Sequence record: PQ100635.1
Source: Escherichia phage PNJ-9
DNA: 64,000 nt
Strand: one strand, 5' to 3'
Numbering within the stretch: the first letter of the stretch is position 1; each line of letters opens with the position of its first letter. The position numbers were made by a program, and so were the translations under genes. The notes under the pieces were generated by a model. That model had not been told where the DNA came from, searched no databases, and saw only the letters and a program-made list of their open reading frames with translations. Positions 1 through 64,000 of the stretch are shown here, one piece after another.

Positions 1-389
1 AATTCATCCAACATCATTGATTTGATATTTGGACTAAATTTTGTGTTGTCTAAATTTATAGAAACGACTTCTGTATCATCTTCATACACGATAGCATCGG
101 AAACTATTTCAGAGACCGCGTTATCCACTTCATAGTTCGTCATCAAATTTCGATACGTATCGATTAATTCACGGGTTGATTTGAGCCCTGGTTCTTGACT
201 ACCGAACATTCTCTGAAACATAGCATTATATGTTTGCTGTGCTTCATTTTCAGATACTTCGTATTCTTTAGCACCATCGTCTAATTTTGGTGTAGTGATA
301 GATTCTAAATTTTCTTTTTCTTGGTCTTTGTAATCACGTTCGTCCATTTTTGCCCATGGAGCAAACAAACTTAAGATATTAAATTTCAT
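1..389 (-). CDS. 20: portal vertex protein gp20, N-terminal part (gene runs off the window start)
   Basis: Minus-strand ORF with ATG at 389-387; N-terminus [26 protein letters not shown] matches the T4 portal N-terminus as recalled; lies after 18-19 as in T4. Confidence 0.85.
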
Positions 390-417
390 TGTATTCTCCG
401 AATGGGAATTATAGTTA

Positions 418-425
418 TATTTATA
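418..425 (-). promoter_or_regulatory. T4-type late promoter (TATAAATA) for gene 20
   Basis: Plus strand reads TATTTATA, i.e. TATAAATA on the coding (minus) strand, about 30 nt upstream of the gene 20 start. Confidence 0.6.
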
Positions 426-473
426 TGGACTTCTCCGTCATCACGGGAAGCTGGGGATTTCTCCCCAACCAGA

Positions 474-965
474 TTATTCCCACCAATCAAGAGCAAGAGT
501 TACTTCGAACGTTTCAATCTCGTTATTGCTGTCCCAGTCAAGAGATACTTCGCCAACGTTAGTAGGCCACAAGCCGACAATTTCAACTTCTTTAGTGACC
601 GTTTTAGCATCACGAGCAAATTGACGAACGATAGCAGTCTTTTTATATTCAGCAGGTTTACCACCGGTAATTTCATTACCTTGTCCTGCTGCAATACCTT
701 GCCAATCAACAAATTTCTGACGAATGCTATGAGCATCATCGTTCATTACTGTAATAGTCCAATCATCGAATGTACGATCACCAGCCACGTTAATTTTACG
801 GTTCATATAAGAAACAGGAACCTTTTCAACGATCGCAGCAGGAAGAGCCGTAGCACGACACTGGAAGCTAAAGTTTTGCCCAAGATAAGAGATTTCTACT
901 TCGAACAGGTTAGGGCGAGCGAAATCACCAGATTCGAAGGCACGAGTTACGTCATCTACAAACAT
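474..965 (-). CDS. 19: tail tube protein gp19
   Basis: 163-aa ORF MFVDDVTRAFESGDFARPNLFEVEISYLGQNF; near-identical to T4 gp19 as recalled; same length. Confidence 0.95.
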   Translation of the reverse strand: MFVDDVTRAFESGDFARPNLFEVEISYLGQNFSFQCRATALPAAIVEKVPVSYMNRKINVAGDRTFDDWTITVMNDDAHSIRQKFVDWQGIAAGQGNEITGGKPAEYKKTAIVRQFARDAKTVTKEVEIVGLWPTNVGEVSLDWDSNNEIETFEVTLALDWWE

Positions 966-1038
966 ATTAGCCTCTGTAGTAATATGGGCTTAGGATTAAC
1001 CGGATGCCCATAGAATTAATTTTTAAAACGATATAGTA

Positions 1039-1046
1039 TATTTATA
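1039..1046 (-). promoter_or_regulatory. T4-type late promoter (TATAAATA) for gene 19
   Basis: TATTTATA on plus strand between the gene 18 stop and the gene 19 start. Confidence 0.6.
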
Positions 1047-1047
1047 T

Positions 1048-1065
1048 GGGCTACCGAAATAGCCC
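1048..1065 (-). promoter_or_regulatory. intercistronic RNA hairpin between genes 18 and 19
   Basis: GGGCTA-ccgaaa-TAGCCC perfect 6-bp stem directly after the gene 18 stop and adjacent to the late promoter. Confidence 0.5.
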
Positions 1066-1078
1066 ATCAGACGTCTTA

Positions 1079-3061
1079 TTAACCACCTACAGCACCAATC
1101 AGTTCGTCGAAATCGGCACCAGTTGCTGTTGCTACAAAGTTCAACGTAATATAATTTATCGAGCGGGCAGGTTGTAAGTAGAAAGTAGCTACAAATTCAT
1201 TACGGTCGATAACTGCTGGGGTGTTATTGGTAGTATCACAAACAACTTTAAAGTTATATACACCACCGAGAGCTTTAATACCCTGTAGATATTGAGAAGT
1301 CTCTGTACGGAAAGAAGAACGGGTGAATGCGTTGTTCAATTCAAACAGGCGATATTTGGATGCTGAACCAATGTTCGTTTTAACCATATTGAACAAACGA
1401 CGAACGTTAATACGGTCAAATGGTGAAGGAACAGAAGTGGCAGTTTTATCACCGTACAGAACATACCCATCACCACCGGTACCAGTAACAGGGTTAATAG
1501 CTTCTTGATACAAACGATCACGCTGTGGTTGGCGAGTTTCAATTGCAAGCTTAATAACGTTAAGAATTTGACCACGGTTATAACCAGCAGGAGACATCCA
1601 AGGCTGAGAAATATTGTCTGTGCGAGCACAAAGACCAGCAATATCAGCAGCTAACGGAACCCAACGATTCACATCATTATATTTGTCATATTGATATTTA
1701 TAGTTACCGTCAATAGCCGCGTAAGTAGAACTTACATTAAAGTTATTATCAGTGTAAGTTCCTGACGCAGTACGCCAATCAACCAGATTATCAACTGCAC
1801 GATTAACAGGAATACCGACTATAGTTGCACGTGGCGGCGAGCAAAGAACCAAGCAATCTTGGCGAGAATCACCAATTGCTACAACATGTTTCTGAACTGT
1901 AGAAGCAACTTCTAAAGATTCACCTGCACAAGAACCGGCAATAAACAACTGCGCATTAACAGATTCGCGGTCAGCAAACAAATCCCAAGCTTCCATTAAA
2001 TCACCGGCGTCAACCGTTTCATTAGATGATAAGCCGCCACCCAGTTTGATTACGCCAGAGAAACCTTTTGGCCAACCTTGTGCAGTAGCGAAAATATAAT
2101 TGCTTGCGCCTTTAGCAAAGAAATCATCAATAAAGATATTACTACCATAAATATCGCGTTCACCACGTTTAGTAGAAAGAATTACGCTCTGAACTACAGC
2201 ATCGTTACGACGAACGATAATTGCATATTGGTCATCAGTTTGTGGGCCATACCCAAAGATTGCTTTAGCAGTAGATGCACGAGTACCACCATCAGGATAA
2301 ATTTTTAACTGGGCTGAAGCACCTTTGTCATAGTCTGCTTTAGATACGATTTCAATTTCGAGCTGGTCGCCAAGTTCACCAGGATAAAGAGCAACTACGC
2401 CTGGGACACCATATTTTTTAATAGATTCTTGGAAAGTTAGAGAAGTAATAGCTTCTTCAGAAGTTTCAACTTCAGTTAACAGAATACCTGAATCGGTTAC
2501 GATAGAACCAATTGTAATAACGCCAGAGAGTCCAGAAGAAGAACTGGCAACTTCGGCGGTCCAGTTAGAACCCAATGCCGGATATTCATTAATTTCTTTT
2601 GCACGAGCAATAATTTTACCGGTTGGGATATAAATGTTAAGAATTTTACCATCGACATCAACTGAAGTGACATAACCATCTGCTTCAACAGTTTCGGTCA
2701 AATACTTAACGATAATTTTATCACCAACTGCATAGTTACTACCAGCAGCAGAGATTGTGAATTCAATATTGCCTGCTACAGGAGATGAGTTCTTAGCAGT
2801 ATCACGATCAACTGCGCGTACAACACGAAGGTCATTACCATATTGAAGGAAGTTCATAGCAGACATGAAATAATCTGCTGTATCTGTATTAGGAGTACCA
2901 AACATATCAACCAATGCAACTTCATCAGTGATTTGTTTAATCTGGAATGCAGGTCCCCATTGGAATTTTCCAGCCAGGGCAGCAGTACCAGTGGAGTTAT
3001 TAACTACAGTACTCTGTACGGTAGTTTCTTTGAGCTCAACGCCCGGAGAGAGAAGTGCCAT
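1079..3061 (-). CDS. 18: tail sheath protein gp18
   Basis: 660-aa ORF MALLSPGVELKETTVQSTVVNNSTGTAALAGKFQWGPAFQIK; matches T4 gp18 as recalled in sequence and length. Confidence 0.95.
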   Translation of the reverse strand: MALLSPGVELKETTVQSTVVNNSTGTAALAGKFQWGPAFQIKQITDEVALVDMFGTPNTDTADYFMSAMNFLQYGNDLRVVRAVDRDTAKNSSPVAGNIEFTISAAGSNYAVGDKIIVKYLTETVEADGYVTSVDVDGKILNIYIPTGKIIARAKEINEYPALGSNWTAEVASSSSGLSGVITIGSIVTDSGILLTEVETSEEAITSLTFQESIKKYGVPGVVALYPGELGDQLEIEIVSKADYDKGASAQLKIYPDGGTRASTAKAIFGYGPQTDDQYAIIVRRNDAVVQSVILSTKRGERDIYGSNIFIDDFFAKGASNYIFATAQGWPKGFSGVIKLGGGLSSNETVDAGDLMEAWDLFADRESVNAQLFIAGSCAGESLEVASTVQKHVVAIGDSRQDCLVLCSPPRATIVGIPVNRAVDNLVDWRTASGTYTDNNFNVSSTYAAIDGNYKYQYDKYNDVNRWVPLAADIAGLCARTDNISQPWMSPAGYNRGQILNVIKLAIETRQPQRDRLYQEAINPVTGTGGDGYVLYGDKTATSVPSPFDRINVRRLFNMVKTNIGSASKYRLFELNNAFTRSSFRTETSQYLQGIKALGGVYNFKVVCDTTNNTPAVIDRNEFVATFYLQPARSINYITLNFVATATGADFDELIGAVGG

Positions 3062-3088
3062 TTTAATTCCTCTTAATTTGCTTTATTT

Positions 3089-5414
<2,326 letters not shown>

Positions 5415-6239
5415 TTATTGTTTTCTAGGACCAGGAGTGGTTGGTGGAGTCGGGATTGGAATATCATGAGTATAAGTTTGTTCAACTTCACCATTCCAAT
5501 CTTGGGCTTCAACGTCTCTCGGTTTAATTTCTGTATCAACTGATTCAAAAACGCTGGCGGCTGTTTGAAGGTCTCGTTCATTAGCATGAAAATCAAGATA
5601 AGTCGTTTTAATAAGGCCTTCAGCTGCGCCTACCGGAGGATACATCCATCCATTTACTTCAAATGTTAATGACCACTCTAAACGTCGACGGGATAAATTA
5701 TCACCGTCTATTTGTTCATCCATTGCTGCTGCCATCCATACGACTTTAATATCCCTTTCAAATGGAATATCCTGCCCATATTGCTCAATCATAGTCGTAT
5801 TAAAATGCGGCTGAAAATATGGAATAATTTGCTCAACGATTTGGAACATATCATCTTCATAACGAGTAAAGATGCTCAGTTCAAAAATCATTTTAATTGG
5901 TGATGGGTTGTATTGGTCTACAATATCCTTAGTCGATTTACTCAAAAGAGAGTTATTCAATATATTCGTTTTAAACGTCGGGTTATAAACGAAATCTACC
6001 ATTTGGAGATTTATGCGTGGTAGAATAGTTTCGACTTTAGCCACATCTTCTTGTGAGTTTATAGAGGTCCATTTATTAAGTTTCATCATAAAGTGCTCTT
6101 TAGATGCATACGTAATAGGAACTCTAATTAATTTATTGCCTGTAGACAATTGACGGTTAACTTGGATATTTGAAAACAAATCGCCCATCATTGTGATATA
6201 TCGCCTGAACGACGAGTTGTAAAAATAGCCAAACATCAT
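5415..6239 (-). CDS. 15: tail sheath stabiliser / tail completion protein gp15
   Basis: 274-aa ORF in the T4 gp15 position between 16 and 14; length matches. Confidence 0.85.
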   Translation of the reverse strand: MMFGYFYNSSFRRYITMMGDLFSNIQVNRQLSTGNKLIRVPITYASKEHFMMKLNKWTSINSQEDVAKVETILPRINLQMVDFVYNPTFKTNILNNSLLSKSTKDIVDQYNPSPIKMIFELSIFTRYEDDMFQIVEQIIPYFQPHFNTTMIEQYGQDIPFERDIKVVWMAAAMDEQIDGDNLSRRRLEWSLTFEVNGWMYPPVGAAEGLIKTTYLDFHANERDLQTAASVFESVDTEIKPRDVEAQDWNGEVEQTYTHDIPIPTPPTTPGPRKQ

Positions 6240-6247
6240 TTCTCCTA

Positions 6248-6265
6248 ACCGGCCTTTCGACCGGT
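6248..6265 (-). promoter_or_regulatory. 5' UTR hairpin between genes 14 and 15
   Basis: ACCGG-cctttcga-CCGGT inverted repeat between a near-consensus AATAAATA (minus strand) and the gene 15 SD AGGAGA. Confidence 0.4.
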
Positions 6266-6288
6266 GTTTGCTTTATCTTATCTATTTA

Positions 6289-7053
6289 TTAATTCATAAA
6301 CCCATCGTCAAACGGTGAATTTTGTCTACCACGGTTGTTAACTACTACGTATGGTTCAACGTATTCACTTGCCTCTGAATTGATTTGCTCAACTTCAGAA
6401 TATTCATCGATATTAATGTCATGGATACCGTCAAGATTTCTAACAGGGTTAAGTTCCAAGTCACTAAATTCAGGTATATTGATACCTTCATTTTTCTGAA
6501 GCACCGGATTGATTTCTTCACCAGAGTAAATAAACTTGCCTGCAGTAATTTTACGAATTGCATTTTTACCTACTTGATAGAATGGGTCATATGGTTCAAC
6601 CCAGTTAATCTCAAACAAACTGTTGTCCATTGGGAAGTATATTAAATCACCTTCCTTAGGCTCCTGATTGTTGACCTGGTGTTTGAAAAGACCTGGGTTA
6701 ATAGATAATGTAACTTCATCTTGAACTTGCATTCCGAAGTTGCTGAAGAACGATTTCGCTCCTTCATAACCTTCAAATGAGTTCAGATATGCTGCAAATT
6801 TCCATGCTTTAGTAAATTTATTTTTAAGGTCCTCACCAAAGATAAGGTCCACGGCAACATATTCACGTGGAACATAAAAACATTCAATACCGCGCATCTG
6901 TATGCTTTCTGCCACTAGAACATCGGCTAATGTCTGACTATTCTCATAGTTATTAAAATTGACAAATGGATTGAGGATTTCGGTCTCATTTGTTTGAGAA
7001 TACCCACCACGATTTTCTAGTTTGGCGAAAAGATTTTTATCATAAGTTGCCAT
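6289..7053 (-). CDS. 14: neck protein gp14
   Basis: 254-aa ORF; position and length match T4 gp14. Confidence 0.85.
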
Positions 7054-7054
7054 A

Positions 7055-7981
7055 TTAACCTACCAAAATACCTGCAGGAGGGTCCAGTAAATATAACTCT
7101 TCTCGTAAAGCTTCTTTCTCTAAACGAGCTTCTTCAATTAATCGAACACCATCAACAGTGACGCCACCCGGTAACATCATACCTTGATGTTTAGCAAGAA
7201 TTTGTCCATTAAGCTCTTTAGCTAATGCAGTTGCATAATCTTTAACCCAGCGGTTGTTATATGCGCCTTGTTTAGTTGCAGGATCTTCACCAACTCGACG
7301 TCCGACCAAATTATGGTCTGGATTATCATAACGTTCAGAAATAGACCATGAATCACGAGGACCTACTTGGCCGTACCCTACTGTATTTCCTACCATCTTA
7401 TGGGTCTCGATATAAGAGCGAACATACGATTCAACGATAATGACATCTTTCTGTCTAAAGTTACCCATTACTTTTAATTGCTCGTTTGCAGAGTTAAACC
7501 AAAAATCTGGAAGAGGAGCAATCATATCTTGAAGCATACCCATATAAGATACTAATTGAGAATAATACCCGAGATCAGCGCCAAAAGCGTTCGGACCGTA
7601 GAATTTACCGCAATTACTACCCATACCACCTGAAACACCGGCCATTCCTAAAAGGAAATCAGTGAACCATGGATAAGTTGCATTACCATCCATTGAAGTA
7701 ATAGAGCCAACGTTTGTTCTTATAATTCTTGTTACAGCAAATACGTTAGAACCACGCATATCAAATACGCCGTGACGGTATTTTTCTTCGTCATCAACAA
7801 AAAATACATGGAAACCTTTATTCAACCCGTCAAAATGGTATTCGCCATAAAGTTCTAACGCTCGTGAAATACAATCATAAATTTGATCTGTAGTTAATTC
7901 AACATTTACAATAGGAGCGCCTAAACGACGTAATATTACATCCTTTAATTCTTTAGGGTTTTGTGCATTATAACCTGACAT
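7055..7981 (-). CDS. 13: neck protein gp13
   Basis: 308-aa ORF; position and length match T4 gp13. Confidence 0.85.
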
Positions 7982-7993
7982 ATAAATCCTTTA

Positions 7994-8007
7994 GGGCCCG
8001 AAGGCCC
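7994..8007 (-). promoter_or_regulatory. C(UUCG)G-type hairpin between wac and gene 13
   Basis: GGGCC-UUCG-GGCCC on the minus-strand transcript between the wac stop and the gene 13 SD; no U-tract, so more likely a stability element than a terminator. Confidence 0.5.
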
Positions 8008-8013
8008 TTTTCA

Positions 8014-9462
8014 TTAAGCTGTAGGAAGTTCAACCCATGCACCATCTTTGCGAACATAGAATTTACCGTCTGAAGGAGCATCTTCAATATATCCAGCTTC
8101 CTTAAGAGTTTGGATTTCAGCTTCTGCAGCGGCCAAATCAGTTTCAAGAGTAGCAATTCTAGAAGTTAAACCATTAATTGTCGTATCGTGACTTTTAACT
8201 GTAGGCAATATACCACGTTCTTCAACAGTCGAACCATTTGGGTTGGTGCCGTTTATAAGAGTATTTAATGTGTTTACAGAACCCTTAATCCCTGTGGTAT
8301 TAGTCCCAACATCGGTTTGAATGTTCTGAATGTCATTACTCATCTCACCGATAGATCCTTCAAGCGCTCGAGTACGATAAAGCAAAGAGCCGTCTGGTTC
8401 CGGTTTCCCACCTGAAGCGTCAACACCAACTACGTTATTTAACCATGACACATTAAAACGCAATCCTGACGAAGAATCAGAGCCGACAACAGTGTTCAAT
8501 GCTCCAATAGCATCAGTATTGAGTTTAATACGTCCTTGAATTGTAGTAGGCAAATCATCGGTTCCAATGGCAGTTTCTACTGTAGTCAAACGAGGTTTAA
8601 TACCACCTGATTGATTGAGCTCAAGATTAATGTCGTTTATTGCTGAACTATTCGCATTAGTTGTAGTAATAATAGAAGTCGTATTAGGATACCCAATAGA
8701 CTGTTTAATGCCATCTAAGTCAGCATTTTGACGCGACAAAGTTAAATCAATACCGGAAAGACGACTAAATACTGGAGTAGTGAAAGAAGTGCGAGGTCCC
8801 ATTTCTTCGCGTAAGTGTTCGACTTCATTAGTTAAAGAGCCGACGTCAGAATCAGCAAATTTAGTTTCTAAATCAGTTAATCGAACACCGTGGTCAACAA
8901 TCACAGAGCTATTAGTCATAATACGGCGTTTCATACCAGTGCTATCATTTCCTGGAGTAGGAACCCCATTAATATCTTGACCAGTATATTGTCCTAATTC
9001 ATTTTTAATCCAAAGCAGGTCGTTACGAACGGTTCTATAAACTGAATCTGTTTCCTGATTATAAACACCAATATCATCAGTATTCGCATCAATATGTTCA
9101 TTCAAATCATTCAATTCACTAGCATGGGTTTGAACTGTGACTTTAATGACATCAATATCTTGGGTGTTCTGACCAATCTGTGCAAGTGCTTCGACGTCCC
9201 CGGAAACATCTAAAATACCTTGAATAACTTTTATATCTTCATTGGCTGTATTCAAAGAAGATGCTATAGTTTTAATATTAGTATCTAACGCTTCTACGTT
9301 ACGTTGAACTTCAACAATAGGACGGTTCATTACACCTTCAGAACCGTATTTTGTATCAGCACCGGTAATTTCTTCGTCGTTTTTAATCCATTCAATACGA
9401 CTCTGACCCGCGTCTGGCGGGCCGTCAACATATGGTAAATCTACCAGAGTTATATCAGCCAT
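8014..9462 (-). CDS. wac: fibritin (whisker antigen control protein)
   Basis: 482-aa ORF with coiled-coil body and C-terminal foldon GYIEDAPSDGKFYVRKDGAWVELPTA; N-terminus matches T4 Wac as recalled. Confidence 0.9.
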   Translation of the reverse strand: MADITLVDLPYVDGPPDAGQSRIEWIKNDEEITGADTKYGSEGVMNRPIVEVQRNVEALDTNIKTIASSLNTANEDIKVIQGILDVSGDVEALAQIGQNTQDIDVIKVTVQTHASELNDLNEHIDANTDDIGVYNQETDSVYRTVRNDLLWIKNELGQYTGQDINGVPTPGNDSTGMKRRIMTNSSVIVDHGVRLTDLETKFADSDVGSLTNEVEHLREEMGPRTSFTTPVFSRLSGIDLTLSRQNADLDGIKQSIGYPNTTSIITTTNANSSAINDINLELNQSGGIKPRLTTVETAIGTDDLPTTIQGRIKLNTDAIGALNTVVGSDSSSGLRFNVSWLNNVVGVDASGGKPEPDGSLLYRTRALEGSIGEMSNDIQNIQTDVGTNTTGIKGSVNTLNTLINGTNPNGSTVEERGILPTVKSHDTTINGLTSRIATLETDLAAAEAEIQTLKEAGYIEDAPSDGKFYVRKDGAWVELPTA

Positions 9463-11045
9463 TATTTTACCTTAATAATATAGTTTAAAGAAATATTCCA
9501 TGGACGAGTTTCATTTCCAATTAATTCTGGACGATTCATGGTATATTTAGAGTTACGCTGAGACGCTGGATCAATTTCATATCCTTCGTTAGTAAAATAT
9601 GAACGGTTATCCCAGTCAAGTCCTTTACGAGTACCAACAAAGTTTGAACGACGAGTATTACCAAATGCACCGGAATCATCGTGTTCGCCAAAACCACCAG
9701 CATGTTTATGATATGACATCTGTTGTTTTTGCACTTCACCGACATATCCACCAGTACAACCAACTCCTAAACGAGGTTTACCAAATTGGTCATTACCATT
9801 AACATTAGGGTTAGTTAAATGTGTACCACGACCTGAGCCGCGAACAAATAATCCACGCATATCAGGCAAGCCCGGGTTAGAAGAGCTACCACCATATCGT
9901 GTCCCAATTCTGGAAGCATATACCGGACATTCTGAAGCAGAAACGGTCCCACCGTGACAGAAGCGCCAGTCAGAACTCGGTAAACTATCTGCAGCCCACA
10001 TTGTAATAGAGCCAACAGGAAGAATTCGGTCTAATTCATTTTGAGTCACAATACGATTGCCTTGAATATAACCACCAGTCATATTGACATTACCAGTTAT
10101 ATTAGCGCCACCGGAACCAACCGTCAACGTATTATTAATGCGAAGAGTGCCATTAATAGTTTGTCCGCCTCGTTGGTGGATAACATCAGCATTCCAAGCA
10201 AGGGCAGAAGAACCATCACCACCTGATTGGCTACCCGCTTGTGTAGTTAAACGAACAACTCCACGTAAAGAAGTTGTAGCCCCGCGGCCGTTTAATGTTG
10301 CGCCAGTCACTACAACTGAAGAGTTGTTACTATTTACTTCAGTCTGTGTCCCTAGTTTAACGACGCCTTTATTAGTTTCTGATGCTACTGAATTCATAAA
10401 GGTATAAGGTGAAATTGCATAGCCTTCACGCAGGGTGCCTTGTTGTGCTTGTGCAACTGTAGCTAAACGAACAACACCGGTAATAGATTCGGTGGCGTCA
10501 CTATTATTTGGAGCAATTTGCGAAATAAGTTTAATTGCTAATTGCTGTGTTTTTAACGGGGTCATTGCCGTTGTATCGTCAGAACCAGCTAATGCCGCAG
10601 CAGAAGTTGAAATTTTAATTACACCATTTGTTGCTTCTGTTGACACTTTTGTCTGAAATACATTGTCTATTTTTTGATTCAATTTAAGCGGAGTAATTGA
10701 TGCATCGTCAATAGCTCCGGTTACTGCTTCATCTTCAGTAGCATAACGAGTTAAACCATACTGAGTTTCGGTTGCATTAGGATATTGTAGACGAGCATTC
10801 AGTGTTGCCGGAGTAACAGCTTTACTATTATCTAATCCATCAATAACTTCTTGTGGAGTAGCTATTTGAATAATTCCTGGTGTAGTAGTTGTTGCTTCCG
10901 GTACGCCATTAACACCTGAAGGAGAAATAGCAGCTAATGCGGCTTGGACATTAGTGACTGTCTCTGGAAAATTCGACCCCGTAGGGTCGAATTCAACGTA
11001 AATAGATTCGTTTGAAACGTGTTGGTATGTATTGTTATTACTCAT
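9462..11045 (-). CDS. 12: short tail fibre protein gp12
   Basis: 527-aa [29 protein letters not shown]...; matches T4 gp12 as recalled in sequence and length. Confidence 0.9.
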
Positions 11046-11719
11046 GAGGCTCTCACAAAGTGGTAGAAAACGGTAGGAGTACTATGGTTATCAAGAGTAA
11101 CCGTTTGGGCACCCAATAAATTCCATGTTCCGTATCCGGATTTTGCTTCAGACAAAATTTCTTGCGAAATTGTTACACCAAACGAAGCATATGTTGGCAA
11201 CACATGTCGTTGGTTATCTAAATATGTCACCTGAAGTTTATTACCTTCGGTCGGATGGTCTTTATAAGAAGAAATAGCGATTTGATTAGAAATGGCTTCT
11301 TGTAAAGCTATACGAACTTGTGCCGTTAATTCGTTATCAGTCATACCGATTGTTGCTTTAACAGCAAGTCCAAATACGTTAATAACGACCGGCGTTCCAG
11401 GGGCCAAAGTATCGTCGAGAACATCACCAGAAAAAGTCCAATAATCAACTTGTGCTGTACCTTCAGGTGATATGCCTGAAGTGTTTGTGATAACAGTACC
11501 AATATCAGCTCGTGCCATATTATGGACATCATTTATTGCAGATTCTACGTTAGCATCATAAAAACCGCGAGCTAACTGAGAAATAGTCACGGAACCTACA
11601 GCTTGGTTGTTTAAAACATCAATTTGAGCTGGATTTTTTCTGTAATTTAAAAAATCAGCATGACGGGAAATAACTCCCGCCTTTGTATTAAGTACAGTCA
11701 TTATGCAATCCTTACCCAA
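11042..11719 (-). CDS. 11: baseplate wedge / tail pin protein gp11
   Basis: 225-aa ORF between gp12 and gp10, overlapping starts and stops as in T4. Confidence 0.8.
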
Positions 11720-13506
11720 CGGTATACAGTTATAGATGGCTGAATATTAGTTATAGAACGCGCTGGAACATGAGATCCGTTAGTCTTTGCATGGTCTTCA
11801 CGATATTTAGTGTAAATAGGACCTTCTTCATCCGGGTCATATTGGCAACCGCCTATAATTACTGTACCATTATCATCAGAAATAAGAACCTTTTCATCGG
11901 TTTGTGTAGCTGGTAAATCAGCATTTTCTAATGTGATGGTTGTTACACCAACGGTACCACCTGCGGTATGAGTAGGGTTACCATTGACGTCAAGGTCATT
12001 ATTATTTAATGCAAAATTAGGATCCGACGCGTCGTCATTCCAACCTGCTAATACTTTGCCTTGTCCCCAAATTTTCCACGAACCAAAACCTAAATAAGTT
12101 GCCGGATTATTAGGGTTAACCGCATTTTCGTAAATAGTCCCGACAGGATAAATTGTATCAAATATTGCTGAGATAGTCGAGAATTCACGTTCATACTTAG
12201 GAACAGGTTCTACATTAGGCCATCCAATTTTATCGAAATCGGTTAATGCAACGTCACCAGTAATTTCAATGTTAGACCCTTGAGAAACATATTTCTCATC
12301 AGCGACATCAAGGATTTCTTCCATTTCAAGAAGAGTTCCTAAATCGTTATTAAACCATGTGATGGTAATAATGTCTTGGTCTTCAAATTGACGGTCAAAC
12401 AGAATTGCGCTAGGGATATTATCAGTATATTCAATCGCATAATCTGTATACGATTGGGTCCATGTCCCGCCGAGGTTTGTGCATGACTCTTCAGAATCAG
12501 CATCCACACCTTCACAACGGAAAATAGGAGTACCAACAGTACCAGCTAATTCTTGGAGAATACCATTGAAGCGAACTTCTAATGAATTCGGGTTAGGTGG
12601 TTCTGTAGGATTAATACCAAATGCTGTAAATGGAATAGACCGGAACGTACTCAAATCAGTGACGTAAATACTTCCGTCAATAGACTTTTTAGCAGTCAAT
12701 TTACTATCTAAAATGCGAACTTGACGACGAGTATATGAACTACGCCACTGAGAAACACCATCTAGAAATGTCTCAATTTGTACGGTGTCGCCAACATTAC
12801 ATGGTTGGCGTAATCTAATATTAAATCCATCGAGTGCAACCAGTTCACCAGGATTAGCGCCTGGAGAACCAAAATCACTATTATCACTGAATACATCACC
12901 ATAATACAATTCGTTGCCACGATGTTTTACGCGAATGTTATTAACGTTATAAGAGGTCCCGTTAAAAACATCCATGAAATCGGTCTGACCTTGGGTTTCA
13001 ACCAGATATTCTCTACGAGCAACATTACTAATGTCAGAGCTAACTATTTTATCAATTTGTTTGTTCTTGATGTATTCCCAACGTCCAGGAGCACAATAAA
13101 CTAATTCTAAATCAGAGAACTGAACGTTAATTTCTACCGGAGATGAAGAACCTTTAATCGTGTCTCCGTTTGCCGGAATTAAAGTAACAGGGTTAATGTT
13201 CCAAGTTGCAAATACGTCACGAGCACGAATAACTTTATTATAGTCTGCAATTGTCCCTTTAGGAAGATTTACCGAAACTCGTCCAGAAGTAGTATTAATT
13301 GCATAAGATTTACCCCAAGCGGCATTAAGATTAAGACCATCAGCCGCATCATAAGTCTTCCATGCGCCAGCTGAATAAGGAACTTCACCATCACCTAATT
13401 CATAATAGATTTCGTCAAAGTTCTCATTTATTTTTTCACCACCTCGACGAAGGTAATCGCCTTGTCCGTCATCAACGACGTTACCAATTTTAATATTTTG
13501 TTTCAT
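11701..13506 (-). CDS. 10: baseplate wedge protein gp10
   Basis: 601-aa ORF; position and length match T4 gp10. Confidence 0.85.
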
Positions 13507-14378
13507 TATTGAGCGACCCCAATTTTCTGAGTTGAGATAATTTTAACTGCTGAACGTAATCCAATAATATCAGATGTAATCGTCATAGTAACAAAGTTGT
13601 TAATAATACTAAAGCTAATATTAGCAATCTCGTCGGTTTCATCTACATTACCAACTCGCATTACTGCAAATTCGGTAGAAAGAACTTCTGAGTTAATTGT
13701 ATCTATTAGAATATTTATTTCGCATGTTTTTATTTTTCTACCGTCGGCGGATTGGCATGTAACAAGCAATTTAGCCATGTTATAATCTGTGCGATAAAAC
13801 AGAGGAATAGAAACTGTGTTTCCTGTAAGACTCCAAGTCCCATCGACAGGAGATTCTTTCTGCCCAAACATGCTATCAGTAGAATAATTCCATACTGAAG
13901 TCGGCCCATTAAGTTCAATACAACGAAGAACAACATGGGTATAAGGGGTGGAAATAACAAGATTATTAAGAACGCCTTTAATTGAACCATCGGTTACTTG
14001 GATACTTAAAGGATTGTTAACAGAAATAGACCCATTAGAGTTTATGAATTCTACAGAGTCACCTAATTCAGGACGGTCAATAATAACAATCACACCGCCA
14101 TCAGAAGCATCAATATCATGCATGGTGCCGGGTTTAATAGGAGTTTGATAATCGACCGCCTTTCCTTTTTGATAATAACCTGTGGCATGAATAGTTTGAC
14201 CTGTAGGTCCGGTTCCATCTGCTACGGCCATTTTACGTTGATCGCCAAATGCATTGTAAATAGCGTTGATATCGTCATTTATTTTATTACCACCGTCGAA
14301 TAAGATATCACCTGTTGAGGCATTACCAATTTCGCCGGTATCGATTAATTGTTTAGGAGTTTGCTTAAAAAATGCCAT
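13506..14378 (-). CDS. 9: baseplate wedge protein gp9 (long tail fibre socket)
   Basis: 290-aa ORF; position and length match T4 gp9; own late promoter upstream. Confidence 0.8.
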   Translation of the reverse strand: MAFFKQTPKQLIDTGEIGNASTGDILFDGGNKINDDINAIYNAFGDQRKMAVADGTGPTGQTIHATGYYQKGKAVDYQTPIKPGTMHDIDASDGGVIVIIDRPELGDSVEFINSNGSISVNNPLSIQVTDGSIKGVLNNLVISTPYTHVVLRCIELNGPTSVWNYSTDSMFGQKESPVDGTWSLTGNTVSIPLFYRTDYNMAKLLVTCQSADGRKIKTCEINILIDTINSEVLSTEFAVMRVGNVDETDEIANISFSIINNFVTMTITSDIIGLRSAVKIISTQKIGVAQ

Positions 14379-14410
14379 AATTCTGCCTTTTGTTGTCCGA
14401 TATTATATTC

Positions 14411-14418
14411 TATTTATA
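14411..14418 (-). promoter_or_regulatory. T4-type late promoter (TATAAATA) for gene 9
   Basis: TATTTATA on plus strand about 33 nt upstream of the gene 9 ATG. Confidence 0.6.
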
Positions 14419-14423
14419 GATAC

Positions 14424-14447
14424 AAAAATGGGAGCCCGAAGGCTCCC
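14424..14447 (-). terminator. rho-independent terminator after gene 8
   Basis: Minus-strand transcript GGGAGCC-UUCG-GGCUCCC followed by AUUUUUG, directly after the gene 8 stop. Confidence 0.65.
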
Positions 14448-14450
14448 TAA

Positions 14451-15455
14451 TTAAAACATAAACAAAATGTTAATTTCTTCTGTTTGGTCCATTGCCATAA
14501 TAACAGGTGGTCGGTTTTCCATATAAATCATTTCACCAGAATGACGCTGCAGGTCTCTAGGGTCGTAATAATCCTTTTCTGCTTTAACATTAGGGTCATT
14601 TGGATTTTTCTTAGCTTCTAACGGGTTTGCGATAATTGATATCTGTCTAAAACCCTTGTTACCAGGCAAAGCTGCCTCAGGGAAATAAACAGAATCAAAA
14701 TATGCTTTAAACCGCATCGTATTGGCTTTAACACGGTAAATCAAGCCGTAGTCATCTTGTTGCCAAGTTAAGTTATTTTCATATCCCCAACGGGTTGGGT
14801 CTTCTTTAATTTCTTCCGGCCATGGAACTACAAGATATTCATTAGTGCAACGGTTAATTGACACATCGGCAGGAATCTCATAAAGGTATTCCCAAATATA
14901 CCCATCACCGGTTTCGATAACCCCATTAGCATCGCCTCTGCCTTCAGGAGGAGACATAGAACGAACAGACGGAGTCCATTTACCACCTAATTTAAGACAT
15001 TCATCTTTATTATCTAAAGATTCTATTGAACAGAGCCCTACGTCAGGGACATCTAAACAACGGTAAATTAACCAACCAGCTCCAACTTCTGTCGCGTTGT
15101 ACGGAGCAGTATTACATGCGACTATATCGTTAATTCTAAACGTGTAAGGGTCTGGATATCGCACATCTCCCCAATCACGTCTAGGAATAACAGAATCTAA
15201 CATTGAAGGTAAAACTTTAACGATACCCATCATATGGGTCCACATATCAGTAACACCAAGAACAGAATCTGTAGGATAAGGTGGGGCGAAGCCCACCTCA
15301 TTTTCATTTGACGCCCAAGGCTCTGAACGTCCAAACGTAATATAAATGGAGTTCTTATCATCTCCATCCCCAACTGAATTATAAAAATTCAGCATTTTCT
15401 CTGTTCTAAATTTTGATGTAACTATTGCACGATAGATAACACTTGAATCATTCAT
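14451..15455 (-). CDS. 8: baseplate wedge protein gp8
   Basis: 334-aa ORF; position and length match T4 gp8. Confidence 0.85.
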   Translation of the reverse strand: MNDSSVIYRAIVTSKFRTEKMLNFYNSVGDGDDKNSIYITFGRSEPWASNENEVGFAPPYPTDSVLGVTDMWTHMMGIVKVLPSMLDSVIPRRDWGDVRYPDPYTFRINDIVACNTAPYNATEVGAGWLIYRCLDVPDVGLCSIESLDNKDECLKLGGKWTPSVRSMSPPEGRGDANGVIETGDGYIWEYLYEIPADVSINRCTNEYLVVPWPEEIKEDPTRWGYENNLTWQQDDYGLIYRVKANTMRFKAYFDSVYFPEAALPGNKGFRQISIIANPLEAKKNPNDPNVKAEKDYYDPRDLQRHSGEMIYMENRPPVIMAMDQTEEINILFMF

Positions 15456-18400
15456 CTAATTTAACCTGTGGTGGATTCACGGGGTCTCTTGGATTTCCTA
15501 CATTATCGATTAACCGCTGTTCAACCAAATCTCTAAATCTAGAGAATGTTGTTCCGGACGCATCAAATAATGGGCTCATCAGTTTACGTCGTTCCGATGG
15601 AAGTTGACCTTGAAATATGGAGTTATTGTTTTCAGCGTTATAATCTTCAGGCAATGGATAATCTTGACCAGCCATAGGGCCTATTTCATATATCGCTTCA
15701 CCTGTAATAGGGTCAAACTCAACATTTCCTTGTGGGTCTAATTTAGCCACTCGGTCTGCATATTTAGTCGGTAATCCAGAATCCCACTTATAGTTTTTGT
15801 ATTTATTAATAATGGTTTCAACATGTTTAAGTGTTAATCCGGTGTTAATAAACATTGTGAGAAGGGTAATTGCGATAAATCCAAATCCAACCGGATGAAC
15901 AAAACGTAATACGTCTGATTTCCAACGAGATGATGGAAGTTTAGATTTAATCTTCATTACGTAGTATGCTCTACCACGATTTATGTAATCGATGTTGTTC
16001 TGAGAAAGCTCTTTACCTTTAATACCACGAACAATTTCACCTTCAAAACCAGGGAGTCTTTCAGCTTTAACTTCCTGTCCTTGGATTAAACGACCTAAGA
16101 GGTTGTGAATTGTTACAGCCCATTGTAATTTACCTTTAGAGTAACTTCTCTCGATATACGTCACATTACAACGTCCTGTAGCGGTGTATATGGTTTGTCC
16201 GACCAAATCTTCTGTCAACGAATCAGATTCAATGATGATATCATATTCGGTCCCGGAACTAGATTCAATTTCAATTTCAACATCTTCATTATAAAGCACT
16301 TTAAACAAGAATTTATATGATGCTTCAGTTCCTTTAGTTGAATAGAAGTCATAACTTCTTGATTCAAAGAAACGAGACACTAAATCGCGTTTTTCGGCGT
16401 TTAAGTAAATGTTTCGTTTATAAATCTCAGACCATAAATATTCCCACGCATGTTCTTCTCGCGGATATTGATTTTTAATAAGATTTAAAAGGTTGTTATA
16501 ATGGGTCCCATAGCCGTCAGAAAGATACTGAATATAAGCCTCGCAGAATGCTTCGAAGTTTGTATTATCTAAAAGATAAGACTCCGGCATCATTGTAGTG
16601 AGCAATGGTCGTAAATCTGGGTCCGCAATACCGTTCTCTTCCACAGGAGACCATGTGGTATCTTTTTCTTGGTTTTGTAACGATGCTGTTAAGAATACAT
16701 TAGTAGGCTTCCAAATTATAGAAACATTATCTCTAACACGATAACTAAAATCATAATAAGAAATAATCTCACCTGATGCTTTATAGAAAATCATGCCAGA
16801 TGCATATTTTTTAAATCCGGTGAAATCTACGTTAGGCATCACTATTGTACAGTCACCGTCATTCCAATATTCATGAACTTCACGGTCTGGAGAACTAAGT
16901 GGATGACTCTCAATAACCTTAGTGTAAAGTAAATCAGAATAAATTACAACGACCTTGTCTGAGTTATTAATCCAACAACGAGTACCAGACTTTCTAGAAT
17001 AACTAAAGAATGGCTCAGCATAGTATTCCATCGGTTGAGGAGTAAACGATTCCCATTGAGAGTCTTCGGTTGAAATAAATGACATCATATGATAATGTTT
17101 ATCAGCCAACCATTCGCGAGGATACTCGTATTTAACAGCACCGATTAAACCGTACTTGGCTTGTGTTTTTGGGTCATCAACAATATCTGATTCTAAAAAT
17201 TTAAAATTACTAGATGAAATAGATAACTCAACACCATCAGTAGACATACTGGTGTACCCAGGTTCAATACGACGGCGTTCTTCTTCAGTATTACCAAACA
17301 CACGTTTAAATGTGCCAGCATCATGGTCTAGAACGTAAACACCCTTATCAACAGAATCAACAATAGGAGTGGTCCTCGGGTCGTCATTAAGATTAACAAC
17401 TTCACCGATAATCAGTGCAAATATTTTACCACCAACAGAATCCATTTTATAGCAAACTGCCTTAGGGTTACCTGTGATGTTAAATGTTTCTTGTTCAAAC
17501 AAACGTTCGGAATATGTCGGAGATAATGGGTCCGAATCAATAGGGGCATTACTAGTTTTAATAAAACGAACTTTATCTCGAGCAGCAACGTATACATAAT
17601 CGTCATTGCAAACGATAGCTTCTGCAATACGCGATACGTTAGCAGGTAATGATGCGTAGTTACCAAATATTTCTACATCAAATCCTAAATTTAATTGGTC
17701 GCCAATTTTAGCAAATGTTATATCTTGAGAACTAAATCTCACATCATCAGCAGACCAACGAACGTCAGTTGATTTACGGCCGTAAAATAATTTATCATAC
17801 CCAAGAACATACGTGGTGTGATCTGTCTGGTAATACACTGTTCTTGATACAGGGTACCCTACACGGTCATTAAACAATTTAACCGATTTCCAGGTTTGTC
17901 CCTTATCATTAGAGACTTTAACCACAGGCTGGTACCGTTCAAACAAATAAAGAATTCCTTCGGATTCCATCAAATAAACGCGGTTTATATCATGACACAC
18001 CTGTTGAATCGAACCTTGAATTTCATGATACTCATTTTCGCCAATAATGAAATTTTTAATAGATGAAATATCCGCATAAGCAGGGCTAAATTGGAACGAT
18101 TCATTCATTAGAGCTGCCATTATAGTGTCGTTATTAAAATCGACATAAGCCGTGTTGTTATTTGTAAATTTTTCTCTAATAAAAGTGTTAGCCAATTGCA
18201 TTTCAATCATATGTTGAAATGTATACGCGTTGGTCTGAAATGATTCAAATATTTCGGTGTATACCCAATCAGATCTCTCGAAGCCTTCGGCGGCAGTTGA
18301 TACACGAATAATATAAGAAGTTAATGGGTCTAAGCTACTTTCGAACCAATTGCTATTAGGAGTATATCCTAAATTTATCCATCTGTAGTTGGCAGGGGGA

Positions 18401-18546
18401 ATTATTTCCCCGTCTGCCGTTTTAGTCTCAGCGATTTCTACGAAATAGTAGAAATTAGCACCAACGTCATCCCAGCGTATTTGAACTTGGTTAGCGGACA
18501 ACTTGGATATTCTGAGACTTGTGACTGCTGGCGCTTTTACTGTCAT
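15448..18546 (-). CDS. 7: baseplate wedge protein gp7
   Basis: 1032-aa ORF; exactly the T4 gp7 length; correct position. Confidence 0.9.
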   Translation of the reverse strand: MTVKAPAVTSLRISKLSANQVQIRWDDVGANFYYFVEIAETKTADGEIIPPANYRWINLGYTPNSNWFESSLDPLTSYIIRVSTAAEGFERSDWVYTEIFESFQTNAYTFQHMIEMQLANTFIREKFTNNNTAYVDFNNDTIMAALMNESFQFSPAYADISSIKNFIIGENEYHEIQGSIQQVCHDINRVYLMESEGILYLFERYQPVVKVSNDKGQTWKSVKLFNDRVGYPVSRTVYYQTDHTTYVLGYDKLFYGRKSTDVRWSADDVRFSSQDITFAKIGDQLNLGFDVEIFGNYASLPANVSRIAEAIVCNDDYVYVAARDKVRFIKTSNAPIDSDPLSPTYSERLFEQETFNITGNPKAVCYKMDSVGGKIFALIIGEVVNLNDDPRTTPIVDSVDKGVYVLDHDAGTFKRVFGNTEEERRRIEPGYTSMSTDGVELSISSSNFKFLESDIVDDPKTQAKYGLIGAVKYEYPREWLADKHYHMMSFISTEDSQWESFTPQPMEYYAEPFFSYSRKSGTRCWINNSDKVVVIYSDLLYTKVIESHPLSSPDREVHEYWNDGDCTIVMPNVDFTGFKKYASGMIFYKASGEIISYYDFSYRVRDNVSIIWKPTNVFLTASLQNQEKDTTWSPVEENGIADPDLRPLLTTMMPESYLLDNTNFEAFCEAYIQYLSDGYGTHYNNLLNLIKNQYPREEHAWEYLWSEIYKRNIYLNAEKRDLVSRFFESRSYDFYSTKGTEASYKFLFKVLYNEDVEIEIESSSGTEYDIIIESDSLTEDLVGQTIYTATGRCNVTYIERSYSKGKLQWAVTIHNLLGRLIQGQEVKAERLPGFEGEIVRGIKGKELSQNNIDYINRGRAYYVMKIKSKLPSSRWKSDVLRFVHPVGFGFIAITLLTMFINTGLTLKHVETIINKYKNYKWDSGLPTKYADRVAKLDPQGNVEFDPITGEAIYEIGPMAGQDYPLPEDYNAENNNSIFQGQLPSERRKLMSPLFDASGTTFSRFRDLVEQRLIDNVGNPRDPVNPPQVKLDE

Positions 18547-20516
18547 TGTGAAATAGGCTCCAAATCTATAGTTAAGTACTGAGGACGTAAGTCATTTTCG
18601 AATACGATTAAAGAACCATCCTTTGTAAAAATAATATCATCTGCAGGGTCGGAATAAAGTTCAATTGTTTGAACTTCAAAACGGTCTGAAGTGAGGTCAA
18701 TTTTAGCAATGTTCCAATAAATCGAATCGGCAGGATAATTCACTTCACCAATTGAATAGTATTTGTTTCGTCCGTCAGTAACAGTAAGTTTATTAAAATC
18801 ATTACCTGTATAAGGTTGTATATTTTCGTTTTCAACAACATCACCGTCTGCAAATGGACCAATAATAACTTGACCTATGCCACGATCATTACGGTCAGAA
18901 GATACTATGCGAACACCGTATTTAATAGTTTCGTTTGCATTTTCTGGATTAGGTCTGTGTGAATCAAACGAGAATATATTAGATTCCATCGATCTATCTT
19001 TAATCTGATTATTGTATTTAATACCGGCCTCAGGCGTTTTATAGAAGTTTTGTACTTCGCGAACCATTTGAATAGTAGCTGAAGAACCAATAATAGAAAT
19101 ATCTGCATCATCGACATAAGTTAGCATTTTAGATTTTGCAAACGATGAGTTAAAAATTTCTACATCTTCAATATAATAACGGTCTATTTTATTAATAATC
19201 TGCCCTTCAAGATATTGTTCTGATTCCTGGAGTTTATTCAAAGCGTACGTAACTTTGATATTCATTTTGATAAACAAATAATCAGGCGAAATAACAACAG
19301 GTGTAATAGTCCCTAAGTTATAATCATTTAAATAGTTTTTGATATCATCACGTTGAACAGAAGTCAAATACAACCCAGACTTAGGTTTAGCAGCAATAAA
19401 TGCGTACCCTGGTTTAGATGAATCTGTGAATGTTTGAACCGCTTGAATAATAGAACCAAACCGCTCAGAGACGAATGTGTCATAGTCGGAAGCTGTTACA
19501 CAACGTTGTTGAGTTTCGCGTTTAATTGTGCCTAATTCGCGGATACGTTCAATATCTTCAGGGTCACCACCACCATCGGCCCCGACAAAGTCCGGGTTGT
19601 TGCTAGGGTTCTCGTTAATACCGATTACCGTGATATTAGCTAATGTATCAGCATAAGAAAATCCTACAGCACCGTTAGCATCTGCGCCGTTAGTAGAAAT
19701 ATACTCAATTACGATTTTAGAACCCTGAACAGGTTTAAGGCCGCCAATGTAGTTAGATGTTAACGCACCTTCTGATGTGTTAATAGAGATTTCGCCTTCA
19801 CCAAAATAAAATTCGGTGTTCCCATCAACTGTTTCACGCATATAATAGATTGTTGACGTAGAACCAGCGTGAACCATCGACTTACGAGTCCAGTTAATCC
19901 ATTCTGCTCCGTCAACATACAACTTAACCAAATTACGGTCAATATTCTTATCACGAATAATGATAGGTTTTAATCTATCAAATGTTAATTCAGTGCGAAC
20001 AATACGTCCTTGAGCTAATCGAAGACGTGGAAAATATTGGTTATTTTTGTCTTTAACTACAATGACATCTTCAGTAGAAACAAAGTTATACGGGTTAACA
20101 GAAGTATCTTTAGCGTATGCTAAGAAACGAGTGCCACGTGGAATGGTGATATAGTTTCTATTTAATGCATCCGTACATGTGAGCATAATTTCTGTTTGTG
20201 CTGCTGATTTAGATGAAGGCAGATATCCGTTATCTTGAGCCGCTTGTACAACAGAACTACGCAAGTTTGCAGTACGCATAAAACTTTCATACACTGCACT
20301 ATTACTAAACTGTTGGATGTAAAGAGTGTTATATGCTAAAAGGTCACATAATACGTTTAAACGCGAACCTTCAAAATCATAATCAAGAAATTCATTCTGT
20401 CCATTGAGCCATTCGATAATGTTCTGTTTGATTTCGGCAAATGTGCCCCCGATAAAAATCTCGGGAATAGCATTCGCTGTTCGTGTTAATTGATAATTTA
20501 CAGGAGTGTTTGCCAT
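18543..20516 (-). CDS. 6: baseplate wedge protein gp6
   Basis: Start placed at the internal ATG giving MANTPVNYQLTRTANAIPEIF (matches T4 gp6 N-terminus as recalled), 657 aa; the ORF track extends 19 codons further upstream. Confidence 0.9.
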   Translation of the reverse strand: MANTPVNYQLTRTANAIPEIFIGGTFAEIKQNIIEWLNGQNEFLDYDFEGSRLNVLCDLLAYNTLYIQQFSNSAVYESFMRTANLRSSVVQAAQDNGYLPSSKSAAQTEIMLTCTDALNRNYITIPRGTRFLAYAKDTSVNPYNFVSTEDVIVVKDKNNQYFPRLRLAQGRIVRTELTFDRLKPIIIRDKNIDRNLVKLYVDGAEWINWTRKSMVHAGSTSTIYYMRETVDGNTEFYFGEGEISINTSEGALTSNYIGGLKPVQGSKIVIEYISTNGADANGAVGFSYADTLANITVIGINENPSNNPDFVGADGGGDPEDIERIRELGTIKRETQQRCVTASDYDTFVSERFGSIIQAVQTFTDSSKPGYAFIAAKPKSGLYLTSVQRDDIKNYLNDYNLGTITPVVISPDYLFIKMNIKVTYALNKLQESEQYLEGQIINKIDRYYIEDVEIFNSSFAKSKMLTYVDDADISIIGSSATIQMVREVQNFYKTPEAGIKYNNQIKDRSMESNIFSFDSHRPNPENANETIKYGVRIVSSDRNDRGIGQVIIGPFADGDVVENENIQPYTGNDFNKLTVTDGRNKYYSIGEVNYPADSIYWNIAKIDLTSDRFEVQTIELYSDPADDIIFTKDGSLIVFENDLRPQYLTIDLEPISQ

Positions 20517-20524
20517 TTTAATTC

Positions 20525-20818
20525 CTATTTTATAAAGACTTTTGACGAGGCCTGAGAAACAGTATCCCCGCATGAAATTGGGTCAGCCATTTGAACAGCC
20601 TTTTTACCGGTGACGTATACTTTAGATGTACGAGGTTCAGTAACACCTCCATGAGTCTCGTATGGTTTTTTAATTTCTGTATGAGGTGTTATTTGGTCTC
20701 CTGCCACAAGAACAGGAATACCGCCGGTGAATACTTTAGATTGGGAAGCATTTATTACAGTAGGAGGCCATGCTTCATGACCTGTTGTAACGCACTTGTC
20801 GTAACTTAAGCCAGACAT
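20525..20818 (-). CDS. 5.4: baseplate spike tip protein gp5.4 (PAAR-like)
   Basis: 97-aa product from the internal ATG: [21 protein letters not shown]...; matches T4 gp5.4 as recalled. Confidence 0.8.
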
Positions 20819-20820
20819 TT

Positions 20821-21336
20821 TCACGGCCTCACATAAACATAGTTTCGTAATTGTTGAGCCCATTTGCTCCAATTTCCTACTATAGTTTTTGTATAAACCT
20901 TAGTAAGAGTTTTTTGTACTGGAGCCGGTGGAGGTTCTGTACCAGAGGCACTTCTAGAATCGCCTGATGAACTTTCTTCTTGGTAGTTATAAATCATTTC
21001 AACCGTATAACTAAACACTTTACGAAGATTCTGAGGAGCTCTCCACAAATATAACTGTGTGGATTCATCTTTTGGTAAATCATCCCATGAAGATGCGGTT
21101 TCAAAATCATCATTTAAACGGTATTTCAATGCATCCGAAGAAAAGCTAAACACACTTTCATATGTTCCATATAAACGATTACCATCTACCGTAATGCCTT
21201 GTGTCGGTTCATAATCTGTTATATTTATTGACACTAAAGTTTCGGTTGTTTCTAACTGTGGAGTAAAAAGGACGTCAATAGACGCCCCTTCCATGTCTTC
21301 TCCTAAGTCGGTATTTAAAGGAAGTATTTGTGCCAT
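20821..21336 (-). CDS. conserved hypothetical protein in the gp5.1 position
   Basis: 171-aa ORF between gp5 and gp5.4; assigned by synteny only. Confidence 0.55.
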
Positions 21337-21339
21337 ATA

Positions 21340-23073
21340 TTACCCAATATCAATACGAGATCCGTCAACAGTGTATTGTCCTGAAGCTACTGAGCTCATT
21401 GTAGACATTGTTTCTGCCCAATCCCCGGCAACAGTCATATCAACATTACCATTAACAGTCCATTTAACGTTTCCGTTGACGGTGTAATCATGATTCCCTT
21501 CGACCTGAGTTTTAGCATCACCTTTAACAAGAATATCTGCATTTCCGTCAACAACTATTTTGATATTACCCTTAACGTAAAGAGTTCCATCGCCTTCAAC
21601 AGTTTTAGATTGGTTACCGCGAATAAAGATTGTGTCATTGCCATCTATTTGATGGAGGCGGTCTGCCATGTTATAATATATTTCGTTAGCACCAACGTTA
21701 ACAAGCTTATCGCCAGAAATCAAGAAGTTCCCGTCGCCATTAGTGATGTCAAAAAGGTCTTCTACAGTTTTACGAGTACGTCGCCCGGACGGAGAAACTT
21801 CCTCATATGACCCTGTTGGATGAACTAAGCGATAACGTTCATTACCTGGAGTATCGTCAAATTCTTGGATATGACCGCTTTCTGTTTCCATAGCATGAAC
21901 GTATGGATACTCACCACGATAACTTGATTCCGGTTCTTTAAAAAGGATGCGTGAATCTAACGGAACAGGAGGACCAGCTGGGTCTTCTGGATCGGTATTT
22001 CTAGTAACTAAATCAGCACCAACTCCTGGTGAAGGTGGTGTTTTAACAGGAACGCCATATGATTCCATGTTACCAGTTAAAATAATTGTTGTTACACGTG
22101 AAGCACGCCCTTTAGTCTGTTGGAACCATAACGAATCGCGTCCAGATTTGTATGCGGTTTTCCAATCACCTGTGGCCATTGCTTTAAGCATAGTATTGAA
22201 TTTTGCTACACCACCAACGCCCATCTGGAAGCACATGTTTTCTAATGCCATTTGGCGAGATCTGTTCATTTTAGCATAAACAGGACCTACTTTAGAATTA
22301 GAACGAATGTCTTTCTGCATCTTAGCAAGGTCCTTCTCAAATAATGCTGTTGCTTCTTCTAATGTAATAGTTCCCGGATTTCCTGTTACTTCACGCCCTA
22401 CTTGATCAGATAACAATTTATTAATTCGAGACATATCTCGGGTCTTTTCCATTACGATAAGGTGTCCAATACCTACTGTAGGATACCCGAGATGGTCCCA
22501 ATACACTTTATCACGAAGACCTTCGTCACGACGTAACATTTCTGTTATTGTAAAATTAGGGTCATCATCTTCTGGAATATTTGCTAAATCTGTATCATCT
22601 GGGTTTATACCATAATCCAAGTTGTTATCTTGAATTACGTTAGAGTTTGAATAATAACCAGCTTCGCCGCCTTGGTTTAATACGTTCGTATCATTACCTA
22701 AACGTCGCGGATACTGACCTGTCGGGTCTGAAAAACCTTCAAGTCTATTAGGCTTTTCACGTACTATTCCACCGTATGTACCAAGTACAATCCCGTTTGT
22801 TTTCCATTTGTCTAAGAAATGACCATATACTCGAGTTCCTTCAACAGGACCTGTAACAGAACCACCAATACCTGACATTGATGCAGACGTAATAGGTTGA
22901 ATAACAGTCATCCATGGAAGTTTTTCTGTAGGAATACCTTGTACATCACCTTGTGTTCTCTGTGCCGGATGAAGACCAACGACTCGAACTCGAACTCGCC
23001 CTTGTTTTAATGGGTCCATTCTGTCCTCGACAACGCCCACGAACCAATTAAGGCTACTGCTAATCATTTCCAT
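21340..23073 (-). CDS. 5: baseplate hub/spike protein gp5 with lysozyme domain
   Basis: 577-aa ORF MEMISSSLNWFVGVVEDRMDPLKQGRVRV...; lysozyme-like segment DEGLRDKVYWDHLGYPTVGIGHL; C-terminal V-x-G-x repeats of a beta-helix. Confidence 0.95.
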   Translation of the reverse strand: MEMISSSLNWFVGVVEDRMDPLKQGRVRVRVVGLHPAQRTQGDVQGIPTEKLPWMTVIQPITSASMSGIGGSVTGPVEGTRVYGHFLDKWKTNGIVLGTYGGIVREKPNRLEGFSDPTGQYPRRLGNDTNVLNQGGEAGYYSNSNVIQDNNLDYGINPDDTDLANIPEDDDPNFTITEMLRRDEGLRDKVYWDHLGYPTVGIGHLIVMEKTRDMSRINKLLSDQVGREVTGNPGTITLEEATALFEKDLAKMQKDIRSNSKVGPVYAKMNRSRQMALENMCFQMGVGGVAKFNTMLKAMATGDWKTAYKSGRDSLWFQQTKGRASRVTTIILTGNMESYGVPVKTPPSPGVGADLVTRNTDPEDPAGPPVPLDSRILFKEPESSYRGEYPYVHAMETESGHIQEFDDTPGNERYRLVHPTGSYEEVSPSGRRTRKTVEDLFDITNGDGNFLISGDKLVNVGANEIYYNMADRLHQIDGNDTIFIRGNQSKTVEGDGTLYVKGNIKIVVDGNADILVKGDAKTQVEGNHDYTVNGNVKWTVNGNVDMTVAGDWAETMSTMSSVASGQYTVDGSRIDIG

Positions 23074-23648
23074 TATGCAATCTCCATCTCACGAATCAAA
23101 TCTGTGATAAACGAGTTTATATCTTCTTTTGCAACAATTTTTATTTTACGAAGTTTTTCATTATCTAATACTGCAGCTTCATAAGTATCTACTGCAGCTA
23201 AAGGTCCTTTATATTGCGGATACTTACGAGCTTCATCACCTTTATCGTACCACACTAAAGGCTCGTCCGGATATGAAACCAAATTGTAAAATTTCTCATG
23301 ATTTTCATTAATATGATAAAGAACTTGGTCGCCGCCAGCATTAGCATATTTCTGAATAGAAGCTTGATACGCTGCTTCCTGAGATGTAATCCAACCATAA
23401 TACGGATCATAGTTGTCATTACACATCAAAAGGACCCAGTATAATTGAGGGTTGCCATAAATTATGTTTGCTAGTTCTTCAGGACGCGGAGAGCCTTTAA
23501 TATAATAAGAACGTAATCTATAATTGGCAGCAACACGCTTAAAGTACTCTTTATAGTTACGAAATATGTCTGTCATAGGAATAGTAGGTGCGTTCTTATT
23601 AACTGTTTTAGCACTATATCCTATTGGGTCGAAGAATGTAAATAACAA
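23073..23648 (-). CDS. 53: baseplate wedge protein gp53
   Basis: 191-aa ORF MLFTFFDPIGYSAKTVNKNAPTIPMTDIF; matches T4 gp53 as recalled; apparent TTG start 7 nt after a strong SD AAGGAG. Confidence 0.85.
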   Translation of the reverse strand: MLFTFFDPIGYSAKTVNKNAPTIPMTDIFRNYKEYFKRVAANYRLRSYYIKGSPRPEELANIIYGNPQLYWVLLMCNDNYDPYYGWITSQEAAYQASIQKYANAGGDQVLYHINENHEKFYNLVSYPDEPLVWYDKGDEARKYPQYKGPLAAVDTYEAAVLDNEKLRKIKIVAKEDINSFITDLIREMEIA

Positions 23649-23675
23649 GATAGTCTCCTTCCAATATGAAATTGG

Positions 23676-23683
23676 TATAAATA
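23676..23683 (+). promoter_or_regulatory. T4-type late promoter (TATAAATA) for gene 4
   Basis: Exact TATAAATA on plus strand 27 nt upstream of the gene 4 ATG; SD AAGGAGG follows. Confidence 0.65.
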
Positions 23684-23690
23684 ATAATAC

Positions 23691-23698
23691 TATTTATA
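23691..23698 (-). promoter_or_regulatory. T4-type late promoter (TATAAATA) for gene 53
   Basis: TATTTATA on plus strand, i.e. TATAAATA on minus; divergent from and 8 nt away from the gene 4 promoter. Confidence 0.65.
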
Positions 23699-23709
23699 AG
23701 GAGGACAAC

Positions 23710-24159
23710 ATGGCCTACTCTGGTAAATGGGTCCCAAAAAATTTAAAAAAATACCGTGGAGACCATACCAAAATAACGTATCGTTCAAACTGGGAAAAAT
23801 TCTTTTTCGAATGGTTAGATAAAAATCCAGAAATTATTGCATGGGGTAGTGAAACGGCAGTAATTCCATATTTCTGTAACGCAGAAGGTAAGAAACGTCG
23901 ATACTATATGGACATATGGATGAAAGATGCATCAGGTCAAGAGTTCTTTGTAGAAATAAAACCAAAGAAAGAAACTCAACCACCTATTAAGCCTGCAAAT
24001 CTTACTACCGCAGCAAAGAAACGTTATATGAACGAGCTCTACGTGTGGTCTGTGAACTGTGACAAATGGAAAGCTGCCTCAGCTGTTGCTGAAAAGAGAA
24101 ATATAAAATTCCGAGTTCTAACCGAGGATGGTCTTAGAAAACTCGGATACAAGGGGTAA
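23710..24159 (+). CDS. 4: head completion protein gp4
   Basis: 150-aa product [35 protein letters not shown]...; matches T4 gp4 as recalled; start at internal ATG after SD AAGGAGG. Confidence 0.9.
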
Positions 24160-24161
24160 TT

Positions 24162-24983
24162 ATGAGCATATTCCAAATTATATCTGAAGGCGTACAAGCC
24201 CCTAAGATTGCTCAGTCTATGAATGAAAGAAAATGGATTGAGATAGGATTAGAATACAAGAAAGCTAAAGAGAAAGGAATCACTGCAAAAGCATTTGCAG
24301 AATCAAAAGGAATAAAATACTCGTCGTTTACATCTGCAATGTCTAGATATGCATCATCTATTAAGACTGCACAGAAAATTGAAACGCTTGAATCTAAACC
24401 TAAAAATAAACTCAATAAGCAAGAACGTCAACTTCTGATGATAAACTCGTTTCGCAGTTCAATACGAGAAAAGATTAGAAATGAAGGCGCAGCAGTAAAC
24501 AACAAATCATCTAAGTGGTTTGTTGAAACAATTAAGAAAAGTGTAAAAGGTCATAAAGTAGTCAAGCCTACGCCAGGCAAAATTTATACTTACGTGTATG
24601 ATGCTAAACATAAAGATACTCTGCCGTACTGGGACCGATATCCTTTGATTATTTATTTAGGATTAGGTAAACATAATTTGATGTATGGGTTAAACTTGCA
24701 CTATATCCCACCTAAAGCACGTCAACAGTTTCTTGAAGAATTGCTGAAGCAATATGCTAGCACAACTACTATTACTAATAACACAAAGTTGAAGATAGAC
24801 TGGAGCAAGGTGAAAGGATTTCAAGGTGCTGACAAAATGATTAAAGCATACCTGCCAGGCCACATTAGAGGAACAATAACAGAAATAGCTCCTAAAGACT
24901 GGGCTAACATAATCATGTTACCTACTCAACAGTTTATGTCAAAAGGAAAACGTTTCTCTGCGAATACTGTTTGGAAATCTTAA
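24162..24983 (+). CDS. 2: DNA end protector protein gp2
   Basis: 273-aa ORF immediately after gp4; length and position match T4 gp2. Confidence 0.85.
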
Positions 24984-25085
24984 TTCTATTCTCTTCCGTT
25001 CTTCTGATATTCTGTTGAACCGGATTAATGGAAGAGACCTAAAACCATTATACTGCATTTTTATTAAAGCGTTTTTGAGGTGCTT

Positions 25086-25670
25086 ATGACTCGTCCAGCG
25101 AGACAGATTTTTAACCAAACAAATATAACAAACTTTGTTGTGGATATCCCAGATAGTACACGAACTTCAGGTTTTGTGCTCAATGCCCAAACGGCACCAT
25201 TGCCAGGTGTGAGAATTCCTGTTGTTGAAACTGTGACAGGCACAATGGGGTTAGGACGTGCAATGCGTGCAGGCACCACATTTGAATATGACCCTTTTGT
25301 TGTACGATTTATAGTTGACGAAGACATGACGTCCTGGATGAACATGTATAAATGGATGCTCAGCACTAATAACTATATAACCGGACATAATACGGCCCAC
25401 TCAGATGGTCCTGAGTTTGTTACTTTGCACATTTTAAACAACAATAAGACCGAAGTAGTTTTGACGGCAAATTTCTATAAACCATGGATTTCTGATTTGA
25501 GTGAAATTGAATTTAGTTACACCGAAGACTCTGACCCTGCCGTTACGTGCGTAGCAACTATTCACTACGCGTATATGACGATAGAAAAGGATGGCGAAGT
25601 CATTGTATCTCAACAGCCACGTCAAGCGGTCGAATCTAAATCCATTTCTAGACACCCTTCCTTGCGTTAA
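25086..25670 (+). CDS. 3: tail completion / sheath stabiliser protein gp3
   Basis: 194 aa from ATG 25086 (SD GAGG 5 nt upstream; ORF track begins at GTG 25080); assigned by the 4-2-3-1 synteny. Confidence 0.7.
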   Translation: MTRPARQIFNQTNITNFVVDIPDSTRTSGFVLNAQTAPLPGVRIPVVETVTGTMGLGRAMRAGTTFEYDPFVVRFIVDEDMTSWMNMYKWMLSTNNYITGHNTAHSDGPEFVTLHILNNNKTEVVLTANFYKPWISDLSEIEFSYTEDSDPAVTCVATIHYAYMTIEKDGEVIVSQQPRQAVESKSISRHPSLR

Positions 25671-25723
25671 TCGCTTCTAGCTCCGTATGTTATAATCATT
25701 CATAAATTATATGAGGAAAACCT

Positions 25724-26458
25724 ATGGAGCTAATCTTTTTAAGCGGCATCAAACGTAGTGGTAAAGACACTACTGCCGATTACATCAATTCAAACTTTAA
25801 ATCCGTAAAATACCAATTGGCATATCCGATTAAAGACGCTCTAGCAATAGCCTGGGGACGTAGGCATGCTGAAAATCCTGATGTATTCACAGAGTTGAAA
25901 TACGAATACTTTGAAGGCATTGGATACGACCGTGAAACACCATTAAATCTCAATAAGTTGGATGTTATTGAATTATTGGAAGAAGCGCTAATTTATTTGC
26001 AAAGTCAATATTTACCAATTAATAATGTTAAAGTATTATCATCGTTAGAAGGTGGATATTCATATCTAGATATTAAACCATATGAAGCCCTGCGTGAAGC
26101 TATAAATAATATCAACGACACATGGTCAATCCGCCGTCTTATGCAAGCCCTCGGTACGGATGTTGTCGTTAATTTATTTGACCGTATGTATTGGGTTAAA
26201 CTTTTTGCATTAAACTATATGGATTATATTGGAAGTGATTTCGATTACTATGTTGTAACCGATACACGCCAAGTCCATGAAATGGAAACCGCTAGAGCGA
26301 TGGGTGCTACAGTTATTCATGTGGTTCGCTCTGGTACGGAATCCACTGATAAACATATTACAGAAGCTGGGTTGCCTATTGAAGAAGGCGATTTAGTTAT
26401 TACAAACGACGGCTCTTTAGAAGAGCTTTATTCTAAAATTGAAACAATCTTAAGGTAA
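25724..26458 (+). CDS. 1: deoxynucleoside monophosphate kinase gp1
   Basis: 244-aa ORF MELIFLSGIKRSGKDTTADYI...; P-loop-like SGIKRSGKDT; matches T4 gp1 as recalled. Confidence 0.9.
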   Translation: MELIFLSGIKRSGKDTTADYINSNFKSVKYQLAYPIKDALAIAWGRRHAENPDVFTELKYEYFEGIGYDRETPLNLNKLDVIELLEEALIYLQSQYLPINNVKVLSSLEGGYSYLDIKPYEALREAINNINDTWSIRRLMQALGTDVVVNLFDRMYWVKLFALNYMDYIGSDFDYYVVTDTRQVHEMETARAMGATVIHVVRSGTESTDKHITEAGLPIEEGDLVITNDGSLEELYSKIETILR

Positions 26459-26462
26459 TAAA

Positions 26463-27148
<686 letters not shown>

Positions 27149-27160
27149 TTTAACAAAACA

Positions 27161-27190
27161 GTTTACATAAGGATGATGGTGTGTTACTAT
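27161..27190 (+). promoter_or_regulatory. T4-type early promoter (GTTTAC -35, TACTAT -10) with embedded inverted repeat
   Basis: GTTTAC at 27161-27166, 18-nt spacer, TACTAT at 27185-27190; inverted repeat AGGATGAT/ATCATCCT flanks the -10. Confidence 0.55.
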
Positions 27191-27224
27191 CATCCTATCA
27201 AATAAACGACCTCAAGGAAATAAA

Positions 27225-27512
27225 ATGAAAACCTATAAAGAATTTATATCACCTGTTGCTAACGTTTCTACTCTGACCGAAGCAACCCTTACTTCCGAAG
27301 TTATTAAAGCAAATAAAGGACGTGAGGGTAAACCAATGATTAGTCTGGTTGACGGCGAAGAAGTAAAAGGTACTGTTTACTTAGGGGATGGATGGTCTGC
27401 TAAGAAAGATGGCGCTACTATTGTTATCTCTCCGGCTGAAGAGACCGCACTGTTTAAAGCTAAGCATATTTCTGTAGCTCAGCTTAAAATTATTGCAAAA
27501 ACTCTTCTGTAA
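27225..27512 (+). CDS. ipI: internal protein I-like capsid-targeted protein
   Basis: 95-aa ORF with N-terminal capsid targeting sequence MKTYKEFIS; sits next to 57B as ipI does in T4. Confidence 0.65.
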   Translation: MKTYKEFISPVANVSTLTEATLTSEVIKANKGREGKPMISLVDGEEVKGTVYLGDGWSAKKDGATIVISPAEETALFKAKHISVAQLKIIAKTLL

Positions 27513-27515
27513 GTA

Positions 27516-27545
27516 GTTTACATGCTGATAGGACTATGTTATAGT
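27516..27545 (+). promoter_or_regulatory. T4-type early promoter with 10-bp inverted repeat
   Basis: GTTTAC 27516-27521, TATAGT 27540-27545; inverted repeat GATAGGACTA/TAGTCCTATC around the -10. Confidence 0.55.
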
Positions 27546-27580
27546 AGTCCTATCAGATCAACAACCAAACGGAAAAACAA

Positions 27581-27844
27581 ATGAAAACCTATAAAGAATT
27601 TATCGCTGAATCTCAATCTTCTACTCTGTCAGAGAACTACGAATCATTCTCTTACAACAACGACCATGCAATGTTCTACGACCGAAACATCGGTACTTAT
27701 GTCCATGTATGGGGTGTTAAAGATGGTAACGTAGTTGTTAAGAAAAACTCTAAAGAAGGCAATGGTCGTGGCCAGGTAAAAATTACCAGCAAGAAAGCTA
27801 TCCAAGCTTACGTCGATTATGTTAAACGCGAAGCTGGTATTTAA
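27581..27844 (+). CDS. internal-protein-like capsid-targeted protein
   Basis: 87-aa ORF beginning MKTYKEFIAE (capsid targeting sequence with the L/I-x-E protease motif). Confidence 0.55.
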   Translation: MKTYKEFIAESQSSTLSENYESFSYNNDHAMFYDRNIGTYVHVWGVKDGNVVVKKNSKEGNGRGQVKITSKKAIQAYVDYVKREAGI

Positions 27845-27846
27845 TA

Positions 27847-27876
27847 GTTTACATGATGATAGGACTATGTTATAGT
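27847..27876 (+). promoter_or_regulatory. T4-type early promoter (near-duplicate of the 27516 element)
   Basis: GTTTAC 27847-27852, TATAGT 27871-27876, same GATAGGACTATGTTATAGTAGTCCTATCA core. Confidence 0.55.
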
Positions 27877-27906
27877 AGTCCTATCAAAACATGAGAGGAT
27901 AATAAA

Positions 27907-28092
27907 ATGAAACGCGCTGAACTGATTCGTAATGTTGCTGTAGTAATTGCTTCAATGGCTTTTAGTTTTTCGATGTTTGTAGGATTCATTTGTGGACTAC
28001 TGACGACAACCGAAAACTCTATCTCATTGGTAGTGGCATTTCTAATCGGCTTAATCGCCATCGTTATGGATAAAATTGCAAAAGGTGAGTAA
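27907..28092 (+). CDS. small hydrophobic membrane protein
   Basis: 61-aa ORF with two predicted TM helices (VAVVIASMAFSFSMFVGFICGLL / LVVAFLIGLIAIVM). Confidence 0.45.
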   Translation: MKRAELIRNVAVVIASMAFSFSMFVGFICGLLTTTENSISLVVAFLIGLIAIVMDKIAKGE

Positions 28093-28093
28093 A

Positions 28094-28456
28094 ATGAAAT
28101 ATCATGTATATGCTGATTTTGAAGCTAATCCTTCTAAAGACCCTGATTGTCGTTTGTTACGTGAACCGTTTGATTCAGCCACAGAAGCATGGCACTGGAT
28201 TAAATCTAAATCACCCGGTTATATGTTCTTTGAAGTAGTCGATGACAATGGTACACTGCATCCAGCCCCTACGGAAACTATTAATTTCCTTCTGTTTGCT
28301 GGTTATGAATACTATCCTTATGGTGGTATCGACGACCTTTACGCTAAAGGTAAAACTGTCGAAGCTCTTCGTGAAATATATAAGAACGCTGAAGAAAATT
28401 TCGACTGGTACCATATTGTTAATGCCCATACCTTTGAAGTGGTGGAACATTCATGA
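28094..28456 (+). CDS. hypothetical early protein
   Basis: ATG at 28094 (MKYHVYADFEANPSK...) overlapping the previous stop; no recognisable motif. Confidence 0.5.
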   Translation: MKYHVYADFEANPSKDPDCRLLREPFDSATEAWHWIKSKSPGYMFFEVVDDNGTLHPAPTETINFLLFAGYEYYPYGGIDDLYAKGKTVEALREIYKNAEENFDWYHIVNAHTFEVVEHS

Positions 28457-28743
28457 TTCTTTATGCTAAAGTAAAATCTGTTGAGAATGGTTATGAAAGC
28501 GATCAGCAAGCAGCTAAAGCATTGGTCAATGATTACGGTATTTTGACTAACTTTGAAGTTGAAAAAGTTTACATCGACCGTTCATCTTCGCAGGTTAAAT
28601 TACTCTGGGAAGACGGTAAATTTAATAGCGTGAATTTTGATTTCTTTATTGAAACAGAAAAAGGTCCTCTTGAATATGATATTTTCAAGAATCCTTTGAA
28701 ATTACGTTGCATTGAATATAATTACATTAATATGGTACGGTGA
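28453..28743 (+). CDS. hypothetical early protein
   Basis: 96-aa ORF translationally coupled to its neighbours; no recognisable motif. Confidence 0.5.
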   Translation: MILYAKVKSVENGYESDQQAAKALVNDYGILTNFEVEKVYIDRSSSQVKLLWEDGKFNSVNFDFFIETEKGPLEYDIFKNPLKLRCIEYNYINMVR

Positions 28744-28747
28744 GTAA

Positions 28748-29263
28748 ATGAATATTCGTTTAGGCAGTACAATTCCTAAGGGCTACGTAATTGATGTCAC
28801 TACCTATGAAAATGATGGTGACAACTATAAAATCAAAACATTGTTTGAAGTGGAAGAGCATGAGCTCCAACAGTTTAAATATCTCTTGAAGAAATTTAAG
28901 AGCCGTCATTCTAGCACTAAAGCCGAACGTTATTGCGGTAATACACCATTCAGTGATTGTTCGCTTTTAATCTATGAATACTTGGTTGAAGGACTGTTCT
29001 CAGACCAGCTTTATCCAGAATTCATTAAAAAGGTCTTTGGTATCGAAGTTGACCTTGGTGACAAATCCGAAGAAGATGAAACACGTGTATTCGACCTATT
29101 CTTTGAGAGCGGAGATGAGATATCTCAAGGACTTATTGATATTCTTGGCTATGCTTCTGAATACTATGATTACGATTTCTTGCGTGTAGTTGAACGTGTC
29201 GAATTTGCTTATATTGAAAAAGAAATTGTTTTGCCAACCGTTAAAATGGTTGATTTGCTTTAA
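28748..29263 (+). CDS. hypothetical early protein
   Basis: 171-aa acidic ORF; no recognisable motif. Confidence 0.5.
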   Translation: MNIRLGSTIPKGYVIDVTTYENDGDNYKIKTLFEVEEHELQQFKYLLKKFKSRHSSTKAERYCGNTPFSDCSLLIYEYLVEGLFSDQLYPEFIKKVFGIEVDLGDKSEEDETRVFDLFFESGDEISQGLIDILGYASEYYDYDFLRVVERVEFAYIEKEIVLPTVKMVDLL

Positions 29264-29342
29264 GAATTATGTGTTATTATTAATTCATACCCTCTATTAC
29301 TAAAGGTGCTCTAAAGTGCCTTTCATAATAGAAAGTTATTAA

Positions 29343-29417
29343 GGCCCTGTAGCTCAATGGGAGAGCTGTCAGCTCATAACTGATAGGTAGCTGGATCGAA
29401 ACCAGCCAGGGTCACCA
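29343..29417 (+). tRNA. tRNA with CAT anticodon (Met, or lysidine-modified Ile)
   Basis: Hand-folded cloverleaf: acceptor GGCCCTG/CAGGGTC, D-arm GCTC-AATGGGA-GAGC, anticodon loop CTCATAA, T-arm GCTGG-ATCGAAA-CCAGC, 3' ACCA encoded. Confidence 0.75.
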
Positions 29418-29420
29418 ATC

Positions 29421-29497
<77 letters not shown>

Positions 29498-29515
29498 ACT
29501 TCAAGTGAGGAAAAT

Positions 29516-29860
29516 ATGAAAGGCAATATTTATTTGGTAGTTCATGATTTAACGTTTTATTTTAACGAACAGGATACAGTTATTTCCGACCGGTTGATTA
29601 ATTCGTTATATCAACACGCTGATTACGTTTATTTTCAAAATGAATTCGGACATTGGAAGTTTCTTAAAAACCGTTCCGGGTTAACTAGTTTTGAATACTT
29701 TGACCGTAAAGACCTTTTAAACGAAATTCCATTACAACATCGGTTCCAGAAACGCGAATCACTATACTATTGTCGCCATATACCAAATGCTGAATGTGTT
29801 TATGAAGCGATTAATCTATGGCGTCGGCGTCGAGAGCAAATTGATGATATGCCAAAATAA
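29516..29860 (+). CDS. hypothetical protein in the tRNA region
   Basis: 114 aa from ATG 29516 (SD GAGGA); the ORF track's upstream extension overlaps the tRNAs and is rejected. Confidence 0.4.
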   Translation: MKGNIYLVVHDLTFYFNEQDTVISDRLINSLYQHADYVYFQNEFGHWKFLKNRSGLTSFEYFDRKDLLNEIPLQHRFQKRESLYYCRHIPNAECVYEAINLWRRRREQIDDMPK

Positions 29861-29861
29861 G

Positions 29862-30171
29862 AAGCCGGGTCGCTACCGGCAAGACGTCGGACTGATGTTC
29901 CCTGAGTAAGGACTGGTCTTAATAAATCTTTACGATTTGTTAATACCCCCTTACATCACAGCAGAAACGGCGCACAGAATTATCGATTCGAGGAAATATC
30001 TTTGCCGTAAGCCGAGTAGCGTTTTTGACGGAACGTTCGGATATGGTCGAGATATGGCCTTTTAAAAATATTGAGTAGCGTCAACTGCTTAATAACCGGG
30101 TTCGAATCCCGGCGTTTCGTACAAACACTTGCCTTAGCAGGTGGGACCCCGACAAGGTTGCCGCAAGGCAT
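29862..30171 (+). ncRNA. candidate structured stable-RNA region
   Basis: About 310 nt with no credible ORF, between the tRNA pair and a strong terminator; contains a perfect tRNA-like T-arm CCGGG-TTCGAAT-CCCGG (30096-30112) and several stems; could correspond to T4 stable RNA species, but no cloverleaf could be folded. Confidence 0.3.
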
Positions 30172-30201
30172 AGCCCCTTCCGAAAGGTTGGGGCTTTTTT
30201 G
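30172..30201 (+). terminator. rho-independent terminator
   Basis: GCCCC-ttccgaaaggtt-GGGGC stem followed by TTTTTT. Confidence 0.7.
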
Positions 30202-30209
30202 TATAAATA
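30202..30209 (+). promoter_or_regulatory. T4-type late promoter (TATAAATA)
   Basis: Exact TATAAATA directly after the terminator, 36 nt upstream of the 30245 ATG. Confidence 0.6.
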
Positions 30210-30244
30210 TAGTAAACAATAAACCTACTTTCTAAGGACCATCA

Positions 30245-30871
30245 ATGTATACTTTTAATGAATTTTTAGCAGAAACGGAAGTAATCACCGAAGCCGGTGT
30301 ACGTATGACAAAAGAGAAATGGCAAGCTGCTTACGATGCTATTTCTGGTACAAAAACTAGTACAGAGTTTTTCAAAAACGTTCAAGCCATGTACGGTATC
30401 GACACTTCCAGCCAAAAAGAATATTACAGAGCTTCTAAAGCATTCAAAGATATTGTTAGTGGTGGTGTTTCTGCTAAATCGGGTTCGCCTAAAGTAAAAC
30501 CTGCTCCTACCATTCCTAAACCTGCGACCCCTAAAGCAGTAGCAAAACCTGAGCCTAAGCCGGAAGTAAAAGCAACTCCTAAAGCTCCTGCTCTTAAGTT
30601 TGATACTTCTAGCCTGGAAAAAAAATATAAACAACTATCTTCGCTTGTTCGTGATATTGAATCCGATACATCTTCACTCGTTCGTGAATTCAATATTCTT
30701 CGTAATGGCCAACATATCAACAACCTTGATACCCCAGACCTTTATCGTCTTTATTTGACTATCGAAGGTTTGAAGTATACTCAACCACTTCACGATGCGA
30801 TTAAAGAAAAACTTCGTCAGGCAGGTCGTTTGGCTGCTGACGCTGCTCAGTATGCAAAAACTCGTAAGTAA
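30245..30871 (+). CDS. late-expressed protein with a diverged capsid-targeting-like N-terminus and Pro/Lys-rich linker
   Basis: 208-aa ORF beginning MYTFNEFLAE (compare MKTYQEFIAE); low-complexity PKVKPAPTIPKPATPKAVAKPEPKPEVKATPKAP segment; bracketed by a late promoter and a hairpin terminator. Confidence 0.6.
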   Translation: MYTFNEFLAETEVITEAGVRMTKEKWQAAYDAISGTKTSTEFFKNVQAMYGIDTSSQKEYYRASKAFKDIVSGGVSAKSGSPKVKPAPTIPKPATPKAVAKPEPKPEVKATPKAPALKFDTSSLEKKYKQLSSLVRDIESDTSSLVREFNILRNGQHINNLDTPDLYRLYLTIEGLKYTQPLHDAIKEKLRQAGRLAADAAQYAKTRK

Positions 30872-30876
30872 AGAAT

Positions 30877-30895
30877 GGGGACTTCGGTCCCCTTT
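30877..30895 (+). terminator. C(UUCG)G hairpin / weak terminator
   Basis: GGGGAC-TTCG-GTCCCC followed by TTT and an overlapping CCCC-ttta-GGGG alternative stem. Confidence 0.5.
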
Positions 30896-30923
30896 AGGGG
30901 GTCTATAACTTACTGAAAAAGTT

Positions 30924-30952
30924 GTTTACTTCTTCCCTAGATGTGTTACTAT
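30924..30952 (+). promoter_or_regulatory. T4-type early promoter
   Basis: GTTTAC 30924-30929, 17-nt spacer, TACTAT 30947-30952, then CCTATTAAAACATGAGGAGAA leader. Confidence 0.55.
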
Positions 30953-30980
30953 AGTCCTATTAAAACATGAGGAGAATATT

Positions 30981-31484
30981 ATGAGTCTTTACACTGAACT
31001 GAATAAAAAATCTGAAGAATCTGCTGAAACTATTTTTAAAAACGTGCAAAAGCGTATTTTAGAAAAGATGTATAACACTGCAGCTAAAGGTGAAAAATCT
31101 TGCCGGTTTCCGATGAGGTGTTCTTCCGATTTATGCGCAAATACTATTGAATGGCTGGAAAGCGAAGGTCTTACGGTAGAGAAAAACCCGGCGACTTCTA
31201 TTGACAGTGAATCATATATTAGTATTTCTTGGGATAAATCAAGGGTAGAAGAGAAAGATGGTGATTGGGTTGTAGATGTTAAAACTTCTGATGGCGGACG
31301 TTCTGTTGAAGTTTCAGCTGTAGTTAAAGGTACCCACGAACAAAGGACTTGGGGTTGGGGTGGTGAAGAAAAAGAAATTGTTCTTAGTGTGATTGCCAGG
31401 TCAACTAGTAATAAAATTGCACAAAGCATCATTGACGCTGCAATTGCTGAAGCAGAAAAAATTTGCAAAATTAAAAATAAATGA
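30981..31484 (+). CDS. hypothetical early protein
   Basis: 167-aa ORF after an early promoter and SD GAGGAG; no recognisable motif. Confidence 0.5.
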   Translation: MSLYTELNKKSEESAETIFKNVQKRILEKMYNTAAKGEKSCRFPMRCSSDLCANTIEWLESEGLTVEKNPATSIDSESYISISWDKSRVEEKDGDWVVDVKTSDGGRSVEVSAVVKGTHEQRTWGWGGEEKEIVLSVIARSTSNKIAQSIIDAAIAEAEKICKIKNK

Positions 31485-31542
31485 TGTACAAACGCCAAGG
31501 ACGGTGTTACTATAGACCTATCAACTACAGAGGAGAAACAAA

Positions 31543-31770
31543 ATGGTTACAGTTAGTATTGATGTCGTTGATTATGAATACACCGAAGAAGTTATTCGCA
31601 ACCGTCACCCTGAAGTTCGTATCGATTCAGTCCAAGATTCCAAGTTTTGGACAACCGAGCTTAATCTGAGTGGTCCTTATGAAGCTGTTAAGAAGTTCAT
31701 GGTTGAAGAATACTGCGAAGGCATGCACCCCGAGAACGCCGAGTTTTATGTCAATTTGATTAAAAAATAA
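31543..31770 (+). CDS. hypothetical early protein
   Basis: 75-aa acidic ORF after a promoter-like element and SD GAGGAG. Confidence 0.5.
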   Translation: MVTVSIDVVDYEYTEEVIRNRHPEVRIDSVQDSKFWTTELNLSGPYEAVKKFMVEEYCEGMHPENAEFYVNLIKK

Positions 31771-31799
31771 TTTACAAACTCTTGAGAGCAGAGTATAAT
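31771..31799 (+). promoter_or_regulatory. sigma70-like early promoter with 8-bp inverted repeat flanking the -10
   Basis: TTTACA 31771-31776, 17-nt spacer, TATAAT 31794-31799; TGAGAGCA/TGCTCTCA arms; near-identical copy at 63321-63348. Confidence 0.55.
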
Positions 31800-31840
31800 G
31801 CTCTCATTGGATAATAAACCACCAATTGAAAGGTAATAAT

Positions 31841-32434
31841 ATGAACACACTGAAGAAACTTGTTGAATTCATCCGCACTAAACTGGGTACTGCTATGGCT
31901 AAAAATCTGACTGTCGAAGAACAGTATAACGCAGCTGCAGATAAGTTGATTACCCAAATCAAAGAACTAAAAACGGCTTCTGTTAAATCTATTAATGAAG
32001 AAAAACGTATTCGCGAACTTGTTATTGAAAAGAATAAGCAAGCCGCTTCTAAGGAACGTGAAATTCGTAAGCTCTTGGCTGAAGGACAAGATGTTACCAT
32101 GCATGCTAAGCTTGGTCTTCTGTATCGTCGAACTGCCGAACAACTTAATACAAAAGCCGACGGGTACGCTGCTATGCGAATTGAAATTGCTCGTAAGGTG
32201 GTTGAACTTGATGATGCTCGTCAGAACCTGGCAATCAAACTTGAATACATTCGTGAAACTCGAGCGGCCAATGCCCTTGGTATCTCTACGGCTGATGATG
32301 TAATTGAAATCGCTGCACTGACTAAGGTTGATATCGAAGACACTCTGACTCGTGTTGAAACGTTCAATGGCACTCCAGCTGGTGTCGAAACCACTTCTGC
32401 TGATGTACAAGAATATATTAACTCTTTGAAATAA
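31841..32434 (+). CDS. coiled-coil early protein
   Basis: 197 aa from ATG 31841 (SD AAAGG; ORF track starts at TTG 31826); predicted long helices. Confidence 0.5.
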
Positions 32435-32442
32435 AATAATAC

Positions 32443-32464
32443 GGAGGACTCCGGTCCTCCTTTT
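32443..32464 (+). terminator. rho-independent terminator
   Basis: GGAGGAC-tccg-GTCCTCC followed by TTTT. Confidence 0.65.
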
Positions 32465-32483
32465 GGATAATAAAGGAGTTAAC

Positions 32484-33080
32484 ATGCGAAACCAAAATAA
32501 TGATATTGACTCAATGTTCGAAGAGTTCCGAGATAAGGTAAATCCACCTACGTCTTTAGTTGATTCATTACGATATGTTGCAACTGGACGTAAATGGTAC
32601 TGGTCGTCTTCTTATGAGACAACTGAATATGCAAATAACCGAAAATCTTTATTAGCCCCAGGTATTATGATTCATGATATCGGAGCTATTGCTAAACTAG
32701 TTGCAGACCATGATATTAGATTCACTGATTTCGTTGCTCCTACGTGGTCTGTTTGTTGTTTAAACACTGAATGGGAATATATCAGCGAACGCTCTGAAGA
32801 TTATTATGGTTTTAGAGACAAGCTTTTAAGGTCTAACATGTTTTATATTGATACAGAAGTTCTGGTCAATAATAAAAAATATTACTTTACGTTAATCGTC
32901 GATTCTGAAACTATGTATGAAGGCAAGCCTTTGCTTAAAAGAGTTGATGCTTTAAGTGCTATTGATGCGCTTTATGAAACTATGGTTGTTAGTCCTAATT
33001 TCACTAACAATTTAATCCTTGAGCAATTTATTATGGAATGTAGAGAATATGTCAAAGCCAACCCTATACATGCCAAGTAA
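32484..33080 (+). CDS. hypothetical early protein
   Basis: 198 aa from ATG 32484 (SD AAAGGAG; ORF track starts at TTG 32463). Confidence 0.5.
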   Translation: MRNQNNDIDSMFEEFRDKVNPPTSLVDSLRYVATGRKWYWSSSYETTEYANNRKSLLAPGIMIHDIGAIAKLVADHDIRFTDFVAPTWSVCCLNTEWEYISERSEDYYGFRDKLLRSNMFYIDTEVLVNNKKYYFTLIVDSETMYEGKPLLKRVDALSAIDALYETMVVSPNFTNNLILEQFIMECREYVKANPIHAK

Positions 33081-33444
33081 GCCCTGGGCGTATGAATACA
33101 AGCGTAAATTAATCCCAAATGAAGTACTATTTGGCCCTATTTTAGCTTTAGCGTTTTTAATCTTTATGATTATAGGAGCTATTTTAGATTCCAATAAAGT
33201 TATATCGTCTGATGCAGTGTTTTTACTTATTATACCCGGGTCGTTTATTGTACCATTTTTATTAATGCCTATTAACTGGGCAGGATATTGGTACCAAGGC
33301 CGTCATCACAGAGCTCGAGTTCGTGAGTGGAAAGTTCAGTGCGCAAAAGCCCAAGCTCAATATGATGAAGCTGTTAAAAAGTATGAATATGAAGAAGCTA
33401 TAGAATTCGTTAAGGAAATAAGATGCAAAAGCCTCAACTCTTAA
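33049..33444 (+). CDS. 2-TM membrane protein, FIKECR-tail family member 1
   Basis: Two hydrophobic helices, then a helical tail ending EEAIEFVKEIRCK; start at internal ATG 33049 is uncertain. Confidence 0.5.
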   Translation: MSKPTLYMPSKPWAYEYKRKLIPNEVLFGPILALAFLIFMIIGAILDSNKVISSDAVFLLIIPGSFIVPFLLMPINWAGYWYQGRHHRARVREWKVQCAKAQAQYDEAVKKYEYEEAIEFVKEIRCKSLNS

Positions 33445-33782
33445 CCGTATGGCCGTCTCTTGGTGAGAACATTCTAATTTTTATTATGAGTATTGGCATG
33501 GGATTTGCCTTTGGATTAGTTGGATTTCTTATTGACGGAGTTGTGTTAGGATTTATAGGGAATACAGGTGGATTCACAGACCAATGGCAGGACCTAAGAT
33601 ACACCCAAGCTTTTGCATCTATCGCATCATTTTGTACCGTAGTCTATTTTTACTACGATTTTATAAACCATAACAAGAAAAATAAAAAGGTTTACGCTTC
33701 TCAAATGATTAGTTATAATGAACTCCTAGCTAGACGTGAAAATGAAACAATAGAAAACTTTATTAAGGAATGTAGAAAATGA
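33423..33782 (+). CDS. 2-TM membrane protein, FIKECR-tail family member 2
   Basis: 119-aa ORF with two TM helices and C-terminal ETIENFIKECRK; overlaps both neighbours. Confidence 0.55.
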   Translation: MQKPQLLTVWPSLGENILIFIMSIGMGFAFGLVGFLIDGVVLGFIGNTGGFTDQWQDLRYTQAFASIASFCTVVYFYYDFINHNKKNKKVYASQMISYNELLARRENETIENFIKECRK

Positions 33783-34084
33783 GTAAGATTATTGAAATTA
33801 AAGTACCAGAGTTTAATGATGCCAAATCCGCTTCAGATGCAATTTATAAACTTCTGAATCAAGCTGAACGCATCGAAGAAGAAGCAACAAAGATCGCAGA
33901 CCAATATGCTGTATCATTTTCTGTAGGTGATTATGGTAGCGGTCGTACTTATTATCCTAAGGGTGAAATTGTATCCCAGTGGATGAAAGATGAAATTGAA
34001 AATAATGGTGGTGATGTTAAACGTGAAGGTAATGGTTACGTTATTACTGAAGGTGCTTGGGTTTCTTCTTCTGCGATGTGCTAA
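33779..34084 (+). CDS. small protein, W-SSS-C tail family member 1
   Basis: 101-aa ORF ending GAWVSSSAMC; N-terminal amphipathic helix; overlapping ATGA start. Confidence 0.55.
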   Translation: MSKIIEIKVPEFNDAKSASDAIYKLLNQAERIEEEATKIADQYAVSFSVGDYGSGRTYYPKGEIVSQWMKDEIENNGGDVKREGNGYVITEGAWVSSSAMC

Positions 34085-34093
34085 GGAATCATT

Positions 34094-34366
34094 ATGTCTA
34101 AAGAACAAACCGAACTGGCTGAAGCCGTAGCAAAAATCTATGCAGCTATTGAGGCTGCCAAAGAAATTGCTGATAAACAAAACACAACATTCGACTTGTA
34201 TCCAGCTTATGGTATGGGTGGAACCTATCATTCACCCGGACAACTTAAAGCCGATCTTGAACGTTGTACAAAAAACGGCTATGCTGAATGGGCTGACGTT
34301 TACCAATACGACTACAACCTGAGCCTCGAAACTGGTGGTTGGATTGCATCTTCTCACACTTGCTAA
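34094..34366 (+). CDS. small protein, W-SSS-C tail family member 2
   Basis: 90-aa ORF ending GGWIASSHTC; shares the Y-G-x-G-x-T-Y-x-x-P-G core with member 1. Confidence 0.55.
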   Translation: MSKEQTELAEAVAKIYAAIEAAKEIADKQNTTFDLYPAYGMGGTYHSPGQLKADLERCTKNGYAEWADVYQYDYNLSLETGGWIASSHTC

Positions 34367-34375
34367 GGAAACCAT

Positions 34376-34573
34376 ATGTCTCGTGAATTAGATTGTGCTG
34401 TACGTACGGCAGTAGCTGCTCTGGAAAACCTGTTCCAAATTGCAACAGAAGAACGCGAAGAAGTTACATTGTGGATTGAAGATAACGCAGGTCTGAATCT
34501 CCAGGACGCGATCTCATTATCCAATAATAGCATTACTGTTCAAGGCTGGGTATCATCTAGTTATTCTTGCTAA
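34376..34573 (+). CDS. small protein, W-SSS-C tail family member 3
   Basis: 65-aa ORF ending QGWVSSSYSC. Confidence 0.5.
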   Translation: MSRELDCAVRTAVAALENLFQIATEEREEVTLWIEDNAGLNLQDAISLSNNSITVQGWVSSSYSC

Positions 34574-34577
34574 AACA

Positions 34578-34607
34578 GTTTACAACAAGATAGGGCTATG
34601 TTATAGT
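34578..34607 (+). promoter_or_regulatory. T4-type early promoter
   Basis: GTTTAC 34578-34583, 18-nt spacer, TATAGT 34602-34607; ATAGGGCTA/TAGTCCTAT imperfect inverted repeat. Confidence 0.55.
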
Positions 34608-34635
34608 AGTCCTATCAAATTAAATGGAGTCCACA

Positions 34636-34875
34636 ATGATTTATTACGAAAGTGTTGGAACTAAAGTGGTTGCTAAAACCATTACTCGTGAAAAGTTTGC
34701 AAAGATATTCGATATGCGTTATAAAAAATCTGAACACAAAGGCATCCGATTCGAAGATGCGCACTGTACAATTTGTCCTTATAATGAAGACATAAACGGT
34801 ACAATCGTTCCATTGGTAGAGGCTTCACATGACGACCTCTGGGATGAATATAATATCGCATGTCGCGAAATTTAA
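34636..34875 (+). CDS. hypothetical early protein with Cys/His cluster
   Basis: ATG 34636 (SD GGAG 6 nt upstream); contains HCTICPYNED; 79 aa. Confidence 0.45.
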   Translation: MIYYESVGTKVVAKTITREKFAKIFDMRYKKSEHKGIRFEDAHCTICPYNEDINGTIVPLVEASHDDLWDEYNIACREI

Positions 34876-34900
34876 GTAATCTAAATTCGAGGAAATTATT

Positions 34901-35857
34901 ATGATGTTAGTTATTGGTTCTCGTGCACTTCACTATCACAGTCTTATTGATTCTAACGCTATCAAAAATAGTGACTGGGACTTTATTGCAGACCAAGGTT
35001 CTTGGAATGCATTCAAAAATCAAATGATGGGTGTATATGTTCATCAAGATAACCCTGATGTCCAAGTTTTCAAATGCTTCCATAATGGACGCGAAACTCA
35101 TTTTGAAGCATATATTGTTCCGGCAATCACTAATGTCCGTGAATTAGTCGGTGAACTCACTCCTGAAGATTTCACGTCTTCTTATGACCTTTTAAAATAC
35201 GCCAAGAAAAATTTGACTAAAGACCGTTTGAACGGGTTTTACTGGGCAACTCCTGAGATATGTCTTGCAATTAAAATGTCTCATCGTTTCAAGAAAAATA
35301 ATCCATTCTTTTTAAAGACTATGAACCATATTCAGTATCTTCGTGGTAAAGGTGTTACACTGAACGATGAACTTACTGAAATTATGCTGAAACGCCAGAA
35401 AGAAACTTTGAACTATGCTCACCCAGTTCTTGACACTTCTAAAAGTGCGTTCTTTAAAGATGACATCTATACATATGACCATGATACTATTCACGAAGCC
35501 ATTGCACTAACAGACCGTCCGGCTTATACGTTTTACATGAAAGACGGTTCTGAAGTCATGACCTCACGCGAGAAGTTCGAATCGTTACCAGAAATGGTCA
35601 AATTGGCCGGCGTATATGAAGAATCATGTGTACTAGCGTTAGAACGTTCTCAGATTCCTAATAACTTTGAAATTAACCCTGAAGCCAGTTTCATGATGGC
35701 ATTAGAAAAAGTCTGCACAAGCATCACCTCCGGTTGGTTCCGTGAGTTCGCTTGGGAAAATTATAGCAAAGTAGTAAGTATGTATCAAAGCTTAGGACAC
35801 GACGATTACGTCAAGCGTTTCAAACAAAATTTTCATATGGTAAAACCTTTCAAATAA
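34901..35857 (+). CDS. hypothetical protein, weak nucleotidyltransferase-like N-terminal signature
   Basis: 318-aa ORF; N-terminus VIGSRALHYHSLIDSNAIKNSDWDFIAD (G-S ... D-x-D, but spacing longer than canonical). Confidence 0.55.
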   Translation: MMLVIGSRALHYHSLIDSNAIKNSDWDFIADQGSWNAFKNQMMGVYVHQDNPDVQVFKCFHNGRETHFEAYIVPAITNVRELVGELTPEDFTSSYDLLKYAKKNLTKDRLNGFYWATPEICLAIKMSHRFKKNNPFFLKTMNHIQYLRGKGVTLNDELTEIMLKRQKETLNYAHPVLDTSKSAFFKDDIYTYDHDTIHEAIALTDRPAYTFYMKDGSEVMTSREKFESLPEMVKLAGVYEESCVLALERSQIPNNFEINPEASFMMALEKVCTSITSGWFREFAWENYSKVVSMYQSLGHDDYVKRFKQNFHMVKPFK

Positions 35858-35869
35858 TTTCACCAAACT

Positions 35870-35899
35870 GTTTACAAGGTCTGTAGTTGTTGATACTAT
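35870..35899 (+). promoter_or_regulatory. T4-type early promoter
   Basis: GTTTAC 35870-35875, 18-nt spacer, TACTAT 35894-35899; GGTCT/AGACC arms. Confidence 0.55.
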
Positions 35900-35936
35900 A
35901 GACCTATCAAAACAAATGAGTGAATGGAGATACAAA

Positions 35937-36137
35937 ATGACTACTTTGAATAAACGTTTCGGTAAAGCTAAACCTGGCTGTGCAGCAGAACGTCGTTACA
36001 TTTTCGCTCAGTTAGAAGATGTAGAGTATCAGATTAATCAAGTTCACATTACTGGCATCGAGCCTATGTGTGGCCTTGAAGCTCTTCGTGAAGTTCGTGA
36101 CGGGTATCGTCGTGATATCGAAGAAATGTCAAAATAA
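35937..36137 (+). CDS. hypothetical early protein
   Basis: 66 aa from ATG 35937 (SD GGAG); basic N-terminus. Confidence 0.45.
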   Translation: MTTLNKRFGKAKPGCAAERRYIFAQLEDVEYQINQVHITGIEPMCGLEALREVRDGYRRDIEEMSK

Positions 36138-36195
36138 GTGTACAAACTGATAGGGCTATGTTATAGTAGTCCTATTAAAACATGAGGAGAATATT

Positions 36196-36501
36196 ATGAA
36201 ATTAACAGAAACCAACCGAATTGGTCTTTTAACAATACTTGCATCACCTTTTTACGCAGCCCTTTCTGTTGCAGTATTACAAAAGGCTTACGATATGGAT
36301 GGTGTTCCTGGTTTTATATTCTTATCGCCGTTTTTGCTATTCGTTGGAGCATTGTTATTATATGCCACGACTGGTTTCGACCATAATGTCTGGGTCAATT
36401 ATAAATGTAAATTGTCTGAAGAAGAACACGCAGAAGCTCGTAAAAAAGCTATTGAATCTACCAATCTAGAAAATTTCATTAAAGAATGTCGAGGAAAATA
36501 A
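36196..36501 (+). CDS. 2-TM membrane protein, FIKECR-tail family member 3
   Basis: 101-aa ORF with two TM helices and C-terminal ESTNLENFIKECRGK. Confidence 0.55.
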   Translation: MKLTETNRIGLLTILASPFYAALSVAVLQKAYDMDGVPGFIFLSPFLLFVGALLLYATTGFDHNVWVNYKCKLSEEEHAEARKKAIESTNLENFIKECRGK

Positions 36502-36502
36502 T

Positions 36503-37189
36503 ATGAATAGTTCTAAAGTGTTTAATAGTCAAGCTCGTGCAGTAGGTGGTTTTGCCGGCGGTATTTCTAATGATAAAATCAAGAACGAGCCTATGTTCTT
36601 CAACTGTAGTTTAGAATTTGCTTATAATAATGGCGGTCCTATTACTCGCTCTTTCATTATGAACTTGCCGGATGATTGGAACACCGACCAGGTTGTATTT
36701 GATTCACGAGTCCACATGCTGATGCCTGGTTGGTATCCTGCTATTCCTGGATATCACCATGATGACGTACCACGCCCAGATATTCCAACAGGACAACATT
36801 TTATTACTGCAGGACAACCTGATTATGACAACCCTCGTTACCATTCTGAACATATTCTTGGTCTTGTTAACGCTGATGTGTGTCCTACTCATTTTGCAAC
36901 AGGAACTGCAGAGTTCAGTCAGATTCCTGATGGCGAACTTATCTATCGCCAGTGGCACAAAGAAGTCCTCGAAAAAATCGAAAAAGGCGAACTAGAGAAA
37001 TGGGAAGCTCCGGACCGTACTCTTCTTCAGTTTGATTGGCAAACATGGCACACTGGTTCTCGTGCAATTAGTAATGGATGGCGGTGGTTCGGACGTGTAT
37101 CTCGTAATACAGACCGAGTTAAAAAGATTACCAATGAAATTCGTGTCAACGCCCAAGTTTATCTGGAATTCCCTATGGAAGGCTGGTAA
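36503..37189 (+). CDS. hypothetical early protein
   Basis: 228-aa ORF, Trp/His-rich (GWRWFGRVSR); no recognisable motif. Confidence 0.55.
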   Translation: MNSSKVFNSQARAVGGFAGGISNDKIKNEPMFFNCSLEFAYNNGGPITRSFIMNLPDDWNTDQVVFDSRVHMLMPGWYPAIPGYHHDDVPRPDIPTGQHFITAGQPDYDNPRYHSEHILGLVNADVCPTHFATGTAEFSQIPDGELIYRQWHKEVLEKIEKGELEKWEAPDRTLLQFDWQTWHTGSRAISNGWRWFGRVSRNTDRVKKITNEIRVNAQVYLEFPMEGW

Positions 37190-37668
37190 TGATTAACAAT
37201 AATATAGACGATGGCAATGAAGGTATTTCATACTATTCAGTAGATTGGACAGGATGTCCATCCTACTTAGTGAAACATATTTGCCAAGAATTTAAAATCG
37301 ACCAGCCAGCAGGTATTATCGTGAACAGATACATTAATGGATATCAACCTATCGATGAAGTAATACGAACAACTCAAGCTGAGCTTGAAAAGTTTTTCAA
37401 TAAGTGCCAATGGATAACAGGATGGATTATATTTGTACCGTCAGTGTGGTTTTTTAGTACTAAGGTGAGTTCTTTCGGTTTTGTTGATATTATTGCTATC
37501 TTATTAGCATCTAGTATCATAAGTGTTGTTGGTGGCATCATTGGCGGCGGTACCGCCGCCATCATTATTAATCTTGTTAAAAGTAGTTTACAGGAACGTA
37601 AAGACAAGATAAAGGCCAAGAATAATGAAGTTGAACGTTTTATTACCGAATGCAGGAATTTGAGATGA
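37189..37668 (+). CDS. 2-TM membrane protein, FIKECR-tail family member 4
   Basis: 159-aa ORF with hydrophobic helices (Gly-rich IISVVGGIIGGGTAAIIINLV) and C-terminal NNEVERFITECRNLR. Confidence 0.55.
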   Translation: MINNNIDDGNEGISYYSVDWTGCPSYLVKHICQEFKIDQPAGIIVNRYINGYQPIDEVIRTTQAELEKFFNKCQWITGWIIFVPSVWFFSTKVSSFGFVDIIAILLASSIISVVGGIIGGGTAAIIINLVKSSLQERKDKIKAKNNEVERFITECRNLR

Positions 37669-37901
37669 GTATAGCAATTTACATTAAATCGGAATCGTGT
37701 GATAGTTATCTGTACACATACGATAAAGATGTGTCAGAAGAAAAAATCAAAGACGACCTTAATATGGACCTTGATATGTTCCGTCCTATTGCAGATTACA
37801 AACTTGCGGTCTCTAATAGTGAAAGTCCATCTAAAGAAACGCGCATTGAAGAATTTATGTCCGAATTAATGGCCAAATCATGGGACCGAGATGATGAGTA
37901 A
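37665..37901 (+). CDS. hypothetical acidic early protein
   Basis: ATG 37665 (MSIAIYIKSES...), 78 aa, overlaps both neighbours. Confidence 0.45.
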   Translation: MSIAIYIKSESCDSYLYTYDKDVSEEKIKDDLNMDLDMFRPIADYKLAVSNSESPSKETRIEEFMSELMAKSWDRDDE

Positions 37902-38349
37902 GAAAAATAAAGTGAAAGAACTATCAGCAGGTATTATTTTCCTTACCGAAGATAAAGAATTATTCATGGGGCGTGTAACTGGTTCTCGTCCTAAAGGTGC
38001 ATTAGCTCATCGGTGGGATATTCCTAAAGGTCGTGTCGAGCCCGGTGAATCTCCTATCGAAGCCGCTATTCGTGAATGCGAAGAAGAAACTGGGTTTACA
38101 CAATATGACCCTGCCTTCCTGAAAGACCTAGGTGAACATCATTACTCAGACAATAAGAATATTCATCTGTTCCTATATACCATCCCTGTAGAGCACGAGC
38201 AATTCAGAAACAGTGTTTGTAATTCCTATCATACGTTCCCAGACGGACGACAGATTCCTGAATTTGATGCATTCGCTTTAATTAAACCTTCTCAGTGGGA
38301 ATATGTAATGGGCAAATCATTATATAAGGTGCTCACTACCATCCTATAA
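37891..38349 (+). CDS. nudE: Nudix hydrolase NudE
   Basis: 152-aa ORF with Nudix box GRVEPGESPIEAAIRECEEETG; immediately upstream of lysozyme e as in T4. Confidence 0.85.
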   Translation: MMSKKNKVKELSAGIIFLTEDKELFMGRVTGSRPKGALAHRWDIPKGRVEPGESPIEAAIRECEEETGFTQYDPAFLKDLGEHHYSDNKNIHLFLYTIPVEHEQFRNSVCNSYHTFPDGRQIPEFDAFALIKPSQWEYVMGKSLYKVLTTIL

Positions 38350-38351
38350 GT

Positions 38352-38383
38352 AATAAATACCTCCTATAAACGTGGGAGGTATT
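38352..38383 (+). promoter_or_regulatory. late-promoter-like element plus SD-sequestering hairpin upstream of e
   Basis: AATAAATA at 38352-38359 (7/8 of TATAAATA) and 9-bp stem AATACCTCC / GGAGGTATT (38356-38364 with 38375-38383) whose downstream arm is the e SD. Confidence 0.55.
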
Positions 38384-38872
38384 ATGAATATATTTGAAAT
38401 GCTTCGTAATGACGAAGGTCTTAGACTGACTTTATACAAAGACACTGAAGGCTTTTGGACAATTGGCATAGGTCATTTAGTAACAAAGAACCCGTCTTTA
38501 GCTGTAGCTAAAGCTGAACTTGACAGAATGATCGGGCGTAAATGCAACGGTACAATTACCCTTGATGAGGCTGAAAAGTTATTTAATGAAGACGTTGATA
38601 AAGCTGTTCGCGGAATCTTGGGTAATGCTAAACTTAAACCGGTATATGATTCTTTAGATGCGGTTCGTCGATGTGCATTGGTCAATATGGTCTTCCAAAT
38701 GGGTGTAGCAGGCGTCGCTGGTTTTACTAATTCTCTTCGTATGCTTCAACAGAAACGTTGGGATGAAGCGGCAGTAAATCTAGCACAATCTAAATGGTAT
38801 CGTCAGACACCTAATCGCGCGAAACGCGTAATCTCAACATTTAAAACAGGAACTTGGAAAGCGTATATATGA
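38384..38872 (+). CDS. e: endolysin (T4 lysozyme)
   Basis: [32 protein letters not shown]...; near-identical to T4 lysozyme as recalled; 162 aa from ATG 38384. Confidence 0.95.
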
Positions 38873-39150
38873 AAACATATAGCGAATTTTTATCAGAATC
38901 TATTCTTAACGAAGCTACTGACACATTTGCAACTAAGCTAGGTGCAGCTTTGGTTGAAGCTGAAAGTCTATTAGCACGTATTTCTGAACTTGCTAGTAAG
39001 ATAGATACTCGCAAATTTGAACGTACCAGCGATATCGTTAAGCTTGAAGCCTTGTTGCGTATGTGCGATAAACCGGAAGAAATCGCTAAGAACGGCTCGC
39101 TGATGAAACAACGTCTTGAAAAATATATTTCAGGCGCTTCAGAAAAATAG
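38869..39150 (+). CDS. internal-protein-like capsid-targeted protein
   Basis: 93 aa beginning [10 protein letters not shown] (capsid targeting sequence); ATG overlaps the e stop (ATGA). Confidence 0.6.
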
Positions 39151-39151
39151 T

Positions 39152-39205
39152 GTTTACTTCCTCCAAGGACTTTGATACTATACATTCATCAACTACTTGG
39201 AGGAA
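39152..39205 (+). promoter_or_regulatory. T4-type early promoter with 10-bp inverted repeat sequestering the denV SD
   Basis: GTTTAC 39152-39157, TACTAT 39176-39181; arms TTCCTCCAAG (39158-39167) and CTTGGAGGAA (39196-39205); SD GGAGGA lies in the downstream arm. Confidence 0.55.
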
Positions 39206-39208
39206 ATT

Positions 39209-39622
39209 ATGACCCGTATCAATTTAACACTTGTTTCTGAACTGACCGACCAACATCTTATGGCTGAGTATCGTGAATTACCACGCGTATTTGGTGCAGT
39301 CCGTAAACATGTTCAAAACGGTAAACGTGTAAAGGATTTTAAAATCTCTCCAACATTTATCTTAGGCACAGGTCATGTAACATTCTTTTACGACAAACTC
39401 GAATTTTTACGTTTACGTCAAATCGAGCTAATCGCCGAATGCTTGAAACGTGGTTTCAAAATCAAGGACACGACTGTCCAAGATATTTCCGACATCCCTG
39501 CCGAATTTCGTAATAATTATGTCCCGTCCGAAGCGTCCATTGCGATAAGTCAAGCACGCTTAGATGAAAAAATTGCTCAGCGCCCGACTTGGTACAAATA
39601 CTATGGTAAATCAATTTACTAA
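39209..39622 (+). CDS. denV: endonuclease V (pyrimidine-dimer DNA glycosylase)
   Basis: [34 protein letters not shown]...; near-identical to T4 DenV as recalled; 137 aa from ATG 39209. Confidence 0.95.
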
Positions 39623-39628
39623 GGAAAA

Positions 39629-39889
39629 ATGAAAATGTATCAAGAATTTATCGCTGAAGCAGATGCCAAAGGTCATAAATTTAAAGTTAAAGCTTTCATT
39701 GGTGATGCGGAAGACTTTGGCTCATTAAAACGTAATGGGTATTTTTTCTTAGGTGGCGATGGTAAAGAAATCAACACCTATGCAAAACGTAGTGAAATTG
39801 CTTATGTTGTAGCAAGCCCTAAAGTAGATGTTGACGATATTGGATACGATTTTAACAACTTCGGAATTATTTCTGGCGGTAAAGCTTAA
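39629..39889 (+). CDS. internal-protein-like capsid-targeted protein
   Basis: 86 aa beginning MKMYQEFIAE. Confidence 0.6.
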   Translation: MKMYQEFIAEADAKGHKFKVKAFIGDAEDFGSLKRNGYFFLGGDGKEINTYAKRSEIAYVVASPKVDVDDIGYDFNNFGIISGGKA

Positions 39890-39892
39890 ACG

Positions 39893-39922
39893 GTTTACGC
39901 TTAAGTATTAATATGGTATAAT
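39893..39922 (+). promoter_or_regulatory. T4-type early promoter
   Basis: GTTTAC 39893-39898, 18-nt spacer, TATAAT 39917-39922. Confidence 0.55.
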
Positions 39923-39952
39923 TACTCTATCAAAACAAACAAGGAAACAAAA

Positions 39953-40255
39953 ATGAAAACTTATCAAGAATTTATCACCGAAGCGCGAGTAAGTGCAGGT
40001 AAATTAGAAGCCGCTATAAATAAAAAGGCCCATTCATTTCATGATTTGTCCGATAAAGACCGTAAGAAACTTGTAAGCCTTTATATTGACAAAGAGCGTA
40101 TTCTCGCTCTTCCTGGCGCTAATGAAGGTAAACAGGCCAAGCCTTTGAATGCTGTCGAAAAGAAAATTGATAACTTTGCTTCTAAATTCGGTATGTCTAT
40201 GGATGACCTTCAGCAAGCGGCTATCGAAGCAGCTAAAGTAATTAAAGGTAAATAA
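39953..40255 (+). CDS. internal protein (IPII/IPIII-like)
   Basis: 100 aa beginning MKTYQEFITEARVSAGKLEAA; resembles T4 internal proteins as recalled. Confidence 0.6.
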   Translation: MKTYQEFITEARVSAGKLEAAINKKAHSFHDLSDKDRKKLVSLYIDKERILALPGANEGKQAKPLNAVEKKIDNFASKFGMSMDDLQQAAIEAAKVIKGK

Positions 40256-40368
40256 CAGTTTACTTTCTCCTAGAATTGTGATAGTATATTCATAATTACT
40301 TGGAGTGGTAAATACAGAAATGGACAATTCATAGGTCATTCCATAGCCCCAACCTTAAGAGAAACTAA

Positions 40369-40698
40369 ATGAAAACATATCAAGAGTTTATCACTGAAGT
40401 TACATTATCTGCGGAACAGAAAGCTGCTATCGAAGAAGCTAAAAATCCCAAAGTAACATATAAAGTAAATAGTAAAGGCGTTTTTGATGGCTTGGTTCAA
40501 GACCCTGAATTGAAAAAAGCTCTTTCTAAAACTAATGCGTACTTTGCTCCTAAATTTAACACAGCCGGCGTACTTATTGGATTGGATGTATTCAACTCTA
40601 AAGGTGTTCTATCTAATGCCTTTGGTTATGCCGCTAACAAAATTACCAAAGCCGCATGGGAATCCAATACCAAACAAGCTCAAAAGCCTAGAGTATAA
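40369..40698 (+). CDS. internal-protein-like capsid-targeted protein
   Basis: 109 aa beginning MKTYQEFITEVTLSAEQ. Confidence 0.6.
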   Translation: MKTYQEFITEVTLSAEQKAAIEEAKNPKVTYKVNSKGVFDGLVQDPELKKALSKTNAYFAPKFNTAGVLIGLDVFNSKGVLSNAFGYAANKITKAAWESNTKQAQKPRV

Positions 40699-40872
40699 TT
40701 CTTGCCTAATAAAGGGAAACGCAACCTCTCCTTATGAACGTCGAGTCCTCTGAGTGATGTACCTTTTCCAACCTGTAATAAGGTCGAGCCCAAGTGCGGT
40801 AATGGGTTTACATAGCGAGTCGAAGGACCTAACATGTGCCACGGAATGGCCCCAAACCTTAAGAGAAATAAT

Positions 40873-41412
40873 ATGAGAACATTTTTAACTGGACCTTATC
40901 TATCCCTGATGAATGCTTTTACACACCATTCTGATGCTAGAGTAGAAGAAATTTGTAAGAACGGTTATGTCCCACCATTTGAAGACGTACTCAAGCAGTA
41001 CTGTACACTTCGTTTAGACGGTGGCAGACAATCAGGTAAATCGACCGCAGTAACTAATTTTGCTGCTAATTGGCTGTATGACGGTGGAACAGTTATTGTT
41101 CTTTCTAATACTTCAGCTTATGCTAAAATTTCTGCTGGCAACATTGAAAAAGAATTTTCTCGTTATTCTAGCGACGATATTCGATTCCGTTTATTTACTG
41201 ATTCTGTCCGTAGTTTTATTGGCAATGAAGGTTCTAAATTCCGTGGATTAACGCTTTCTCGTATTCTGTATATAATTGACGAGCCTATTAAAGCTCCTGA
41301 TATGGATAAGATTTACAACATACATATTAAAACAGTCCAACACTGTTGCAAAAGCAAATATTGCATCGGCGGTATTGCTCGTCCTCAATTTTTTGTGATT
41401 GGAATGCAATGA
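40873..41412 (+). CDS. P-loop NTPase of unknown function
   Basis: 179 aa from ATG 40873; Walker A GGRQSGKST and Walker B-like ILYIIDEP. Confidence 0.55.
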   Translation: MRTFLTGPYLSLMNAFTHHSDARVEEICKNGYVPPFEDVLKQYCTLRLDGGRQSGKSTAVTNFAANWLYDGGTVIVLSNTSAYAKISAGNIEKEFSRYSSDDIRFRLFTDSVRSFIGNEGSKFRGLTLSRILYIIDEPIKAPDMDKIYNIHIKTVQHCCKSKYCIGGIARPQFFVIGMQ

Positions 41413-41717
41413 TGACCACTATTGAAGTTTTTGAGTATTGTTATAACAGCCCAGTATGCAATAAAAGGGCTCTTGTAGAAAATTACGAGATTTACCATTT
41501 TAAACCTAAACGATATCGTTTGACTAAAGGTCCGTTCGCAGGGCAGCAGGTTCTTTGTACTGCTCCTAATGCACGGTTGATGACTAGTATTCCGCATTTC
41601 AAAATGGAATTTACTGATGGGCCATTTAAGGGATTAATCACTCAAAGTTTAATGGCGTTTAATTCCGACCCATTTTTGATTAAAGAAAAATCTTGGATAA
41701 ATTTATTTTCTAATTGA
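41409..41717 (+). CDS. hypothetical protein
   Basis: 102 aa from ATGATG overlapping the P-loop gene stop (translational coupling). Confidence 0.5.
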   Translation: MMTTIEVFEYCYNSPVCNKRALVENYEIYHFKPKRYRLTKGPFAGQQVLCTAPNARLMTSIPHFKMEFTDGPFKGLITQSLMAFNSDPFLIKEKSWINLFSN

Positions 41718-41723
41718 GGTTAT

Positions 41724-42086
41724 ATGAAAGCATATCAAATTCTTGAAGGTGAACATAAAGGCACTATTTATTTTGAAGACGGTACTCAAGCCCGGATTAT
41801 TGTCTCTAAGACTTTTAAAGAAGACGCTATTGTAGATCCAGAAATTTTCTACGGTTTGAATGCTCGTGAAATTGAAATTGAACATCAACCTAAAGTTAAA
41901 ATTGAAGGTGGTCAGCACCTGAACGTTAACGTTCTGCGTCGTGAAACTCTGGAAGATGCAGTTAAGCATCCGGAAAAATATCCGCAGCTGACCATCCGTG
42001 TATCCGGATATGCAGTTCGCTTTAACTCTCTGACTCCGGAACAGCAGCGCGACGTTATCGCTCGTACCTTTACTGAGAGTCTATAA
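41724..42086 (+). CDS. autonomous glycyl-radical cofactor (GrcA/YfiD-like)
   Basis: 120-aa ORF whose C-terminal half [63 protein letters not shown] carries the RVSGY glycyl-radical motif and matches E. coli GrcA as recalled. Confidence 0.85.
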
Positions 42087-42310
42087 TGGCTAAATTGATT
42101 ATAGAAGGGTCTGAAGATGTTTTAAAATGTTTTGCCGCCTGGTTTAGTTGCTCAGGCGAGCAATCATTCATTGAAGCATTTAGAATGGGTGATATTACTG
42201 GAAACTATCCGGCAACTGATATCACTGTACGTGGATATGGTATTAATGAGCCTATCCAATTGGTCGAATATGACCTTGCCACCGATGAGGAAATTCCTTA
42301 TGTCGATTGA
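42086..42310 (+). CDS. hypothetical protein
   Basis: 74-aa ORF overlapping the GrcA stop (TAATG). Confidence 0.5.
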   Translation: MAKLIIEGSEDVLKCFAAWFSCSGEQSFIEAFRMGDITGNYPATDITVRGYGINEPIQLVEYDLATDEEIPYVD

Positions 42311-42545
42311 AGACATCAAAGGCTACAAGCCACATACCGATGATAAAATCAGTAAAGTGAACGCTATTAAAGACGCAGAAGTTCGTTTAGGACTTATTCT
42401 GGACGCCCTGGCAGAAGAAGCATTATCAGCAAATACTCCTGAAGCTCTGACGGCTTTGTCCCAATTGAACTGTGCTAAAGAACGCCTAAAGGAAGCTAGT
42501 ATGTGGGCTTGTCGTGCGGTATTTCGACCAGAGGAAAAATACTAA
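42300..42545 (+). CDS. hypothetical protein
   Basis: 81 aa from ATG 42300 overlapping the previous stop. Confidence 0.45.
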
Positions 42546-42844
42546 TGGCTCAAATCCTATCAGGCTTTGGAACTCATTATGAAGCATCTCGACGCATAAC
42601 TGAAAGCAATCCTTTTGGCCTTGTTCCGAAGCACAAGAAAATTCAAAGCCTTGATGACTTTGAGAATCGCCTATGGGCCCTCTTTAATGAGTACAAGGCA
42701 TATCTGAAAGAAGACGCTGACGATTGTCTTGAAGAAGATGAGATTGCGTATTACGAACAACGCCTTGAACAGCTCAAGAACTTCCACCAGGTTCGTGACG
42801 AAGTATCTAAAGCAGTTAAAAAGTTAATTCCTTTCAAAGAGTAG
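42545..42844 (+). CDS. hypothetical protein
   Basis: 99 aa from ATG 42545 ([21 protein letters not shown]...). Confidence 0.45.
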
Positions 42845-42893
42845 TTTACTTCTCCTCTAGTTGTGTTACTATAGACCTGTCAACTAGAGGAGA
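42844..42893 (+). promoter_or_regulatory. T4-type early promoter with 13-bp perfect inverted repeat sequestering the regB SD
   Basis: GTTTAC 42844-42849, 17-nt spacer, TACTAT 42867-42872; arms TCTCCTCTAGTTG (42851-42863) and CAACTAGAGGAGA (42881-42893); SD GAGGAG in the downstream arm. Confidence 0.6.
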
Positions 42894-42901
42894 AATCAAA
42901 A

Positions 42902-43360
42902 ATGACTATCAATTCTGACGTTTTTATCCGCCGTAATAAACTCCGTCGAATCTTTGAAACGGAGTTCCGCAAAATAAATGCCGGTATAAAAGATGCTGCA
43001 AAGTCTCTTGGACTACCAGGCTTTCATATCAAGTATTCTCAACATCTCTTAGATCGTGCTATCCAGAGAGAAATAGATGAGAACTACGTTTTTGAATTAT
43101 TTCGTAAAGTAAAAAATCATGTTAAAGAAGTTGCAGAATTTTTATCAATGCCGGCACGTCCAGATGTTGATGAAGATTTTGTCGAAGGTGTCGAATATCG
43201 CCCAGGCCGTTTAGAAATAACTGATGGAAATCTTTGGTTAGGACTTACAGTTTGTCGCGAAAATCCAGCATTCAAAATGAAGACTCTTCAATGCAGAATG
43301 GCTATTATTAACAATAAACGACTACCAGGAAAAGCTTCTAAAGCAGTGATTAAAATCTAG
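42902..43360 (+). CDS. regB: sequence-specific endoribonuclease RegB
   Basis: 152-aa ORF MTINSDVFIRRNKLRRIFETEFRKINAG...; matches T4 RegB as recalled in length and sequence. Confidence 0.8.
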   Translation: MTINSDVFIRRNKLRRIFETEFRKINAGIKDAAKSLGLPGFHIKYSQHLLDRAIQREIDENYVFELFRKVKNHVKEVAEFLSMPARPDVDEDFVEGVEYRPGRLEITDGNLWLGLTVCRENPAFKMKTLQCRMAIINNKRLPGKASKAVIKI

Positions 43361-43368
43361 AGGTAAAC

Positions 43369-43911
43369 ATGAGAAAAGCACTACTCGCTGGTCTATTTGC
43401 TCTTTCATTATCAGCACATAGCTCCGAGCATACTTTTAGTAATGTCCAACTCGATAACTTGAATTATGCTTATCAGTTTGGGGAACAGTTTTCTAAGGAT
43501 GGAAAATTTAAAACGCATGAAAATATGCATAAGAAAGGACTTGGATACATAATGGCCGCAATACTATGGCAGGAATCATCTGCCGGTATTAATCTTAAAG
43601 ATAAGAAAGGTCACCATGCGTATGGAATGTTCCAAAACTATCTACCAACAATGAGGGCAAGAATTAACCAGCTTGGTTATAATATGACTGATGCCCAAAT
43701 TAAGAAAATGCTATCTAAGCGGTCTAATTCAACCAGATGGGCTTATATCGAATTTTCTTATTGGTTAAATATACATAACGGGGATATAAGAAAAGCTATA
43801 TCCTCATATAATGCGGGATGGAAGACAAGTGCTGGAAGTAAATATGCTTCTGAAGTCCTAGAAAAGGCTAATTACCTTAAATCAAATAAACTACTGGAAA
43901 TAAAAGAATGA
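43369..43911 (+). CDS. secreted lytic-transglycosylase-like (SLT domain) protein
   Basis: 180-aa ORF with N-terminal signal peptide and SLT motifs WQESSAG, GMFQ, YNAGW. Confidence 0.65.
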   Translation: MRKALLAGLFALSLSAHSSEHTFSNVQLDNLNYAYQFGEQFSKDGKFKTHENMHKKGLGYIMAAILWQESSAGINLKDKKGHHAYGMFQNYLPTMRARINQLGYNMTDAQIKKMLSKRSNSTRWAYIEFSYWLNIHNGDIRKAISSYNAGWKTSAGSKYASEVLEKANYLKSNKLLEIKE

Positions 43912-44255
43912 CCAAAGTGTTGGCTTTAATAGTTGGCTTGGTTTCATTTAACGCTCTTGCTAATACTACATATACTGATGTAACGGAGTATACAAATAGA
44001 ACGGCGTCTGATTATTGTGGTAAAAGTCAAGAGTGTAAAGTAGATTTTTCACAAAAATTGTTATATGCGTATAAAGACGGAGAAAAAGATGGGGCGTCTA
44101 GTAGGTTCAAGGCGTCTACCTTAATTAAAAGATACTATAAAAAATGGCAAATATTAGAATGCTCGGTGGCGGAACCTAAAGATAAGGCAGCATGCAATTC
44201 TATGGTGGACCGTCTAGTTGACTCTTATAATAGAGGACTTGCAGCAAGTGATTAA
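43908..44255 (+). CDS. secreted Cys-containing protein
   Basis: 115-aa ORF with signal peptide MTKVLALIVGLVSFNALA and six Cys. Confidence 0.5.
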   Translation: MTKVLALIVGLVSFNALANTTYTDVTEYTNRTASDYCGKSQECKVDFSQKLLYAYKDGEKDGASSRFKASTLIKRYYKKWQILECSVAEPKDKAACNSMVDRLVDSYNRGLAASD

Positions 44256-44715
44256 AAACTATATCAAGGGCGATATTGTCGCCCTGTTTTCTAAAGGTAA
44301 TAATATTGCTCATGGGTGTAATTGTTTTCATACAATGGGCGCTGGTGTGGCAGGACAATTAGCAAAGGCTTATCCAAAAATTTTAGAAGCCGATAAACTT
44401 CAAACCGAATTCGGTGATGAGACTAAACTCGGGACTTATTCGGTTTATGAAAAATATTTTAAGACCCATAAAGCTTATTGCTTTAATCTTTATACACAGT
44501 TTGAGCCGGGACCTAATTTTGAGTACTCTGCTTTAATGAATTGTATAATAGAATTAAATGAATTCGGAAAGAATAAGATAACAAAGCCTGTAATTTATAT
44601 GCCAAGAATTGGTGCAGGTATCGGTGGTGGAAACTGGGATGTCATCGAAGAGATTTTAGATACGTATTCCACTAAACTAGAAATTGTGATTGTTGATTGG
44701 GAACCGTTATTATGA
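44248..44715 (+). CDS. macrodomain protein (TARG1/OARD1-like ADP-ribose hydrolase candidate)
   Basis: Motifs KGDIV...AHGCNCFHTMGAGVA and MPRIGAGIGGGNW resemble the TARG1-type macrodomain signature; no in-frame ATG, so the start is GTG 44248 or TTG 44239/44218. Confidence 0.65.
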   Translation: MIKNYIKGDIVALFSKGNNIAHGCNCFHTMGAGVAGQLAKAYPKILEADKLQTEFGDETKLGTYSVYEKYFKTHKAYCFNLYTQFEPGPNFEYSALMNCIIELNEFGKNKITKPVIYMPRIGAGIGGGNWDVIEEILDTYSTKLEIVIVDWEPLL

Positions 44716-44924
44716 ATATACATTATCCACATCCATATGACCCAAAGAATAAGGTAGTAATTATTCGTCAATGGGAACGCATTTGTCGTACCAAATGTCC
44801 AATTAATAGTCCACATGATGTAGATAAAGACTACATCGGAACATTCGTTGAATATACCTTTATTGATAAGAAAGGTCGTAAACAGCATGTAGAAGAATAC
44901 TGCTTAAAGGTGACATGGTTATGA
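44712..44924 (+). CDS. hypothetical protein
   Basis: 70 aa from ATG 44712 (MNIHYPHPYD...), overlapping the previous stop. Confidence 0.45.
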   Translation: MNIHYPHPYDPKNKVVIIRQWERICRTKCPINSPHDVDKDYIGTFVEYTFIDKKGRKQHVEEYCLKVTWL

Positions 44925-45106
44925 GTTTAAGTAAAGAACAAAAAGACAAACTCTTTTCTCTTATCCACGAAGTTATGGATAAAAATAGTGAATTGGAAAA
45001 AGTTTGTAATGAATGCGGTCCTTTTAGTGCAAACGAGTACGAAGAACTTTCTAAAGAATTCGATAATAAAGAACAAGAACTTATTAATTATATAAATTCC
45101 TTATGA
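44915..45106 (+). CDS. small acidic protein, REQ-family paralogue
   Basis: 63 aa MVMSLSKEQKDKLFSLIHEV... Confidence 0.45.
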   Translation: MVMSLSKEQKDKLFSLIHEVMDKNSELEKVCNECGPFSANEYEELSKEFDNKEQELINYINSL

Positions 45107-45291
45107 TTACTCGCGAACAAAAGAACGAAATATTATTTTTAGTTGGTGAAATTATTAGTTTAGAAAAGGATTTGTCTTTTGAAATATCTTCTGAATATGG
45201 AGATGCCGAAACATATTACGAATTAGTAAAATCTATCGATAAAGCTGAAAATGATTTAAAAACATATTTAGAAAATTTAACTAAGGATTAA
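45103..45291 (+). CDS. small acidic protein, REQ-family paralogue
   Basis: 62 aa MITREQKNEILFLVGEII...; tandem with the previous gene, same architecture. Confidence 0.45.
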   Translation: MITREQKNEILFLVGEIISLEKDLSFEISSEYGDAETYYELVKSIDKAENDLKTYLENLTKD

Positions 45292-45292
45292 A

Positions 45293-45874
45293 ATGGCTAG
45301 TTTAATTTTTACATATGCCGCTATGAACGCTGGTAAGTCTGCTTCATTACTTACAGCCGCACATAACTATAAAGAACGTGGCATGGGTGTATTAGTTCTT
45401 AAACCGGCTATTGATACTCGCGATTCAAAAGGTGAAATAGTCTCTCGTATTGGTATTCGTCAGGACGCCAATATAATTACAAAAGACATGGATATCTTTG
45501 AATTCTATAAATGGGCTGCAGCACAAAAGGATATTCATTGTGTATTTGTTGACGAAGCTCAATTCTTAACTACTGAAAAGGTGTATCAACTTAGTCGTAT
45601 TGTTGACGTATACAATGTGCCGGTAATGGCATATGGACTACGAACAGATTTTAAAGGTAATCTATTTGAAGGTTCTCAAGCATTAATGGCTATTGCCGAT
45701 AAGCTTGTTGAACTTAAAGGTGTCTGTCATTGCGGTAAAAAGGCCACAATGGTAGCTAGAGTCACGGAAGACGGACTTCCAATTACAGATGGCAGTCAAA
45801 TTGAAATTGGTGATACTGATAGATATGTGTCATTATGCCGGAAGCATTGGAATGATTTGACAGGGTTGTTATAA
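45293..45874 (+). CDS. tk: thymidine kinase
   Basis: 193-aa ORF with P-loop AMNAGKS and C-terminal Zn motif CHCGKK...CRKHW; matches T4 Tk as recalled. Confidence 0.9.
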   Translation: MASLIFTYAAMNAGKSASLLTAAHNYKERGMGVLVLKPAIDTRDSKGEIVSRIGIRQDANIITKDMDIFEFYKWAAAQKDIHCVFVDEAQFLTTEKVYQLSRIVDVYNVPVMAYGLRTDFKGNLFEGSQALMAIADKLVELKGVCHCGKKATMVARVTEDGLPITDGSQIEIGDTDRYVSLCRKHWNDLTGLL

Positions 45875-45901
45875 ATACTAATATCTAACCAAGAGGTATA
45901 T

Positions 45902-46114
45902 ATGCAGCAATTAAACGAAAGACAACTTCGTAATCTTACTGTAACCCAACTGGATGAAATCCGAAGAGAATTAGGACATTCTATTTCTCATTTAAACGAG
46001 GATATCCGTCAAACTGGTTCTAAAGCTGATTATACACGCAAGCGCAAGCTGGAAAAATACCTCACAGATGTTAAGGCCGTCCAAAGGCGAAAAATAAATA
46101 CTGGCCAAAATTAA
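45902..46114 (+). CDS. hypothetical basic protein
   Basis: 70-aa ORF immediately upstream of rI. Confidence 0.45.
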
Positions 46115-46126
46115 CAGGAGGCCTAT

Positions 46127-46429
46127 ATGGCCTTAAGAGCGATAGCTGTCATGGCGATGCTGGGGTTTTTTGCAGCAACAACTCCTATCGTTGGTACTGC
46201 GTACACTGACCCATATTTTGATAACTTTATGGAATCAGGGATTAAAAACGTATATACTTTGTTTGAAATTCAAAATGTCGAGAATTCTGAAAAATTCTAT
46301 AAGTATATGGTAAAGCATTACAAAAATAGCCCCTGTGATGATGCATTTGAATGTCATGAACAAGGCATAAAAACTGCCAGACAATTTGCCGAGTTCATGA
46401 AAATAAAATTAGAGCCTACATCTATCTAA
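46127..46429 (+). CDS. rI: lysis inhibition regulator RI (antiholin)
   Basis: 100-aa ORF MALRAIAVMAMLGFFAATTPIVG...DPYFDNFMESGI...SPCDDAFEC; matches T4 RI as recalled (signal-anchor plus periplasmic domain). Confidence 0.8.
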   Translation: MALRAIAVMAMLGFFAATTPIVGTAYTDPYFDNFMESGIKNVYTLFEIQNVENSEKFYKYMVKHYKNSPCDDAFECHEQGIKTARQFAEFMKIKLEPTSI

Positions 46430-46435
46430 TTTACT

Positions 46436-46464
46436 AGCCCCTTCCTTATGGTTGGGGCTTTTTG
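46436..46464 (+). terminator. rho-independent terminator after rI
   Basis: AGCCCC-ttccttatggtt-GGGGCT followed by TTTTT. Confidence 0.65.
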
Positions 46465-46474
46465 GCATCTATCA

Positions 46475-46526
46475 GTTTACTTCTCCTCAGGTTGTGTTAT
46501 AGTAGTCCTTACTTACTAGAGGAGAA
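46475..46526 (+). promoter_or_regulatory. T4-type early promoter with SD-containing inverted repeat
   Basis: GTTTAC 46475-46480, TATAGT 46498-46503; arms TTCTCCTC (46481-46488) and GAGGAGAA (46519-46526). Confidence 0.5.
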
Positions 46527-46530
46527 CGTT

Positions 46531-46710
46531 ATGTCACGTAAAGAAAAAATTTCTAAGTTAATGTTTTTGATTGAAGAGTACGCTAATGCGGTATCTGATT
46601 GGGAAAATGCTCATGGTTGCGAAGATGGAGACATCGACATTAACAGAGCTATGAAAAAGATGGCCGAAGCCCACTCCGAATTGCAAATGTATGTTAACGA
46701 GATTATGTGA
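46531..46710 (+). CDS. hypothetical small protein
   Basis: 59 aa from ATG 46531 (MSRKEKISKLMF...); the ORF track's upstream extension runs through the promoter and is rejected. Confidence 0.4.
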   Translation: MSRKEKISKLMFLIEEYANAVSDWENAHGCEDGDIDINRAMKKMAEAHSELQMYVNEIM

Positions 46711-46717
46711 GGATATT

Positions 46718-46927
46718 ATGCTTTACGATTATACTGGAAAATCTGAAGACGGTGTACTTGAACTTTTACCTGAAAGCGCTGAAGATGACGATATGACGAC
46801 GGTGATGTTTTGTAAAAATGGTCCTGGGGATAAGGGATGGATTTATCTTCGTCAAGAAAATGACCTAATTGTTTTGGACCCTAAACAAGTTGAAGAACTT
46901 TATCAACATTTAAAACACAATCGGTAG
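46718..46927 (+). CDS. hypothetical small acidic protein
   Basis: 69 aa from ATG 46718 (MLYDYTGKSEDG...). Confidence 0.4.
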   Translation: MLYDYTGKSEDGVLELLPESAEDDDMTTVMFCKNGPGDKGWIYLRQENDLIVLDPKQVEELYQHLKHNR

Positions 46928-47091
46928 TTTACATCTTGGTAGGACTATGTTATAGTAGTCCTATCAAAACAAACGGAGAACAAAATGAAACTTTTGCTTA
47001 TCGCTTATGTTGTAGTACAATACAATTATCCGATGTTTACTTATAACATGGTAAACGGCATAGTGAATCTTATTGAAACGAGTATGGTAAA

Positions 47092-47271
47092 ATGACCCGT
47101 GAACAAGCTAATAAATTGATGGACCTTATCCATGACTTACGTGAAGCTGATTCAGATTTAAATGATGTAGCTTATCATGCAGTAAATGACTGTGGAGACT
47201 TTTATGAAAAACAAGTTGATTCTCGTCAGAATGATTTGGTGAATTTTGTTGAAACTTTAATTGGTGAATAA
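47092..47271 (+). CDS. small acidic protein, REQ-family paralogue
   Basis: 59-aa ORF (below the ORF-track cutoff) MTREQANKLMDLIHDLREAD...; resembles the 44915/45103 pair. Confidence 0.35.
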   Translation: MTREQANKLMDLIHDLREADSDLNDVAYHAVNDCGDFYEKQVDSRQNDLVNFVETLIGE

Positions 47272-47272
47272 T

Positions 47273-47803
47273 ATGAAAACTGTAATTGAAACAACCGAAC
47301 TGTTCGGTGATTTGACTATCGAAAAACGTGGTAATGTATACGTTCTGACTCAGGAAGATGATGGTATTACTATTTGTCCTATGGAACTAGACGAGATTTT
47401 GAAACTCAATCCGCCTGGTCATGCATCGGCAATTAATATTGGTGGAGACCTTCAGGCTCGTTTTTATCATGGGCTTTATAACGGTGCTAATATCGAAACT
47501 GAAGACAAATGCCTTTCTATCGATAACTGGAAAACATTCGTTGCTAAGGTGAAAGAATTCTTGGAATCCGAACCACCTGAAAAGGCTAAACTTAAATGGG
47601 GTATCAGTCGTGGTGCTTACATTATTAATCCAATAGCTCCAAACTATACCACGACTTTGGCAGTCATGAATTCTTATGAAGATGGTGATGTCGTAACTAT
47701 TCGCCAAAATGATGATTTACGTTCACATGTTACTACATTTACCAAAGACGAAGCTGTAGCTCTTAAAGCTTATCTTGATTCTATTATCCCGACTTTGAAA
47801 TAA
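47273..47803 (+). CDS. hypothetical protein
   Basis: 176 aa from ATG 47273 (MKTVIETTELFGDL...). Confidence 0.5.
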   Translation: MKTVIETTELFGDLTIEKRGNVYVLTQEDDGITICPMELDEILKLNPPGHASAINIGGDLQARFYHGLYNGANIETEDKCLSIDNWKTFVAKVKEFLESEPPEKAKLKWGISRGAYIINPIAPNYTTTLAVMNSYEDGDVVTIRQNDDLRSHVTTFTKDEAVALKAYLDSIIPTLK

Positions 47804-47812
47804 GGAATTATT

Positions 47813-48286
47813 ATGATTATCAATGAAAACTCTTGGCACTTTAAAATTTATGCCGCGTTCAATAGTACATGGAATCGCCCTAAAACGTTGTGTGCTTATT
47901 TTTGGAAAACGTTAATCCCGGTATTGTCTGTTTCAATTATCGGATTTGCGATTTTAGCAGCAGTAACAATCATTGGCCAGGAAATTTTAACTAGATTCTT
48001 TGTTTTTAGCAGTCTATGGACATTAGTTCCAGCCTCAATTGGCGTAGGCATTTTAATGGTAGCAGTCATGGCTTTTATTTCTGCCGGGTTGGTAATTGGT
48101 CCGTCTTGGTTGTTAGACAAATATAACGACAGAAAATATTATAAAGAAATTGAGTTCATTGCACAAAACCAAGAACGAATTAAAAATGGACTTGAACCTA
48201 TTGAACGTAAGAAATCATTAATAGGTGAATACATTAAAGCTCGTAAAGAAAAAGTCTGTCCTACTCTTGAATATAAGGCTAAATGA
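47813..48286 (+). CDS. 2-TM membrane protein coupled to the nucleotidyltransferase-like gene
   Basis: 157-aa ORF with two long hydrophobic helices; its stop overlaps the next start (ATGATGA). Confidence 0.5.
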   Translation: MIINENSWHFKIYAAFNSTWNRPKTLCAYFWKTLIPVLSVSIIGFAILAAVTIIGQEILTRFFVFSSLWTLVPASIGVGILMVAVMAFISAGLVIGPSWLLDKYNDRKYYKEIEFIAQNQERIKNGLEPIERKKSLIGEYIKARKEKVCPTLEYKAK

Positions 48287-49272
48287 TGAAAACAATTATG
48301 AAAGGCTACTTTGGTAGCCACCTTTATGGAACGTCTACTCCTGAATCTGACGTCGATTTTAAAGAAATTTATGTCCCTCATGCTCGTGATATCTTGACCG
48401 GTAACGTTAAAGAACACATGAGCAAGAACACGAATAACACATCTTCTAAGAACACAAAAGACGACGTGGACCATGAGTTGTATAGTCTCAAATATTTCTT
48501 TAAACTAGCTGCGGACGGTGAAACAGTCGCATTAGATATGCTTCACACTCCACCAAGTTTAGTAGTTAAATCTGATTTGCCTGATGTATGGAAGTATATT
48601 CAAGATAACAGGTCTCGTTTCTATACCACTAACATGAAATCTTATTTAGGGTATGTCCGTAAGCAAGCTTCTAAATATGGTGTCAAGGGTTCTCGACTAG
48701 CTGTTCTTCGTCAAGCCCTTAAACGTTCTAATGAATGGGGACAATACTTTGATAATGGTGCAGTAATTCGTTTATCACATATGAAGAATGTTCTGCCTGT
48801 AGGTGAATTTGCTTCGTGGGTTGAAACTGAAAACGAGAAAACAGGTAAGCAAACATTCTATAATCTGTTAGACCGTAAATTCCAAGACACGTTAACCAAT
48901 AAAGAGTTCAATGCCATCCTTGTTAAACTGGAAGAGAACTATGGCGAACGTGCTCGTAAGGCAGAAGCTAACGAAGGTATTGACTGGAAAGCATTGAGTC
49001 ATGCATGTCGTGGTGGACTTCAATTATTGGAAATTTACAAAACAGGCGACCTGGTTTACCCACTTCAGGATGCTCCATTTATTCTCGATGTTAAGCTTGG
49101 TAAACATACGTTTAAAACTGTACAAGAATTCCTAGAAGATATCGTTGACCAAGTTGAACATGCGTCAGAACAAGCTGCCAAGAACGGTATGCAACAAAAA
49201 GTAGATATGAGTTTCTGGGATGATTTCCTTGAGCAAGTCTATCTCGAAAATCATAATTCTTACTATAAATAA
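48283..49272 (+). CDS. predicted Pol-beta-superfamily nucleotidyltransferase
   Basis: 329-aa ORF; N-terminal GSHLYGTSTPESDVDF fits the hG[GS]x9-13Dh[DE]h NTase signature. Confidence 0.6.
   Translation: MMKTIMKGYFGSHLYGTSTPESDVDFKEIYVPHARDILTGNVKEHMSKNTNNTSSKNTKDDVDHELYSLKYFFKLAADGETVALDMLHTPPSLVVKSDLPDVWKYIQDNRSRFYTTNMKSYLGYVRKQASKYGVKGSRLAVLRQALKRSNEWGQYFDNGAVIRLSHMKNVLPVGEFASWVETENEKTGKQTFYNLLDRKFQDTLTNKEFNAILVKLEENYGERARKAEANEGIDWKALSHACRGGLQLLEIYKTGDLVYPLQDAPFILDVKLGKHTFKTVQEFLEDIVDQVEHASEQAAKNGMQQKVDMSFWDDFLEQVYLENHNSYYK
49264..49271 (+). promoter_or_regulatory. T4-type late promoter (TATAAATA)
   Basis: Exact TATAAATA overlapping the NTase stop codon, 33 nt upstream of the 49304 ATG. 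Confidence 0.55.
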
Positions 49273-49303
49273 ATAGATAAATAACCATTCACTTGAGGTA
49301 AAT

Positions 49304-49573
49304 ATGAAAAAATTAGTAATTGGTTTATTCGCAGTAATGATTGCGTTCTCTGTTGGTGCAGCCAGCGGTAGTGCAGGAGCTGGTGGTAACCAAACTTCTG
49401 GGCCTTCTAATGGTTCGGTAAATGCATCACATTCTCAGGGTATTGAGAACATTAAATCAAGCTATATTAATAGCACGGCCGGACAAGCAACTGAAGCATG
49501 GTCAAAGGGACGAGTAGTTACTCGCTCCGTATTCTGTGATATGCCTAATTATGTTGCTAAGTGCGATAAGTAA
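49304..49573 (+). CDS. small secreted protein
   Basis: 89-aa ORF with signal peptide MKKLVIGLFAVMIAFSVGAASG and a Gly/Ser/Asn-rich mature region; late promoter upstream, hairpin downstream. Confidence 0.5.
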   Translation: MKKLVIGLFAVMIAFSVGAASGSAGAGGNQTSGPSNGSVNASHSQGIENIKSSYINSTAGQATEAWSKGRVVTRSVFCDMPNYVAKCDK

Positions 49574-49578
49574 ATGTG

Positions 49579-49597
49579 GGGACCTTCGGGTCCCTTT
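49579..49597 (+). terminator. C(UUCG)G hairpin / weak terminator
   Basis: GGGACC-TTCG-GGTCCC followed by TTT; near-copy of the 30877 element including the CCCTTTAGGGGG alternative stem. Confidence 0.5.
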
Positions 49598-49624
49598 AGG
49601 GGGTTAAAATATTTTTAAAAAGTA

Positions 49625-49653
49625 GTGTACATGCTTTTAGGATATGTTATTAT
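49625..49653 (+). promoter_or_regulatory. T4-type early promoter
   Basis: GTGTAC 49625-49630, 17-nt spacer, TATTAT 49648-49653, then TAGACCTATCAAAAC leader. Confidence 0.45.
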
Positions 49654-49691
49654 AGACCTATCAAAACGAAATGAGTAAATTGGAGAATAAA

Positions 49692-50672
49692 ATGTTCAAC
49701 GTTCAAATCAAAAAAGGTATCTATCGTAATAACGAAATCTCTGGTTCTTATGTTGCCACAAAGACCTGGTTCCCAGCAAAGCTTAATCCTGAATGTTCCC
49801 ACTTAGGTGATGGTAAAATTTTCGTTATGATTGATGGTTCTGAACGCGGAGTATGGGTCTTCAAATCAGACATCGTAATGGAAGGAGTTGAGACGTCACC
49901 AGTTGCAGTTGTTGAAAGCACTGAAGATATGAAAACTCGTATCAACAAACGTTTTAAAGTAATGAACATGATGACGAATGGCATTATCGATGGCAAAATT
50001 CGTTCACTCATTATTTCAGGTGCAGCTGGTATTGGTAAGACGTATTCTCTGGATAAAGCACTTAATAATGCTAATGATAACGGTTTCATCAAATACAAAA
50101 GCATTAATGGTAAAATCTCTGGTATTGGCCTTTACGAACAACTTTGGCTCAACCGTGATGCGGACAGCGTTCTCTTAATCGACGACGTTGACGTATTCTC
50201 AGATATGGACATCTTGAACCTTCTTAAAGCAGCATTAGATACTGGAGATAAACGCAAAGTTTGCTGGAGCACTGCGTCATCTTATCTCGATGATAAGGGT
50301 ATTGATAAAGAATTTGAGTTTGAAGGTACTATCGTTTTCATTACAAACGTTGATATCGATAAAGAGTTAGAACGCGGTTCGAAACTTGCCCCACACCTTC
50401 AAGCTTTAGTATCTCGTTCAGTGTATCTCGACCTTGGAGTACACTCTAATGAAGAGATTATGGTTCGAGTTGAAGATGTAATATTATCTACTGACATGAT
50501 GCAGAAACGTGGTCTGACAGATGCAGAAACGTATAAAGCCTTGTCCTGGATGAAGGCTAACGTATCTCGTCTTCGCAATGTATCATTACGTACGGCTCTT
50601 TACGTAGCAGATTTTATTTCAACTGATAAAGATGGTTGGGAAGAAATCTCGGAAGTTACTTTACTGAAATAA
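49692..50672 (+). CDS. AAA+ family ATPase
   Basis: 326 aa from ATG 49692 (SD GGAG); Walker A GAAGIGKT, Walker B VLLIDDVD. Confidence 0.65.
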   Translation: MFNVQIKKGIYRNNEISGSYVATKTWFPAKLNPECSHLGDGKIFVMIDGSERGVWVFKSDIVMEGVETSPVAVVESTEDMKTRINKRFKVMNMMTNGIIDGKIRSLIISGAAGIGKTYSLDKALNNANDNGFIKYKSINGKISGIGLYEQLWLNRDADSVLLIDDVDVFSDMDILNLLKAALDTGDKRKVCWSTASSYLDDKGIDKEFEFEGTIVFITNVDIDKELERGSKLAPHLQALVSRSVYLDLGVHSNEEIMVRVEDVILSTDMMQKRGLTDAETYKALSWMKANVSRLRNVSLRTALYVADFISTDKDGWEEISEVTLLK

Positions 50673-50810
50673 GCTTATAGGAAGTTCTGAGGTAACAAAA
50701 GCCATAAAGATGAATAATCATATGGCTTACCTCAAAGAAGGACACCAGGAACCTACTGAGGGCATAGAAATATTTAAAAATAATGATGTACAAATCAAAG
50801 AGGATATGTT

Positions 50811-51098
50811 ATGGATTTTATGCAAAAAATTAAAGCCGCAGTAGAACTCTATGCTCATCGTATGGTTAGTTCTACGATGCAATATAGCGAGGAGGTTCGC
50901 CAGGACTCTTCCTTGAAAGGAAAAACTAAAGCCTTAATTACCTTAGACCGTCTACAAAAGAATGCCCTAGAGTTGTTCCAGTACGACAAGGATGCATATA
51001 AGAAAGAACAGGAAGAGAAACTTAAATCCGAAAAATTACAGAAAATTCCGAAGTCGGTTTGGTTCAGTGGAAAAAATACCGAAAAAAGTTTCTTTTAG
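50811..51098 (+). CDS. hypothetical coiled-coil protein
   Basis: 95-aa ORF, Lys/Glu-rich helix. Confidence 0.45.
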   Translation: MDFMQKIKAAVELYAHRMVSSTMQYSEEVRQDSSLKGKTKALITLDRLQKNALELFQYDKDAYKKEQEEKLKSEKLQKIPKSVWFSGKNTEKSFF

Positions 51099-51100
51099 TT

Positions 51101-51129
51101 GTTTACAAGGTCTATGGTTGTGTTATTAT
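51101..51129 (+). promoter_or_regulatory. T4-type early promoter
   Basis: GTTTAC 51101-51106, 17-nt spacer, TATTAT 51124-51129; GGTCTA/TAGACC arms. Confidence 0.5.
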
Positions 51130-51156
51130 AGACCTATCAACTACTGGAGGTAAAAC

Positions 51157-51684
51157 ATGAACGCTAAAGATATTTTCAACCTGGTAAATTATAACGACGG
51201 TAAATTTAAATCTGAAGCACAAAGCAAGTTCTTTAATGACGTTGCTTATGGTAACGAGATTACCGTGGACGGAGGTCAGATTTTCAAATCTCGCTGGAAT
51301 TGGATTGCTATCATCGATTCAGTTGGAATTGTGGAAGTCTACAAAAACACTAACAAAAAACGTACATTATTCTGGTCTCGTGAAACTAACGAGCAGTACA
51401 AAAAGGATAAAGCATCTCGTTTATCTAAAGTAACCCAGGAAGATATCGAGTTTATCAAGAAAGATATCGAGATGTACGAAAATTTAATCGCTGAAGACCA
51501 GGCAGTACTCGATAAGTTTGATGAAATTAAAGCTTCTCGTGAAATCCCTGACTTCATGAAAGAAACAGTAAATGAACGATACGCTCTCACTTCAGAACGT
51601 ATTGCAAACTATACAAAACAGAAAGCAGAACGTATTAGTACTCTTCGGAAATTTGAAGAACGTTTAAAGACGGTTCACGCATAA
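51157..51684 (+). CDS. hypothetical protein with C-terminal coiled coil
   Basis: 175-aa ORF after an early promoter and SD GGAGG. Confidence 0.5.
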   Translation: MNAKDIFNLVNYNDGKFKSEAQSKFFNDVAYGNEITVDGGQIFKSRWNWIAIIDSVGIVEVYKNTNKKRTLFWSRETNEQYKKDKASRLSKVTQEDIEFIKKDIEMYENLIAEDQAVLDKFDEIKASREIPDFMKETVNERYALTSERIANYTKQKAERISTLRKFEERLKTVHA

Positions 51685-51746
51685 ACGCTTTACCCAAGGA
51701 CGGGTTATAATGGTTTTGAGTTCCAATTCAATCTGAGGAAATAGTT

Positions 51747-52742
51747 ATGAGCATTACATCTGATGCGGTAAAACATGAAATTAACGGTTTATGTGCTTCA
51801 CAGATTAAAGTGTGGTTTAAAGACCATAATGATCGCAGAGCACTTAATTATGAGCAAATTGCTATCCAAGTTCATCAATTACTGACTAGTAAATTTGATT
51901 TTCATATGCCGTCTGAAATCTATACTAATCTACCGCGAGCGCTTATTAAAGCGTGTAAAGGTTACGGAAAATCAATGGCCGATGGAATCTTCAGCGCGCT
52001 GAATAAACTTAACGTTCTGTCGATGATTAACTCTAACAACATCCTGCGTAATCTAGGACGTACTGATTTGTTCGGTCGGGAACAGTGTAAAATGCCTTTG
52101 AAATGGATTGTTGCTCATCTTAACGAGAACCAAACACGTTTTATGGCCGTATCAGCACGCTTACAAATGGGCCTAGATCGTCAGATGAACTTTAAAACTC
52201 ATCCACGTTATTCAGGTTCAACAGACTTTTATAAATGTGAGCTTCAAAAGGTTGCAGGTAAAACTGTCTTAGTAGTTCGTGTAACGTTTGAAGGACGACG
52301 ACAAGGATATTTTGACCTAATCGGCTCTGGTCTTAAACATTGCGGATTTATTGACGAAGTTGATATCAAGCGAGACAGCATTGGATACCGTATTGGATAT
52401 GTTTGTACTCTTAAAGAAGAGATTTCAGGACCAGTACCAGGACTAAAAGACGTTAGATATAAAGACGAGCTCGTTGAAGAAATAAAAGAAGTTGAATATG
52501 ATATCAACCAAGAAGATGCTCTTAAAGACCTTATTGATGAACTGAACCAAGACGTTATTCCGGTTCAGAAATTTGAATCAAAACATGCTGAGCAAATCAA
52601 ATACTTTGAAGCTTTGATTAACGAACTTAATGTAACTATTCAACAGACTGACGATGAAATCTCGCGATTAGCAGGCTTAAACGGTAAAAATAAAACAGAA
52701 CGAGCTAATCTTATTCAGGTAGTAAAACTTCTTAAGGAATGA
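51747..52742 (+). CDS. hypothetical protein with C-terminal coiled coil (first of three)
   Basis: 331-aa ORF; about 230-aa globular region, then heptad-like Glu/Lys-rich tail. Confidence 0.5.
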   Translation: MSITSDAVKHEINGLCASQIKVWFKDHNDRRALNYEQIAIQVHQLLTSKFDFHMPSEIYTNLPRALIKACKGYGKSMADGIFSALNKLNVLSMINSNNILRNLGRTDLFGREQCKMPLKWIVAHLNENQTRFMAVSARLQMGLDRQMNFKTHPRYSGSTDFYKCELQKVAGKTVLVVRVTFEGRRQGYFDLIGSGLKHCGFIDEVDIKRDSIGYRIGYVCTLKEEISGPVPGLKDVRYKDELVEEIKEVEYDINQEDALKDLIDELNQDVIPVQKFESKHAEQIKYFEALINELNVTIQQTDDEISRLAGLNGKNKTERANLIQVVKLLKE

Positions 52743-52771
52743 TGTACAACCAAGGATGGTTGGAGTATAAT
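52743..52771 (+). promoter_or_regulatory. T4-type early promoter (copy A)
   Basis: TGTACA 52743-52748, 17-nt spacer, TATAAT 52766-52771; 26 nt ACAACCAAGGATGGTTGGAGTATAAT identical to copy B. Confidence 0.55.
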
Positions 52772-52797
52772 AAATTTTTCAACATGAGGAATATAAA

Positions 52798-53757
52798 ATG
52801 GCTTCTATTACACGTAGAGAACTTATCAAAGAATTTACCTCGAACGCATATACCCCAGGACCTAATCCTATCCGTATGCCTGTAAAGACTCCTGAAGAGA
52901 TTGAGGAAATCTGTTCATATTATGGGATTAATTCTCGTAAGTTTACTCAATTTGAATGCGTTACTAACACACCCGTTAAAGAGTTCATTAAAAATGGTGA
53001 GTTCAGCCGTTTATTGGCCAAACAGAAACTTCGTAATTTTTGTATCGGCGGCAACGGACAATATTTTGCTAAACAGTTCAGAAATAACCTTAACAATCTG
53101 ATGGCCATTGCTTCTCGTATTCGTCCTCAAGCAATTAACATGAAACATTTGAAATATACTTACGATAAGTTAGAAATCATGGTTATCAGTGAGAACGAGT
53201 TCACTCTTACGTATAAACCTAAGAATGATAACGTTGCTCGTGTATTCCACCAAGCGTTGGAAGTTTTAGGTGATAATATCCACCAGATTAAAGCAATTTA
53301 TTCTCGTGAGCTTAATATTATCAACCCTATCAAGAATAAGGGCCATATCGCTATCCAGGCTCGTGTATCTGTTGGTAAAAAGGTTCCTGCGCCATGGTGG
53401 CACAAAGACTCTGAATACTATCAAAATCTTAAAAAGGAAAATGCAACGTTCGAAGCATCGCTTACTGGGACCCCAATTGAACAGGCCGAAGTCCTAAGTG
53501 CTTATTCTACTTCGGGTAAATCAATGTTTAAAGGTTTGCCAAATGTGTGCAAACTGTCTGCAGTAAAACTAAATGTTTCTAATGACCTTCTTCCGGCCGA
53601 AGATTACCATTACAATCAAATCAAGGCCACTATGGACCAACTGTCTGTTGAACTTGACAAAGCACAAGCTAAGCTTCGTGATGCTCAAAGTGTTGTAACG
53701 AATCTCCAGTTGCAGTATTCTAAACTTTTTAACGCAATGAATGCATTAAAATCATAA
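52798..53757 (+). CDS. hypothetical protein with C-terminal coiled coil (second of three)
   Basis: 319-aa ORF with the same architecture as its neighbours. Confidence 0.5.
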   Translation: MASITRRELIKEFTSNAYTPGPNPIRMPVKTPEEIEEICSYYGINSRKFTQFECVTNTPVKEFIKNGEFSRLLAKQKLRNFCIGGNGQYFAKQFRNNLNNLMAIASRIRPQAINMKHLKYTYDKLEIMVISENEFTLTYKPKNDNVARVFHQALEVLGDNIHQIKAIYSRELNIINPIKNKGHIAIQARVSVGKKVPAPWWHKDSEYYQNLKKENATFEASLTGTPIEQAEVLSAYSTSGKSMFKGLPNVCKLSAVKLNVSNDLLPAEDYHYNQIKATMDQLSVELDKAQAKLRDAQSVVTNLQLQYSKLFNAMNALKS

Positions 53758-53761
53758 ATCA

Positions 53762-53791
53762 GTTTACAACCAAGGATGGTTGGAGTATAAT
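53762..53791 (+). promoter_or_regulatory. T4-type early promoter (copy B)
   Basis: GTTTAC 53762-53767, TATAAT 53786-53791; duplicated core shared with copy A. Confidence 0.55.
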
Positions 53792-53819
53792 GAATCTATC
53801 TTAACGAGAGGAAAATATT

Positions 53820-54770
53820 ATGACACGTTCACATTACATTGATTATTTTGCAGGTCTTATCGCTAATGTTCATGCCCAACGTGCTTCTGGTTCATTAGGA
53901 TTTGATGTTCCACACCGAGATGTAGTAAGTGGTATTCTTCGCGATTTTGGTACATATACCGGCCAAGAAAATCATATCTGTAAAGATACTCAAAATGCGT
54001 ATTCTCATTCATTAGGGACACTGCTTCAATGGTTCAAACGTTCTCGTTTATTATCTTCTACTGTAGCTCGCGATAACATTAAAAACTTTATGAAGCCGAG
54101 CTTTATTAAATCTGTGACATCTAAAACCGATTTGGTTGAATTCACTATTGTTAATGATGTTAAAAAGACTCATTTGGCTGATTGGTTATCTACCATTCCT
54201 GAAACTAAATTTGCTGATAAATTTGCTTGTGAATTCAATAACCAAGTGAATATGCTTTTTAAACATTCTCGTAAATTATTCACAGGTGGCGATGATCGTA
54301 CAAATACAGTTCATGTTAAAGATTGGGTTACTGCAGTATTCAAACCAACCGGTAATGGTAACGCATCATTATCAATTGATATCCAGGTTCCTTATTACTA
54401 CTCACGTAATCTCGGTACCATGAAAGCCGAAGAAATTAATAAGCACAACAAAACCATTCGTTCGCTGTCTTATAAACTTCGCATGATGTTAAGAATCATG
54501 GACGTGGTAGAAATGTATGATGAAACCGAAGATAACGGTTCGATGTTATTCAGTTCTCGTATTCAAATTAAGCTGAAGAATCCTAACGAGTATAAGCCTA
54601 AGCCTATTAAAGAACCTAAAGCAGAAAAGGTTGATATCATGGCTGAAGAACGTGAGTACCTCAAATCTCGTCTGAAAGAAGTCGAAGCCCAGATTGCAGA
54701 ACAAACTAAATCGTTAAAAGCTCTGAATGCGAAAGCGGACGGTTTACGAAATGCCATTGAGGTTTTATAA
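53820..54770 (+). CDS. hypothetical protein with C-terminal coiled coil (third of three)
   Basis: 316-aa ORF; C-terminal EEREYLKSRLKEVEAQIAEQTKSLKALNAKADGLRNAIEVL helix. Confidence 0.5.
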   Translation: MTRSHYIDYFAGLIANVHAQRASGSLGFDVPHRDVVSGILRDFGTYTGQENHICKDTQNAYSHSLGTLLQWFKRSRLLSSTVARDNIKNFMKPSFIKSVTSKTDLVEFTIVNDVKKTHLADWLSTIPETKFADKFACEFNNQVNMLFKHSRKLFTGGDDRTNTVHVKDWVTAVFKPTGNGNASLSIDIQVPYYYSRNLGTMKAEEINKHNKTIRSLSYKLRMMLRIMDVVEMYDETEDNGSMLFSSRIQIKLKNPNEYKPKPIKEPKAEKVDIMAEEREYLKSRLKEVEAQIAEQTKSLKALNAKADGLRNAIEVL

Positions 54771-55075
54771 TGAAACTACGTCTTTTAGAGGATATTGATA
54801 TGAGCACTAATCACGGCTTGGTTAAGTTTATTGACGATAGTTCAAAGATTGAATTTGTTCAGCGAGATAAAATCCACGGTGAAGAAGAGTTCGTTCCTCC
54901 AGCATGGAACGAAATCATGAAAATGGTTGAACGACGTGAAAATGCTGCCAAATCGGCAGCAAAACATCCATGTCCGGAATGTGGAACTATCCAAGTCCAA
55001 CTGGTTAACTGGACCACTGATAACTTGAAATTGAAATGCCGTAAATGCTTCCACAAATTTGAGAGAACATTATAA
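54770..55075 (+). CDS. zinc-ribbon protein
   Basis: 101-aa ORF with CPECG...CRKC four-Cys motif. Confidence 0.5.
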   Translation: MKLRLLEDIDMSTNHGLVKFIDDSSKIEFVQRDKIHGEEEFVPPAWNEIMKMVERRENAAKSAAKHPCPECGTIQVQLVNWTTDNLKLKCRKCFHKFERTL

Positions 55076-55488
55076 TGAGATATAGCCTTCGTTGTTTTAT
55101 CGCAGCTTTAGTTTTTGCTATTATTCCATTCATTTGGAACAGCCAGAATACTTACATGGAAACTAAAGTAATTCCTGTGGAGGTAGTGGAATTAATCTCA
55201 GGCCAATCTACAGGAAAATATTCTAAATTGGAATTTATTGCAGTTTATAAAGATGAACAAGGTCGAGTTTTTGACAGGCATGTATCACCGTCGTTTTATA
55301 CGCTTCTGAATAAAGGTGATACGATAGCTATAGAAATTCGTGAGATGGATATCAAACAAACTACTAAAGATAACTTGATTTGGTTCTTTGGTACAGTGTT
55401 GTTGGTTTCTATCTGTATCACAGGTTTTATTACATGTATTGTATTTGGCATTGCATATTTAATCGATGAAAGGAAAAATAATGTTTAA
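55075..55488 (+). CDS. membrane protein
   Basis: 137-aa ORF with N- and C-terminal hydrophobic helices. Confidence 0.5.
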   Translation: MRYSLRCFIAALVFAIIPFIWNSQNTYMETKVIPVEVVELISGQSTGKYSKLEFIAVYKDEQGRVFDRHVSPSFYTLLNKGDTIAIEIREMDIKQTTKDNLIWFFGTVLLVSICITGFITCIVFGIAYLIDERKNNV

Positions 55489-55744
55489 AGTGTACGGGTA
55501 CGACTCTACTATTCATAAATGCATTTATTGCGATAATGCGAAACGATTGCTGACTGTTAAGAAACAGCCATTCGAATTCATTAATGTTATGCCAGAAAAA
55601 GGTGTTTTTGATGATGAGAAAATTGCTGAGCTTCTGGTTAAGCTTGGACGTGAATCACAAGTCGGATTGACTATGCCTCAAGTGTTTGCTCCTGATGGAA
55701 CTTCGATCGGTGGCTTTGACCAACTACGAGAATATTTTAAATGA
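55481..55744 (+). CDS. nrdC: thioredoxin/glutaredoxin NrdC
   Basis: 87 aa MFKVYGYDSTIHKCIYCDNAKRLL...; CIYC redox motif; matches T4 NrdC as recalled. Confidence 0.85.
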   Translation: MFKVYGYDSTIHKCIYCDNAKRLLTVKKQPFEFINVMPEKGVFDDEKIAELLVKLGRESQVGLTMPQVFAPDGTSIGGFDQLREYFK

Positions 55745-56097
55745 CATATTCATTAAATCTTAAAGATTTCCAAGATGTATACGAAGTTTGTGCCAATGAA
55801 CTTGGTCCTGATGCTCCAACTATTATTGAAGTTTTAAATGTGCTCCCTTCATCATTAGCTTACGAAGCCAAATCATGGGGTTGGAACGACACTGTCGTTC
55901 GTGATGACCTTTACGTCCTGATGAACGATATGATGCTTAAAAAGGCAGAACCGGTTGCACCAATGGTTACCATTACCGTTGAAGAATATAATCGCCTGCA
56001 AGCCATTGAAGAGCTTCTGTGGAACATTGAATGTGACCTGCCATCCGGACTAGAATCCTGGATTGATTATGAAGAGCTCAATAAACTCCGGGGTTAA
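55741..56097 (+). CDS. hypothetical acidic protein
   Basis: 118-aa ORF overlapping the nrdC stop. Confidence 0.5.
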   Translation: MTYSLNLKDFQDVYEVCANELGPDAPTIIEVLNVLPSSLAYEAKSWGWNDTVVRDDLYVLMNDMMLKKAEPVAPMVTITVEEYNRLQAIEELLWNIECDLPSGLESWIDYEELNKLRG

Positions 56098-56225
56098 ACC
56101 GTGGTATTCGGCTCGATGGGAGACAGTCGAGCCAGACGTCGAAACAGTTTACAATGACGAAGAAACGTGTTATGATGAACCTTCAATAAATGAATTAATT
56201 GATATGGAAATGGGAAGAGATTATT

Positions 56226-56396
56226 ATGCAAGTTAAATTATTGTACCGTTTATTAAAAAATGGCAAGCATGATTGGTATTTGCTTATTAAAACCGATCCG
56301 AATTTTTTCTCTGGACAACCATTTACAGTTCGTCCTACTAAACGTCAGCTTCGCAAAGCTAAACGTTCCCATCGTAACTTTTATAGAGAATATTGA
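56226..56396 (+). CDS. small basic protein (RPTKR tail paralogue 1)
   Basis: 56 aa from ATG 56226; C-terminus FTVRPTKRQLRKAKRSHRNFYREY. Confidence 0.4.
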   Translation: MQVKLLYRLLKNGKHDWYLLIKTDPNFFSGQPFTVRPTKRQLRKAKRSHRNFYREY

Positions 56397-56397
56397 T

Positions 56398-56811
56398 ATG
56401 AATATTTCTGAAACTCGCGGTAAATGGTTCAAGATTGTTAAAGAAGACGAAGAACTCCAAGATAAGTTTCCTGAATTAAAGAAAGATACGATCATCAAGG
56501 TAATTGGTACTACTACCGAAGATGGTTATGGCGACCATGGCATTATCGAAGTGATGTTGAACACAGGTGAGAAACTTTGCATCTATGACCGTGATACTTC
56601 TCTTTGGTGCTTCTGGGAATCCCATTCAATAGATGAACTCGAAGAAATTGACCAAGTAGTTTGTGATGGTGGACTTGGCGAATTCGAAGGTGAACGTATT
56701 TCTTATGCTTTAGCTAAATTAGCCGCCCAAGAAAATAATGACGGTTATGAAGGTAATCTGATGCAAGCCGCAGCGGAATACATTGAATATTTAGAAAGAC
56801 GTTTAAGTTAA
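56398..56811 (+). CDS. hypothetical acidic protein
   Basis: 137 aa from ATG 56398 (MNISETRGKWFKIV...). Confidence 0.5.
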   Translation: MNISETRGKWFKIVKEDEELQDKFPELKKDTIIKVIGTTTEDGYGDHGIIEVMLNTGEKLCIYDRDTSLWCFWESHSIDELEEIDQVVCDGGLGEFEGERISYALAKLAAQENNDGYEGNLMQAAAEYIEYLERRLS

Positions 56812-56820
56812 GGGCTTATT

Positions 56821-57000
56821 ATGAAAACTGCATTATTTTTTGGCGAAAGAACAAACGGTCAAAAATCTTGGAAATTTGTTATAATTGGTGCTCCAAACAA
56901 TCCGAACATGAGGACTTCAATCATTTCGGTAACACGTCCTACTAAAAGAATGATTCGCCAATACAAACGTTTCCATCGTGACTTTTATAACATTTATTAA
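56821..57000 (+). CDS. small basic protein (RPTKR tail paralogue 2)
   Basis: 59-aa ORF (below the ORF-track cutoff); C-terminus SVTRPTKRMIRQYKRFHRDFYNIY parallels the 56226 product. Confidence 0.4.
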   Translation: MKTALFFGERTNGQKSWKFVIIGAPNNPNMRTSIISVTRPTKRMIRQYKRFHRDFYNIY

Positions 57001-57002
57001 AT

Positions 57003-57032
57003 TATAAATACCCTTATCTAATATGGTAAGGG
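57003..57032 (+). promoter_or_regulatory. T4-type late promoter (TATAAATA) plus SD-containing hairpin upstream of gene 49
   Basis: Exact TATAAATA 57003-57010; inverted repeat CCCTTA (57011-57016) / TAAGGG (57027-57032) whose downstream arm overlaps the gene 49 SD. Confidence 0.55.
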
Positions 57033-57038
57033 TTTATT

Positions 57039-57512
57039 ATGTTATTATCTGGCAAATTATACAAAGAAGAAAAACAAAAATTTTATGATGCACAGAATGG
57101 TAAGTGTCCTATTTGCCACCGTGAATTAGACCCTGATGTTCAAGGTAACCATCTTGACCACGACCACGAATTAAACGGGCCAAAAGCAGGTAGAGTTCGT
57201 GGGTTACTCTGTAATCTGTGCAACGCAGCAGAAGGCCAAATGAAGCATAAGTTCAACCGTTCCGGTCTTAAAGGACGTGATGTCGACTACCTCGAATGGC
57301 TTGAAGCTCTTCTTGCTTATTTGAAACAAGATTATTCTGATAATAATATCCATCCTAATTTTGTTCCAGACAAAACTAAAGAGTTCTCAAGACTAGGTAA
57401 AGAGGAAATGATGGCTGAGATGCTTCAAAGAGGATTTGAATATAATGAATCTGATACCAAAACACAATTAATAGCTTCATTCAAAAAGCAGCTTAGAAAG
57501 AGTTTAAAATGA
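57039..57512 (+). CDS. 49: endonuclease VII (Holliday junction resolvase) gp49
   Basis: 157-aa ORF MLLSGKLYKEEKQKFYDAQNGKCPICHRELDPDVQGNHLDHDHE...; near-identical to T4 gp49 as recalled. Confidence 0.9.
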   Translation: MLLSGKLYKEEKQKFYDAQNGKCPICHRELDPDVQGNHLDHDHELNGPKAGRVRGLLCNLCNAAEGQMKHKFNRSGLKGRDVDYLEWLEALLAYLKQDYSDNNIHPNFVPDKTKEFSRLGKEEMMAEMLQRGFEYNESDTKTQLIASFKKQLRKSLK

Positions 57513-58046
57513 AAATTGAAAAAGAAATTGAAGGATTAATTCATAAAACTAATAAAGATCTTTTGAACGAGAATGCTAATAAAGATTCTCGTGTTTTTCC
57601 AACTCAACGGGACCTTATGGCTGGTATTGTGTCTAAGCACATTGCCAAAAATACGGTCCCGTCTTTTATTATGAAAGCACATGAAAGCGGAATTATCCAT
57701 TTCCATGATATTGATTATTCTCCTGCTCTTCCATTTACTAATTGCTGTTTAGTCGATTTAAAGGGGATGCTTGAGAATGGATTTAAATTAGGCAATGCTC
57801 AAATTGAAACGCCTAAATCGATTGGTGTTGCTACTGCAATTATGGCACAAATTACTGCGCAGGTTGCTTCCCATCAATACGGTGGAACTACATTTGCGAA
57901 TGTAGATAAAGTCCTTTCTCCTTATGTTAAACGCACCTACGCAAAACATATTGAAGATGCAGAAAAATGGCAAATCTCTGATGCGTTGAATTATGCCCAA
58001 TCTAAAACAGAAAAAGATGTCTATGACGCGTTCCAGGCGTATGAGT
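57509..58046 (+). CDS. nrdD: anaerobic ribonucleoside-triphosphate reductase NrdD, exon 1
   Basis: ORF from ATG 57509; predicted 5' splice site after T58046, where exon ATGAGT pairs with the intron guide GCTCAT ending in a U-G pair; the downstream stop is intron-encoded. Confidence 0.75.
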
Positions 58047-58257
58047 TAATTTAATTCAGGCTCATGTAAAACCGGTCTAAACGGGGAACCTCTCTAGTAG
58101 ACAATCCCGTGCTAAATGTTCTTTTGAACTAAATGCCTAACGACTAACCGTGATGAATGTAGCGGTGTAGAATAGAAGCTAATGCTATTCGAAACGGCCG
58201 GCATCGAAAGATGAAGATATAGTCTAATCTGCATGGCGACATGCAGCAGTCATCTTG

Positions 58258-58265
58258 TATAAATA
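58258..58265 (+). promoter_or_regulatory. T4-type late promoter (TATAAATA) inside the intron, upstream of the endonuclease ORF
   Basis: Exact TATAAATA 30 nt upstream of ATG 58295. Confidence 0.55.
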
Positions 58266-58294
58266 AGATTATCTTATGAATACGAGGTGAAACA

Positions 58295-59065
58295 ATGAAA
58301 TGGATAAAAAGACGTTGTACTAAAATAAAAGATAAAGACGCATTTACATACTTAGTTAAGTTTTCTAATGGTGACATTTATATCGGTTATAAAAAATTTA
58401 GAACAATTAAAAACAAGCCCACAAACTGGAAAACTTACACAACGTCATCTAAGTATATAAATGAACGCTTAAAAACTGATACACCTACTAAATGGATAAT
58501 TTTAAAAACATTTGATAGTTATAAAGATGCATTAAAACATGAAGAAGAGGTCATACGTAAATATTTTTATAGCAAAAAATGTTTAAATAAATCCATAGGC
58601 GGTAAAAAGTTTTATAAGCATCCGGATACTGAAGAACATATTCAAAAATTAAGAGATGCTCATAAGGGTAAAGTGTTATCCGAATCTCATAAAAACAATA
58701 TAAAATCTTCTGTAGCTGAATATTATGCTAAAAACGGAAGATCTAAGGAACATGTGCAAAATAATATCAATAGTCGAAAAAGTAAAAAACAAGTATCGAT
58801 AAAGCTTAAAAATAAAACTTTTAGAAGTTTTAAAAAAGCAGCGGAATATTTAAATTGCACTGAAAGTGAAGTCGAAACTCATCCTCTTGTTTTGAGTATT
58901 AAGACTACTATTCATAAAGTTCCTGAATATGTGGTTGTTGACGGTATTAAGTATACGTCTTATATAGAAGCAGCTAAAGCGCTAAATTTTCATCCTAGCA
59001 CTATAAAAGAACGTTGCATATCTATGGACTATCCAAATTTTGTTGTTTCATATAAACGGGCATGA
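58295..59065 (+). CDS. intron-encoded GIY-YIG homing endonuclease (I-TevII-like)
   Basis: 256-aa basic ORF inside the intron; GIY-YIG-like motif TYLVKFSNGDIYIGYKK; position matches the T4 nrdD intron endonuclease. Confidence 0.7.
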   Translation: MKWIKRRCTKIKDKDAFTYLVKFSNGDIYIGYKKFRTIKNKPTNWKTYTTSSKYINERLKTDTPTKWIILKTFDSYKDALKHEEEVIRKYFYSKKCLNKSIGGKKFYKHPDTEEHIQKLRDAHKGKVLSESHKNNIKSSVAEYYAKNGRSKEHVQNNINSRKSKKQVSIKLKNKTFRSFKKAAEYLNCTESEVETHPLVLSIKTTIHKVPEYVVVDGIKYTSYIEAAKALNFHPSTIKERCISMDYPNFVVSYKRA

Positions 59066-59091
59066 ATTTGCGACTCATGCTGAATATAATG

Positions 59092-60371
59092 ATGAAGTAA
59101 ATACACTTTTCAGCTCTAATGGACAAACGCCTTTTGTAACAATTACATTTGGCACGGGAACTGACTGGACTGAACGAATGATTCAGAAAGCAATTCTGAA
59201 AAATCGTATTAAAGGTCTTGGCCGTGACGGGATAACTCCTATTTTCCCTAAACTTGTTATGTTCGTTGAAGAGGGTGTCAATCTTTATAAAGACGACCCG
59301 AACTACGATATTAAGCAGCTTGCTTTAGAATGCGCAAGCAAAAGAATGTATCCTGATATTATTTCAGTTAAGAACAATAAAGCTATTACTGGTTCTTCAG
59401 TTCCTGTTTCTCCGATGGGCTGTCGTAGTTTCTTGAGCGTATGGAAAGATTCGACTGGTAATGAAATTCTTGATGGACGTAATAATCTTGGTGTTGTAAC
59501 ACTGAATCTTCCTCGTATTGCATTAGATTCTTATATTGGAACACAATTCAATGAACAGAAATTTGTTGAGCTATTTAATGAACGAATGGATCTGTGTTTT
59601 GAAGCTTTGATGTGTAGAATTAGTTCTTTAAAGGGTGTTAAAGCAACTGTAGCTCCTATTCTTTACCAAGAAGGTGCATTCGGGGTTCGTCTTAAACCTG
59701 ATGACGATATAATTGAGTTATTTAAAAATGGTAGAAGTTCAGTGTCCCTAGGATACATTGGTATTCACGAATTGAATATTCTTGTCGGACGTGATATTGG
59801 ACAGGAAATTTTAACTAAAATGAATGCTCGTCTTAAGCAGTGGACTGAAAGAACCGGTTTTGCTTTTAGTTTATATTCTACTCCTGCTGAAAACCTTTGT
59901 TATCGCTTCTGTAAACTTGATACAGAAAAATATGGAAGTGTAAAAGATGTCACCGATAAAGGCTGGTACACTAACAGTTTCCACGTTTCAGTAGAAGAAA
60001 ATATTACTCCATTTGAAAAGATTTCTCGTGAAGCCCCATATCATTTCATTGCAACAGGCGGTCACATTTCTTATGTTGAACTTCCAGATATGAAAAATAA
60101 CTTAAAAGGTCTTGAGGCTGTCTGGGATTATGCTGCACAACATTTAGATTATTTTGGTGTTAATATGCCAGTAGATAAATGTTTTACATGTGGAAGTACT
60201 CATGAAATGACTCCTACTGAAAACGGATTTGTTTGTTCAGTTTGTGGAGAAAGTGATCCTAAAAAGATGAACACCATAAGAAGAACATGTGGTTATTTGG
60301 GAAATCCGAACGAACGCGGATTTAATCTCGGTAAAAATAAAGAAATCATGCATAGGGTTAAACACCAATGA
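59092..60371 (+). CDS. nrdD: anaerobic ribonucleoside-triphosphate reductase NrdD, exon 2
   Basis: Splicing 58046 to 59092 restores ...FQAYE-Y-EVNTLFSSNGQTPF...; C-terminal Zn ribbon CFTCG...CSVCG and glycyl-radical motif RRTCGYLG. Confidence 0.85.
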
Positions 60372-60838
60372 ATTATGATAGATTTTATCCTTGCGATTTT
60401 GTGAATGGCCCTGGTTGCAGGGTCGTTCTTTTCGTTACAGGTTGTTTGCATAAATGCGAAGGGTGTTATAATAAATCAACATGGAACGCTAGAAATGGTA
60501 TTCCATTCACTGGTGAAACACTAGAACAATTGATTGAATGTTTGAATAATGATTATATAGAAGGATTAACTATAACCGGAGGAGATCCTCTCTATCCTGA
60601 TAACCGAGATGTTATTCATCGCATTGCTCAAACAGTAAAAAATCTTTATCCCAATAAAAGCATTTGGTTGTGGACAGGATATAAGTTTGAAGATATTAAA
60701 CAACTAGAAATGCTTAAATATGTTGATGTTATTATTGATGGGAAGTATGAGAAAAATCTTCCGACTAAAAAGATGTGGCGAGGATCAGATAATCAGCGAC
60801 TTTGGTCAAATACCGATGGGGTGTGGAAACATGATTAA
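60368..60838 (+). CDS. nrdG: anaerobic RNR activating enzyme NrdG (radical SAM)
   Basis: 156-aa ORF with radical-SAM CxxxCxxC (GCLHKCEGC); overlaps the nrdD stop. Confidence 0.9.
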   Translation: MNYDRFYPCDFVNGPGCRVVLFVTGCLHKCEGCYNKSTWNARNGIPFTGETLEQLIECLNNDYIEGLTITGGDPLYPDNRDVIHRIAQTVKNLYPNKSIWLWTGYKFEDIKQLEMLKYVDVIIDGKYEKNLPTKKMWRGSDNQRLWSNTDGVWKHD

Positions 60839-60948
60839 ATTGAATTACATTATGGATACTATAAATGATATGATTTTTCGTTTTGGTCCAGAATTTTATT
60901 CGCAGTATAGTTTGGTGTTTATCAATGCTTAGTTAATTAAGGGTAAAT

Positions 60949-61164
60949 ATGTATAAATTTCGTAAAGGTTTAGCTGATTTTCTTACAACTGTAACGTTCT
61001 TTTTGTTTATGGCAGTTGGAGCTATTTTTCTTATTCCTTTTACTGTTGTATTTTTCTTGATTAGTTTAATTTCTCCGGAAAAGGGTTTATCCTCCAGCGA
61101 ATTCAATGAACGTTTGGACAAAATTACTAATAAACTGAATTCTGTTCTTGATAAAAAGGCTTAA
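60949..61164 (+). CDS. small membrane protein
   Basis: 71-aa ORF with one long hydrophobic segment. Confidence 0.45.
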   Translation: MYKFRKGLADFLTTVTFFLFMAVGAIFLIPFTVVFFLISLISPEKGLSSSEFNERLDKITNKLNSVLDKKA

Positions 61165-61166
61165 TT

Positions 61167-61484
61167 ATGATTAGTTTTGAGCGGTATGTGGTAGAGAGTT
61201 GGAAAGGTTTTGATATGTTCGGTAATGACTATTATTTTTACGAATGTAATCTAAATCCTAGTTTTTGGGCTGGACGTGAACGAGATCTCGAAGAAATTAG
61301 TGTTCGCGCCGAATTGTTAGGTGAACTGCCTACGGTTTATTTTACCTTTGATGAATCTGGATTTGTTATCCAGGTTTATTTTCCTGAAGAAAACTCTGGT
61401 GAGGATTCTGTTAATCCTCCTTATTGGGCTTACCAAGGAATTATTTCTCGTGGAACAAAACTCGAACTTAAAGAACAAGATTGA
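61167..61484 (+). CDS. hypothetical protein
   Basis: 105-aa acidic ORF. Confidence 0.45.
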   Translation: MISFERYVVESWKGFDMFGNDYYFYECNLNPSFWAGRERDLEEISVRAELLGELPTVYFTFDESGFVIQVYFPEENSGEDSVNPPYWAYQGIISRGTKLELKEQD

Positions 61485-61773
61485 AATTTATGGCATCCCT
61501 GAAGAAGTAGGACGTTGTCCCGGATGTTATACTGTTACAAAACTTTTAAAGGAGCTCAATGCTCCTTATACATTTTATAAAGTCCTCACTAATAATGGTA
61601 AGATTGAATATGACCGTCCTTTAATCGTATCTCTTGCTAAACGTGCAGGATTCACTTCACTTAATATTCGTTATCCTGTCATATTTTTAAATGATAAGAA
61701 ACAAAGGAATATTGCAGAGTTTAAAAAGTCCTTGATTTCATTAGGATACGACTCTGATATCATAGAAGATTGA
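61450..61773 (+). CDS. thioredoxin-fold (NrdH/glutaredoxin-like) protein, start uncertain
   Basis: Reading frame encodes KIEIYGIPEEVGRCPGCYTVTKLL (CPGC redox motif) but has no in-frame ATG near the domain; GTG 61450 is the nearest plausible start; overlaps the previous ORF. Confidence 0.4.
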   Translation: MEQNSNLKNKIEIYGIPEEVGRCPGCYTVTKLLKELNAPYTFYKVLTNNGKIEYDRPLIVSLAKRAGFTSLNIRYPVIFLNDKKQRNIAEFKKSLISLGYDSDIIED

Positions 61774-61797
61774 CCAGGTGCCGCCTGGTCTTCTTTA
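61772..61797 (+). terminator. rho-independent terminator
   Basis: GACCAGG-tgccg-CCTGGTC followed by TTCTTT. Confidence 0.6.
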
Positions 61798-61938
61798 TCT
61801 CATTTCTAATATAATCCATTGGAATCTTCACTTCACTATCTCCTTGTGCCCCTCTCAAATCGAAAATATTTTCATAAAACAGTTTACATCCTCAATAGAT
61901 GTGTTAAGATTAAACCATCTACTATAGAGGAAAATAAA

Positions 61939-62121
61939 ATGACAATTGAAGATAAAGAAATTAAGGTCGACCAGTACTATTCTGTCAATGGTAATGCAAT
62001 ACAGATAACCAGAGTTTCAAGCCTGGATGTTTGGTACCGTTCAATCAAATATCCAGAAATTGGTGAAATGCTTTGTGACCGTGGTATCTTCTGTTCAATT
62101 GCGAAGGAAATTAAGCCATGA
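61939..62121 (+). CDS. hypothetical small protein
   Basis: 60 aa from ATG 61939 downstream of a GTTTAC promoter-like element (61882-61887). Confidence 0.4.
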   Translation: MTIEDKEIKVDQYYSVNGNAIQITRVSSLDVWYRSIKYPEIGEMLCDRGIFCSIAKEIKP

Positions 62122-62366
62122 TTAGTTTAGATTCAAAGAAAGTTGTTCTAACTCTTAATGTAAACAACGAACGTCCAGTATTCGTTACCATTTCCGATTT
62201 GCATGTTGAAATTGCTAATGGCGTCCGTACTTATCAAACGTCTAAAACACATTGGGACTATATCCCAATGTTGACGCTTACTCAGCGTTTAGAATCAATC
62301 GGTCTTAAAGACCTTTCAGTAAGTGAAATGAATTTTATCAAACGCATTGTATCAATCAACCTCTGA
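62118..62366 (+). CDS. hypothetical protein
   Basis: 82-aa ORF with overlapping start. Confidence 0.45.
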   Translation: MISLDSKKVVLTLNVNNERPVFVTISDLHVEIANGVRTYQTSKTHWDYIPMLTLTQRLESIGLKDLSVSEMNFIKRIVSINL

Positions 62367-62373
62367 GGTACTT

Positions 62374-62667
62374 ATGGGTAAAACGTATCGTCGTAAAGAT
62401 TTGAAAGTTCGTGATTACGACTATTTTGGTAAACGTAAAGCTCCTGACGGTGTTAGCCACAAAGACATGGTTGAAAACATTTTCCGCTCAGATAAATGGA
62501 AACGTATGAAAGGCGTTGATTCTGAAGTCAAGAACGAAATGAATCGACAACTCCGCAAAGAAGTTCGTAAGTTGAAAAAAGATGTTTACAGTAAAGAAGA
62601 TTATGATTATAATACTTCTCATACTGAAGCCAAACGTAAAGCTAATGAATGTTATCGTTACAGTTGA
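62374..62667 (+). CDS. hypothetical basic protein
   Basis: 97 aa from ATG 62374 (MGKTYRRKDLKVRDY...). Confidence 0.45.
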   Translation: MGKTYRRKDLKVRDYDYFGKRKAPDGVSHKDMVENIFRSDKWKRMKGVDSEVKNEMNRQLRKEVRKLKKDVYSKEDYDYNTSHTEAKRKANECYRYS

Positions 62668-62674
62668 GGAAATT

Positions 62675-62809
62675 ATGAATATCAAACGAATGCTTTTTAA
62701 GCAGGGATTATATACTTTAAATGCTAATCCAAAGGGTGATACAACTAAATGGTCTGTAAATGACTGGATTAAGTTCATCGATGAAAATGGGGCGTGGAAC
62801 ACAAAATGA
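62675..62809 (+). CDS. hypothetical small protein
   Basis: 44 aa from ATG 62675 (SD GAGGA); below the ORF-track cutoff. Confidence 0.35.
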   Translation: MNIKRMLFKQGLYTLNANPKGDTTKWSVNDWIKFIDENGAWNTK

Positions 62810-63006
62810 ATCCTGAAAATATTGTGTCATGGCAACTTCGTGAAGAACGTGCCGAATTCTTTGCCAATATGAAACTCAACGGCGTTGAGGATGAAGACTT
62901 TTTACGTTGGTTCTGGATTTACAAATACAAAGAATGTCAACATGCTGTGCTATTGACTTGCGCAACTATGTACGAAGGCTGGAAAGGCGCTAAAAAGTTC
63001 GGTTAA
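62806..63006 (+). CDS. hypothetical small protein
   Basis: 66 aa from ATG 62806 overlapping the previous stop (ORF track begins at GTG 62794). Confidence 0.4.
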   Translation: MNPENIVSWQLREERAEFFANMKLNGVEDEDFLRWFWIYKYKECQHAVLLTCATMYEGWKGAKKFG

Positions 63007-63071
63007 TAATATACAACGATAGGAAGACGAATGTTATTATCTTCCTATCGTCTTAAAATGAGGAAAATATC

Positions 63072-63311
63072 ATGGCCCAAGAATTAGATTTTATCAAATT
63101 CAAAAAACACCTCGACGTTAAAATTGGGGATTCAATTGTTAGGATTGAGTATGACATTTTAACAGATGCTATTACTGTTAGTTGTGATGGAAATAGTTTC
63201 AGCTTCGATACAACCGAAAATAAATACCCAATCTATAAAGGCATCTTTGATATGGGTGTTGATATTACTCCACGTGATACAAATTACTTACTTTTCATGC
63301 TTAAAAAATAG
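63072..63311 (+). CDS. hypothetical protein
   Basis: 79-aa ORF preceded by a 12-bp perfect inverted repeat (63016-63051) and SD GAGGAA. Confidence 0.45.
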   Translation: MAQELDFIKFKKHLDVKIGDSIVRIEYDILTDAITVSCDGNSFSFDTTENKYPIYKGIFDMGVDITPRDTNYLLFMLKK

Positions 63312-63377
63312 TATATAAACTCTTGAGAGCAGAGTATAATTCTCTCATTGGATAATAAAATAACCGAGGAAAATAAT

Positions 63378-63710
63378 ATGTCTACTAAAATCAAAAACGT
63401 AGTTAATTCTTTCGCTTTCGATAAAGTTGTTGCTCTTCTGGAATCCGGCAATATTGTTACTCCTCAAGTCCTTGACGCGTGGGAATTCCGTCTTTATGAA
63501 ATTATGCAAAAACACGACCAGAAAATTGGACGTAATTCTATTCGTGAAATTCTAGTACAATATATTCTTTCTGAATTTGACGTTGCTGCATTTGGTGTTG
63601 AATCTAAAGCTTATCAGAAACATGAAATCTCTGAAAAGACTATCCGTCGTATGAAAAATCAACGTAAGAAAAAATTCGTTGACCTGAAAATTGTTAAGGC
63701 GGTAAAATGA
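63378..63710 (+). CDS. hypothetical protein
   Basis: 110 aa from ATG 63378 downstream of the duplicated CTCTTGAGAGCAGAGTATAAT promoter element. Confidence 0.45.
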   Translation: MSTKIKNVVNSFAFDKVVALLESGNIVTPQVLDAWEFRLYEIMQKHDQKIGRNSIREILVQYILSEFDVAAFGVESKAYQKHEISEKTIRRMKNQRKKKFVDLKIVKAVK

Positions 63711-63934
63711 GCGTATTAACAGAAACTTTGATTAATGACCTGCGTCTAGCTGGTTATGAAGTTGGTACAAATAGTCTAGGTCTTTCTCAGATTGAAGGGC
63801 TTGGATTTATCCTAGAATATGAATTCAAACAATGGTGGCTATATACTACGGCTGACGATGCGTTGAATATCGATTTCGTTGACCAATTTGATTCGTTGGA
63901 TGATGCTCTTGAAGCAGCAAAGGAACTAGAATGA
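63707..63934 (+). CDS. hypothetical acidic protein
   Basis: 75-aa ORF with overlapping start. Confidence 0.45.
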   Translation: MSVLTETLINDLRLAGYEVGTNSLGLSQIEGLGFILEYEFKQWWLYTTADDALNIDFVDQFDSLDDALEAAKELE

Positions 63935-64000
63935 AATTAACTCGAATCAGTATAACTGAAGAAAAGCTGGGCGAATTTTATGTTGACGAATATATGAAAG
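63931..64000 (+). CDS. hypothetical protein, 5' part (runs off the window end)
   Basis: ATG 63931 overlapping the previous stop; truncated by the window. Confidence 0.35.
   Translation, partial: MKLTRISITEEKLGEFYVDEYMK

Follow-up and report, generated by a model that had tools for sequence, protein, structure and literature searches.

In bacteriophage T4, late genes are transcribed by the host RNA polymerase carrying gp55 at the late-promoter box, with activation by gp33 and gp45 and without the need for a -35 element (Geiduschek and Kassavetis 2010). The box occupies positions -13 to -6 (Nolan 2006, PMC1524935), and an A at -13 is a known common variant of it (Nolan et al. 2006, PMC1524935; Geiduschek and Kassavetis 2010). 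Lists of such promoters should be read with some caution, as not all of the 50 T4 late-promoter sites listed have been proven to be active in vivo (Geiduschek and Kassavetis 2010). For the related phage RB69, 31 late promoters have been predicted (Nolan et al. 2006, PMC1524935, supplementary file 5), two of which, Pl:80613 (+, 80613-80655) and Pl:80684 (-, 80642-80684), are overlapping models. These two straddle the RB69 spacer between genes 4 and 53 (80627-80687).

In T4 itself, the orthologous spacer (NC_000866, 77338-77384) separates the same divergent genes and, in the orientation used here, contains TATAAATA tattatc TATTTATA AGGAG. In addition, both boxes have been annotated in relatives. 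For instance, they are described as 'similar to TATAAATA T4-late promoter' in Escherichia phage vB_EcoM_SA79RD (OL960576, Mosigvirus) and as 'predicted late promoter' in Yersinia phage fPS-65 (LR215724, Tequatrovirus), these features being, like those reported below, sequence-based annotation and not experimental mapping. The promoter pair and the TTG start of gene 53 that are described here had, in T4, RB69 or their relatives, been either known or annotated before.

The spacer and its flanking genes

The spacer studied here is found within a stretch of 64,000 nucleotides, all of which was analysed (the window). The 1.3 kb around it are 97-98.5% identical to many Mosigvirus genomes (RB69-like, Tevenvirinae), and the genes annotated under this match code for the baseplate hub/lysozyme (gp5), the baseplate wedge (gp53), head completion (gp4) and the DNA end protector (gp2). 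To judge by this similarity, the window is a Mosigvirus genome, that is, an RB69-like T-even genome. The protein encoded by gene 53 matches the Pfam profile PF11246 (Phage_gp53) with an E-value of 4e-91, its residues 1-186 aligning with positions 1-199 of the 200 in the profile, which makes it a full-length family match, and it matches T4 gp53 (PDB 5hx2/5iv5) with an E-value of 9e-112 (residues 1-189 on 1-189). In gp4, the Pfam TnsA-like N domain (TnsA-like nuclease) is recognised with an E-value of 4e-20, the N-terminal 11 residues are the same as in T4, and the records of relatives annotate the gene as head completion or head closure.

The original prediction placed at this spacer the switch point between a minus-strand and a plus-strand block of genes. 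This switch is real: in the ORF table of the window, every long ORF up to 23648 is on the minus strand, and every one from 23710 onwards is on the plus strand. The features of the spacer are collected in Table 1.

Table 1. Features of the gene 53/gene 4 spacer and its surroundings, and further exact copies of the late-promoter box in the window (minus-strand positions that are joined by two dots are written 5' to 3')
Feature	Position	Strand	Basis or remark
Intergenic spacer, gene 53/gene 4	23649-23709		61 bp; read from sequence
Predicted late-promoter box of gene 4 (TATAAATA), orthologous to that of T4	23676-23683	+	Exact match
Predicted late-promoter box of gene 53 and the genes after it, 5, 5.1 etc. 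(TATAAATA)	23698..23691	-	Exact match
Predicted +1 (A), late message of gene 4	23689	+	21-nt leader; -13 to -6 rule
Predicted +1 (A), late message of gene 53	23685	-	37-nt leader; -13 to -6 rule
Shine-Dalgarno AAGGAGG of gene 4	23698-23704	+	5 nt before ATG; read from sequence
Shine-Dalgarno AAGGAG of gene 53	23660..23655	-	6 intervening bases before TTG; read from sequence
Mosigvirus-specific palindromic stretch, CCAATTTCATATTGG on the mRNA strand	23661-23675	-	15 nt; part of the leader of gene 53
TTG start codon predicted for gene 53	23648..23646	-	Homologous to the T4 ATG
Gene 53 (191 aa; gp53 of the baseplate wedge)	23648..23073	-	Pfam and PDB sequence matches
Gene 4 (149 aa; head completion), ATG at 23710-23712	23710-24159	+	Pfam; T4-like N-terminus
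Other exact TATAAATA	418-425, 1039-1046, 1695-1702, 3089-3096, 14411-14418	-	Co-oriented with local genes
Other exact TATAAATA	26101, 30202, 40015, 45870, 49264, 57003, 58258	+	Co-oriented with local genes

Sequence reading and motif search found the two boxes at the positions predicted for them on both strands. The distance of 8 nt that had been given, on the other hand, is a difference between coordinates, and the actual gap consists of 7 bases (23684-23690). From box to start codon there are 26 nt in the case of gene 4 and 42 nt, from the other box, in that of gene 53. The Shine-Dalgarno of gene 4, which is also found in T4 and RB69, has its first base in common with the promoter box of gene 53. 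Two predicted promoters and two ribosome-binding sites fit in 61 bp.

The closest described spacer is that of RB69 (NC_004928), which is identical to that of the window save for one base (a C-to-T change just before the TTG, at -1) and has the same boxes, the same TTG start and the same insertion in the gene 53 leader. In T4, both boxes are likewise present and 7 bp apart, its gene 4 leader is like that of the window (the complement of a box followed by AAGGAG), and its gp53 begins with the same residues, MLFTFFDP. By contrast, gene 53 of T4 starts with ATG and its spacer has 47 bp, whereas the window has TTG and 14-15 extra nt in the gene 53 leader.

An ORF of 197 aa that runs from an ATG at 23566 was also considered as gene 4 and was rejected, as it is a mechanical upstream extension of 48 codons that crosses both the spacer and the start of gene 53 on the opposite strand. 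A gene caller that takes the longest ORF would misannotate gene 4 in this way (23566-24159, +), the real start being the ATG at 23710.

Arrangement of the two predicted promoters

If the T4 rule for the position of the box (-13 to -6) is applied to the window, the gene 4 leader would read ACTATTTATAAGGAGGACAACATG through its ATG, and that of gene 53 would read ATTATTTATACCAATTTCATATTGGAAGGAGACTATCTTG through its TTG. The two promoters had been described as back-to-back, a description that does not fit these positions. In fact, each box is downstream of the predicted start site of the other and, consequently, the promoters are predicted to be interleaved, with the 5' ends of the two messages overlapping, and complementary to each other, over what should be some 5 nt. 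The arrangement in T4 is interleaved in the same way, and it shows neatly how compact the regulatory DNA of T-even phages can be.

According to the mechanism that we propose, the plus-strand box (23676-23683) would direct the start of the gene 4 message at around 23689, and the minus-strand box (23698..23691) that of the gene 53/5 baseplate message at around 23685. Both start sites would be located within the 7-bp gap, and each leader would carry the complement of the other box. The boxes, centred near -10, would be read by the host RNA polymerase with the phage sigma-like protein gp55, and gp33 and the gp45 sliding clamp would act as activators, all of which we assume from T4. As the melted regions of the two open complexes would overlap, we infer that the promoters may exclude each other on one DNA molecule. 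Finally, gp53 would be translated from the UUG at 23648..23646, 6 nt past AAGGAG, the same codon being used as AUG by relatives. We estimate a probability of about 0.9 that the 61-bp spacer consists of two interleaved, opposed promoters of the T4 late type together with a UUG start for gp53.

A more elaborate reading would give this geometry a regulatory role. Competition of the two promoters for the shared melted DNA would fix the ratio of the transcription of gene 4 (head completion) to that of genes 53/5 (baseplate), and Mosigvirus would have retuned gp53 post-transcriptionally through the change from AUG to UUG and the insertion of 14-15 nt. The observations behind it are the geometry and the co-occurrence of the codon change and the leader insertion, and we regard it as a speculative and rather unlikely extension.

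Conservation of the box pair and expectation by chance

The spacer was compared with those of T4 and RB69 and with orthologous spacers from 12 further genera. Both boxes are exact and 7 bp apart in Dhakavirus IME281 and Jiangsuvirus PspYZU05. The 7-bp spacing is also observed in Karamvirus CC31, Gelderlandvirus CGG4-1 and Tegunavirus fHe-Yen9-01, where the gene 53 box is AATAAATA. Both boxes are kept with a spacing of 10 bp in Klebsiella phage Roth76 (Jiaodavirus-like) and Marfavirus, and of 15 bp in Lazarusvirus, while in Krischvirus the spacing is 8 bp and one box is a variant with one mismatch. In Muldoonvirus VP8 (Cronobacter phage vB_Cdu_VP8, 334-403), the boxes are overlapped back-to-back as TATTTATAAATA. 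The bases between the boxes vary across genera while the boxes persist and, as the gap may be of 8, 10 or 15 bp or the boxes may overlap, the 7-bp geometry is, on this comparison, not essential.

The proposal that these are late promoters of genes 4 and 53 is consequently borne out, as far as comparison can tell, by the presence of the same pair in T4, RB69 and other genera, by its prediction in RB69 (Nolan 2006), where the box of gene 4 in the window corresponds to Pl:80684 and that of gene 53 to Pl:80613, and by its annotation in OL960576 and LR215724. An 8-bp box, a co-oriented placement 5' of a late-gene orthologue (orthology being judged by Pfam, PDB sequence matches and synteny) and conservation at the orthologous site, which are among the marks of a T4-type late promoter, were all found.

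The locus varies in other ways in some relatives. VP8 combines its overlapped boxes with a GTG start of gene 53, so that start codon and promoter geometry both vary between genera. Two CC31-like IMG/VR contigs (L010, at 798-1451, -, and L013) carry a 217-aa HNH-type endonuclease-like ORF (MDYQRHYNSLMDRAKDRNLN...HHIIPR...) between the divergent late-promoter pair and gene 4, which follows and overlaps the 3' end of the ORF. This ORF uses the leader and the ribosome-binding site that serve gene 4 in CC31, and it would seem to be a mobile gene that was inserted immediately after the late promoter of gene 4.

The number of boxes was also compared with what chance would yield. Calculated analytically from the composition of the spacer itself, about 0.02 and 0.01 boxes would be expected in 61 bp on the respective strands, and both together with a probability of about 2e-4. 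In the whole window, 14 exact copies of TATAAATA are present on the two strands together, as compared with 8.35 in dinucleotide shuffles. All 14 are co-oriented with the genes that they precede (Markov models of order 1-4 predict 4-5), and outside the gene 53/4 spacer the window has no antisense copy, where about 4 would be expected. Such a pattern is what functional late promoters, together with the avoidance of spurious ones, would produce. Chance is therefore an unlikely source of the pair, given the low number of boxes expected, the co-orientation of every copy in the window and the retention of the pair at the orthologous site in other genera.

It may still be argued that TATAAATA-N7-TATTTATA is mainly a chance palindrome of AT-rich DNA, or a site for an AT-preferring protein, and that one or both late messages start elsewhere. 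The spacer is indeed 72% A+T, T4 DsbA is known to bind AT-rich sites that overlap two late promoters, and activity has not been demonstrated for some of the listed T4 late boxes (Geiduschek and Kassavetis 2010). However, two exact matches to an 8-bp consensus are present at the low joint probability given above, it is the boxes that are conserved and the bases between them that change, and the retention of both boxes with spacings of 10 or 15 bp, or overlapped, is better explained by two independent promoters than by a single palindromic site. Moreover, a motif search of the window found no further TATAAATA ahead of gene 53 or gene 4, and sigma-70-type promoters between 23300 and 24000 are at chance level (5 found, 3.3 +/- 2.1 expected). 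We consequently hold this explanation to be improbable by a wide margin. Terminator matches in the same interval are at chance level too, and an Rfam search of it returned nothing relevant, only a weak and meaningless miRNA match.

Several of the 12 other copies of TATAAATA map roughly to RB69 late promoters of Nolan 2006 (PMC1524935). For instance, the copy at 26101, inside gene 1, corresponds to Pl:78258, and that at 14411, before gene 9, to Pl:89887, while the copy at 1695-1702, inside gene 18, is without counterpart in that list.

Another copy (58258-58265) precedes an ORF for a GIY-YIG/NUMOD1 homing endonuclease (58295-59065) that lies within a split gene. Near the end of the window, where the ORFs scanned include pin, endonuclease VII, nrdD and nrdG, the anaerobic ribonucleotide reductase gene nrdD (57509-60371, +) is divided into two pieces, 57509-58054 and 59040-60371, which align with positions 1-141 and 145-562, respectively, of the Pfam NRDD profile. 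These pieces are separated by some 1.05 kb that contain, besides the endonuclease ORF, the core of a group I intron (58015-58246; Rfam RF00028, E = 1.3e-18, 74 bits), which is missed at the default 'gathering' threshold of Rfam. Most of this intron stretch is present in only 43 of the 359 matching phage records, and it has an exact segment of 42 nt in common with the T4 td intron.

Leader and start codon of gene 53

Compared with T4, the leader of gene 53 is longer by about 14 nt because of the 15-nt palindromic stretch, which is found in the window, in RB69 and in all the Mosigvirus sequences seen, and which is absent from T4 and the other genera. The palindrome, CCAAUUUCAUAUUGG, is located beside the ribosome-binding site, and it could be proposed to fold into an RNA hairpin with a regulatory effect exerted jointly with the weak UUG. 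A stem of 5 bp is possible, and the stretch is specific to the clade that bears the UUG. Against this proposal, the folding energy of the leader is that of shuffled sequences (-8.5 as compared with -8.3 +/- 2.5 kcal/mol, z = -0.08), its minimum-energy fold does not include the hairpin, and no Rfam family matches it; the stretch is invariant among Mosigvirus sequences and, hence, offers no covariation signal to assess. We would give a regulatory hairpin little credence. The gene 4 leader also folds no better than its shuffles (z = -0.50).

With regard to the start codon, the original prediction was that gp53 begins at a TTG preceded by AAGGAG, with no in-frame ATG upstream. This proposal was confirmed at the level of sequence, with 6 bases between the two elements: reading upstream in frame, no ATG, GTG or TTG is encountered before the TAA at 23696..23694, the homologous codon of T4 is ATG, and the Pfam profile aligns from residue 1. 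An ATT in frame at 23672..23670 was considered as a start and discarded, as it has no ribosome-binding site and belongs to a stretch that is absent from other genera.

A comparison of start codons with relatives had been suggested as a check, and its outcome agrees with the proposal: the same codon is ATG in T4 and nine other genera, GTG in VP8 and TTG in the Mosigvirus sequences read, so that the codon homologous to the TTG is ATG or GTG in 11 other genera. The aligned starts read ATG CTC TTT ACA in T4 and TTG TTA TTT ACA in the window, and in every genus aligned gp53 begins with M[L/I]F[S/T]FF. Within Mosigvirus, TTG is present in 9/9 of the other sequences read at base level, among them RB69, SA79RD and O157 typing phage 3. 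Pattern scans of the start-codon context contributed two of these sequences as contigs from IMG/VR and three as contigs from the metagenome collection, a small number but all with TTG. The TTG is annotated as the start of the CDS in NC_004928 (RB69 RefSeq, 80688-81263), NC_041863 and OL960576. Consequently, the TTG start is a lineage-specific feature that is already on record. The N-terminal peptide predicted from it is MLFTFFDPIGYSAK.

Translation from the first in-frame AUG, Met25 (23576..23574), with no synthesis of the TTG-started extension, would agree with the fact that AUG is by far the commonest start codon. Of the 23 CDS in the RB69 neighbourhood, 21 have an ATG start, the two exceptions being a GTG and the TTG of gene 53. 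Nevertheless, between codons 2 and 25 the window differs from T4 by 12 synonymous and 2 non-synonymous changes, an excess from which we conclude that these codons are probably translated and under purifying selection. As, in addition, the conserved M[L/I]F[S/T]FF opening, the Pfam profile and T4 gp53 all place the N-terminus at residue 1, Met25 is missing in several genera (the internal ATG is, therefore, not conserved as an alternative), and codon 25 is without a ribosome-binding site comparable to the AAGGAG ahead of the TTG, initiation at Met25 can be considered the least probable of the explanations discussed here.

For annotation, gene 53 should therefore be called from the TTG at 23648 and not from the internal ATG, gene 4 from the ATG at 23710 and not as the ORF from 23566, and the strand-switch point should be marked as a conserved late-promoter pair. 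Beyond correct annotation, these assignments matter little.

At its other end, gene 53 meets gene 5, the stop codon of the former and the ATG of the latter having one base in common (23071-23075, -, both ORFs meeting at 23073). This one-base overlap suggests translational coupling of the two genes, which in T4 overlap by 17 nt.

What the first reader, a model, noticed from the sequence alone, without database searches (positions are those of the whole stretch)
29862..30201. About 310 nt of non-coding, highly structured sequence after the tRNA pair, with a perfect T-arm but no cloverleaf
Between the 29516 ORF and the terminator there is no credible ORF on either strand. The segment contains GCCGG-gtcgcta-CCGGC, AAGAC...GTCTT and a canonical T-arm CCGGG-TTCGAAT-CCCGG (30096-30112) flanked by pairable CGGAACG (30029-30035) and CGTTTCG (30113-30119), but I could not fold an anticodon arm. 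T4 is known to encode stable RNAs of unknown function co-processed with tRNAs; this may be their counterpart or a degenerate tRNA. Only two tRNAs are present here, with anticodons CAU and UCU, versus eight in T4.
Basis: partly seen in the sequence, partly recalled or inferred. Interest (0 to 1): 0.5.

Follow-up and report, generated by a model that had tools for sequence, protein, structure and literature searches.

The report
Phage T4-type stable RNAs rnaD and rnaC
This stretch is the phage's copy of two small stable RNAs (species 2 and species 1) long known from the tRNA operon of phage T4; one of them is a tRNA-shaped molecule with no anticodon arm, and its function is still unknown.

Summary
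Window 29857-30200 is about 93% identical to the region annotated in T4, T2L and RB68 as rnaD (species 2 RNA) plus rnaC (species 1 RNA), followed by the operon terminator. The window itself is a Mosigvirus, identical here to phage PNJ-6. No Rfam family matches it.

The "perfect T-arm" belongs to rnaC (29984-30123). Thirty-five distinct homologues from about ten T4-like genera show that rnaC does form a cloverleaf-like four-way junction. It has a 7-bp acceptor stem with a conserved tandem U.U (29984-29990 with 30113-30119), a long arm, a short arm and the T-arm. Twenty-eight of 46 tested pairs show compensatory changes.

Three points go beyond what the database annotations say:
- The two arm loops (UUGACG and CGUCAA) are exact complements and change together once (UUGGCG/CGCCAA), which suggests a kissing loop.
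- In other genera rnaC occupies a slot inside tRNA arrays.
- Two lineages encode U-CCA after the acceptor stem.

I read rnaC as a tRNA-derived mimic that is cut out by the tRNA-processing enzymes. What it does afterwards is inference only. The element is already known, so interest is modest.

The parts
29343..29497 (+). tRNA-Met(CAU) at 29343-29417 and tRNA-Arg(UCU) at 29421-29497. These are the upstream genes of the same operon.
   Evidence: ARAGORN. Rfam tRNA model scores 59.4 and 71.1 bits.
29516..29860 (+). ORF homologous to T2L trna.2 (phrog_3355, function unknown). Its stop codon at 29858-29860 overlaps the 5' end of rnaD.
   Evidence: ORF list, PHROG match E = 1.9e-50. T2L and RB68 have the same layout.
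29857..29976 (+). rnaD (species 2 RNA) homologue. It has a 5' hairpin at 29864-29880, a long-range closing stem (about 29885-29891 with about 29970-29976) and a variable apical hairpin (about 29903-29958).
   Evidence: Coordinates were transferred from the T4, T2L and RB68 annotations through alignment A1. The RNAalifold consensus of 16 distinct sequences has 9 of 32 pairs with compensatory change. The single-sequence fold gives z = -4.1.
29977..29983 (+). Spacer AGAAUUA-U between rnaD and rnaC. The inferred RNase P cut lies between 29983 (U, position -1) and 29984.
   Evidence: The T2L annotation starts rnaC at the position equivalent to 29984, and T4 and RB68 start it at 29983. The cleavage site is inferred from the acceptor-stem register.
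29984..30123 (+). rnaC (species 1 RNA) homologue, a tRNA-like four-way junction of about 140 nt.
   Evidence: Annotation transfer. Covariance model R1 scores 173.1 bits and gives the only hit in the window. The MFE of the excised RNA reproduces the comparative structure, with z = -4.2.
29984..29990 (+). rnaC acceptor stem, 5' strand CGAUUCG. It pairs with 30113-30119 (CGUUUCG). The tandem U.U sits at 29987-29988 opposite 30115-30116.
   Evidence: The five Watson-Crick pairs are 100% paired in 35 sequences. The third pair is A-U in 13, G-C in 21 and G.U in 1. In phage PM2 the first pair becomes A-U and both U.U become U-A.
29991..30060 (+). rnaC arm 1, a long irregular hairpin. Its helices are 29991-93/30058-60, 29997-99/30052-54, 30005-15/30036-46 and 30020-24/30031-35.
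   Evidence: 16 of its 19 pairs show compensatory changes. The stem is completely rewritten in the fGh-Ecl04, Kosakonia 305, Marfavirus and Melville types but still pairs.
30025..30030 (+). Loop of arm 1, UUGACG. It is the proposed kissing partner of 30079-30084.
   Evidence: Exact reverse complement of the arm 2 loop. The sequence is UUGACG in 29 of 35 sequences, UUGGCG in the 5 Marfavirus-type sequences and GAGACG in PM2.
30069..30094 (+). rnaC arm 2, a hairpin of 9-10 bp that ends 1 nt before the T-arm.
   Evidence: 8 of 9 pairs show compensatory changes.
30079..30084 (+). Loop of arm 2, CGUCAA. It is the proposed kissing partner of 30025-30030.
   Evidence: Becomes CGCCAA in exactly the five sequences whose arm 1 loop is UUGGCG. 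The loop-loop helix is 99.5% paired over 35 sequences. The chance of a 6-nt complement among three random loops is about 0.003.
30096..30112 (+). rnaC T-arm: a 5-bp stem with the 7-nt loop UUCGAAU, directly followed by the acceptor 3' strand as in tRNA.
   Evidence: The middle pair is G-C in 15 sequences and U-A in 18. The loop keeps the tRNA pattern UUCRA in most lineages, but it is UGCAUGC or UGCAUC in four sequences.
30113..30123 (+). rnaC acceptor 3' strand CGUUUCG (30113-30119) plus the tail U-ACA. The Marfavirus and PM2 homologues have U-CCA here.
   Evidence: Alignments A3 and A5. The annotated 3' ends correspond to 30121 (T4, RB68) or 30123 (T2L).
30124..30172 (+). Conserved 3' trailer with two small hairpins, about 30126-30143 and 30160-30169 (GCC-GCAA-GGC). 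It occurs only in the lineages where rnaC is last in the operon.
   Evidence: Nearly invariant among the window, T4, T2L, RB68 and VR7. The fold z-score is only -2.4. It is absent where a tRNA follows rnaC.
30173..30200 (+). Intrinsic terminator of the tRNA/stable-RNA operon: GCCCCUUCC-GAAA-GGUUGGGGC followed by U6.
   Evidence: Read from the sequence and the fold, and conserved in T4, T2L and RB68. The simple terminator scan missed it because of two U.U mismatches in the stem.

Best explanation
The segment is the 3' end of the phage's tRNA operon. It encodes the orthologues of T4 rnaD (species 2 RNA, about 29857-29976) and rnaC (species 1 RNA, about 29984-30123), then a conserved trailer and the operon terminator (30173-30200).

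Shown here:
- rnaC is a tRNA-derived structural mimic. A 7-bp acceptor stem with a conserved tandem U.U, together with a canonical 5-bp T-arm, forms the 12-bp tRNA 'top half'.
- The D and anticodon arms are replaced by a long hairpin (arm 1) and a short hairpin (arm 2).
- The 6-nt loops of those two hairpins, UUGACG and CGUCAA, are complementary.
- rnaD is a separate rod- or Y-shaped RNA found only in the T4, RB69 and VR7 lineages.

Inferred:
- The two loops form a kissing complex that locks the body of the RNA (my estimate about 0.65).
- rnaC is released from the polycistronic transcript the way a tRNA is. RNase P would cut at 29983/29984, and the 3' end would come from endonuclease cleavage or cleavage of the next tRNA, followed by exonuclease trimming to a 2-4 nt tail (about 0.8). 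This fits the fact that in other genera rnaC occupies a tRNA slot.
- rnaC cannot decode, and it offers no conserved single-stranded seed for base pairing. It therefore most likely acts as a stable protein-binding tRNA mimic, for example a decoy or competitor for a host or phage factor that recognises the tRNA acceptor/T-arm end. That would make it an accessory function tied to particular hosts. This last step is speculation (about 0.25-0.3).
For: Identity:
- The 340-nt query covers 99-100% of the homologous region in 679 phage records. Among them are T4 (93.2% identity), RB68 (94.7%) and T2L (89.4%), where the features under the match are annotated rnaC and rnaD.

Structure of rnaC:
- RNAalifold on 30 distinct sequences gives 25 of 39 pairs with compensatory changes.
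- Pair counting on the MAFFT alignment gives 98.9% of cells paired and 26 compensatory pairs, reached by 0 of 500 shuffles. Slid controls give 35-48% paired and 3-5 compensatory pairs.
- On 35 sequences the count is 28 compensatory pairs.
- The single-sequence MFE of 29984-30123 gives the same fold.

Acceptor register:
- The third pair switches between A-U and G-C in step.
- PM2 turns both U.U into U-A and C-G into A-U.

Kissing loop:
- The pairing is retained in 34 of 35 sequences, with one double change (A-U to G-C) in the Marfavirus clade.
- The chance expectation is about 0.003.
- The collection patterns did not constrain the loops, and the covariance model recovered no homologue that my loop filter had dropped.

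tRNA-like handling:
- rnaC lies between tRNA-Trp and tRNA-Gly in the Karamvirus phages Pet-CM3-4, fGh-Ecl04 and PG7, in Gelderlandvirus, and (on the tRNA-Trp side) in phage Ursula. It lies between tRNA-Ile and tRNA-Trp in Winklervirus, and between tRNA-Ser and tRNA-Trp in PM2.
- The base at -1 is usually U.
- U-CCA follows the acceptor stem in Marfavirus and PM2.
- Model R1 gives weak hits to genuine tRNAs.

Expression and unknown function:
- Northern blots show RNAC in T4 infection, and the authors class RNAC and RNAD as late RNAs of unknown function (PMC9697503).
- 'Biological roles are unknown' (PMC3014915).
- The tRNA region is non-essential (PMC2330249).
- A convergent SNP in rnaD arose when a T4-like phage adapted to a semi-permissive host (PMC12685909).
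Against: - No transcript data exist for this phage. The RNA ends are transferred from annotations that disagree by 1-2 nt.
- The kissing loop rests on loop invariance plus a single independent covariation event. In PM2 only 4 of the 6 pairs survive. Geometry was not modelled, and intermolecular pairing fits the data equally well.
- The T-loop consensus is lost in four homologues (UGCAUGC or UGCAUC) and in PM2 (UUCGGUC), so strict tRNA-elbow mimicry is not universal.
- In this window the tail is U-ACA, not U-CCA.
- In the 340-nt precursor the MFE pairs the acceptor 3' strand with GAAACG (29964-29969) in rnaD rather than with the 5' end of rnaC.
- The RNase P and RNase E processing of the T4 species 2-species 1 precursor is recalled from 1970s-80s literature that I could not retrieve here.
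- Nothing computed here bears directly on the decoy function.
Confidence: 0.85

Rival explanations
1. rnaC is a decaying tRNA pseudogene: a former tRNA gene that lost its anticodon arm and drifts without function.
For: It has a canonical T-arm and a 7-bp acceptor stem and sits among tRNA genes. Rfam gives a weak tRNA-Sec match of 16.6 bits at 30028-30120. ARAGORN and GenBank call a 95-nt 'tRNA-Met' inside the PG7 homologue.
Against: The non-tRNA arms are preserved by compensatory substitutions in 24 of 28 pairs across about ten genera. Loop and junction nucleotides are invariant while the stems are rewritten. That pattern indicates purifying selection on this specific fold. The RNA accumulates stably in T4 (PMC9697503).
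Confidence: 0.03
2. The region encodes a small protein, for example the 79-aa ORF on the - strand at 29980-30219 or the 54-aa ORF on the + strand at 30071-30235. Several GenBank records annotate such 'hypothetical proteins' here.
For: The ORFs exist in this window. 'Hypothetical protein' features lie under the match in many records.
Against: No reading frame stays open across rnaC in T4, T2L, VR7, Melville, PM2 or PG7. Homologues differ by 1-2 nt indels. Substitutions are paired, as expected for RNA, not in a codon pattern. The strand bias in folding energy favours a + strand RNA.
Confidence: 0.02
3. rnaC and rnaD have no function in trans. They are cis-acting structured spacers that guide or protect processing of the tRNA operon transcript, acting as an RNase P/RNase E entry site or a 3' exonuclease barrier, and accumulate as stable by-products.
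For: They are co-transcribed with tRNAs and lie next to the terminator in T-even phages. An alternative helix links the 3' part of rnaD to the acceptor strand of rnaC in the precursor fold. The region is non-essential (PMC2330249).
Against: A simple spacer would not need invariant loops, a conserved tandem U.U or a conserved 3' tail across genera. In other genera rnaC sits mid-array, where tRNAs are otherwise only 2-10 nt apart and need no spacer.
Confidence: 0.15
4. rnaC and/or rnaD are base-pairing regulatory small RNAs that target phage or host mRNAs.
For: They are called 'small regulatory RNAs' in PMC9697503, though without evidence. rnaD is cut from the 3' end of an mRNA, like 3'-UTR-derived sRNAs. 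An adaptive SNP arose in rnaD (PMC12685909).
Against: In rnaC the conserved unpaired stretches are the two loops, which complement each other, the T-loop and an A-rich linker. There is no obvious free seed. No targets were sought here, and none is known (PMC3014915).
Confidence: 0.1
5. The complementarity between UUGACG and CGUCAA is not an intramolecular kissing loop. It mediates dimer or multimer formation between rnaC molecules, or it reflects a DNA-level inverted repeat bound by a protein.
For: Covariation preserves complementarity whichever molecule supplies the partner, and also preserves a DNA inverted repeat. Arm 1 (about 25 bp) is much longer than arm 2 (about 10 bp), so intramolecular contact needs a sharp bend.
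Against: The repeat halves lie about 50 bp apart, inside a transcribed stable RNA, and exactly fill hairpin loops in every lineage even though the stems differ. A DNA site gives no reason for that placement. Arm 1 has conserved internal loops and bulges that could act as hinges.
Confidence: 0.12

Closest known systems
Bacteriophage T4 species 1 RNA (rnaC) and species 2 RNA (rnaD)
   Same: Same sequence family (89-95% identity to T4, T2L and RB68), same order (rnaD then rnaC), same strand as the tRNAs and same terminator. The annotated lengths also match: 118-120 nt and 139-140 nt.
   Different: Here and in T2L and RB68, rnaD follows an ORF (a trna.2 homologue), whereas in T4 it directly follows tRNA-Arg. 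This phage has 2 tRNAs against 8 in T4. The window has a private A at 29884 that weakens one pair of the rnaD stem.
Canonical tRNA (Rfam RF00005)
   Same: A 7-bp acceptor stem is joined without a spacer to a 5-bp T-stem with a UUCGAAU loop. There is a single-stranded 3' tail (U-CCA in two lineages). The gene sits in tRNA arrays with U at position -1.
   Different: There is no D-arm and no anticodon arm or anticodon. The element is about 140 nt long, has a tandem U.U inside the acceptor stem, and has an ACA tail here. Neither ARAGORN nor the Rfam tRNA model detects it.
tRNA-like domain of tmRNA (SsrA)
   Same: A stable RNA whose 5' and 3' ends form an acceptor/T-arm mimic, while the rest of the molecule is unrelated to tRNA. 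It is also processed by RNase P.
   Different: There is no tag-peptide ORF, none of the four tmRNA pseudoknots, and no G3.U70 except in PM2. The RNA is much smaller. ARAGORN and Rfam give no tmRNA match.
tRNA-like non-coding RNAs excised by tRNA enzymes (e.g. mascRNA from MALAT1) and bacterial YrlA/Y RNA tRNA-like modules
   Same: The principle is the same: a tRNA-shaped module borrows tRNA-processing or tRNA-binding proteins without decoding.
   Different: The sequence and architecture are unrelated. In the region searched, the only YrlA match (16.6 bits, E = 2.7) lies over the genuine tRNA genes at 29384-29448, not over this element.
Loop-loop (kissing) complexes such as ColE1 RNA I/RNA II or the HIV-1 dimerisation initiation site
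   Same: Six Watson-Crick pairs form between two hairpin loops.
   Different: Here both loops are in one molecule next to a tRNA-like junction. The interaction is inferred from comparison only.

Membership tests
T-even rnaC (species 1 RNA) | Sequence homology to the annotated T4, T2 and RB68 rnaC genes | tested here: met
   BLAST places the annotated rnaC/rnaD features under the match. In the four-way alignment the rnaC part differs from T4 at only a few positions. Model R1 scores 173.1 bits, level with the T4 copy at 173.9 bits.
T-even rnaC (species 1 RNA) | Location in the tRNA operon on the same strand, downstream of rnaD and upstream of the operon terminator | tested here: met
   The order tRNA-Met, tRNA-Arg, ORF, rnaD, rnaC, terminator matches T2L and RB68.
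T-even rnaC (species 1 RNA) | Accumulates as a discrete stable RNA of about 140 nt in infected cells | not testable with these tools
   Shown for T4 by northern blot (PMC9697503). There are no data for this phage.
T-even rnaD (species 2 RNA) | Sequence homology to annotated rnaD, with its conserved 5' hairpin and 3' segment | tested here: met
   Alignments A1 and A4. The 5' 55 nt and 3' 35 nt are nearly invariant and the apical hairpin is variable but paired.
tRNA (RF00005) | Cloverleaf with a D-arm and an anticodon arm carrying a 7-nt anticodon loop | tested here: not met
   ARAGORN makes no call here. The tRNA model gives no hit here even at E <= 10; the only match is tRNA-Sec at 16.6 bits against a gathering score of 47. 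The comparative structure has two unrelated arms.
tRNA (RF00005) | A 7-bp acceptor stem stacked on a 5-bp T-stem with a T-loop (U54-U55-C56-R57-A58) | tested here: met
   Present in the window and most homologues. The loop motif is lost in 5 of 35 sequences.
tRNA (RF00005) | 3' N73-CCA end, either encoded or added | tested here: inconclusive
   The window encodes U-ACA. Marfavirus and PM2 encode U-CCA. Post-transcriptional addition cannot be tested here.
tmRNA | tRNA-like domain plus an internal tag-peptide reading frame and pseudoknots | tested here: not met
   No ARAGORN tmRNA call and no Rfam tmRNA match. No conserved ORF.
Any curated Rfam family | Score at or above the family's gathering threshold | tested here: not met
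   Only the two tRNAs pass in the whole window. All matches within 29862-30201 have E >= 0.8.

The most novel reading that the evidence does not exclude
rnaC defines a conserved family of phage tRNA mimics that has no Rfam family. Its body is locked by an intramolecular 6-bp kissing loop. Its acceptor end is sequence-specific: C1-G72, a tandem U.U and a U73-(A/C)CA tail. This end would be the working surface. The RNA would act as a decoy or competitive substrate for a host factor that attacks or modifies tRNA acceptor ends. Candidates include CCA-end-modifying defence toxins of the CapRel or MenT/AbiE type, and tRNA-end nucleases or transferases. That would explain why the RNA is dispensable in laboratory strains yet conserved in hundreds of T4-like phages.
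Probability: 0.12. Interest if true: 0.75.

Novelty: already known. Interest (0 to 1): 0.3.

Why it matters
The element has been known since the 1970s, so finding it in another T4-like genome is routine. It mainly shows that many GenBank records, including the closest one (PNJ-6), leave it unannotated or cover it with spurious ORFs.

The comparative model built here has some value of its own:
- It fixes the acceptor register of rnaC.
- It shows that rnaC behaves like a tRNA gene within tRNA arrays across about ten genera.
- It points to three conserved features that can be mutated directly: the kissing loops, the tandem U.U and the 3' tail.

These give concrete handles on the question of what T4's species 1 RNA does, which the reviews consulted here still describe as open (PMC3014915, PMC9697503). 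The alignment could also seed an Rfam family.

Tried and rejected
- **Rfam scans.** The scan at gathering thresholds and the scan at E <= 10 found no family for the segment.
It is 87% paired, has no compensatory change and is broken in 16 of 30 sequences at one position, so I rejected it.
It is specific to this window.
- **Protein-coding reading.** No frame is conserved. The neighbouring ORFs match only PHROGs of unknown function and no Pfam family.
- **Search for more distant homologues.** I ran two viral-contig scans, one metagenome scan and one bacterial-genome scan with loop-free anchor patterns.
  - Every hit outside T4-like phages was a GC-rich chance match with no covariance-model signal.
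- **A mistyped pattern** (ACGTCAAY instead of GCGTCAAC) wasted one viral scan and returned only chance hits.
- **BLAST walks** from the fGh-Ecl04, Marfavirus, PM2 and Melville copies reached the same roughly 700-800 phage records each (83 for the Marfavirus copy). All infect Enterobacterales, and no new lineage appeared.
- **T4-like phages of Aeromonas, Vibrio and Acinetobacter** were not scanned with the model.
- **Literature searches** for the original species 1 processing papers ('p2Sp1', 'species 1 RNA') found nothing usable. The T4 genome review is not held.
Full report
**What is in the sequence**

ARAGORN and Rfam find only tRNA-Met(CAU) at 29343-29417 and tRNA-Arg(UCU) at 29421-29497 in the whole 64-kb window. 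After the ORF at 29516-29860 come about 340 nt without a convincing gene.

That stretch folds far better than shuffled sequence on the + strand: -127.4 kcal/mol, z = -6.0, and 0 of 100 shuffles as good. It does not do so on the - strand, where z = -1.9. A permissive Rfam scan of 29200-30400 gives nothing for this stretch. The best match is tRNA-Sec at 30028-30120, with 16.6 bits against a gathering score of 47 and E = 3.9.

**Identity**

The window is a T4-like phage of the genus Mosigvirus, 100% identical here to Escherichia phage PNJ-6. That record annotates nothing in the interval.

A BLAST of 29862-30201 against the phage collection finds 805 records, and 679 of them cover at least 80% of the query. 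Where the region is annotated at all, the features under the match are rnaD (species 2 RNA) and rnaC (species 1 RNA). This is so in T4 (93.2% identity), RB68 (94.7%) and T2L (89.4%).

Transferring those annotations through a four-way alignment gives rnaD at about 29857-29976 and rnaC at about 29983/4-30121/3. A conserved trailer follows, then the terminator GCCCCUUCC-GAAA-GGUUGGGGC-U6 at 30173-30200.

The gene order (tRNAs, a trna.2-like ORF, rnaD, rnaC, terminator) is that of T2L and RB68. T4 has segB and tRNA-Arg in place of the ORF (PMC2330249).

**Structure of rnaC**

I collected homologues in three ways: BLAST walks, loop-independent pattern scans of viral and metagenome contigs, and a covariance model. 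This gave 35 distinct sequences from Tequatrovirus, Mosigvirus, Gaprivervirus, Karamvirus, Moonvirus, Kanagawavirus, Winklervirus, Gelderlandvirus, Mosugukvirus and Marfavirus.

RNAalifold predicts a four-way junction:
- An acceptor stem, 29984-29990 with 30113-30119, containing two U.U mismatches.
- A long irregular arm 1 at 29991-30060.
- An A-rich linker.
- Arm 2 at 30069-30094.
- One nucleotide, then the T-arm at 30096-30112, abutting the acceptor 3' strand as in tRNA.

Counting pairs on the MAFFT alignment gives 98.9% of cells paired and 26 of 44 pairs with compensatory change, reached by 0 of 500 shuffles. Partners slid by 1-3 columns give only 35-48% paired and 3-5 compensatory pairs. 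With 35 sequences the count is 28 compensatory pairs. The MFE of the excised window sequence reproduces the same fold, with z = -4.2.

The acceptor register is fixed by two observations:
- An A-U to G-C switch in step with the 3' strand (13 A-U, 21 G-C, 1 G.U).
- Phage PM2, where C1-G72 becomes A-U and both U.U become U-A, giving seven uninterrupted pairs.

As an acceptor strand it shows no compensatory change and is broken in 16 of 30 sequences. It is a feasible alternative helix in T-even sequences. In phage PG7 it is perfect, and both ARAGORN and GenBank call a 95-nt 'tRNA-Met' there. It is not what evolution conserves.

**A probable kissing loop**

The loop of arm 1 (UUGACG, 30025-30030) and the loop of arm 2 (CGUCAA, 30079-30084) are exact reverse complements.
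- Both loop sequences are unchanged in 29 of 35 sequences, even in lineages where the arm 1 stem is entirely rewritten.
- In the five Marfavirus-type sequences they read UUGGCG and CGCCAA, a double change from A-U to G-C that keeps all six pairs.
- PM2 keeps only GACG/CGUC.

Three random loops of these sizes would contain a 6-nt complement about 0.3% of the time. The collection patterns did not include the loops. The covariance model recovered no homologue that my later loop filter had removed, so the invariance is not a sampling artefact.

This is one independent covariation event plus strong conservation. I put the loop-loop pairing at about 0.65. I cannot distinguish an intramolecular kiss from dimerisation.

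**rnaC behaves as a tRNA gene**

Outside the T4, RB69 and VR7 lineages there is no rnaD and no trailer. Instead rnaC occupies a slot inside the tRNA array, a few nucleotides from its neighbours:
- Between tRNA-Trp and tRNA-Gly in the Karamvirus phages Pet-CM3-4, fGh-Ecl04 and PG7 and in Gelderlandvirus. In phage Ursula it directly follows tRNA-Trp.
- Between tRNA-Ile and tRNA-Trp in Winklervirus.
- Between tRNA-Ser and tRNA-Trp in PM2.

The acceptor stem plus T-arm make the 12-bp stack that RNase P measures, and the base at -1 is usually U. After the acceptor stem comes U-ACA in most lineages, but U-CCA in Marfavirus and PM2. The rnaC model also gives weak hits to genuine tRNAs.

From this I infer that rnaC is released by RNase P at 29983/29984, followed by 3' trimming. 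This agrees with my recollection of the classical T4 work, in which a dimeric species 2-species 1 precursor is cut by RNase P and RNase E. I could not retrieve those papers here.

Some features argue against strict tRNA mimicry:
- The T-loop motif is lost in four sequences and altered in PM2.
- The tail in this window is not CCA.
- There is no D-loop partner for the T-loop.

**rnaD and the trailer**

Sixteen distinct rnaD sequences, all from T-even-like phages and VR7, share a consensus structure:
- A 5' hairpin at 29864-29880, whose closing pair switches between G-C and A-U.
- An invariant long-range stem.
- A variable apical hairpin that stays paired even where T2L has an unrelated sequence.

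Nine of the 32 predicted pairs are compensatory, and the fold z-score is -4.1.

The trailer at 30124-30172 is almost invariant among T-even phages but shows too little variation to test.

**What it is not**

- No reading frame is conserved across rnaC, and homologues differ by 1-2 nt indels. The 'hypothetical proteins' annotated here in some records are probably spurious.
- It is not a decaying tRNA. The non-tRNA arms are the parts best supported by compensatory change.
- There is no tmRNA-like reading frame or pseudoknot set.
- There is no second copy in the window.
- I found no copy in bacterial genomes or in non-T4-like contigs among the pattern hits examined.

**Function**

The literature I could read says the roles are unknown (PMC3014915, PMC9697503).
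- The RNAs accumulate late in T4 infection (PMC9697503).
- The tRNA region is dispensable in laboratory hosts (PMC2330249).
- One experimental-evolution study found the same SNP in rnaD in all lines of a T4-like phage adapting to a semi-permissive E. coli strain (PMC12685909).

In rnaC the conserved features are the sequence of the acceptor end, the junction and the two mutually complementary loops. There is no free seed for base pairing. My best guess is a compact, nuclease-resistant tRNA mimic that binds a protein recognising tRNA acceptor/T-arm ends, acting as a decoy or competitor whose value depends on the host. I give this about 0.25-0.3. A purely cis-acting processing role or a base-pairing role remain open.

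**Verdict**

The element is already known, as T4 rnaD and rnaC. The comparative analysis adds a covariation-supported cloverleaf-like model, a candidate kissing loop, the tRNA-slot context and the U-CCA variants. None of these changes the classification. Interest is modest.

Noticed in passing
window 30202-30209: TATAAATA, the T4 late-promoter consensus, sits immediately after the operon terminator, 36 nt upstream of the ORF at 30245-30871 (phrog_2280, function unknown). RB68 has the same motif here and T4 does not.
   Followed up: partly
window 29516-29860: An ORF homologous to T2L trna.2 (phrog_3355, no Pfam match) separates tRNA-Arg from rnaD, and its stop codon overlaps the annotated 5' end of rnaD. 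rnaD would therefore be cut from the 3' end of an mRNA here, whereas in T4 it directly follows tRNA-Arg.
   Followed up: partly
L034 8491-8585 (-), L342 636-730, L343 536-630: In Enterobacter phages PG7 and SonariX, ARAGORN and the GenBank records call a 95-nt 'tRNA-Met(CAU)' lying entirely inside the rnaC homologue. It uses the internal CGGAACG/CGUUCCG helix and an 'anticodon' in the A-rich linker. It is probably a false tRNA call.
   Followed up: partly
L025 1122-1275, L027-L029, L080 and L161 924-1076: The Marfavirus-type and Pectobacterium PM2 homologues encode U-CCA right after the acceptor stem, where the others have U-ACA. In PM2 the acceptor stem is fully paired and has G3.U70, the alanine identity pair. 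This could simply be drift from G-C.
   Followed up: no
L031, L036, L037 and L024 (A3 columns 128-134): Four homologues, including the Winklervirus phage Virsaitis27, replace the T-loop UUCGAAU with UGCAUGC or UGCAUC. The stems, the tandem U.U and both kissing loops are kept, so the T-loop motif is not essential to the family.
   Followed up: no
window 29964-29969 with 30113-30118: In the fold of the full 340-nt segment, the acceptor 3' strand of rnaC pairs with GAAACG near the 3' end of rnaD (six perfect pairs) rather than with the 5' end of rnaC (a helix interrupted by U.U). This may be a precursor-specific conformer. Both strands are invariant in T-even phages, so covariation cannot test it.
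   Followed up: no
window 29884: A private T-to-A change (GACGUCGG against GUCGUCGG in all 15 other rnaD sequences) creates an A.A mismatch in the long-range stem of rnaD.
   Followed up: yes
window 30178-30179: The terminator stem has UU where T4, T2L and RB68 have GA. This gives two U.U mismatches in a 9-bp stem, and the simple terminator scan missed the site. VR7 shares the UU.
   Followed up: partly
GenBank records (e.g. H42-H44, H48-H50) and PNJ-6 (L341): Many T4-like genome records annotate 'hypothetical protein' CDSs across rnaC and rnaD. The closest record (PNJ-6) annotates neither the stable RNAs nor the two tRNAs.
   Followed up: partly
H91 (phage VR20), H92 (TH54), H97 (TH44): In these phages the match to the 340-nt query is split into two pieces spanning about 690 bp. 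This suggests an insertion or replacement of about 350 bp inside the rnaD-rnaC region.
   Followed up: no
window 30096-30112: The SegB homing endonuclease of T4 recognises an 11-bp motif that corresponds to the tRNA T-stem-loop (PMC2330249). At the DNA level the rnaC T-arm resembles such sites, so it might be a secondary SegB target in mixed infections.
   Followed up: no

Follow-up and report, generated by a model that had tools for sequence, protein, structure and literature searches.

The gene at positions 30245–30871 of the plus strand of the analysed DNA of Escherichia phage PNJ-9 probably encodes a member of a new family of internal head proteins of T4-type phages, which would be packaged into the head and processed by proteolysis. 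The positions refer to a 64,000-nucleotide stretch of sequence record PQ100635.1, which is called the window throughout the text. The source genome is that of a Mosigvirus, a T4-type phage similar to RB69, JS09, and HX01, and the gene order in the window is that of HX01. The finding extends the known mechanism of internal head proteins directed by a capsid-targeting sequence (CTS) and reveals no new one. Packaging, cleavage, late transcription, and injection are the steps that we infer for the gene and its product. A literature search that covered phages JS98, RB69, and fHe-Yen9-01, the genera Mosig-, Dhaka-, and Karamvirus, and the names of the ORFs did not identify virion proteomics, N-terminal sequencing, or transcript mapping for any member of the family.

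The first-pass annotation had described an ORF of 208 residues that starts with MYTFNEFLAE, has a Pro/Lys-rich middle part of low complexity, and ends in a helical C-terminal domain, and all three features are present. The ORF begins with an ATG codon located 6 nt downstream of the Shine-Dalgarno sequence AAGGA (30234–30238, plus strand), which was identified by direct reading of the sequence. The precursor has a molecular mass of 23.2 kDa and a pI of 9.5. Cleavage after Glu16 would result in a mature protein of 192 residues with a computed mass of about 21.2 kDa and pI of 9.8. The AlphaFold model of the complete protein has a mean pLDDT of 73. The small N-terminal domain (codons 17–73, 30293–30463, plus strand), delimited from the alignment and the model, contains the conserved sequences RMTK-x-KW, YGIDTSSQKEYY, and KAFK, and is modelled as three helices formed by residues 23–72. 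It is followed by a basic linker with a pI of 10.3 (codons 74–116, 30464–30592, plus strand), which is rich in proline, lysine, and alanine and includes the tract PKVKPAPTIPKPATPKAVAKPEPKPEVKATPKAP (residues 82–115) and S/T-P-K motifs. The linker is predicted to be disordered, with pLDDT values lower than 50 for residues 74–112. The helical C-terminal domain (codons 117–208, 30593–30868, plus strand), with the sequence pattern FDTSS..KKY..LRNGQHINNLDTPDLY..YTQP, is modelled with confidence over residues 122–206, and its helices 122–153, 164–177, and 180–206 have pLDDT values of about 90.

Comparisons of sequence and fold were uninformative about the function of the protein. It belongs to PHROG 2280 (E = 1.5e-57), which has no assigned function, and is 98–99.5% identical to "hypothetical proteins" of phages PNJ-6, TU01, JS09, and HX01. 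Homologs were identified by tblastn in 138 of 50,697 phage records, all of them from T4-like phages of Enterobacteriaceae, and among the matches listed they are called "hypothetical" wherever they are annotated. A deep profile search of 1.84 billion cluster representatives gave 13 matches; therefore, there is no wider family from which an annotation could be borrowed. The 208-residue protein did not match any Pfam family, including TonB_C, the profile of the family gave no match to PDB sequences below an E-value of 0.46, and Foldseek matches among viral structures were limited to family members and uncharacterized proteins. Either folded domain produced generic helical-bundle matches at best, and could not be assigned to a known family or fold. 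A search of NCBIfam identified a weak match of residues 80–121 to a TonB spacer (E = 0.006), which would fit an envelope-spanning or periplasmic protein in which the Pro/Lys tract serves as a rigid spacer similar to that of TonB. However, the match has a score of 16.5 bits in comparison with a cutoff of 315, and it is compositional, covering the low-complexity tract alone. Furthermore, the protein lacks a signal peptide, a transmembrane segment, and the TonB C-terminal domain, and its N-terminus is acidic and helical, which together make a location in the envelope extremely improbable.

The first ten residues of the protein (MYTFNEFLAE, codons 1–10, 30245–30274, plus strand) constitute a CTS-like propeptide, which is modelled as a helix and ends in the protease-type site L8-A9-E10. 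Its comparison with the T4 sequence MKTYQEFIAE gives a BLOSUM62 score of 28, which corresponds to a z-score of 5.6 relative to the background of the window, defined by start codons that give ORFs of at least 60 residues. The ORF ranks seventh among the 851 candidate start codons; the six with higher scores belong to the other ORFs of internal-protein type encoded by the phage, and the best score among the remaining 844 is 16. It has been reported that targeting by the T4 CTS depends mainly on residues 4 and 7 (Y4 and F7 in IPIII), and processing on residues 8 and 10 (PMC9026906). The residues at these positions of the 208-residue protein are F4, F7, L8, and E10. Every member of the family has F or Y at position 4 and L, I, or V at position 8. 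Position 7 is occupied by F, which is invariant in alignment A1, or by I in one clade, and E10 is found in all members except one, with a conservation of at least 90% in alignment A1. Position 2 is Y or L instead of K in most family members, and the P1' residue after E10 is T or S in the family and A in IPII and IPIII of T4. The orthologs from Dhakavirus start with MKTYNEFLNE, which is nearer to the canonical signal; therefore, the N-terminus of the Mosigvirus protein can be regarded as a diverged copy of the standard CTS.

A second protease-type site, TEVITE (codons 11–16, 30275–30292, plus strand), with the putative scissile bond I14-T15-E16↓A17, is located in a segment that is modelled as disordered: the N-terminal helix comprises residues 4–11, and the residues 10–17 preceding the first domain are flexible and of low confidence. 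In alignment A1, E16 shows no variation and A17 almost none, and most of the distant members of the family retain a similar [ILMV]-x-E sequence a few residues past E10. It is probable that ITE16↓A17 is the final cleavage point. All 12 divergent members have the motif M-x-x-[FY]-[NK]-[ED]-[FI]-[LIV]-x-E or, close by, an [LI]-x-E sequence, and the CTS motif persists in those with a different C-terminal domain (P0023 and P0026) or N-terminal domain (P0025 and P0027). The mean pairwise identity within the family is 56% for residues 1–10, 47% for residues 11–16, and 31–36% for the folded domains and the linker. The first 18 residues of the 12 divergent members contain 19 [LI]-x-E sequences, compared to 1.7 expected, an 11-fold enrichment, and their mature regions are depleted, with 10 observed compared to 17.0 expected; the family sequences are related, so the counts are not independent. 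This distribution would fit a protein that loses its propeptide and then survives the prohead protease. The Dhakavirus ortholog, the preserved determinants, and the highest conservation of any segment of the family support the N-terminus being a conserved capsid-targeting-type propeptide and not a chance look-alike. The reading of the first-pass annotation, a diverged targeting sequence with an L-x-E cleavage context, is thus upheld, with L8-A9-E10 joined by the second site at E16. Its suggestion of a virion-packaged protein agrees with all the comparative tests that could be made in silico, and the comparison strengthened it.

It has been stated that the genes of internal proteins are confined to two hypervariable loci, 57B–tRNA.4 and e–denV (Arbiol et al. 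2010, PMC2839356). The first of these loci is found at 27225–27844 of the window, between 57B and tRNA.4, and the second at 38869–40698, around the lysozyme gene e and denV. The gene of the 208-residue protein is located outside both of them, at a third site in between, which extends from the rnaC terminator to the genes on the e.8 side. The gene is probably an exception to the two-locus confinement, which is a historical generalization and not a mechanistic requirement. The six other CTS-bearing ORFs of the phage, with N-termini of the type MKTY[KQS]EF[IL].., start at positions 27225, 27581, 38869, 39629, 39953, and 40369 of the plus strand, and the 208-residue protein is about twice as large as their products. 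Four of the six proteins belong to PHROGs named internal head or virion protein, and those encoded by the ORFs at 27581 and 40369 fall in PHROGs without a known function. All six genes have GTTTAC-type early promoters and no TATAAATA motif, the late promoter consensus, within 110 nt; therefore, late-only expression is atypical for internal protein genes of this phage. The ipI locus is bordered by a homolog of gp57B (26693–27148, plus strand), which matches the Pfam family Acb1 of anti-CBASS nucleases (E = 1.3e-58), and a counter-defence gene thus directly adjoins the internal-protein cassettes.

Homology of the mature part of the protein to T4 IPIII, which is of similar size, was considered and rejected, since the similarity detected by hhalign is limited to residues 1–25. 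Internal proteins have been described as having nothing but the CTS in common (PMC3012670), and a non-homologous mature part is therefore compatible with membership in the functional class. The earlier description of the protein as distinct from the classical internal proteins agrees with its separate PHROG, with the end of the similarity to IPIII at residue 25, and with the location of the gene outside both loci. The position of the gene apart from the canonical loci (PMC2839356), the 192 residues and two domains of its product, compared to the 86–109 residues of the six other internal proteins, and the basic Pro/Lys linker, which could bind DNA in the cell, would also be in line with a late cytoplasmic protein that is not packaged. 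Such a protein could be associated with the nucleoid or DNA, or related to assembly, and its CTS-like N-terminus would be a relic of cassette recombination with internal protein genes. However, decay would be expected of a relic, whereas the propeptide shows the strongest conservation of all segments across genera and has outlasted domain swaps. The DNA coding for the propeptide has diverged from that of the other ip genes, which rules out recent gene conversion with them, and the concentration of protease-type sites at the N-terminus also argues against a relic. The non-packaged protein is the main rival to the packaged internal head protein, and it is disfavoured as unlikely.

The surroundings of the gene can be compared with those in T4. 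The 300 nt that precede the gene (about 29857–30153, plus strand) have near-complete identity to T4 rnaD and rnaC. The two are small stable RNAs encoded after the tRNA cluster. The rnaD/rnaC stretch is not covered by Rfam. The RefSeq record of HX01 contains the "hypothetical protein" CDS D299_gp042, equivalent to the window ORF 30071–30235, which is probably a spurious call because it extends over parts of rnaC, the rnaC terminator, and the late promoter motif. In T4, the slot contains no gene, and the rnaC terminator leads straight into the GTTTAC-type early promoter of e.8. In the window, about 700 bp that comprise the late promoter motif, the gene, and a hairpin separate the rnaC terminator from the homologous early promoter. 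The order of terminator, [T/G/C]ATAAATA positioned 35–43 nt before the ATG, gene, GC-rich hairpin, and GTTTAC promoter is the same in every locus examined, which were those of JS98 (Dhakavirus), PG7 (Karamvirus), Kosakonia phage 305 (Kanagawavirus), Klebsiella phage HMGUkp2, and L008 and L009, the metagenomic contigs that encode the most divergent members of the family. The synteny is kept in at least seven genera. As a self-contained cassette, the gene fills a slot left empty in T4. The family includes proteins from Mosig-, Dhaka-, Kanagawa-, and Karamvirus and from T4-like phages of Serratia, Yersinia, and Klebsiella, and is absent from T4.

The 5' border of the cassette is the stem-loop GCCCC-TT-CC-GAAA-GG-TT-GGGGC with a T-run (30173–30200, plus strand), the predicted terminator of the tRNA/rnaD/rnaC unit. 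An equivalent stem-loop terminator is found 3' of rnaC in T4, RB69, and JS98. The exact T4-type late promoter consensus TATAAATA (30202–30209, plus strand) starts 43 nt before the ATG and ends 35 nt from it, so that the spacing of 36 nt given by the first-pass annotation is essentially right. The window contains 14 copies of TATAAATA, compared to 8.35 expected, and at least 14 copies were present in four of 100 shuffled sequences. The motif by itself is weak evidence in an AT-rich genome, and the case for a late promoter is therefore based on the conservation of its position. An exact TATAAATA occurs at −43 in HX01, −36 in JS98, and −35 in PG7, and the motif with one base changed (G/CATAAATA) is located at −35 to −39 in Kosakonia phage 305, HMGUkp2, L008, and L009. 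Judged from these motifs, late transcription of the gene would start from TATAAATA.

The hairpin that had been noted to close the gene, with a C(UUCG)G loop, is GGGGAC-UUCG-GUCCCC (30877–30892, plus strand); it is positioned 6 nt past the stop codon and forms the 3' border of the cassette. The hairpin is followed by only three T residues and is therefore not a canonical intrinsic terminator; it may define the 3' end of the late mRNA or stabilize it. Orthologous loci retain the hairpin with compensatory changes in the stem, for example GGAGAC/GTCTCC in JS98. The early-type promoter GTTTAC-N17-TACTAT (30924–30952, plus strand) of the next gene (30981–31484) is not part of the cassette and has its homolog in the T4 promoter that comes directly after the rnaC terminator. 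A possible second hairpin, CCCC-TTTA-GGGG (30889–30901, plus strand), shares sequence with the 3' arm of the CUUCGG hairpin. In JS98, HMGUkp2, and L009, the element TTAGGGGG(T) is kept and is joined directly to the −35 box (GTTTAC) of the promoter that follows. This arrangement resembles recombination cassettes composed of a stem-loop and an early promoter (PeSL-like).

A divergent member of PHROG 2280 (E = 1.3e-35) occupies the same slot in RB69, where one gene is split by a frameshift into the two annotated ORFs ORF149c and ORF148c (L003 11429–11991, minus strand). The RB69 protein starts with MKTYAEFLTE↓AAKLPSE↓A, and its gene is preceded by a late-promoter-like motif with one mismatch instead of an exact late promoter. 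The split copy may be a pseudogene or the result of a sequencing error in the reference genome. The possibility that ORF149c/148c is a near-identical copy of the PNJ-9 gene with a frameshift in its run of eight A residues was rejected, as the DNA identity is 42% and the frameshift is elsewhere. The A8 homopolymer (30618–30625, plus strand) is located at the start of the C-terminal domain and is an indel hotspot. Phages PNJ-6 and TB004 have nine A residues at this position, which truncates the ORF with the loss of the C-terminal domain, and a truncated form of 126 residues (P0014) recurs in metagenome assemblies. The variation between A8 and A9 reflects either real heterogeneity or an error that recurs in sequencing. 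Programmed slippage was rejected because the A8 run is specific to Mosigvirus. Two other members, P0023 (L009 475–1083) and P0026 from Serratia phage 92A1, have kept the CTS, N-terminal domain, and Pro/Lys linker, and their C-terminal domains are unrelated; therefore, the linker seems to be a boundary for domain shuffling.

The CTS-like N-terminus, the late promoter motif, the long helical C-terminal domain reminiscent of scaffolding proteins, and the fixed syntenic slot in many genera, unlike that of the hypervariable internal proteins, could also indicate an accessory of the prohead core or scaffold similar to gp67, gp68, and gp22. Such a protein would be targeted to the prohead and then degraded and expelled instead of being injected. 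Cleavage converts core proteins into short fragments (PMC5694885). By contrast, multiple internal sites are absent from the 208-residue protein, whose mature part contains the single [LI]-x-E sequence I186-K-E188 with a glutamate that is not conserved, and the mature regions of the family are depleted of such sites. In addition, the gene is dispensable, because it is absent from T4, which builds heads without it, is split in RB69, and exists in A9 frameshift variants. These observations leave a core or scaffold protein as quite improbable, and an internal head protein remains the preferred reading.

The conserved motifs suggest how such an internal head protein would be produced. Late in infection, RNA polymerase with the phage late sigma factor would initiate at TATAAATA, and a monocistronic mRNA of about 0.68 kb would be produced, delimited by the rnaC terminator upstream and the CUUCGG hairpin at its 3' end. 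The conserved targeting determinants suggest that the 23.2-kDa precursor binds to the scaffolding core of the prohead through its N-terminal helix. The pattern of sites indicates that a prohead protease of the gp21 type would cut at LAE10↓, ITE16↓A, or both, and the cleavage would leave the basic protein of about 21.2 kDa with few further sites. The mature protein would stay in the DNA-filled head, plausibly in contact with DNA through its Lys/Pro-rich linker, and would be ejected into the host along with the genome. It can be speculated, by analogy with IPI and IPIII, that the two helical domains act early in the host on first-response defence or on the incoming DNA. The analogy (PMC3012670, PMC9391042) is the basis for both the possible contact of the basic linker with DNA and the putative anti-defence role after injection.

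Internal proteins are the first phage proteins to meet the defences of the host. IPI blocks the restriction enzyme GmrSD, and IPIII is needed for the infection of E. coli ECOR17 (PMC9391042). At least 138 sequenced phages, including many therapy candidates, encode a member of the family described here, and a probable packaged and injected protein is a candidate determinant of host range or anti-defence. For most of the other internal proteins, we know of no target. The third locus indicates that genes with a CTS also occur outside the two classical loci. The CTS serves as a tool for loading T4 heads with foreign proteins, and the targeting peptide described here, which is diverged but looks functional, extends the range of its known sequences. 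It is possible, and proposed here tentatively, that this is the first family of internal proteins to depart from the strain-specific, hypervariable type of anti-restriction cassette, and that its product is instead broadly conserved, fixed in synteny, packaged, and expressed only late. Its histone-H1-like linker with S/T-P-K motifs would bind the packaged DNA, and its two helical domains would have a general role in genome ejection or entry, or would act against a widespread enterobacterial defence. If this were true, the gene would define a third internal protein locus and a new class of injected effector.

The protein shares several properties with IPI, IPII, and IPIII of T4: a propeptide of about ten residues of the MKT[YF]xEF[IL]xE type ending in [LI]-x-E, a basic mature protein, as are IPII and IPIII, and a dispensable, variable gene, which T4 lacks and which is split by a frameshift in RB69. 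The end of the IPI propeptide, TITE↓A, resembles ITE16↓A, and PNJ-9 itself encodes six canonical CTS proteins. Unlike the internal proteins of T4, the 208-residue protein has two helical domains with about 40 residues of disordered Pro/Lys linker between them, its mature part is unrelated to theirs and belongs to a separate PHROG, and its gene is located at a third locus instead of 57B–tRNA.4 or e–denV. The other internal protein genes of the phage have GTTTAC-type early promoters, whereas the gene of the 208-residue protein is predicted to be late-only, and, unlike the hypervariable internal proteins, it is syntenically conserved in at least seven genera. T4 Alt is also a larger packaged protein, and is cut at ITE-6 and LTE-619 (PMC5694885); the removal of its propeptide at ITE-6 involves the same tripeptide as ITE-16 here. 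However, the 208-residue protein has no similarity in sequence or fold to an ADP-ribosyltransferase, and Alt lacks a CTS of the MKTYxEF type and is also processed at its C-terminus. The gene resembles the PeSL cassettes of internal protein loci (PMC2839356) in being a single-gene unit with insulated transcription, with a terminator at the 5' side and a GGGG...CCCC stem-loop and early promoter at the 3' side, and in its presence or absence between related genomes exactly at the cassette borders. It differs from those cassettes in that its own gene has a late promoter motif instead of an early promoter, and recombination at its borders is putative.

Follow-up and report, generated by a model that had tools for sequence, protein, structure and literature searches.

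Five tightly packed genes on the 3' side of e.6, in a window of 64,000 nucleotides (the whole stretch of DNA analysed, from the phage treated here as PNJ-6, a Mosigvirus), end in a common short peptide, and e.6 itself is a divergent homologue of PspA/IM30 (ESCRT-III superfamily), as established through intermediates and fold; it is a phage version of PspA, the membrane-repair protein, that had gone unrecognised until now. The tail is predicted to be a C-terminal cytoplasmic amphipathic helix, phi(-3)-x-x-[F/W/Y](0)-[I/V/L](+1)-x-x-[C or aliphatic](+4)-[R/K](+5). Our best model, a realistic but far from secure one, is that e.5 and the small inner-membrane proteins dock onto the PspA-like e.6 by means of this tail. 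No record of the shared tail or of its link to e.6 was found in annotations or papers.

The tail motif and the genes that carry it

A six-frame scan of the 64 kb for F[IV].E[CI]R returned five ORFs, against a chance expectation for the same six frames of 0.21 from composition and 0.27 in nucleotide shuffles (maximum 3). All five matches are on the plus strand in real ORFs, lie at most 11 residues from the stop and span 4.6 kb; scored with a tail PSSM, the five tails reach 24-30 bits and the next best match 15.9 bits. The motif is thus far above chance and clustered. In RB69 no further copy was found, either with the tail PSSM in 103000-167560 or, on the coding strand of 1-41000, with two DNA patterns built on the motif core; jointly these scans cover the RB69 genome outside the equivalent of the window, minus about 1-3 kb near gene 55. 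Across the regions scanned, the motif is confined to this gene cluster.

The cluster, all on the plus strand, begins with a sigma-70-like early promoter (TTTACA-17-TATAAT, 31771..31799, matching at 11/12) before e.6 (31841..32434, named from the RB69 annotation), the candidate tail-binding hub. A GC-rich stem-loop with a run of T after it (32443..32460) lies between e.6 and e.5, and the T4 record L13089 has both -35/-10 signals and a stem_loop annotated at the equivalent places. The soluble e.5 protein (32484..33080, 198 aa) carries ILEQFIMECR at 33015-33044, 11 residues short of the stop, and ends in ...LILEQFIMECREYVKANPIHAK. The sequence-only reading had overlooked it and counted four bearers, which is too low; the coordinates, tails and codons that it gave for those four were confirmed on re-reading the sequence, and the four ORFs correspond to T4 genes e.4, e.3 and e.2 and to RB69ORF133c. 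The first, e.4 (33049..33444, two TM helices, phrog_2604), has the tail EAIEFVKEIR(CKSLNS) at 33394-33423 and ends in EFVKEIRCKSLNS, with I in place of the C of the other tails and a Cys two residues further on; its start at 33049 agrees with T4 MSKPSLY, the RB69 annotation starting at the equivalent of 33070, and the gene is without annotation in the PNJ-6 GenBank record. It is followed by e.3 (33423..33782, two TM helices, phrog_2330), with TIENFIKECR(K) at 33747-33776 and the end ENFIKECRK. The RB69ORF133c homologue (36196..36501, two TM helices, phrog_9798) is part of a 3.4-kb insertion, absent from T4, that separates e.3 from e.2, and stands behind a second sigma-70-like promoter (TGTACA-17-TATAGT with a TG extension, 36139..36167); its tail is NLENFIKECR(GK) at 36463-36492, its end ENFIKECRGK, and its TM and tail region weakly matches phrog_2203. 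The last, e.2 (37189..37668, phrog_2203), has a soluble N-terminal part of ~75 aa, then two TM helices, the tail EVERFITECR(NLR) at 37627-37656 and the end ERFITECRNLR. The tight stop-to-start coupling described earlier was borne out: two junctions overlap by 32 nt and 22 nt, two others at ATGA, and a further one reads TAA-T-ATG. No late-promoter TATAAATA box was found between 30210 and 40014, and the cluster is early-expressed.

After the tails, the best-scoring real genes by PSSM were two capsid-targeting sequences (CTSs) of internal proteins, TYQEFITEAR (11.3 bits) and TYKEFIAESQ (10.2 bits), in line with a reading that we regard as very improbable, in which the tail imitates, at the C-terminus, the internal-protein CTS (MKTYQEFI[A/T]E) with its gp21 site (I/L-x-E), directing its bearers to the prohead core or making them gp21 substrates. 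Both peptides are short and amphipathic, with an F-I-x-E core on unrelated T-even proteins; CTS residues 4 and 7, critical for targeting, and 8 and 10, critical for processing, align with phi(-3), F(0), I(+1) and E(+3), and processing by gp21 at the C-terminus has precedent in gp21 itself and Alt (PMC9026906). The reciprocal CTS matrix, however, gives no tail above 7 bits, E(+3) is not universal and becomes G, K, Y, S or M in LC53, PG7 and Phi_KR8, and a cut after E would take off just 2-5 residues. The CTS is also N-terminal and on late-expressed soluble head proteins, whereas the tail genes are without a late promoter and the head cannot package integral membrane proteins.

Kyte-Doolittle analysis supported the two hydrophobic helices proposed for each of the four proteins, the second one weak in e.3, followed by a K/R-rich C-terminal segment; no hydrophobic helix was found by the same method in e.5, and the same motif on this soluble protein means that four 2-TM proteins are not the defining set. 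Judged by hydropathy and charge, with K/R-rich flanks to the TM helices, the tails are predicted to be on the cytoplasmic side. The hydrophobic residues at -3, 0, +1 and +4 fall on one face of the tail helix, and the hydrophobic moment exceeds that of shuffles in 4/5 tails; the predicted structure of e.5 (pLDDT 54) is too poor to show its tail as either free or packed on the domain. An amphipathic, terminal helix with aromatic and basic residues could simply bind membranes in plane, as the C-terminal membrane-targeting sequences of MinD and FtsA do, bringing e.5, whose neighbours are membrane proteins, to the bilayer and resting on it in the TM proteins. We consider this improbable: such helices drift widely, but F, I/V and R hardly vary here across families that are only 20-30% identical, and acidic residues are frequent at -2/-1 and +3, where they would be unfavourable on an anionic membrane.

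The four proteins had been taken for a family of paralogues. In tail-trimmed profile comparison only a weak link between e.3 and e.4 was left (probability 46%), and all other cross-family profile matches were restricted to the last 12-25 residues. Because the similarity across families is that of the tail only, the motif is modular, and these comparisons identify it as a short linear motif on otherwise dissimilar proteins rather than the mark of any demonstrable family of four paralogues. The window ORFs belong to the T4 ORF families e.2, e.3, e.4 and e.5 (phrog_2203, 2330, 2604, 2607; Pfam Phage_T4_Y06O PF26873, PF26876), which have the tail in common but which the databases keep apart with function unknown.

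Conservation of the tail and its linkage to e.6

The K-E pair (AAGGAA) is the only part of the motif that doubles as a ribosome-binding site, and the resemblance might in principle be a nucleotide by-product with a functionless peptide, arising from an embedded Shine-Dalgarno or translational-coupling element or from a duplicated recombination junction. About 10 of 19 tails from five phages do have the K-E codons AAGGAA, AAGGAG or GAGGAA, 8-10 nt 5' of the next ATG, and the e.5/e.4 and e.4/e.3 junctions are alike downstream too (M[SQ]KP.L), as expected after tandem duplication. The most conserved positions, F, I/V, C and R, nevertheless fall outside the ribosome-binding site, and across the 19 tails codon choice varies widely: AGA, AGG, CGA, CGC or CGT for Arg, TGT or TGC for Cys, TTT or TTC for Phe and CTA, CTT or TTA for Leu(-3). 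The next ATG lies anywhere from -2 to +22 nt from the motif, a separate GAGG site stands 3' of it in fDHCT2 e.5, LC53_4144 and LC53_7429, and the motif is well within the ORF in the e.5-type proteins of 44RR, phi1_146002 and FBB1. The use of five Arg codons from both codon blocks, together with these independent ribosome-binding sites, puts the conservation at the protein level; as sole cause, a nucleotide by-product is largely refuted by codon variety, spacing and the conserved positions outside the ribosome-binding site, and we find it scarcely credible.

The earlier suggestion that conservation goes beyond an embedded ribosome-binding site therefore held, since synonymous codons vary and orthologues keep the tail. 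The search of other T4-like phages that it had proposed found tail-bearing orthologues in nine, and the tail is the best-conserved segment of each family in T4, VR7, fDHCT2, Serratia LC53, Enterobacter PG7, Klebsiella Phi_KR8 and Erwinia FBB1, F182, C186 and R187 being invariant in e.5-type proteins. All T4-like lineages that were sampled preserve the tail at the level of the protein. The position of the tail at the very C-terminus, mostly 0-3 residues ahead of the stop, its basic end and its presence on unrelated proteins of one expression class would suit a degradation signal by which a host or phage protease times the removal of early proteins. In e.5-type proteins, however, the motif is 6-25 residues from the C-terminus, and we know of no ssrA-like or MuA-like ClpX C-motif that the tail resembles; a turnover signal is in our view quite improbable, somewhat more so than a membrane-binding helix.

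The motif also travels with e.6 across lineages. It is on the gene directly 3' of e.6 in 9/11 phages examined: PNJ-6, T4, RB69, fDHCT2, LC53, Phi_KR8, FBB1, Aeromonas 44RR2.8t (VELFVDYCRR) and the Slopekvirus-like phi1_146002 (AMEKFIHSCKK). In gene order, VR26-type Gaprivervirus has the same arrangement of e.6, e.5-type, e.4 and e.3. PG7 has no tail on the gene after e.6, its tail genes lying 2.6 kb downstream, and in the Ackermannviridae phage pertopsoe a PspA-like gene is followed by membrane proteins without a clear tail. At the VR7 locus e.6 and e.5 are missing and the e.3 and e.2 tails are intact; this is apparently a recent deletion, in which e.4 is also truncated, because sister phages hold the full set.

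The persistence of the VR7 tails without e.6 at the locus is one of the points that would fit a conserved host protein as the target of the tail, its bearers being host-takeover, exclusion or anti-defence effectors, as the sequence-only reading had it. The genes are early, without a late promoter, in a plastic accessory region whose content varies among genera (3 to 7 tail genes), and the category of phrog_2203 is 'moron, auxiliary metabolic gene and host takeover'. A host target is unlikely, although it deserves more weight than the readings above: no likeness to a known exclusion, immunity or anti-defence family was seen, searches with PADLOC and Pfam gave no matches that would support superinfection-exclusion, immunity or anti-defence roles, and the tight linkage to e.6 across Straboviridae, in hosts from Aeromonas to Erwinia, is left unexplained.

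e.6 as a PspA/IM30 homologue and candidate docking partner

The e.6 protein is 88% identical to that of T4 and present in 1101 phage records. Its AlphaFold2 model (pLDDT 76) has a helix a0 (2-22) and a hairpin (25-80 and 86-145), and the best 9 matches of the model in a Foldseek search against the PDB were Vipp1/PspA/CdvB2. An e.6 profile (A11) matched an Ackermannviridae homologue (probability 98.1%, E 6.9e-14), which in turn matches Pfam PspA_IM30 at 3.6e-8; since none of 23 Tevenvirinae e.6 proteins matches PspA_IM30 directly, the homology rests on intermediates and fold. Between PNJ-6 and T4 the identity of e.6 (88%) is well above that of e.5 (47%), e.4 (50%) and e.3 (36%), and a conservation of e.6 so far beyond that of the tail genes is the pattern expected of a hub with docking partners.

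In the docking model, the tail would be a handle common to e.5 and the membrane proteins, all of which would use it to bind a single partner. The conserved e.6 is the most plausible candidate, and at the inner membrane of an infected cell the docking would serve to recruit it, nucleate it or regulate it. The conserved linkage to the PspA-like gene directly upstream suggests that e.6 and the tail proteins form a membrane-maintenance or membrane-remodelling module rather than an anti-defence one. The Psp system of Enterobacteria (pspA-pspB-pspC) offers a parallel, with genes for small inner-membrane proteins directly after a PspA-family gene and with the a0 helix and long hairpin architecture that e.6 shares; PspB and PspC are such proteins, and PspC binds PspA through its cytoplasmic C-terminal domain (PMC5596341). 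Unlike it, the phage has no PspF-type regulator, two TM helices are present in each of its membrane proteins, no PspB/PspC homology was found in those of the window, and its 3-7 membrane partners and one soluble partner have a single short tail in common, a motif not described for Psp partners. Likewise, in Bacillus subtilis the small membrane protein LiaI recruits the PspA homologue LiaH to the membrane (PMC7619361). No sequence relation to the Lia proteins was detected, and Lia has a single anchor whereas the phage has a tail-sharing set. In the eukaryotic and archaeal ESCRT-III superfamily, too, partners are bound by way of a short amphipathic helix at a terminus (MIM-MIT), although there it is the ESCRT-III protein that carries the helix and an MIT domain that acts as partner, whereas the phage helix is on the presumed partners.

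Gene layout and a C-terminal motif shared by five proteins

The sequence-only reading described four membrane-protein ORFs with related C-terminal ends, and when the sequence was re-read the ORFs, their tails and the codons quoted for them were as given. Expressing the ending as F[IV].E[CI]R (the tail; Phe is position 0, Cys +4 and Arg +5), we found five occurrences in a six-frame translation of the 64-kb window, against 0.21 expected from composition and, in nucleotide shuffles, 0.27 on average and never more than 3. All five copies are on the + strand, in real ORFs, at most 11 residues from the stop and within 4.6 kb, and a PSSM of the tail scored them at 24-30 bits, the next-best site in the window reaching 15.9 bits. 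The fifth copy, missed previously, ends e.5 (...LILEQFIMECREYVKANPIHAK), a protein of 198 aa in which a hydropathy scan found no hydrophobic helix.

The genes concerned, all on the + strand and named from the RB69 annotation, are e.5 (32484-33080; phrog_2607 at 6e-95), e.4 (33049-33444; phrog_2604 at 2e-60), e.3 (33423-33782; phrog_2330 at 4.5e-50), RB69ORF133c (36196-36501; hereafter ORF133c) and e.2 (37189-37668; phrog_2203 at 6.5e-50), and they are preceded by e.6 (31841-32434, +), whose T4 name also comes via RB69. In the window e.6, e.5, e.4 and e.3 are followed by a 3.4-kb insertion carrying ORF133c and then by e.2, ORF130c, nudE (e.1) and the lysozyme gene e, so that e.2 to e.5 sit between e.6 and nudE/e as the syntenic T4 families do. 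In T4, e.6, e.5, e.4, e.3, e.2 and nudE are contiguous, whereas in Mosigviruses the insertion separates e.3 from e.2. The e.4 gene has no CDS in the GenBank record of PNJ-6 (positions 2182-2523 of that locus), a Mosigvirus of RB69/JS09 type with which this region shares 100% identity, but its ORF is intact and conserved and is annotated in phage 55 and RB69. Sigma-70-like promoters were found ahead of e.6 and ahead of ORF133c, and no late-promoter box was found in 30210-40014; the genes of the e.x cluster are early genes, and a stem-loop lies between e.6 and e.5.

Three tandem small ORFs at 33779-34084, 34094-34366 and 34376-34573 (RB69ORF139c/138c, 137c and 136c) form a second tail family, each ending in G-W-[VI]-[SA]-S-S-x-x-C-stop (GAWVSSSAMC, GGWIASSHTC and QGWVSSSYSC), with at least five genes at the same place in VR7 and fDHCT2 and an RB69ORF139c-like ORF noted in the 44RR2.8t record. 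The 318 aa encoded at 34901-35857 (RB69ORF134c) include Pfam DUF7277 and DUF7275; this protein is kept in VR7, fDHCT2 and VR26-type phages, a similar ORF being noted in the 44RR2.8t record, and is always located near e.x, e.6 or nrd genes. Within the e.2 coding sequence, a perfect 8-bp GC-rich inverted repeat (37542-37561; TGGCGGCG-GTAC-CGCCGCCA) falls in the Gly-rich second transmembrane (TM) helix and was scored as terminator-like by the scan, with no T run following it.

The hydropathy scan supported the two hydrophobic helices claimed for each of the four membrane proteins, e.2 having an additional soluble N-terminal part of about 75 residues. Their N- and C-terminal flanks are rich in Lys and Arg, and this charge bias places both ends, and hence the tail, in the cytoplasm. 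The four proteins share an architecture of two TM helices, a basic juxtamembrane helix and then the tail, whereas e.5, which also carries the tail, lacks a TM helix. The predicted structure of e.5 was too poor in quality for a fold search. The tail core can be generalised as phi(-3)-x-x-[F/W/Y]-[I/V/L]-x-x-[C/I/V/M/S]-[R/K]; its hydrophobic residues, at -3, 0, +1 and +4, share one helical face, and four of the five window tails have a helical hydrophobic moment above that of shuffles. In the e.4 family and the LC53_7429/PG7_6098/KR8_6445 family the Cys position is filled by I, V, S or M. As the Cys is not universal, it is unlikely to serve in metal binding or redox chemistry.

The four membrane proteins had been regarded as paralogues, a view that the profile-profile comparisons did not bear out: with tails trimmed, only e.4 and e.3 detect each other (probability 46.5%, over 26 juxtamembrane columns). 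With tails included, cross-family matches are restricted to the last 12-25 columns (15-18 terminal columns for e.3-e.2, e.3-ORF133c and e.2-ORF133c), the exceptions being e.4-e.3 (42 columns) and the two subtypes of e.5 (119 columns, probability 91%). An M[SQ]KP.L start is common to e.4 and e.3 and would fit an old tandem duplication. From these alignments, the tail is most safely described as a modular C-terminal motif carried by proteins with no otherwise demonstrable common ancestry.

Conservation of the tail and the level of selection

A search of other T4-like phages recovered orthologues with the tail in nine of them. T4 carries FVKECRE, FVKESRC and FVIDCRK, the orthologues with the tail are kept in VR7 (Gaprivervirus), fDHCT2 and LC53 (Winklervirus), PG7 (Karamvirus) has FIDDCRR, FITECRG, FISKCRT and FIQGIRG, Klebsiella phage Phi_KR8 has FIKYCRE, FVKEVRR, WIRSCRK and WIKEMK, and Erwinia phage FBB1 (Roskildevirus) has six clear consecutive tails and a possible seventh, while Aeromonas phage 44RR2.8t (Biquartavirus) and the Slopekvirus-like Klebsiella phage phi1_146002 each carry the tail in an e.5-type gene. 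In every family alignment the invariant columns concentrate in the tail (F113 and C117 in e.3; F151, I152 and R156 in e.2; F182, C186 and R187 in e.5). The e.2 gene of reference T4 (NC_000866; 1985-2461, minus, of the compared locus) encodes 102 aa and is a frameshifted remnant of the 160-200-aa e.2 of other T-even phages; its second TM helix and tail persist in a pair of short ORFs, and the second of these (MPWRLRRQQKIFDEKKYAQNLNNFITECRKLK) ends in NFITECRKLK and overlaps the start of nudE.

The tail PSSM had no match in RB69 103000-167560 and two DNA patterns of the motif core had none on the coding strand of RB69 1-41000. Apart from the part equivalent to the window, these searches span all but about 1-3 kb (around gene 55) of the genome, and within that scope the motif is confined to the e.x cluster. 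When large databases were searched with e.3, the e.5 alignment or a profile of the four window TM proteins, nearly all matches belonged to the queries' own families, and no further tail-bearing family emerged. An IMG/VR scan for FIKECRK-TGA gave five loci; of the two that were read, one was a JS98/VR7-like phage and the other a chance match with no ORF.

To tell conservation of the protein from that of a nucleotide signal, 19 tail genes of PNJ-6, T4, VR7, fDHCT2 and Serratia phage LC53 were aligned at their 3′ ends and across the junctions that follow. Phe is encoded by TTT or TTC, Cys by TGT or TGC, the hydrophobic -3 residue by CTA, CTT, TTA, ATT, ATA, ATC, GTT or ATG, and Arg by both of its codon blocks (AGA 6, AGG 3, CGA 2, CGC 2, CGT 4). 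The next ATG follows the Arg codon at -2 to +22 nt, and a separate GAGG site lies 3′ of the motif in fDHCT2 e.5, LC53_4144 and LC53_7429. In about 10 of the 19 genes the K-E pair is written AAGGAA, AAGGAG or GAGGAA and is spaced from the following start as a ribosome-binding site would be, so dual coding partly explains this pair but not F, I/V, C and R. The codon variety, variable spacing and separate GAGG sites rule out an embedded ribosome-binding site as the sole cause, and a purely nucleotide-level origin of the resemblance is essentially excluded. The earlier proposal of selection on the protein therefore stands, the likeness extending beyond the ribosome-binding site across the 19 junctions and the homologues in the nine other phages retaining the tail.

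The upstream gene e.6 as a divergent PspA/IM30 homologue

The gene preceding the tail bearers is much better conserved than they are, with an identity between PNJ-6 and T4 of 88% for e.6 against 47% for e.5, 50% for e.4 and 36% for e.3, and e.6 is present in 1101 phage records. The gene directly 3′ of e.6 bears the tail in PNJ-6, T4, RB69, fDHCT2, LC53, Phi_KR8 and FBB1, and also in the distant phages 44RR2.8t (VELFVDYCRRTASKK) and phi1_146002 (AMEKFIHSCKK...); these e.5-type proteins are strongly diverged and the motif is their most recognisable common feature. Two exceptions were found. The VR7 locus has neither e.6 nor e.5 and its e.4 is truncated at the 5′ end, but this looks like a recent deletion because the full series of e.6, an e.5-type gene, e.4 and e.3 is present in its VR26-type sisters, in that order. 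In PG7, e.6 is followed by a gene lacking the tail, and tail genes lie 2.6 kb downstream.

The AlphaFold2 model of e.6 (pLDDT 76) has an N-terminal helix (2-22), a long hairpin (25-80 and 86-145) and two short helices, a predicted fold of the PspA/IM30 type with its N-terminal amphipathic helix a0, long a1/a2-3 hairpin and shorter a4 and a5. The top nine Foldseek matches of this model in the PDB are Vipp1, PspA or CdvB2 (E 1.6e-3 to 5e-2), and among viral models, once e.6 relatives are set aside, the best matches are to a protein of the Snf7 family and to a phage protein labelled 'PspA/IM30 family protein'. The e.6 family profile aligns over its full length with gp133 of the Ackermannviridae Salmonella phage pertopsoe (hhalign probability 98.1%, E 6.9e-14), and gp133 in turn matches Pfam PspA_IM30 (PF04012) at E 3.6e-8 and 33.7 bits, against a cut-off of 33.9, with positions 7-146 and 3-143 colinear; the Slopekvirus-like e.6 matches PF04012 at 4.6e-4. 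No direct PF04012 match was obtained for PNJ-6 e.6 or 22 relatives from Tevenvirinae, hhalign of the e.6 profile with a single approximate E. coli PspA sequence was not significant, and hmmsearch of the profile against PDB sequences reached Vipp1 only at E 1.7. We conclude that e.6 is most probably a divergent PspA/IM30 (ESCRT-III superfamily) homologue, the sequence comparisons carrying most of the case.

A literature search on the e.2-e.6 genes and on phage-encoded PspA returned nothing relevant and no paper naming e.6 as PspA/IM30. Existing annotations of e.6 all read hypothetical or, spuriously, 'host specificity protein'. Relatives of e.6 exist in Ackermannviridae, where the PspA-like gene is elsewhere annotated as 'tail completion protein'. 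In pertopsoe (2965-4368 of its locus) two genes come after the PspA-like gene, one for a 197-aa protein that has a TM helix at its N-terminus and one for a 55-aa TM protein. This gene order indicates that PspA-like genes are accompanied by membrane-protein genes outside Straboviridae too, there without the tail motif.

A possible docking role of the tail

T4 is the best-studied lytic phage, and to our knowledge no function has been assigned to its e.2-e.6 genes since their sequencing. The present analysis links them in two ways, by one docking-type motif in five proteins and by a candidate hub that is probably a PspA/ESCRT-III homologue. In enterobacteria the operon comprises pspA, pspB and pspC, the last two encoding small inner-membrane proteins, and PspC binds PspA through its cytoplasmic C-terminal domain (PMC5596341); in Bacillus the PspA homologue LiaH is recruited by LiaI (PMC7619361). 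The phage arrangement resembles Psp in that a PspA-like gene is followed by genes for one soluble and several small membrane proteins, each terminating in the conserved helix predicted to be cytoplasmic, but none of the four phage membrane proteins matched PspB, PspC or any other Pfam profile at E up to 1. From the parallel with Psp and LiaI-LiaH we propose that the tail may be a docking handle for e.6, and that e.6 would in this way be held or regulated at the inner membrane of the infected cell. More broadly, and tentatively, T4-like phages, and Ackermannviridae in modified form, may possess their own PspA/ESCRT-III-type membrane-remodelling or repair system, in which a conserved e.6 hub would be served through one C-terminal helix by fast-evolving adaptors (e.5 and 3-7 small inner-membrane proteins), e.2-e.6 acting together as one machine for the control of inner-membrane integrity or shape. 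What would be new is a common docking-type tail tied to a phage PspA homologue, PspA systems with membrane partners being already known. The hypothesis that phages bring their own phage-shock-like membrane maintenance with interchangeable adaptors is thereby made testable and, if true, bears on how the membrane of the infected cell stays energised until lysis, while adding to the ESCRT-III superfamily a viral branch with a proposed new mode of partner recognition.

Other roles for the tail were weighed against docking to e.6. Binding to a host target is unlikely, but even if e.6 were not the partner, a tail of about 10 residues would provide a pull-down handle with which to find the targets of these ORFan proteins. 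A generic membrane-binding helix is less likely than a host target and rather improbable: F, I/V and R are near-invariant across families of 20-30% identity, and acidic residues are frequent in the tails. We give still less credence to the tail acting as a degron. The earlier functional interpretation of membrane-acting effectors holds as far as selection on the protein and the membrane location are concerned, but neither the paralogy nor a role in superinfection exclusion or anti-defence found support, nothing of that kind having been matched in Pfam, PHROGs or PADLOC, which is a weak test since PADLOC covers defence rather than anti-defence proteins.

The tail might also mimic a capsid-targeting sequence (CTS) or a gp21 site, as its F-I-x-E aligns with critical CTS residues (PMC9026906) and CTSs are, after the tails themselves, the best real-gene matches of the tail matrix. 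However, the reciprocal scan fails, the CTS matrix matching none of the tails, E(+3) is not conserved, and the tail genes are early and their proteins membrane-bound. The T4 CTS is moreover an N-terminal MKTY-x-EF-[IL]-x-E propeptide on head-internal proteins, whereas the tails are C-terminal. After two reciprocal PSSM scans and comparison with the published CTS (PMC9026906), we rejected CTS/gp21 as the main explanation, and such mimicry is very improbable. The CTS matrix did identify in the window seven + strand ORFs, at 27231, 27581, 30251, 38869, 39635, 39953 and 40369, with a CTS-like N-terminus (MKTY.EF[IL].E or close variants), and these are at least seven candidate internal head proteins lying on both sides of the e.x cluster.
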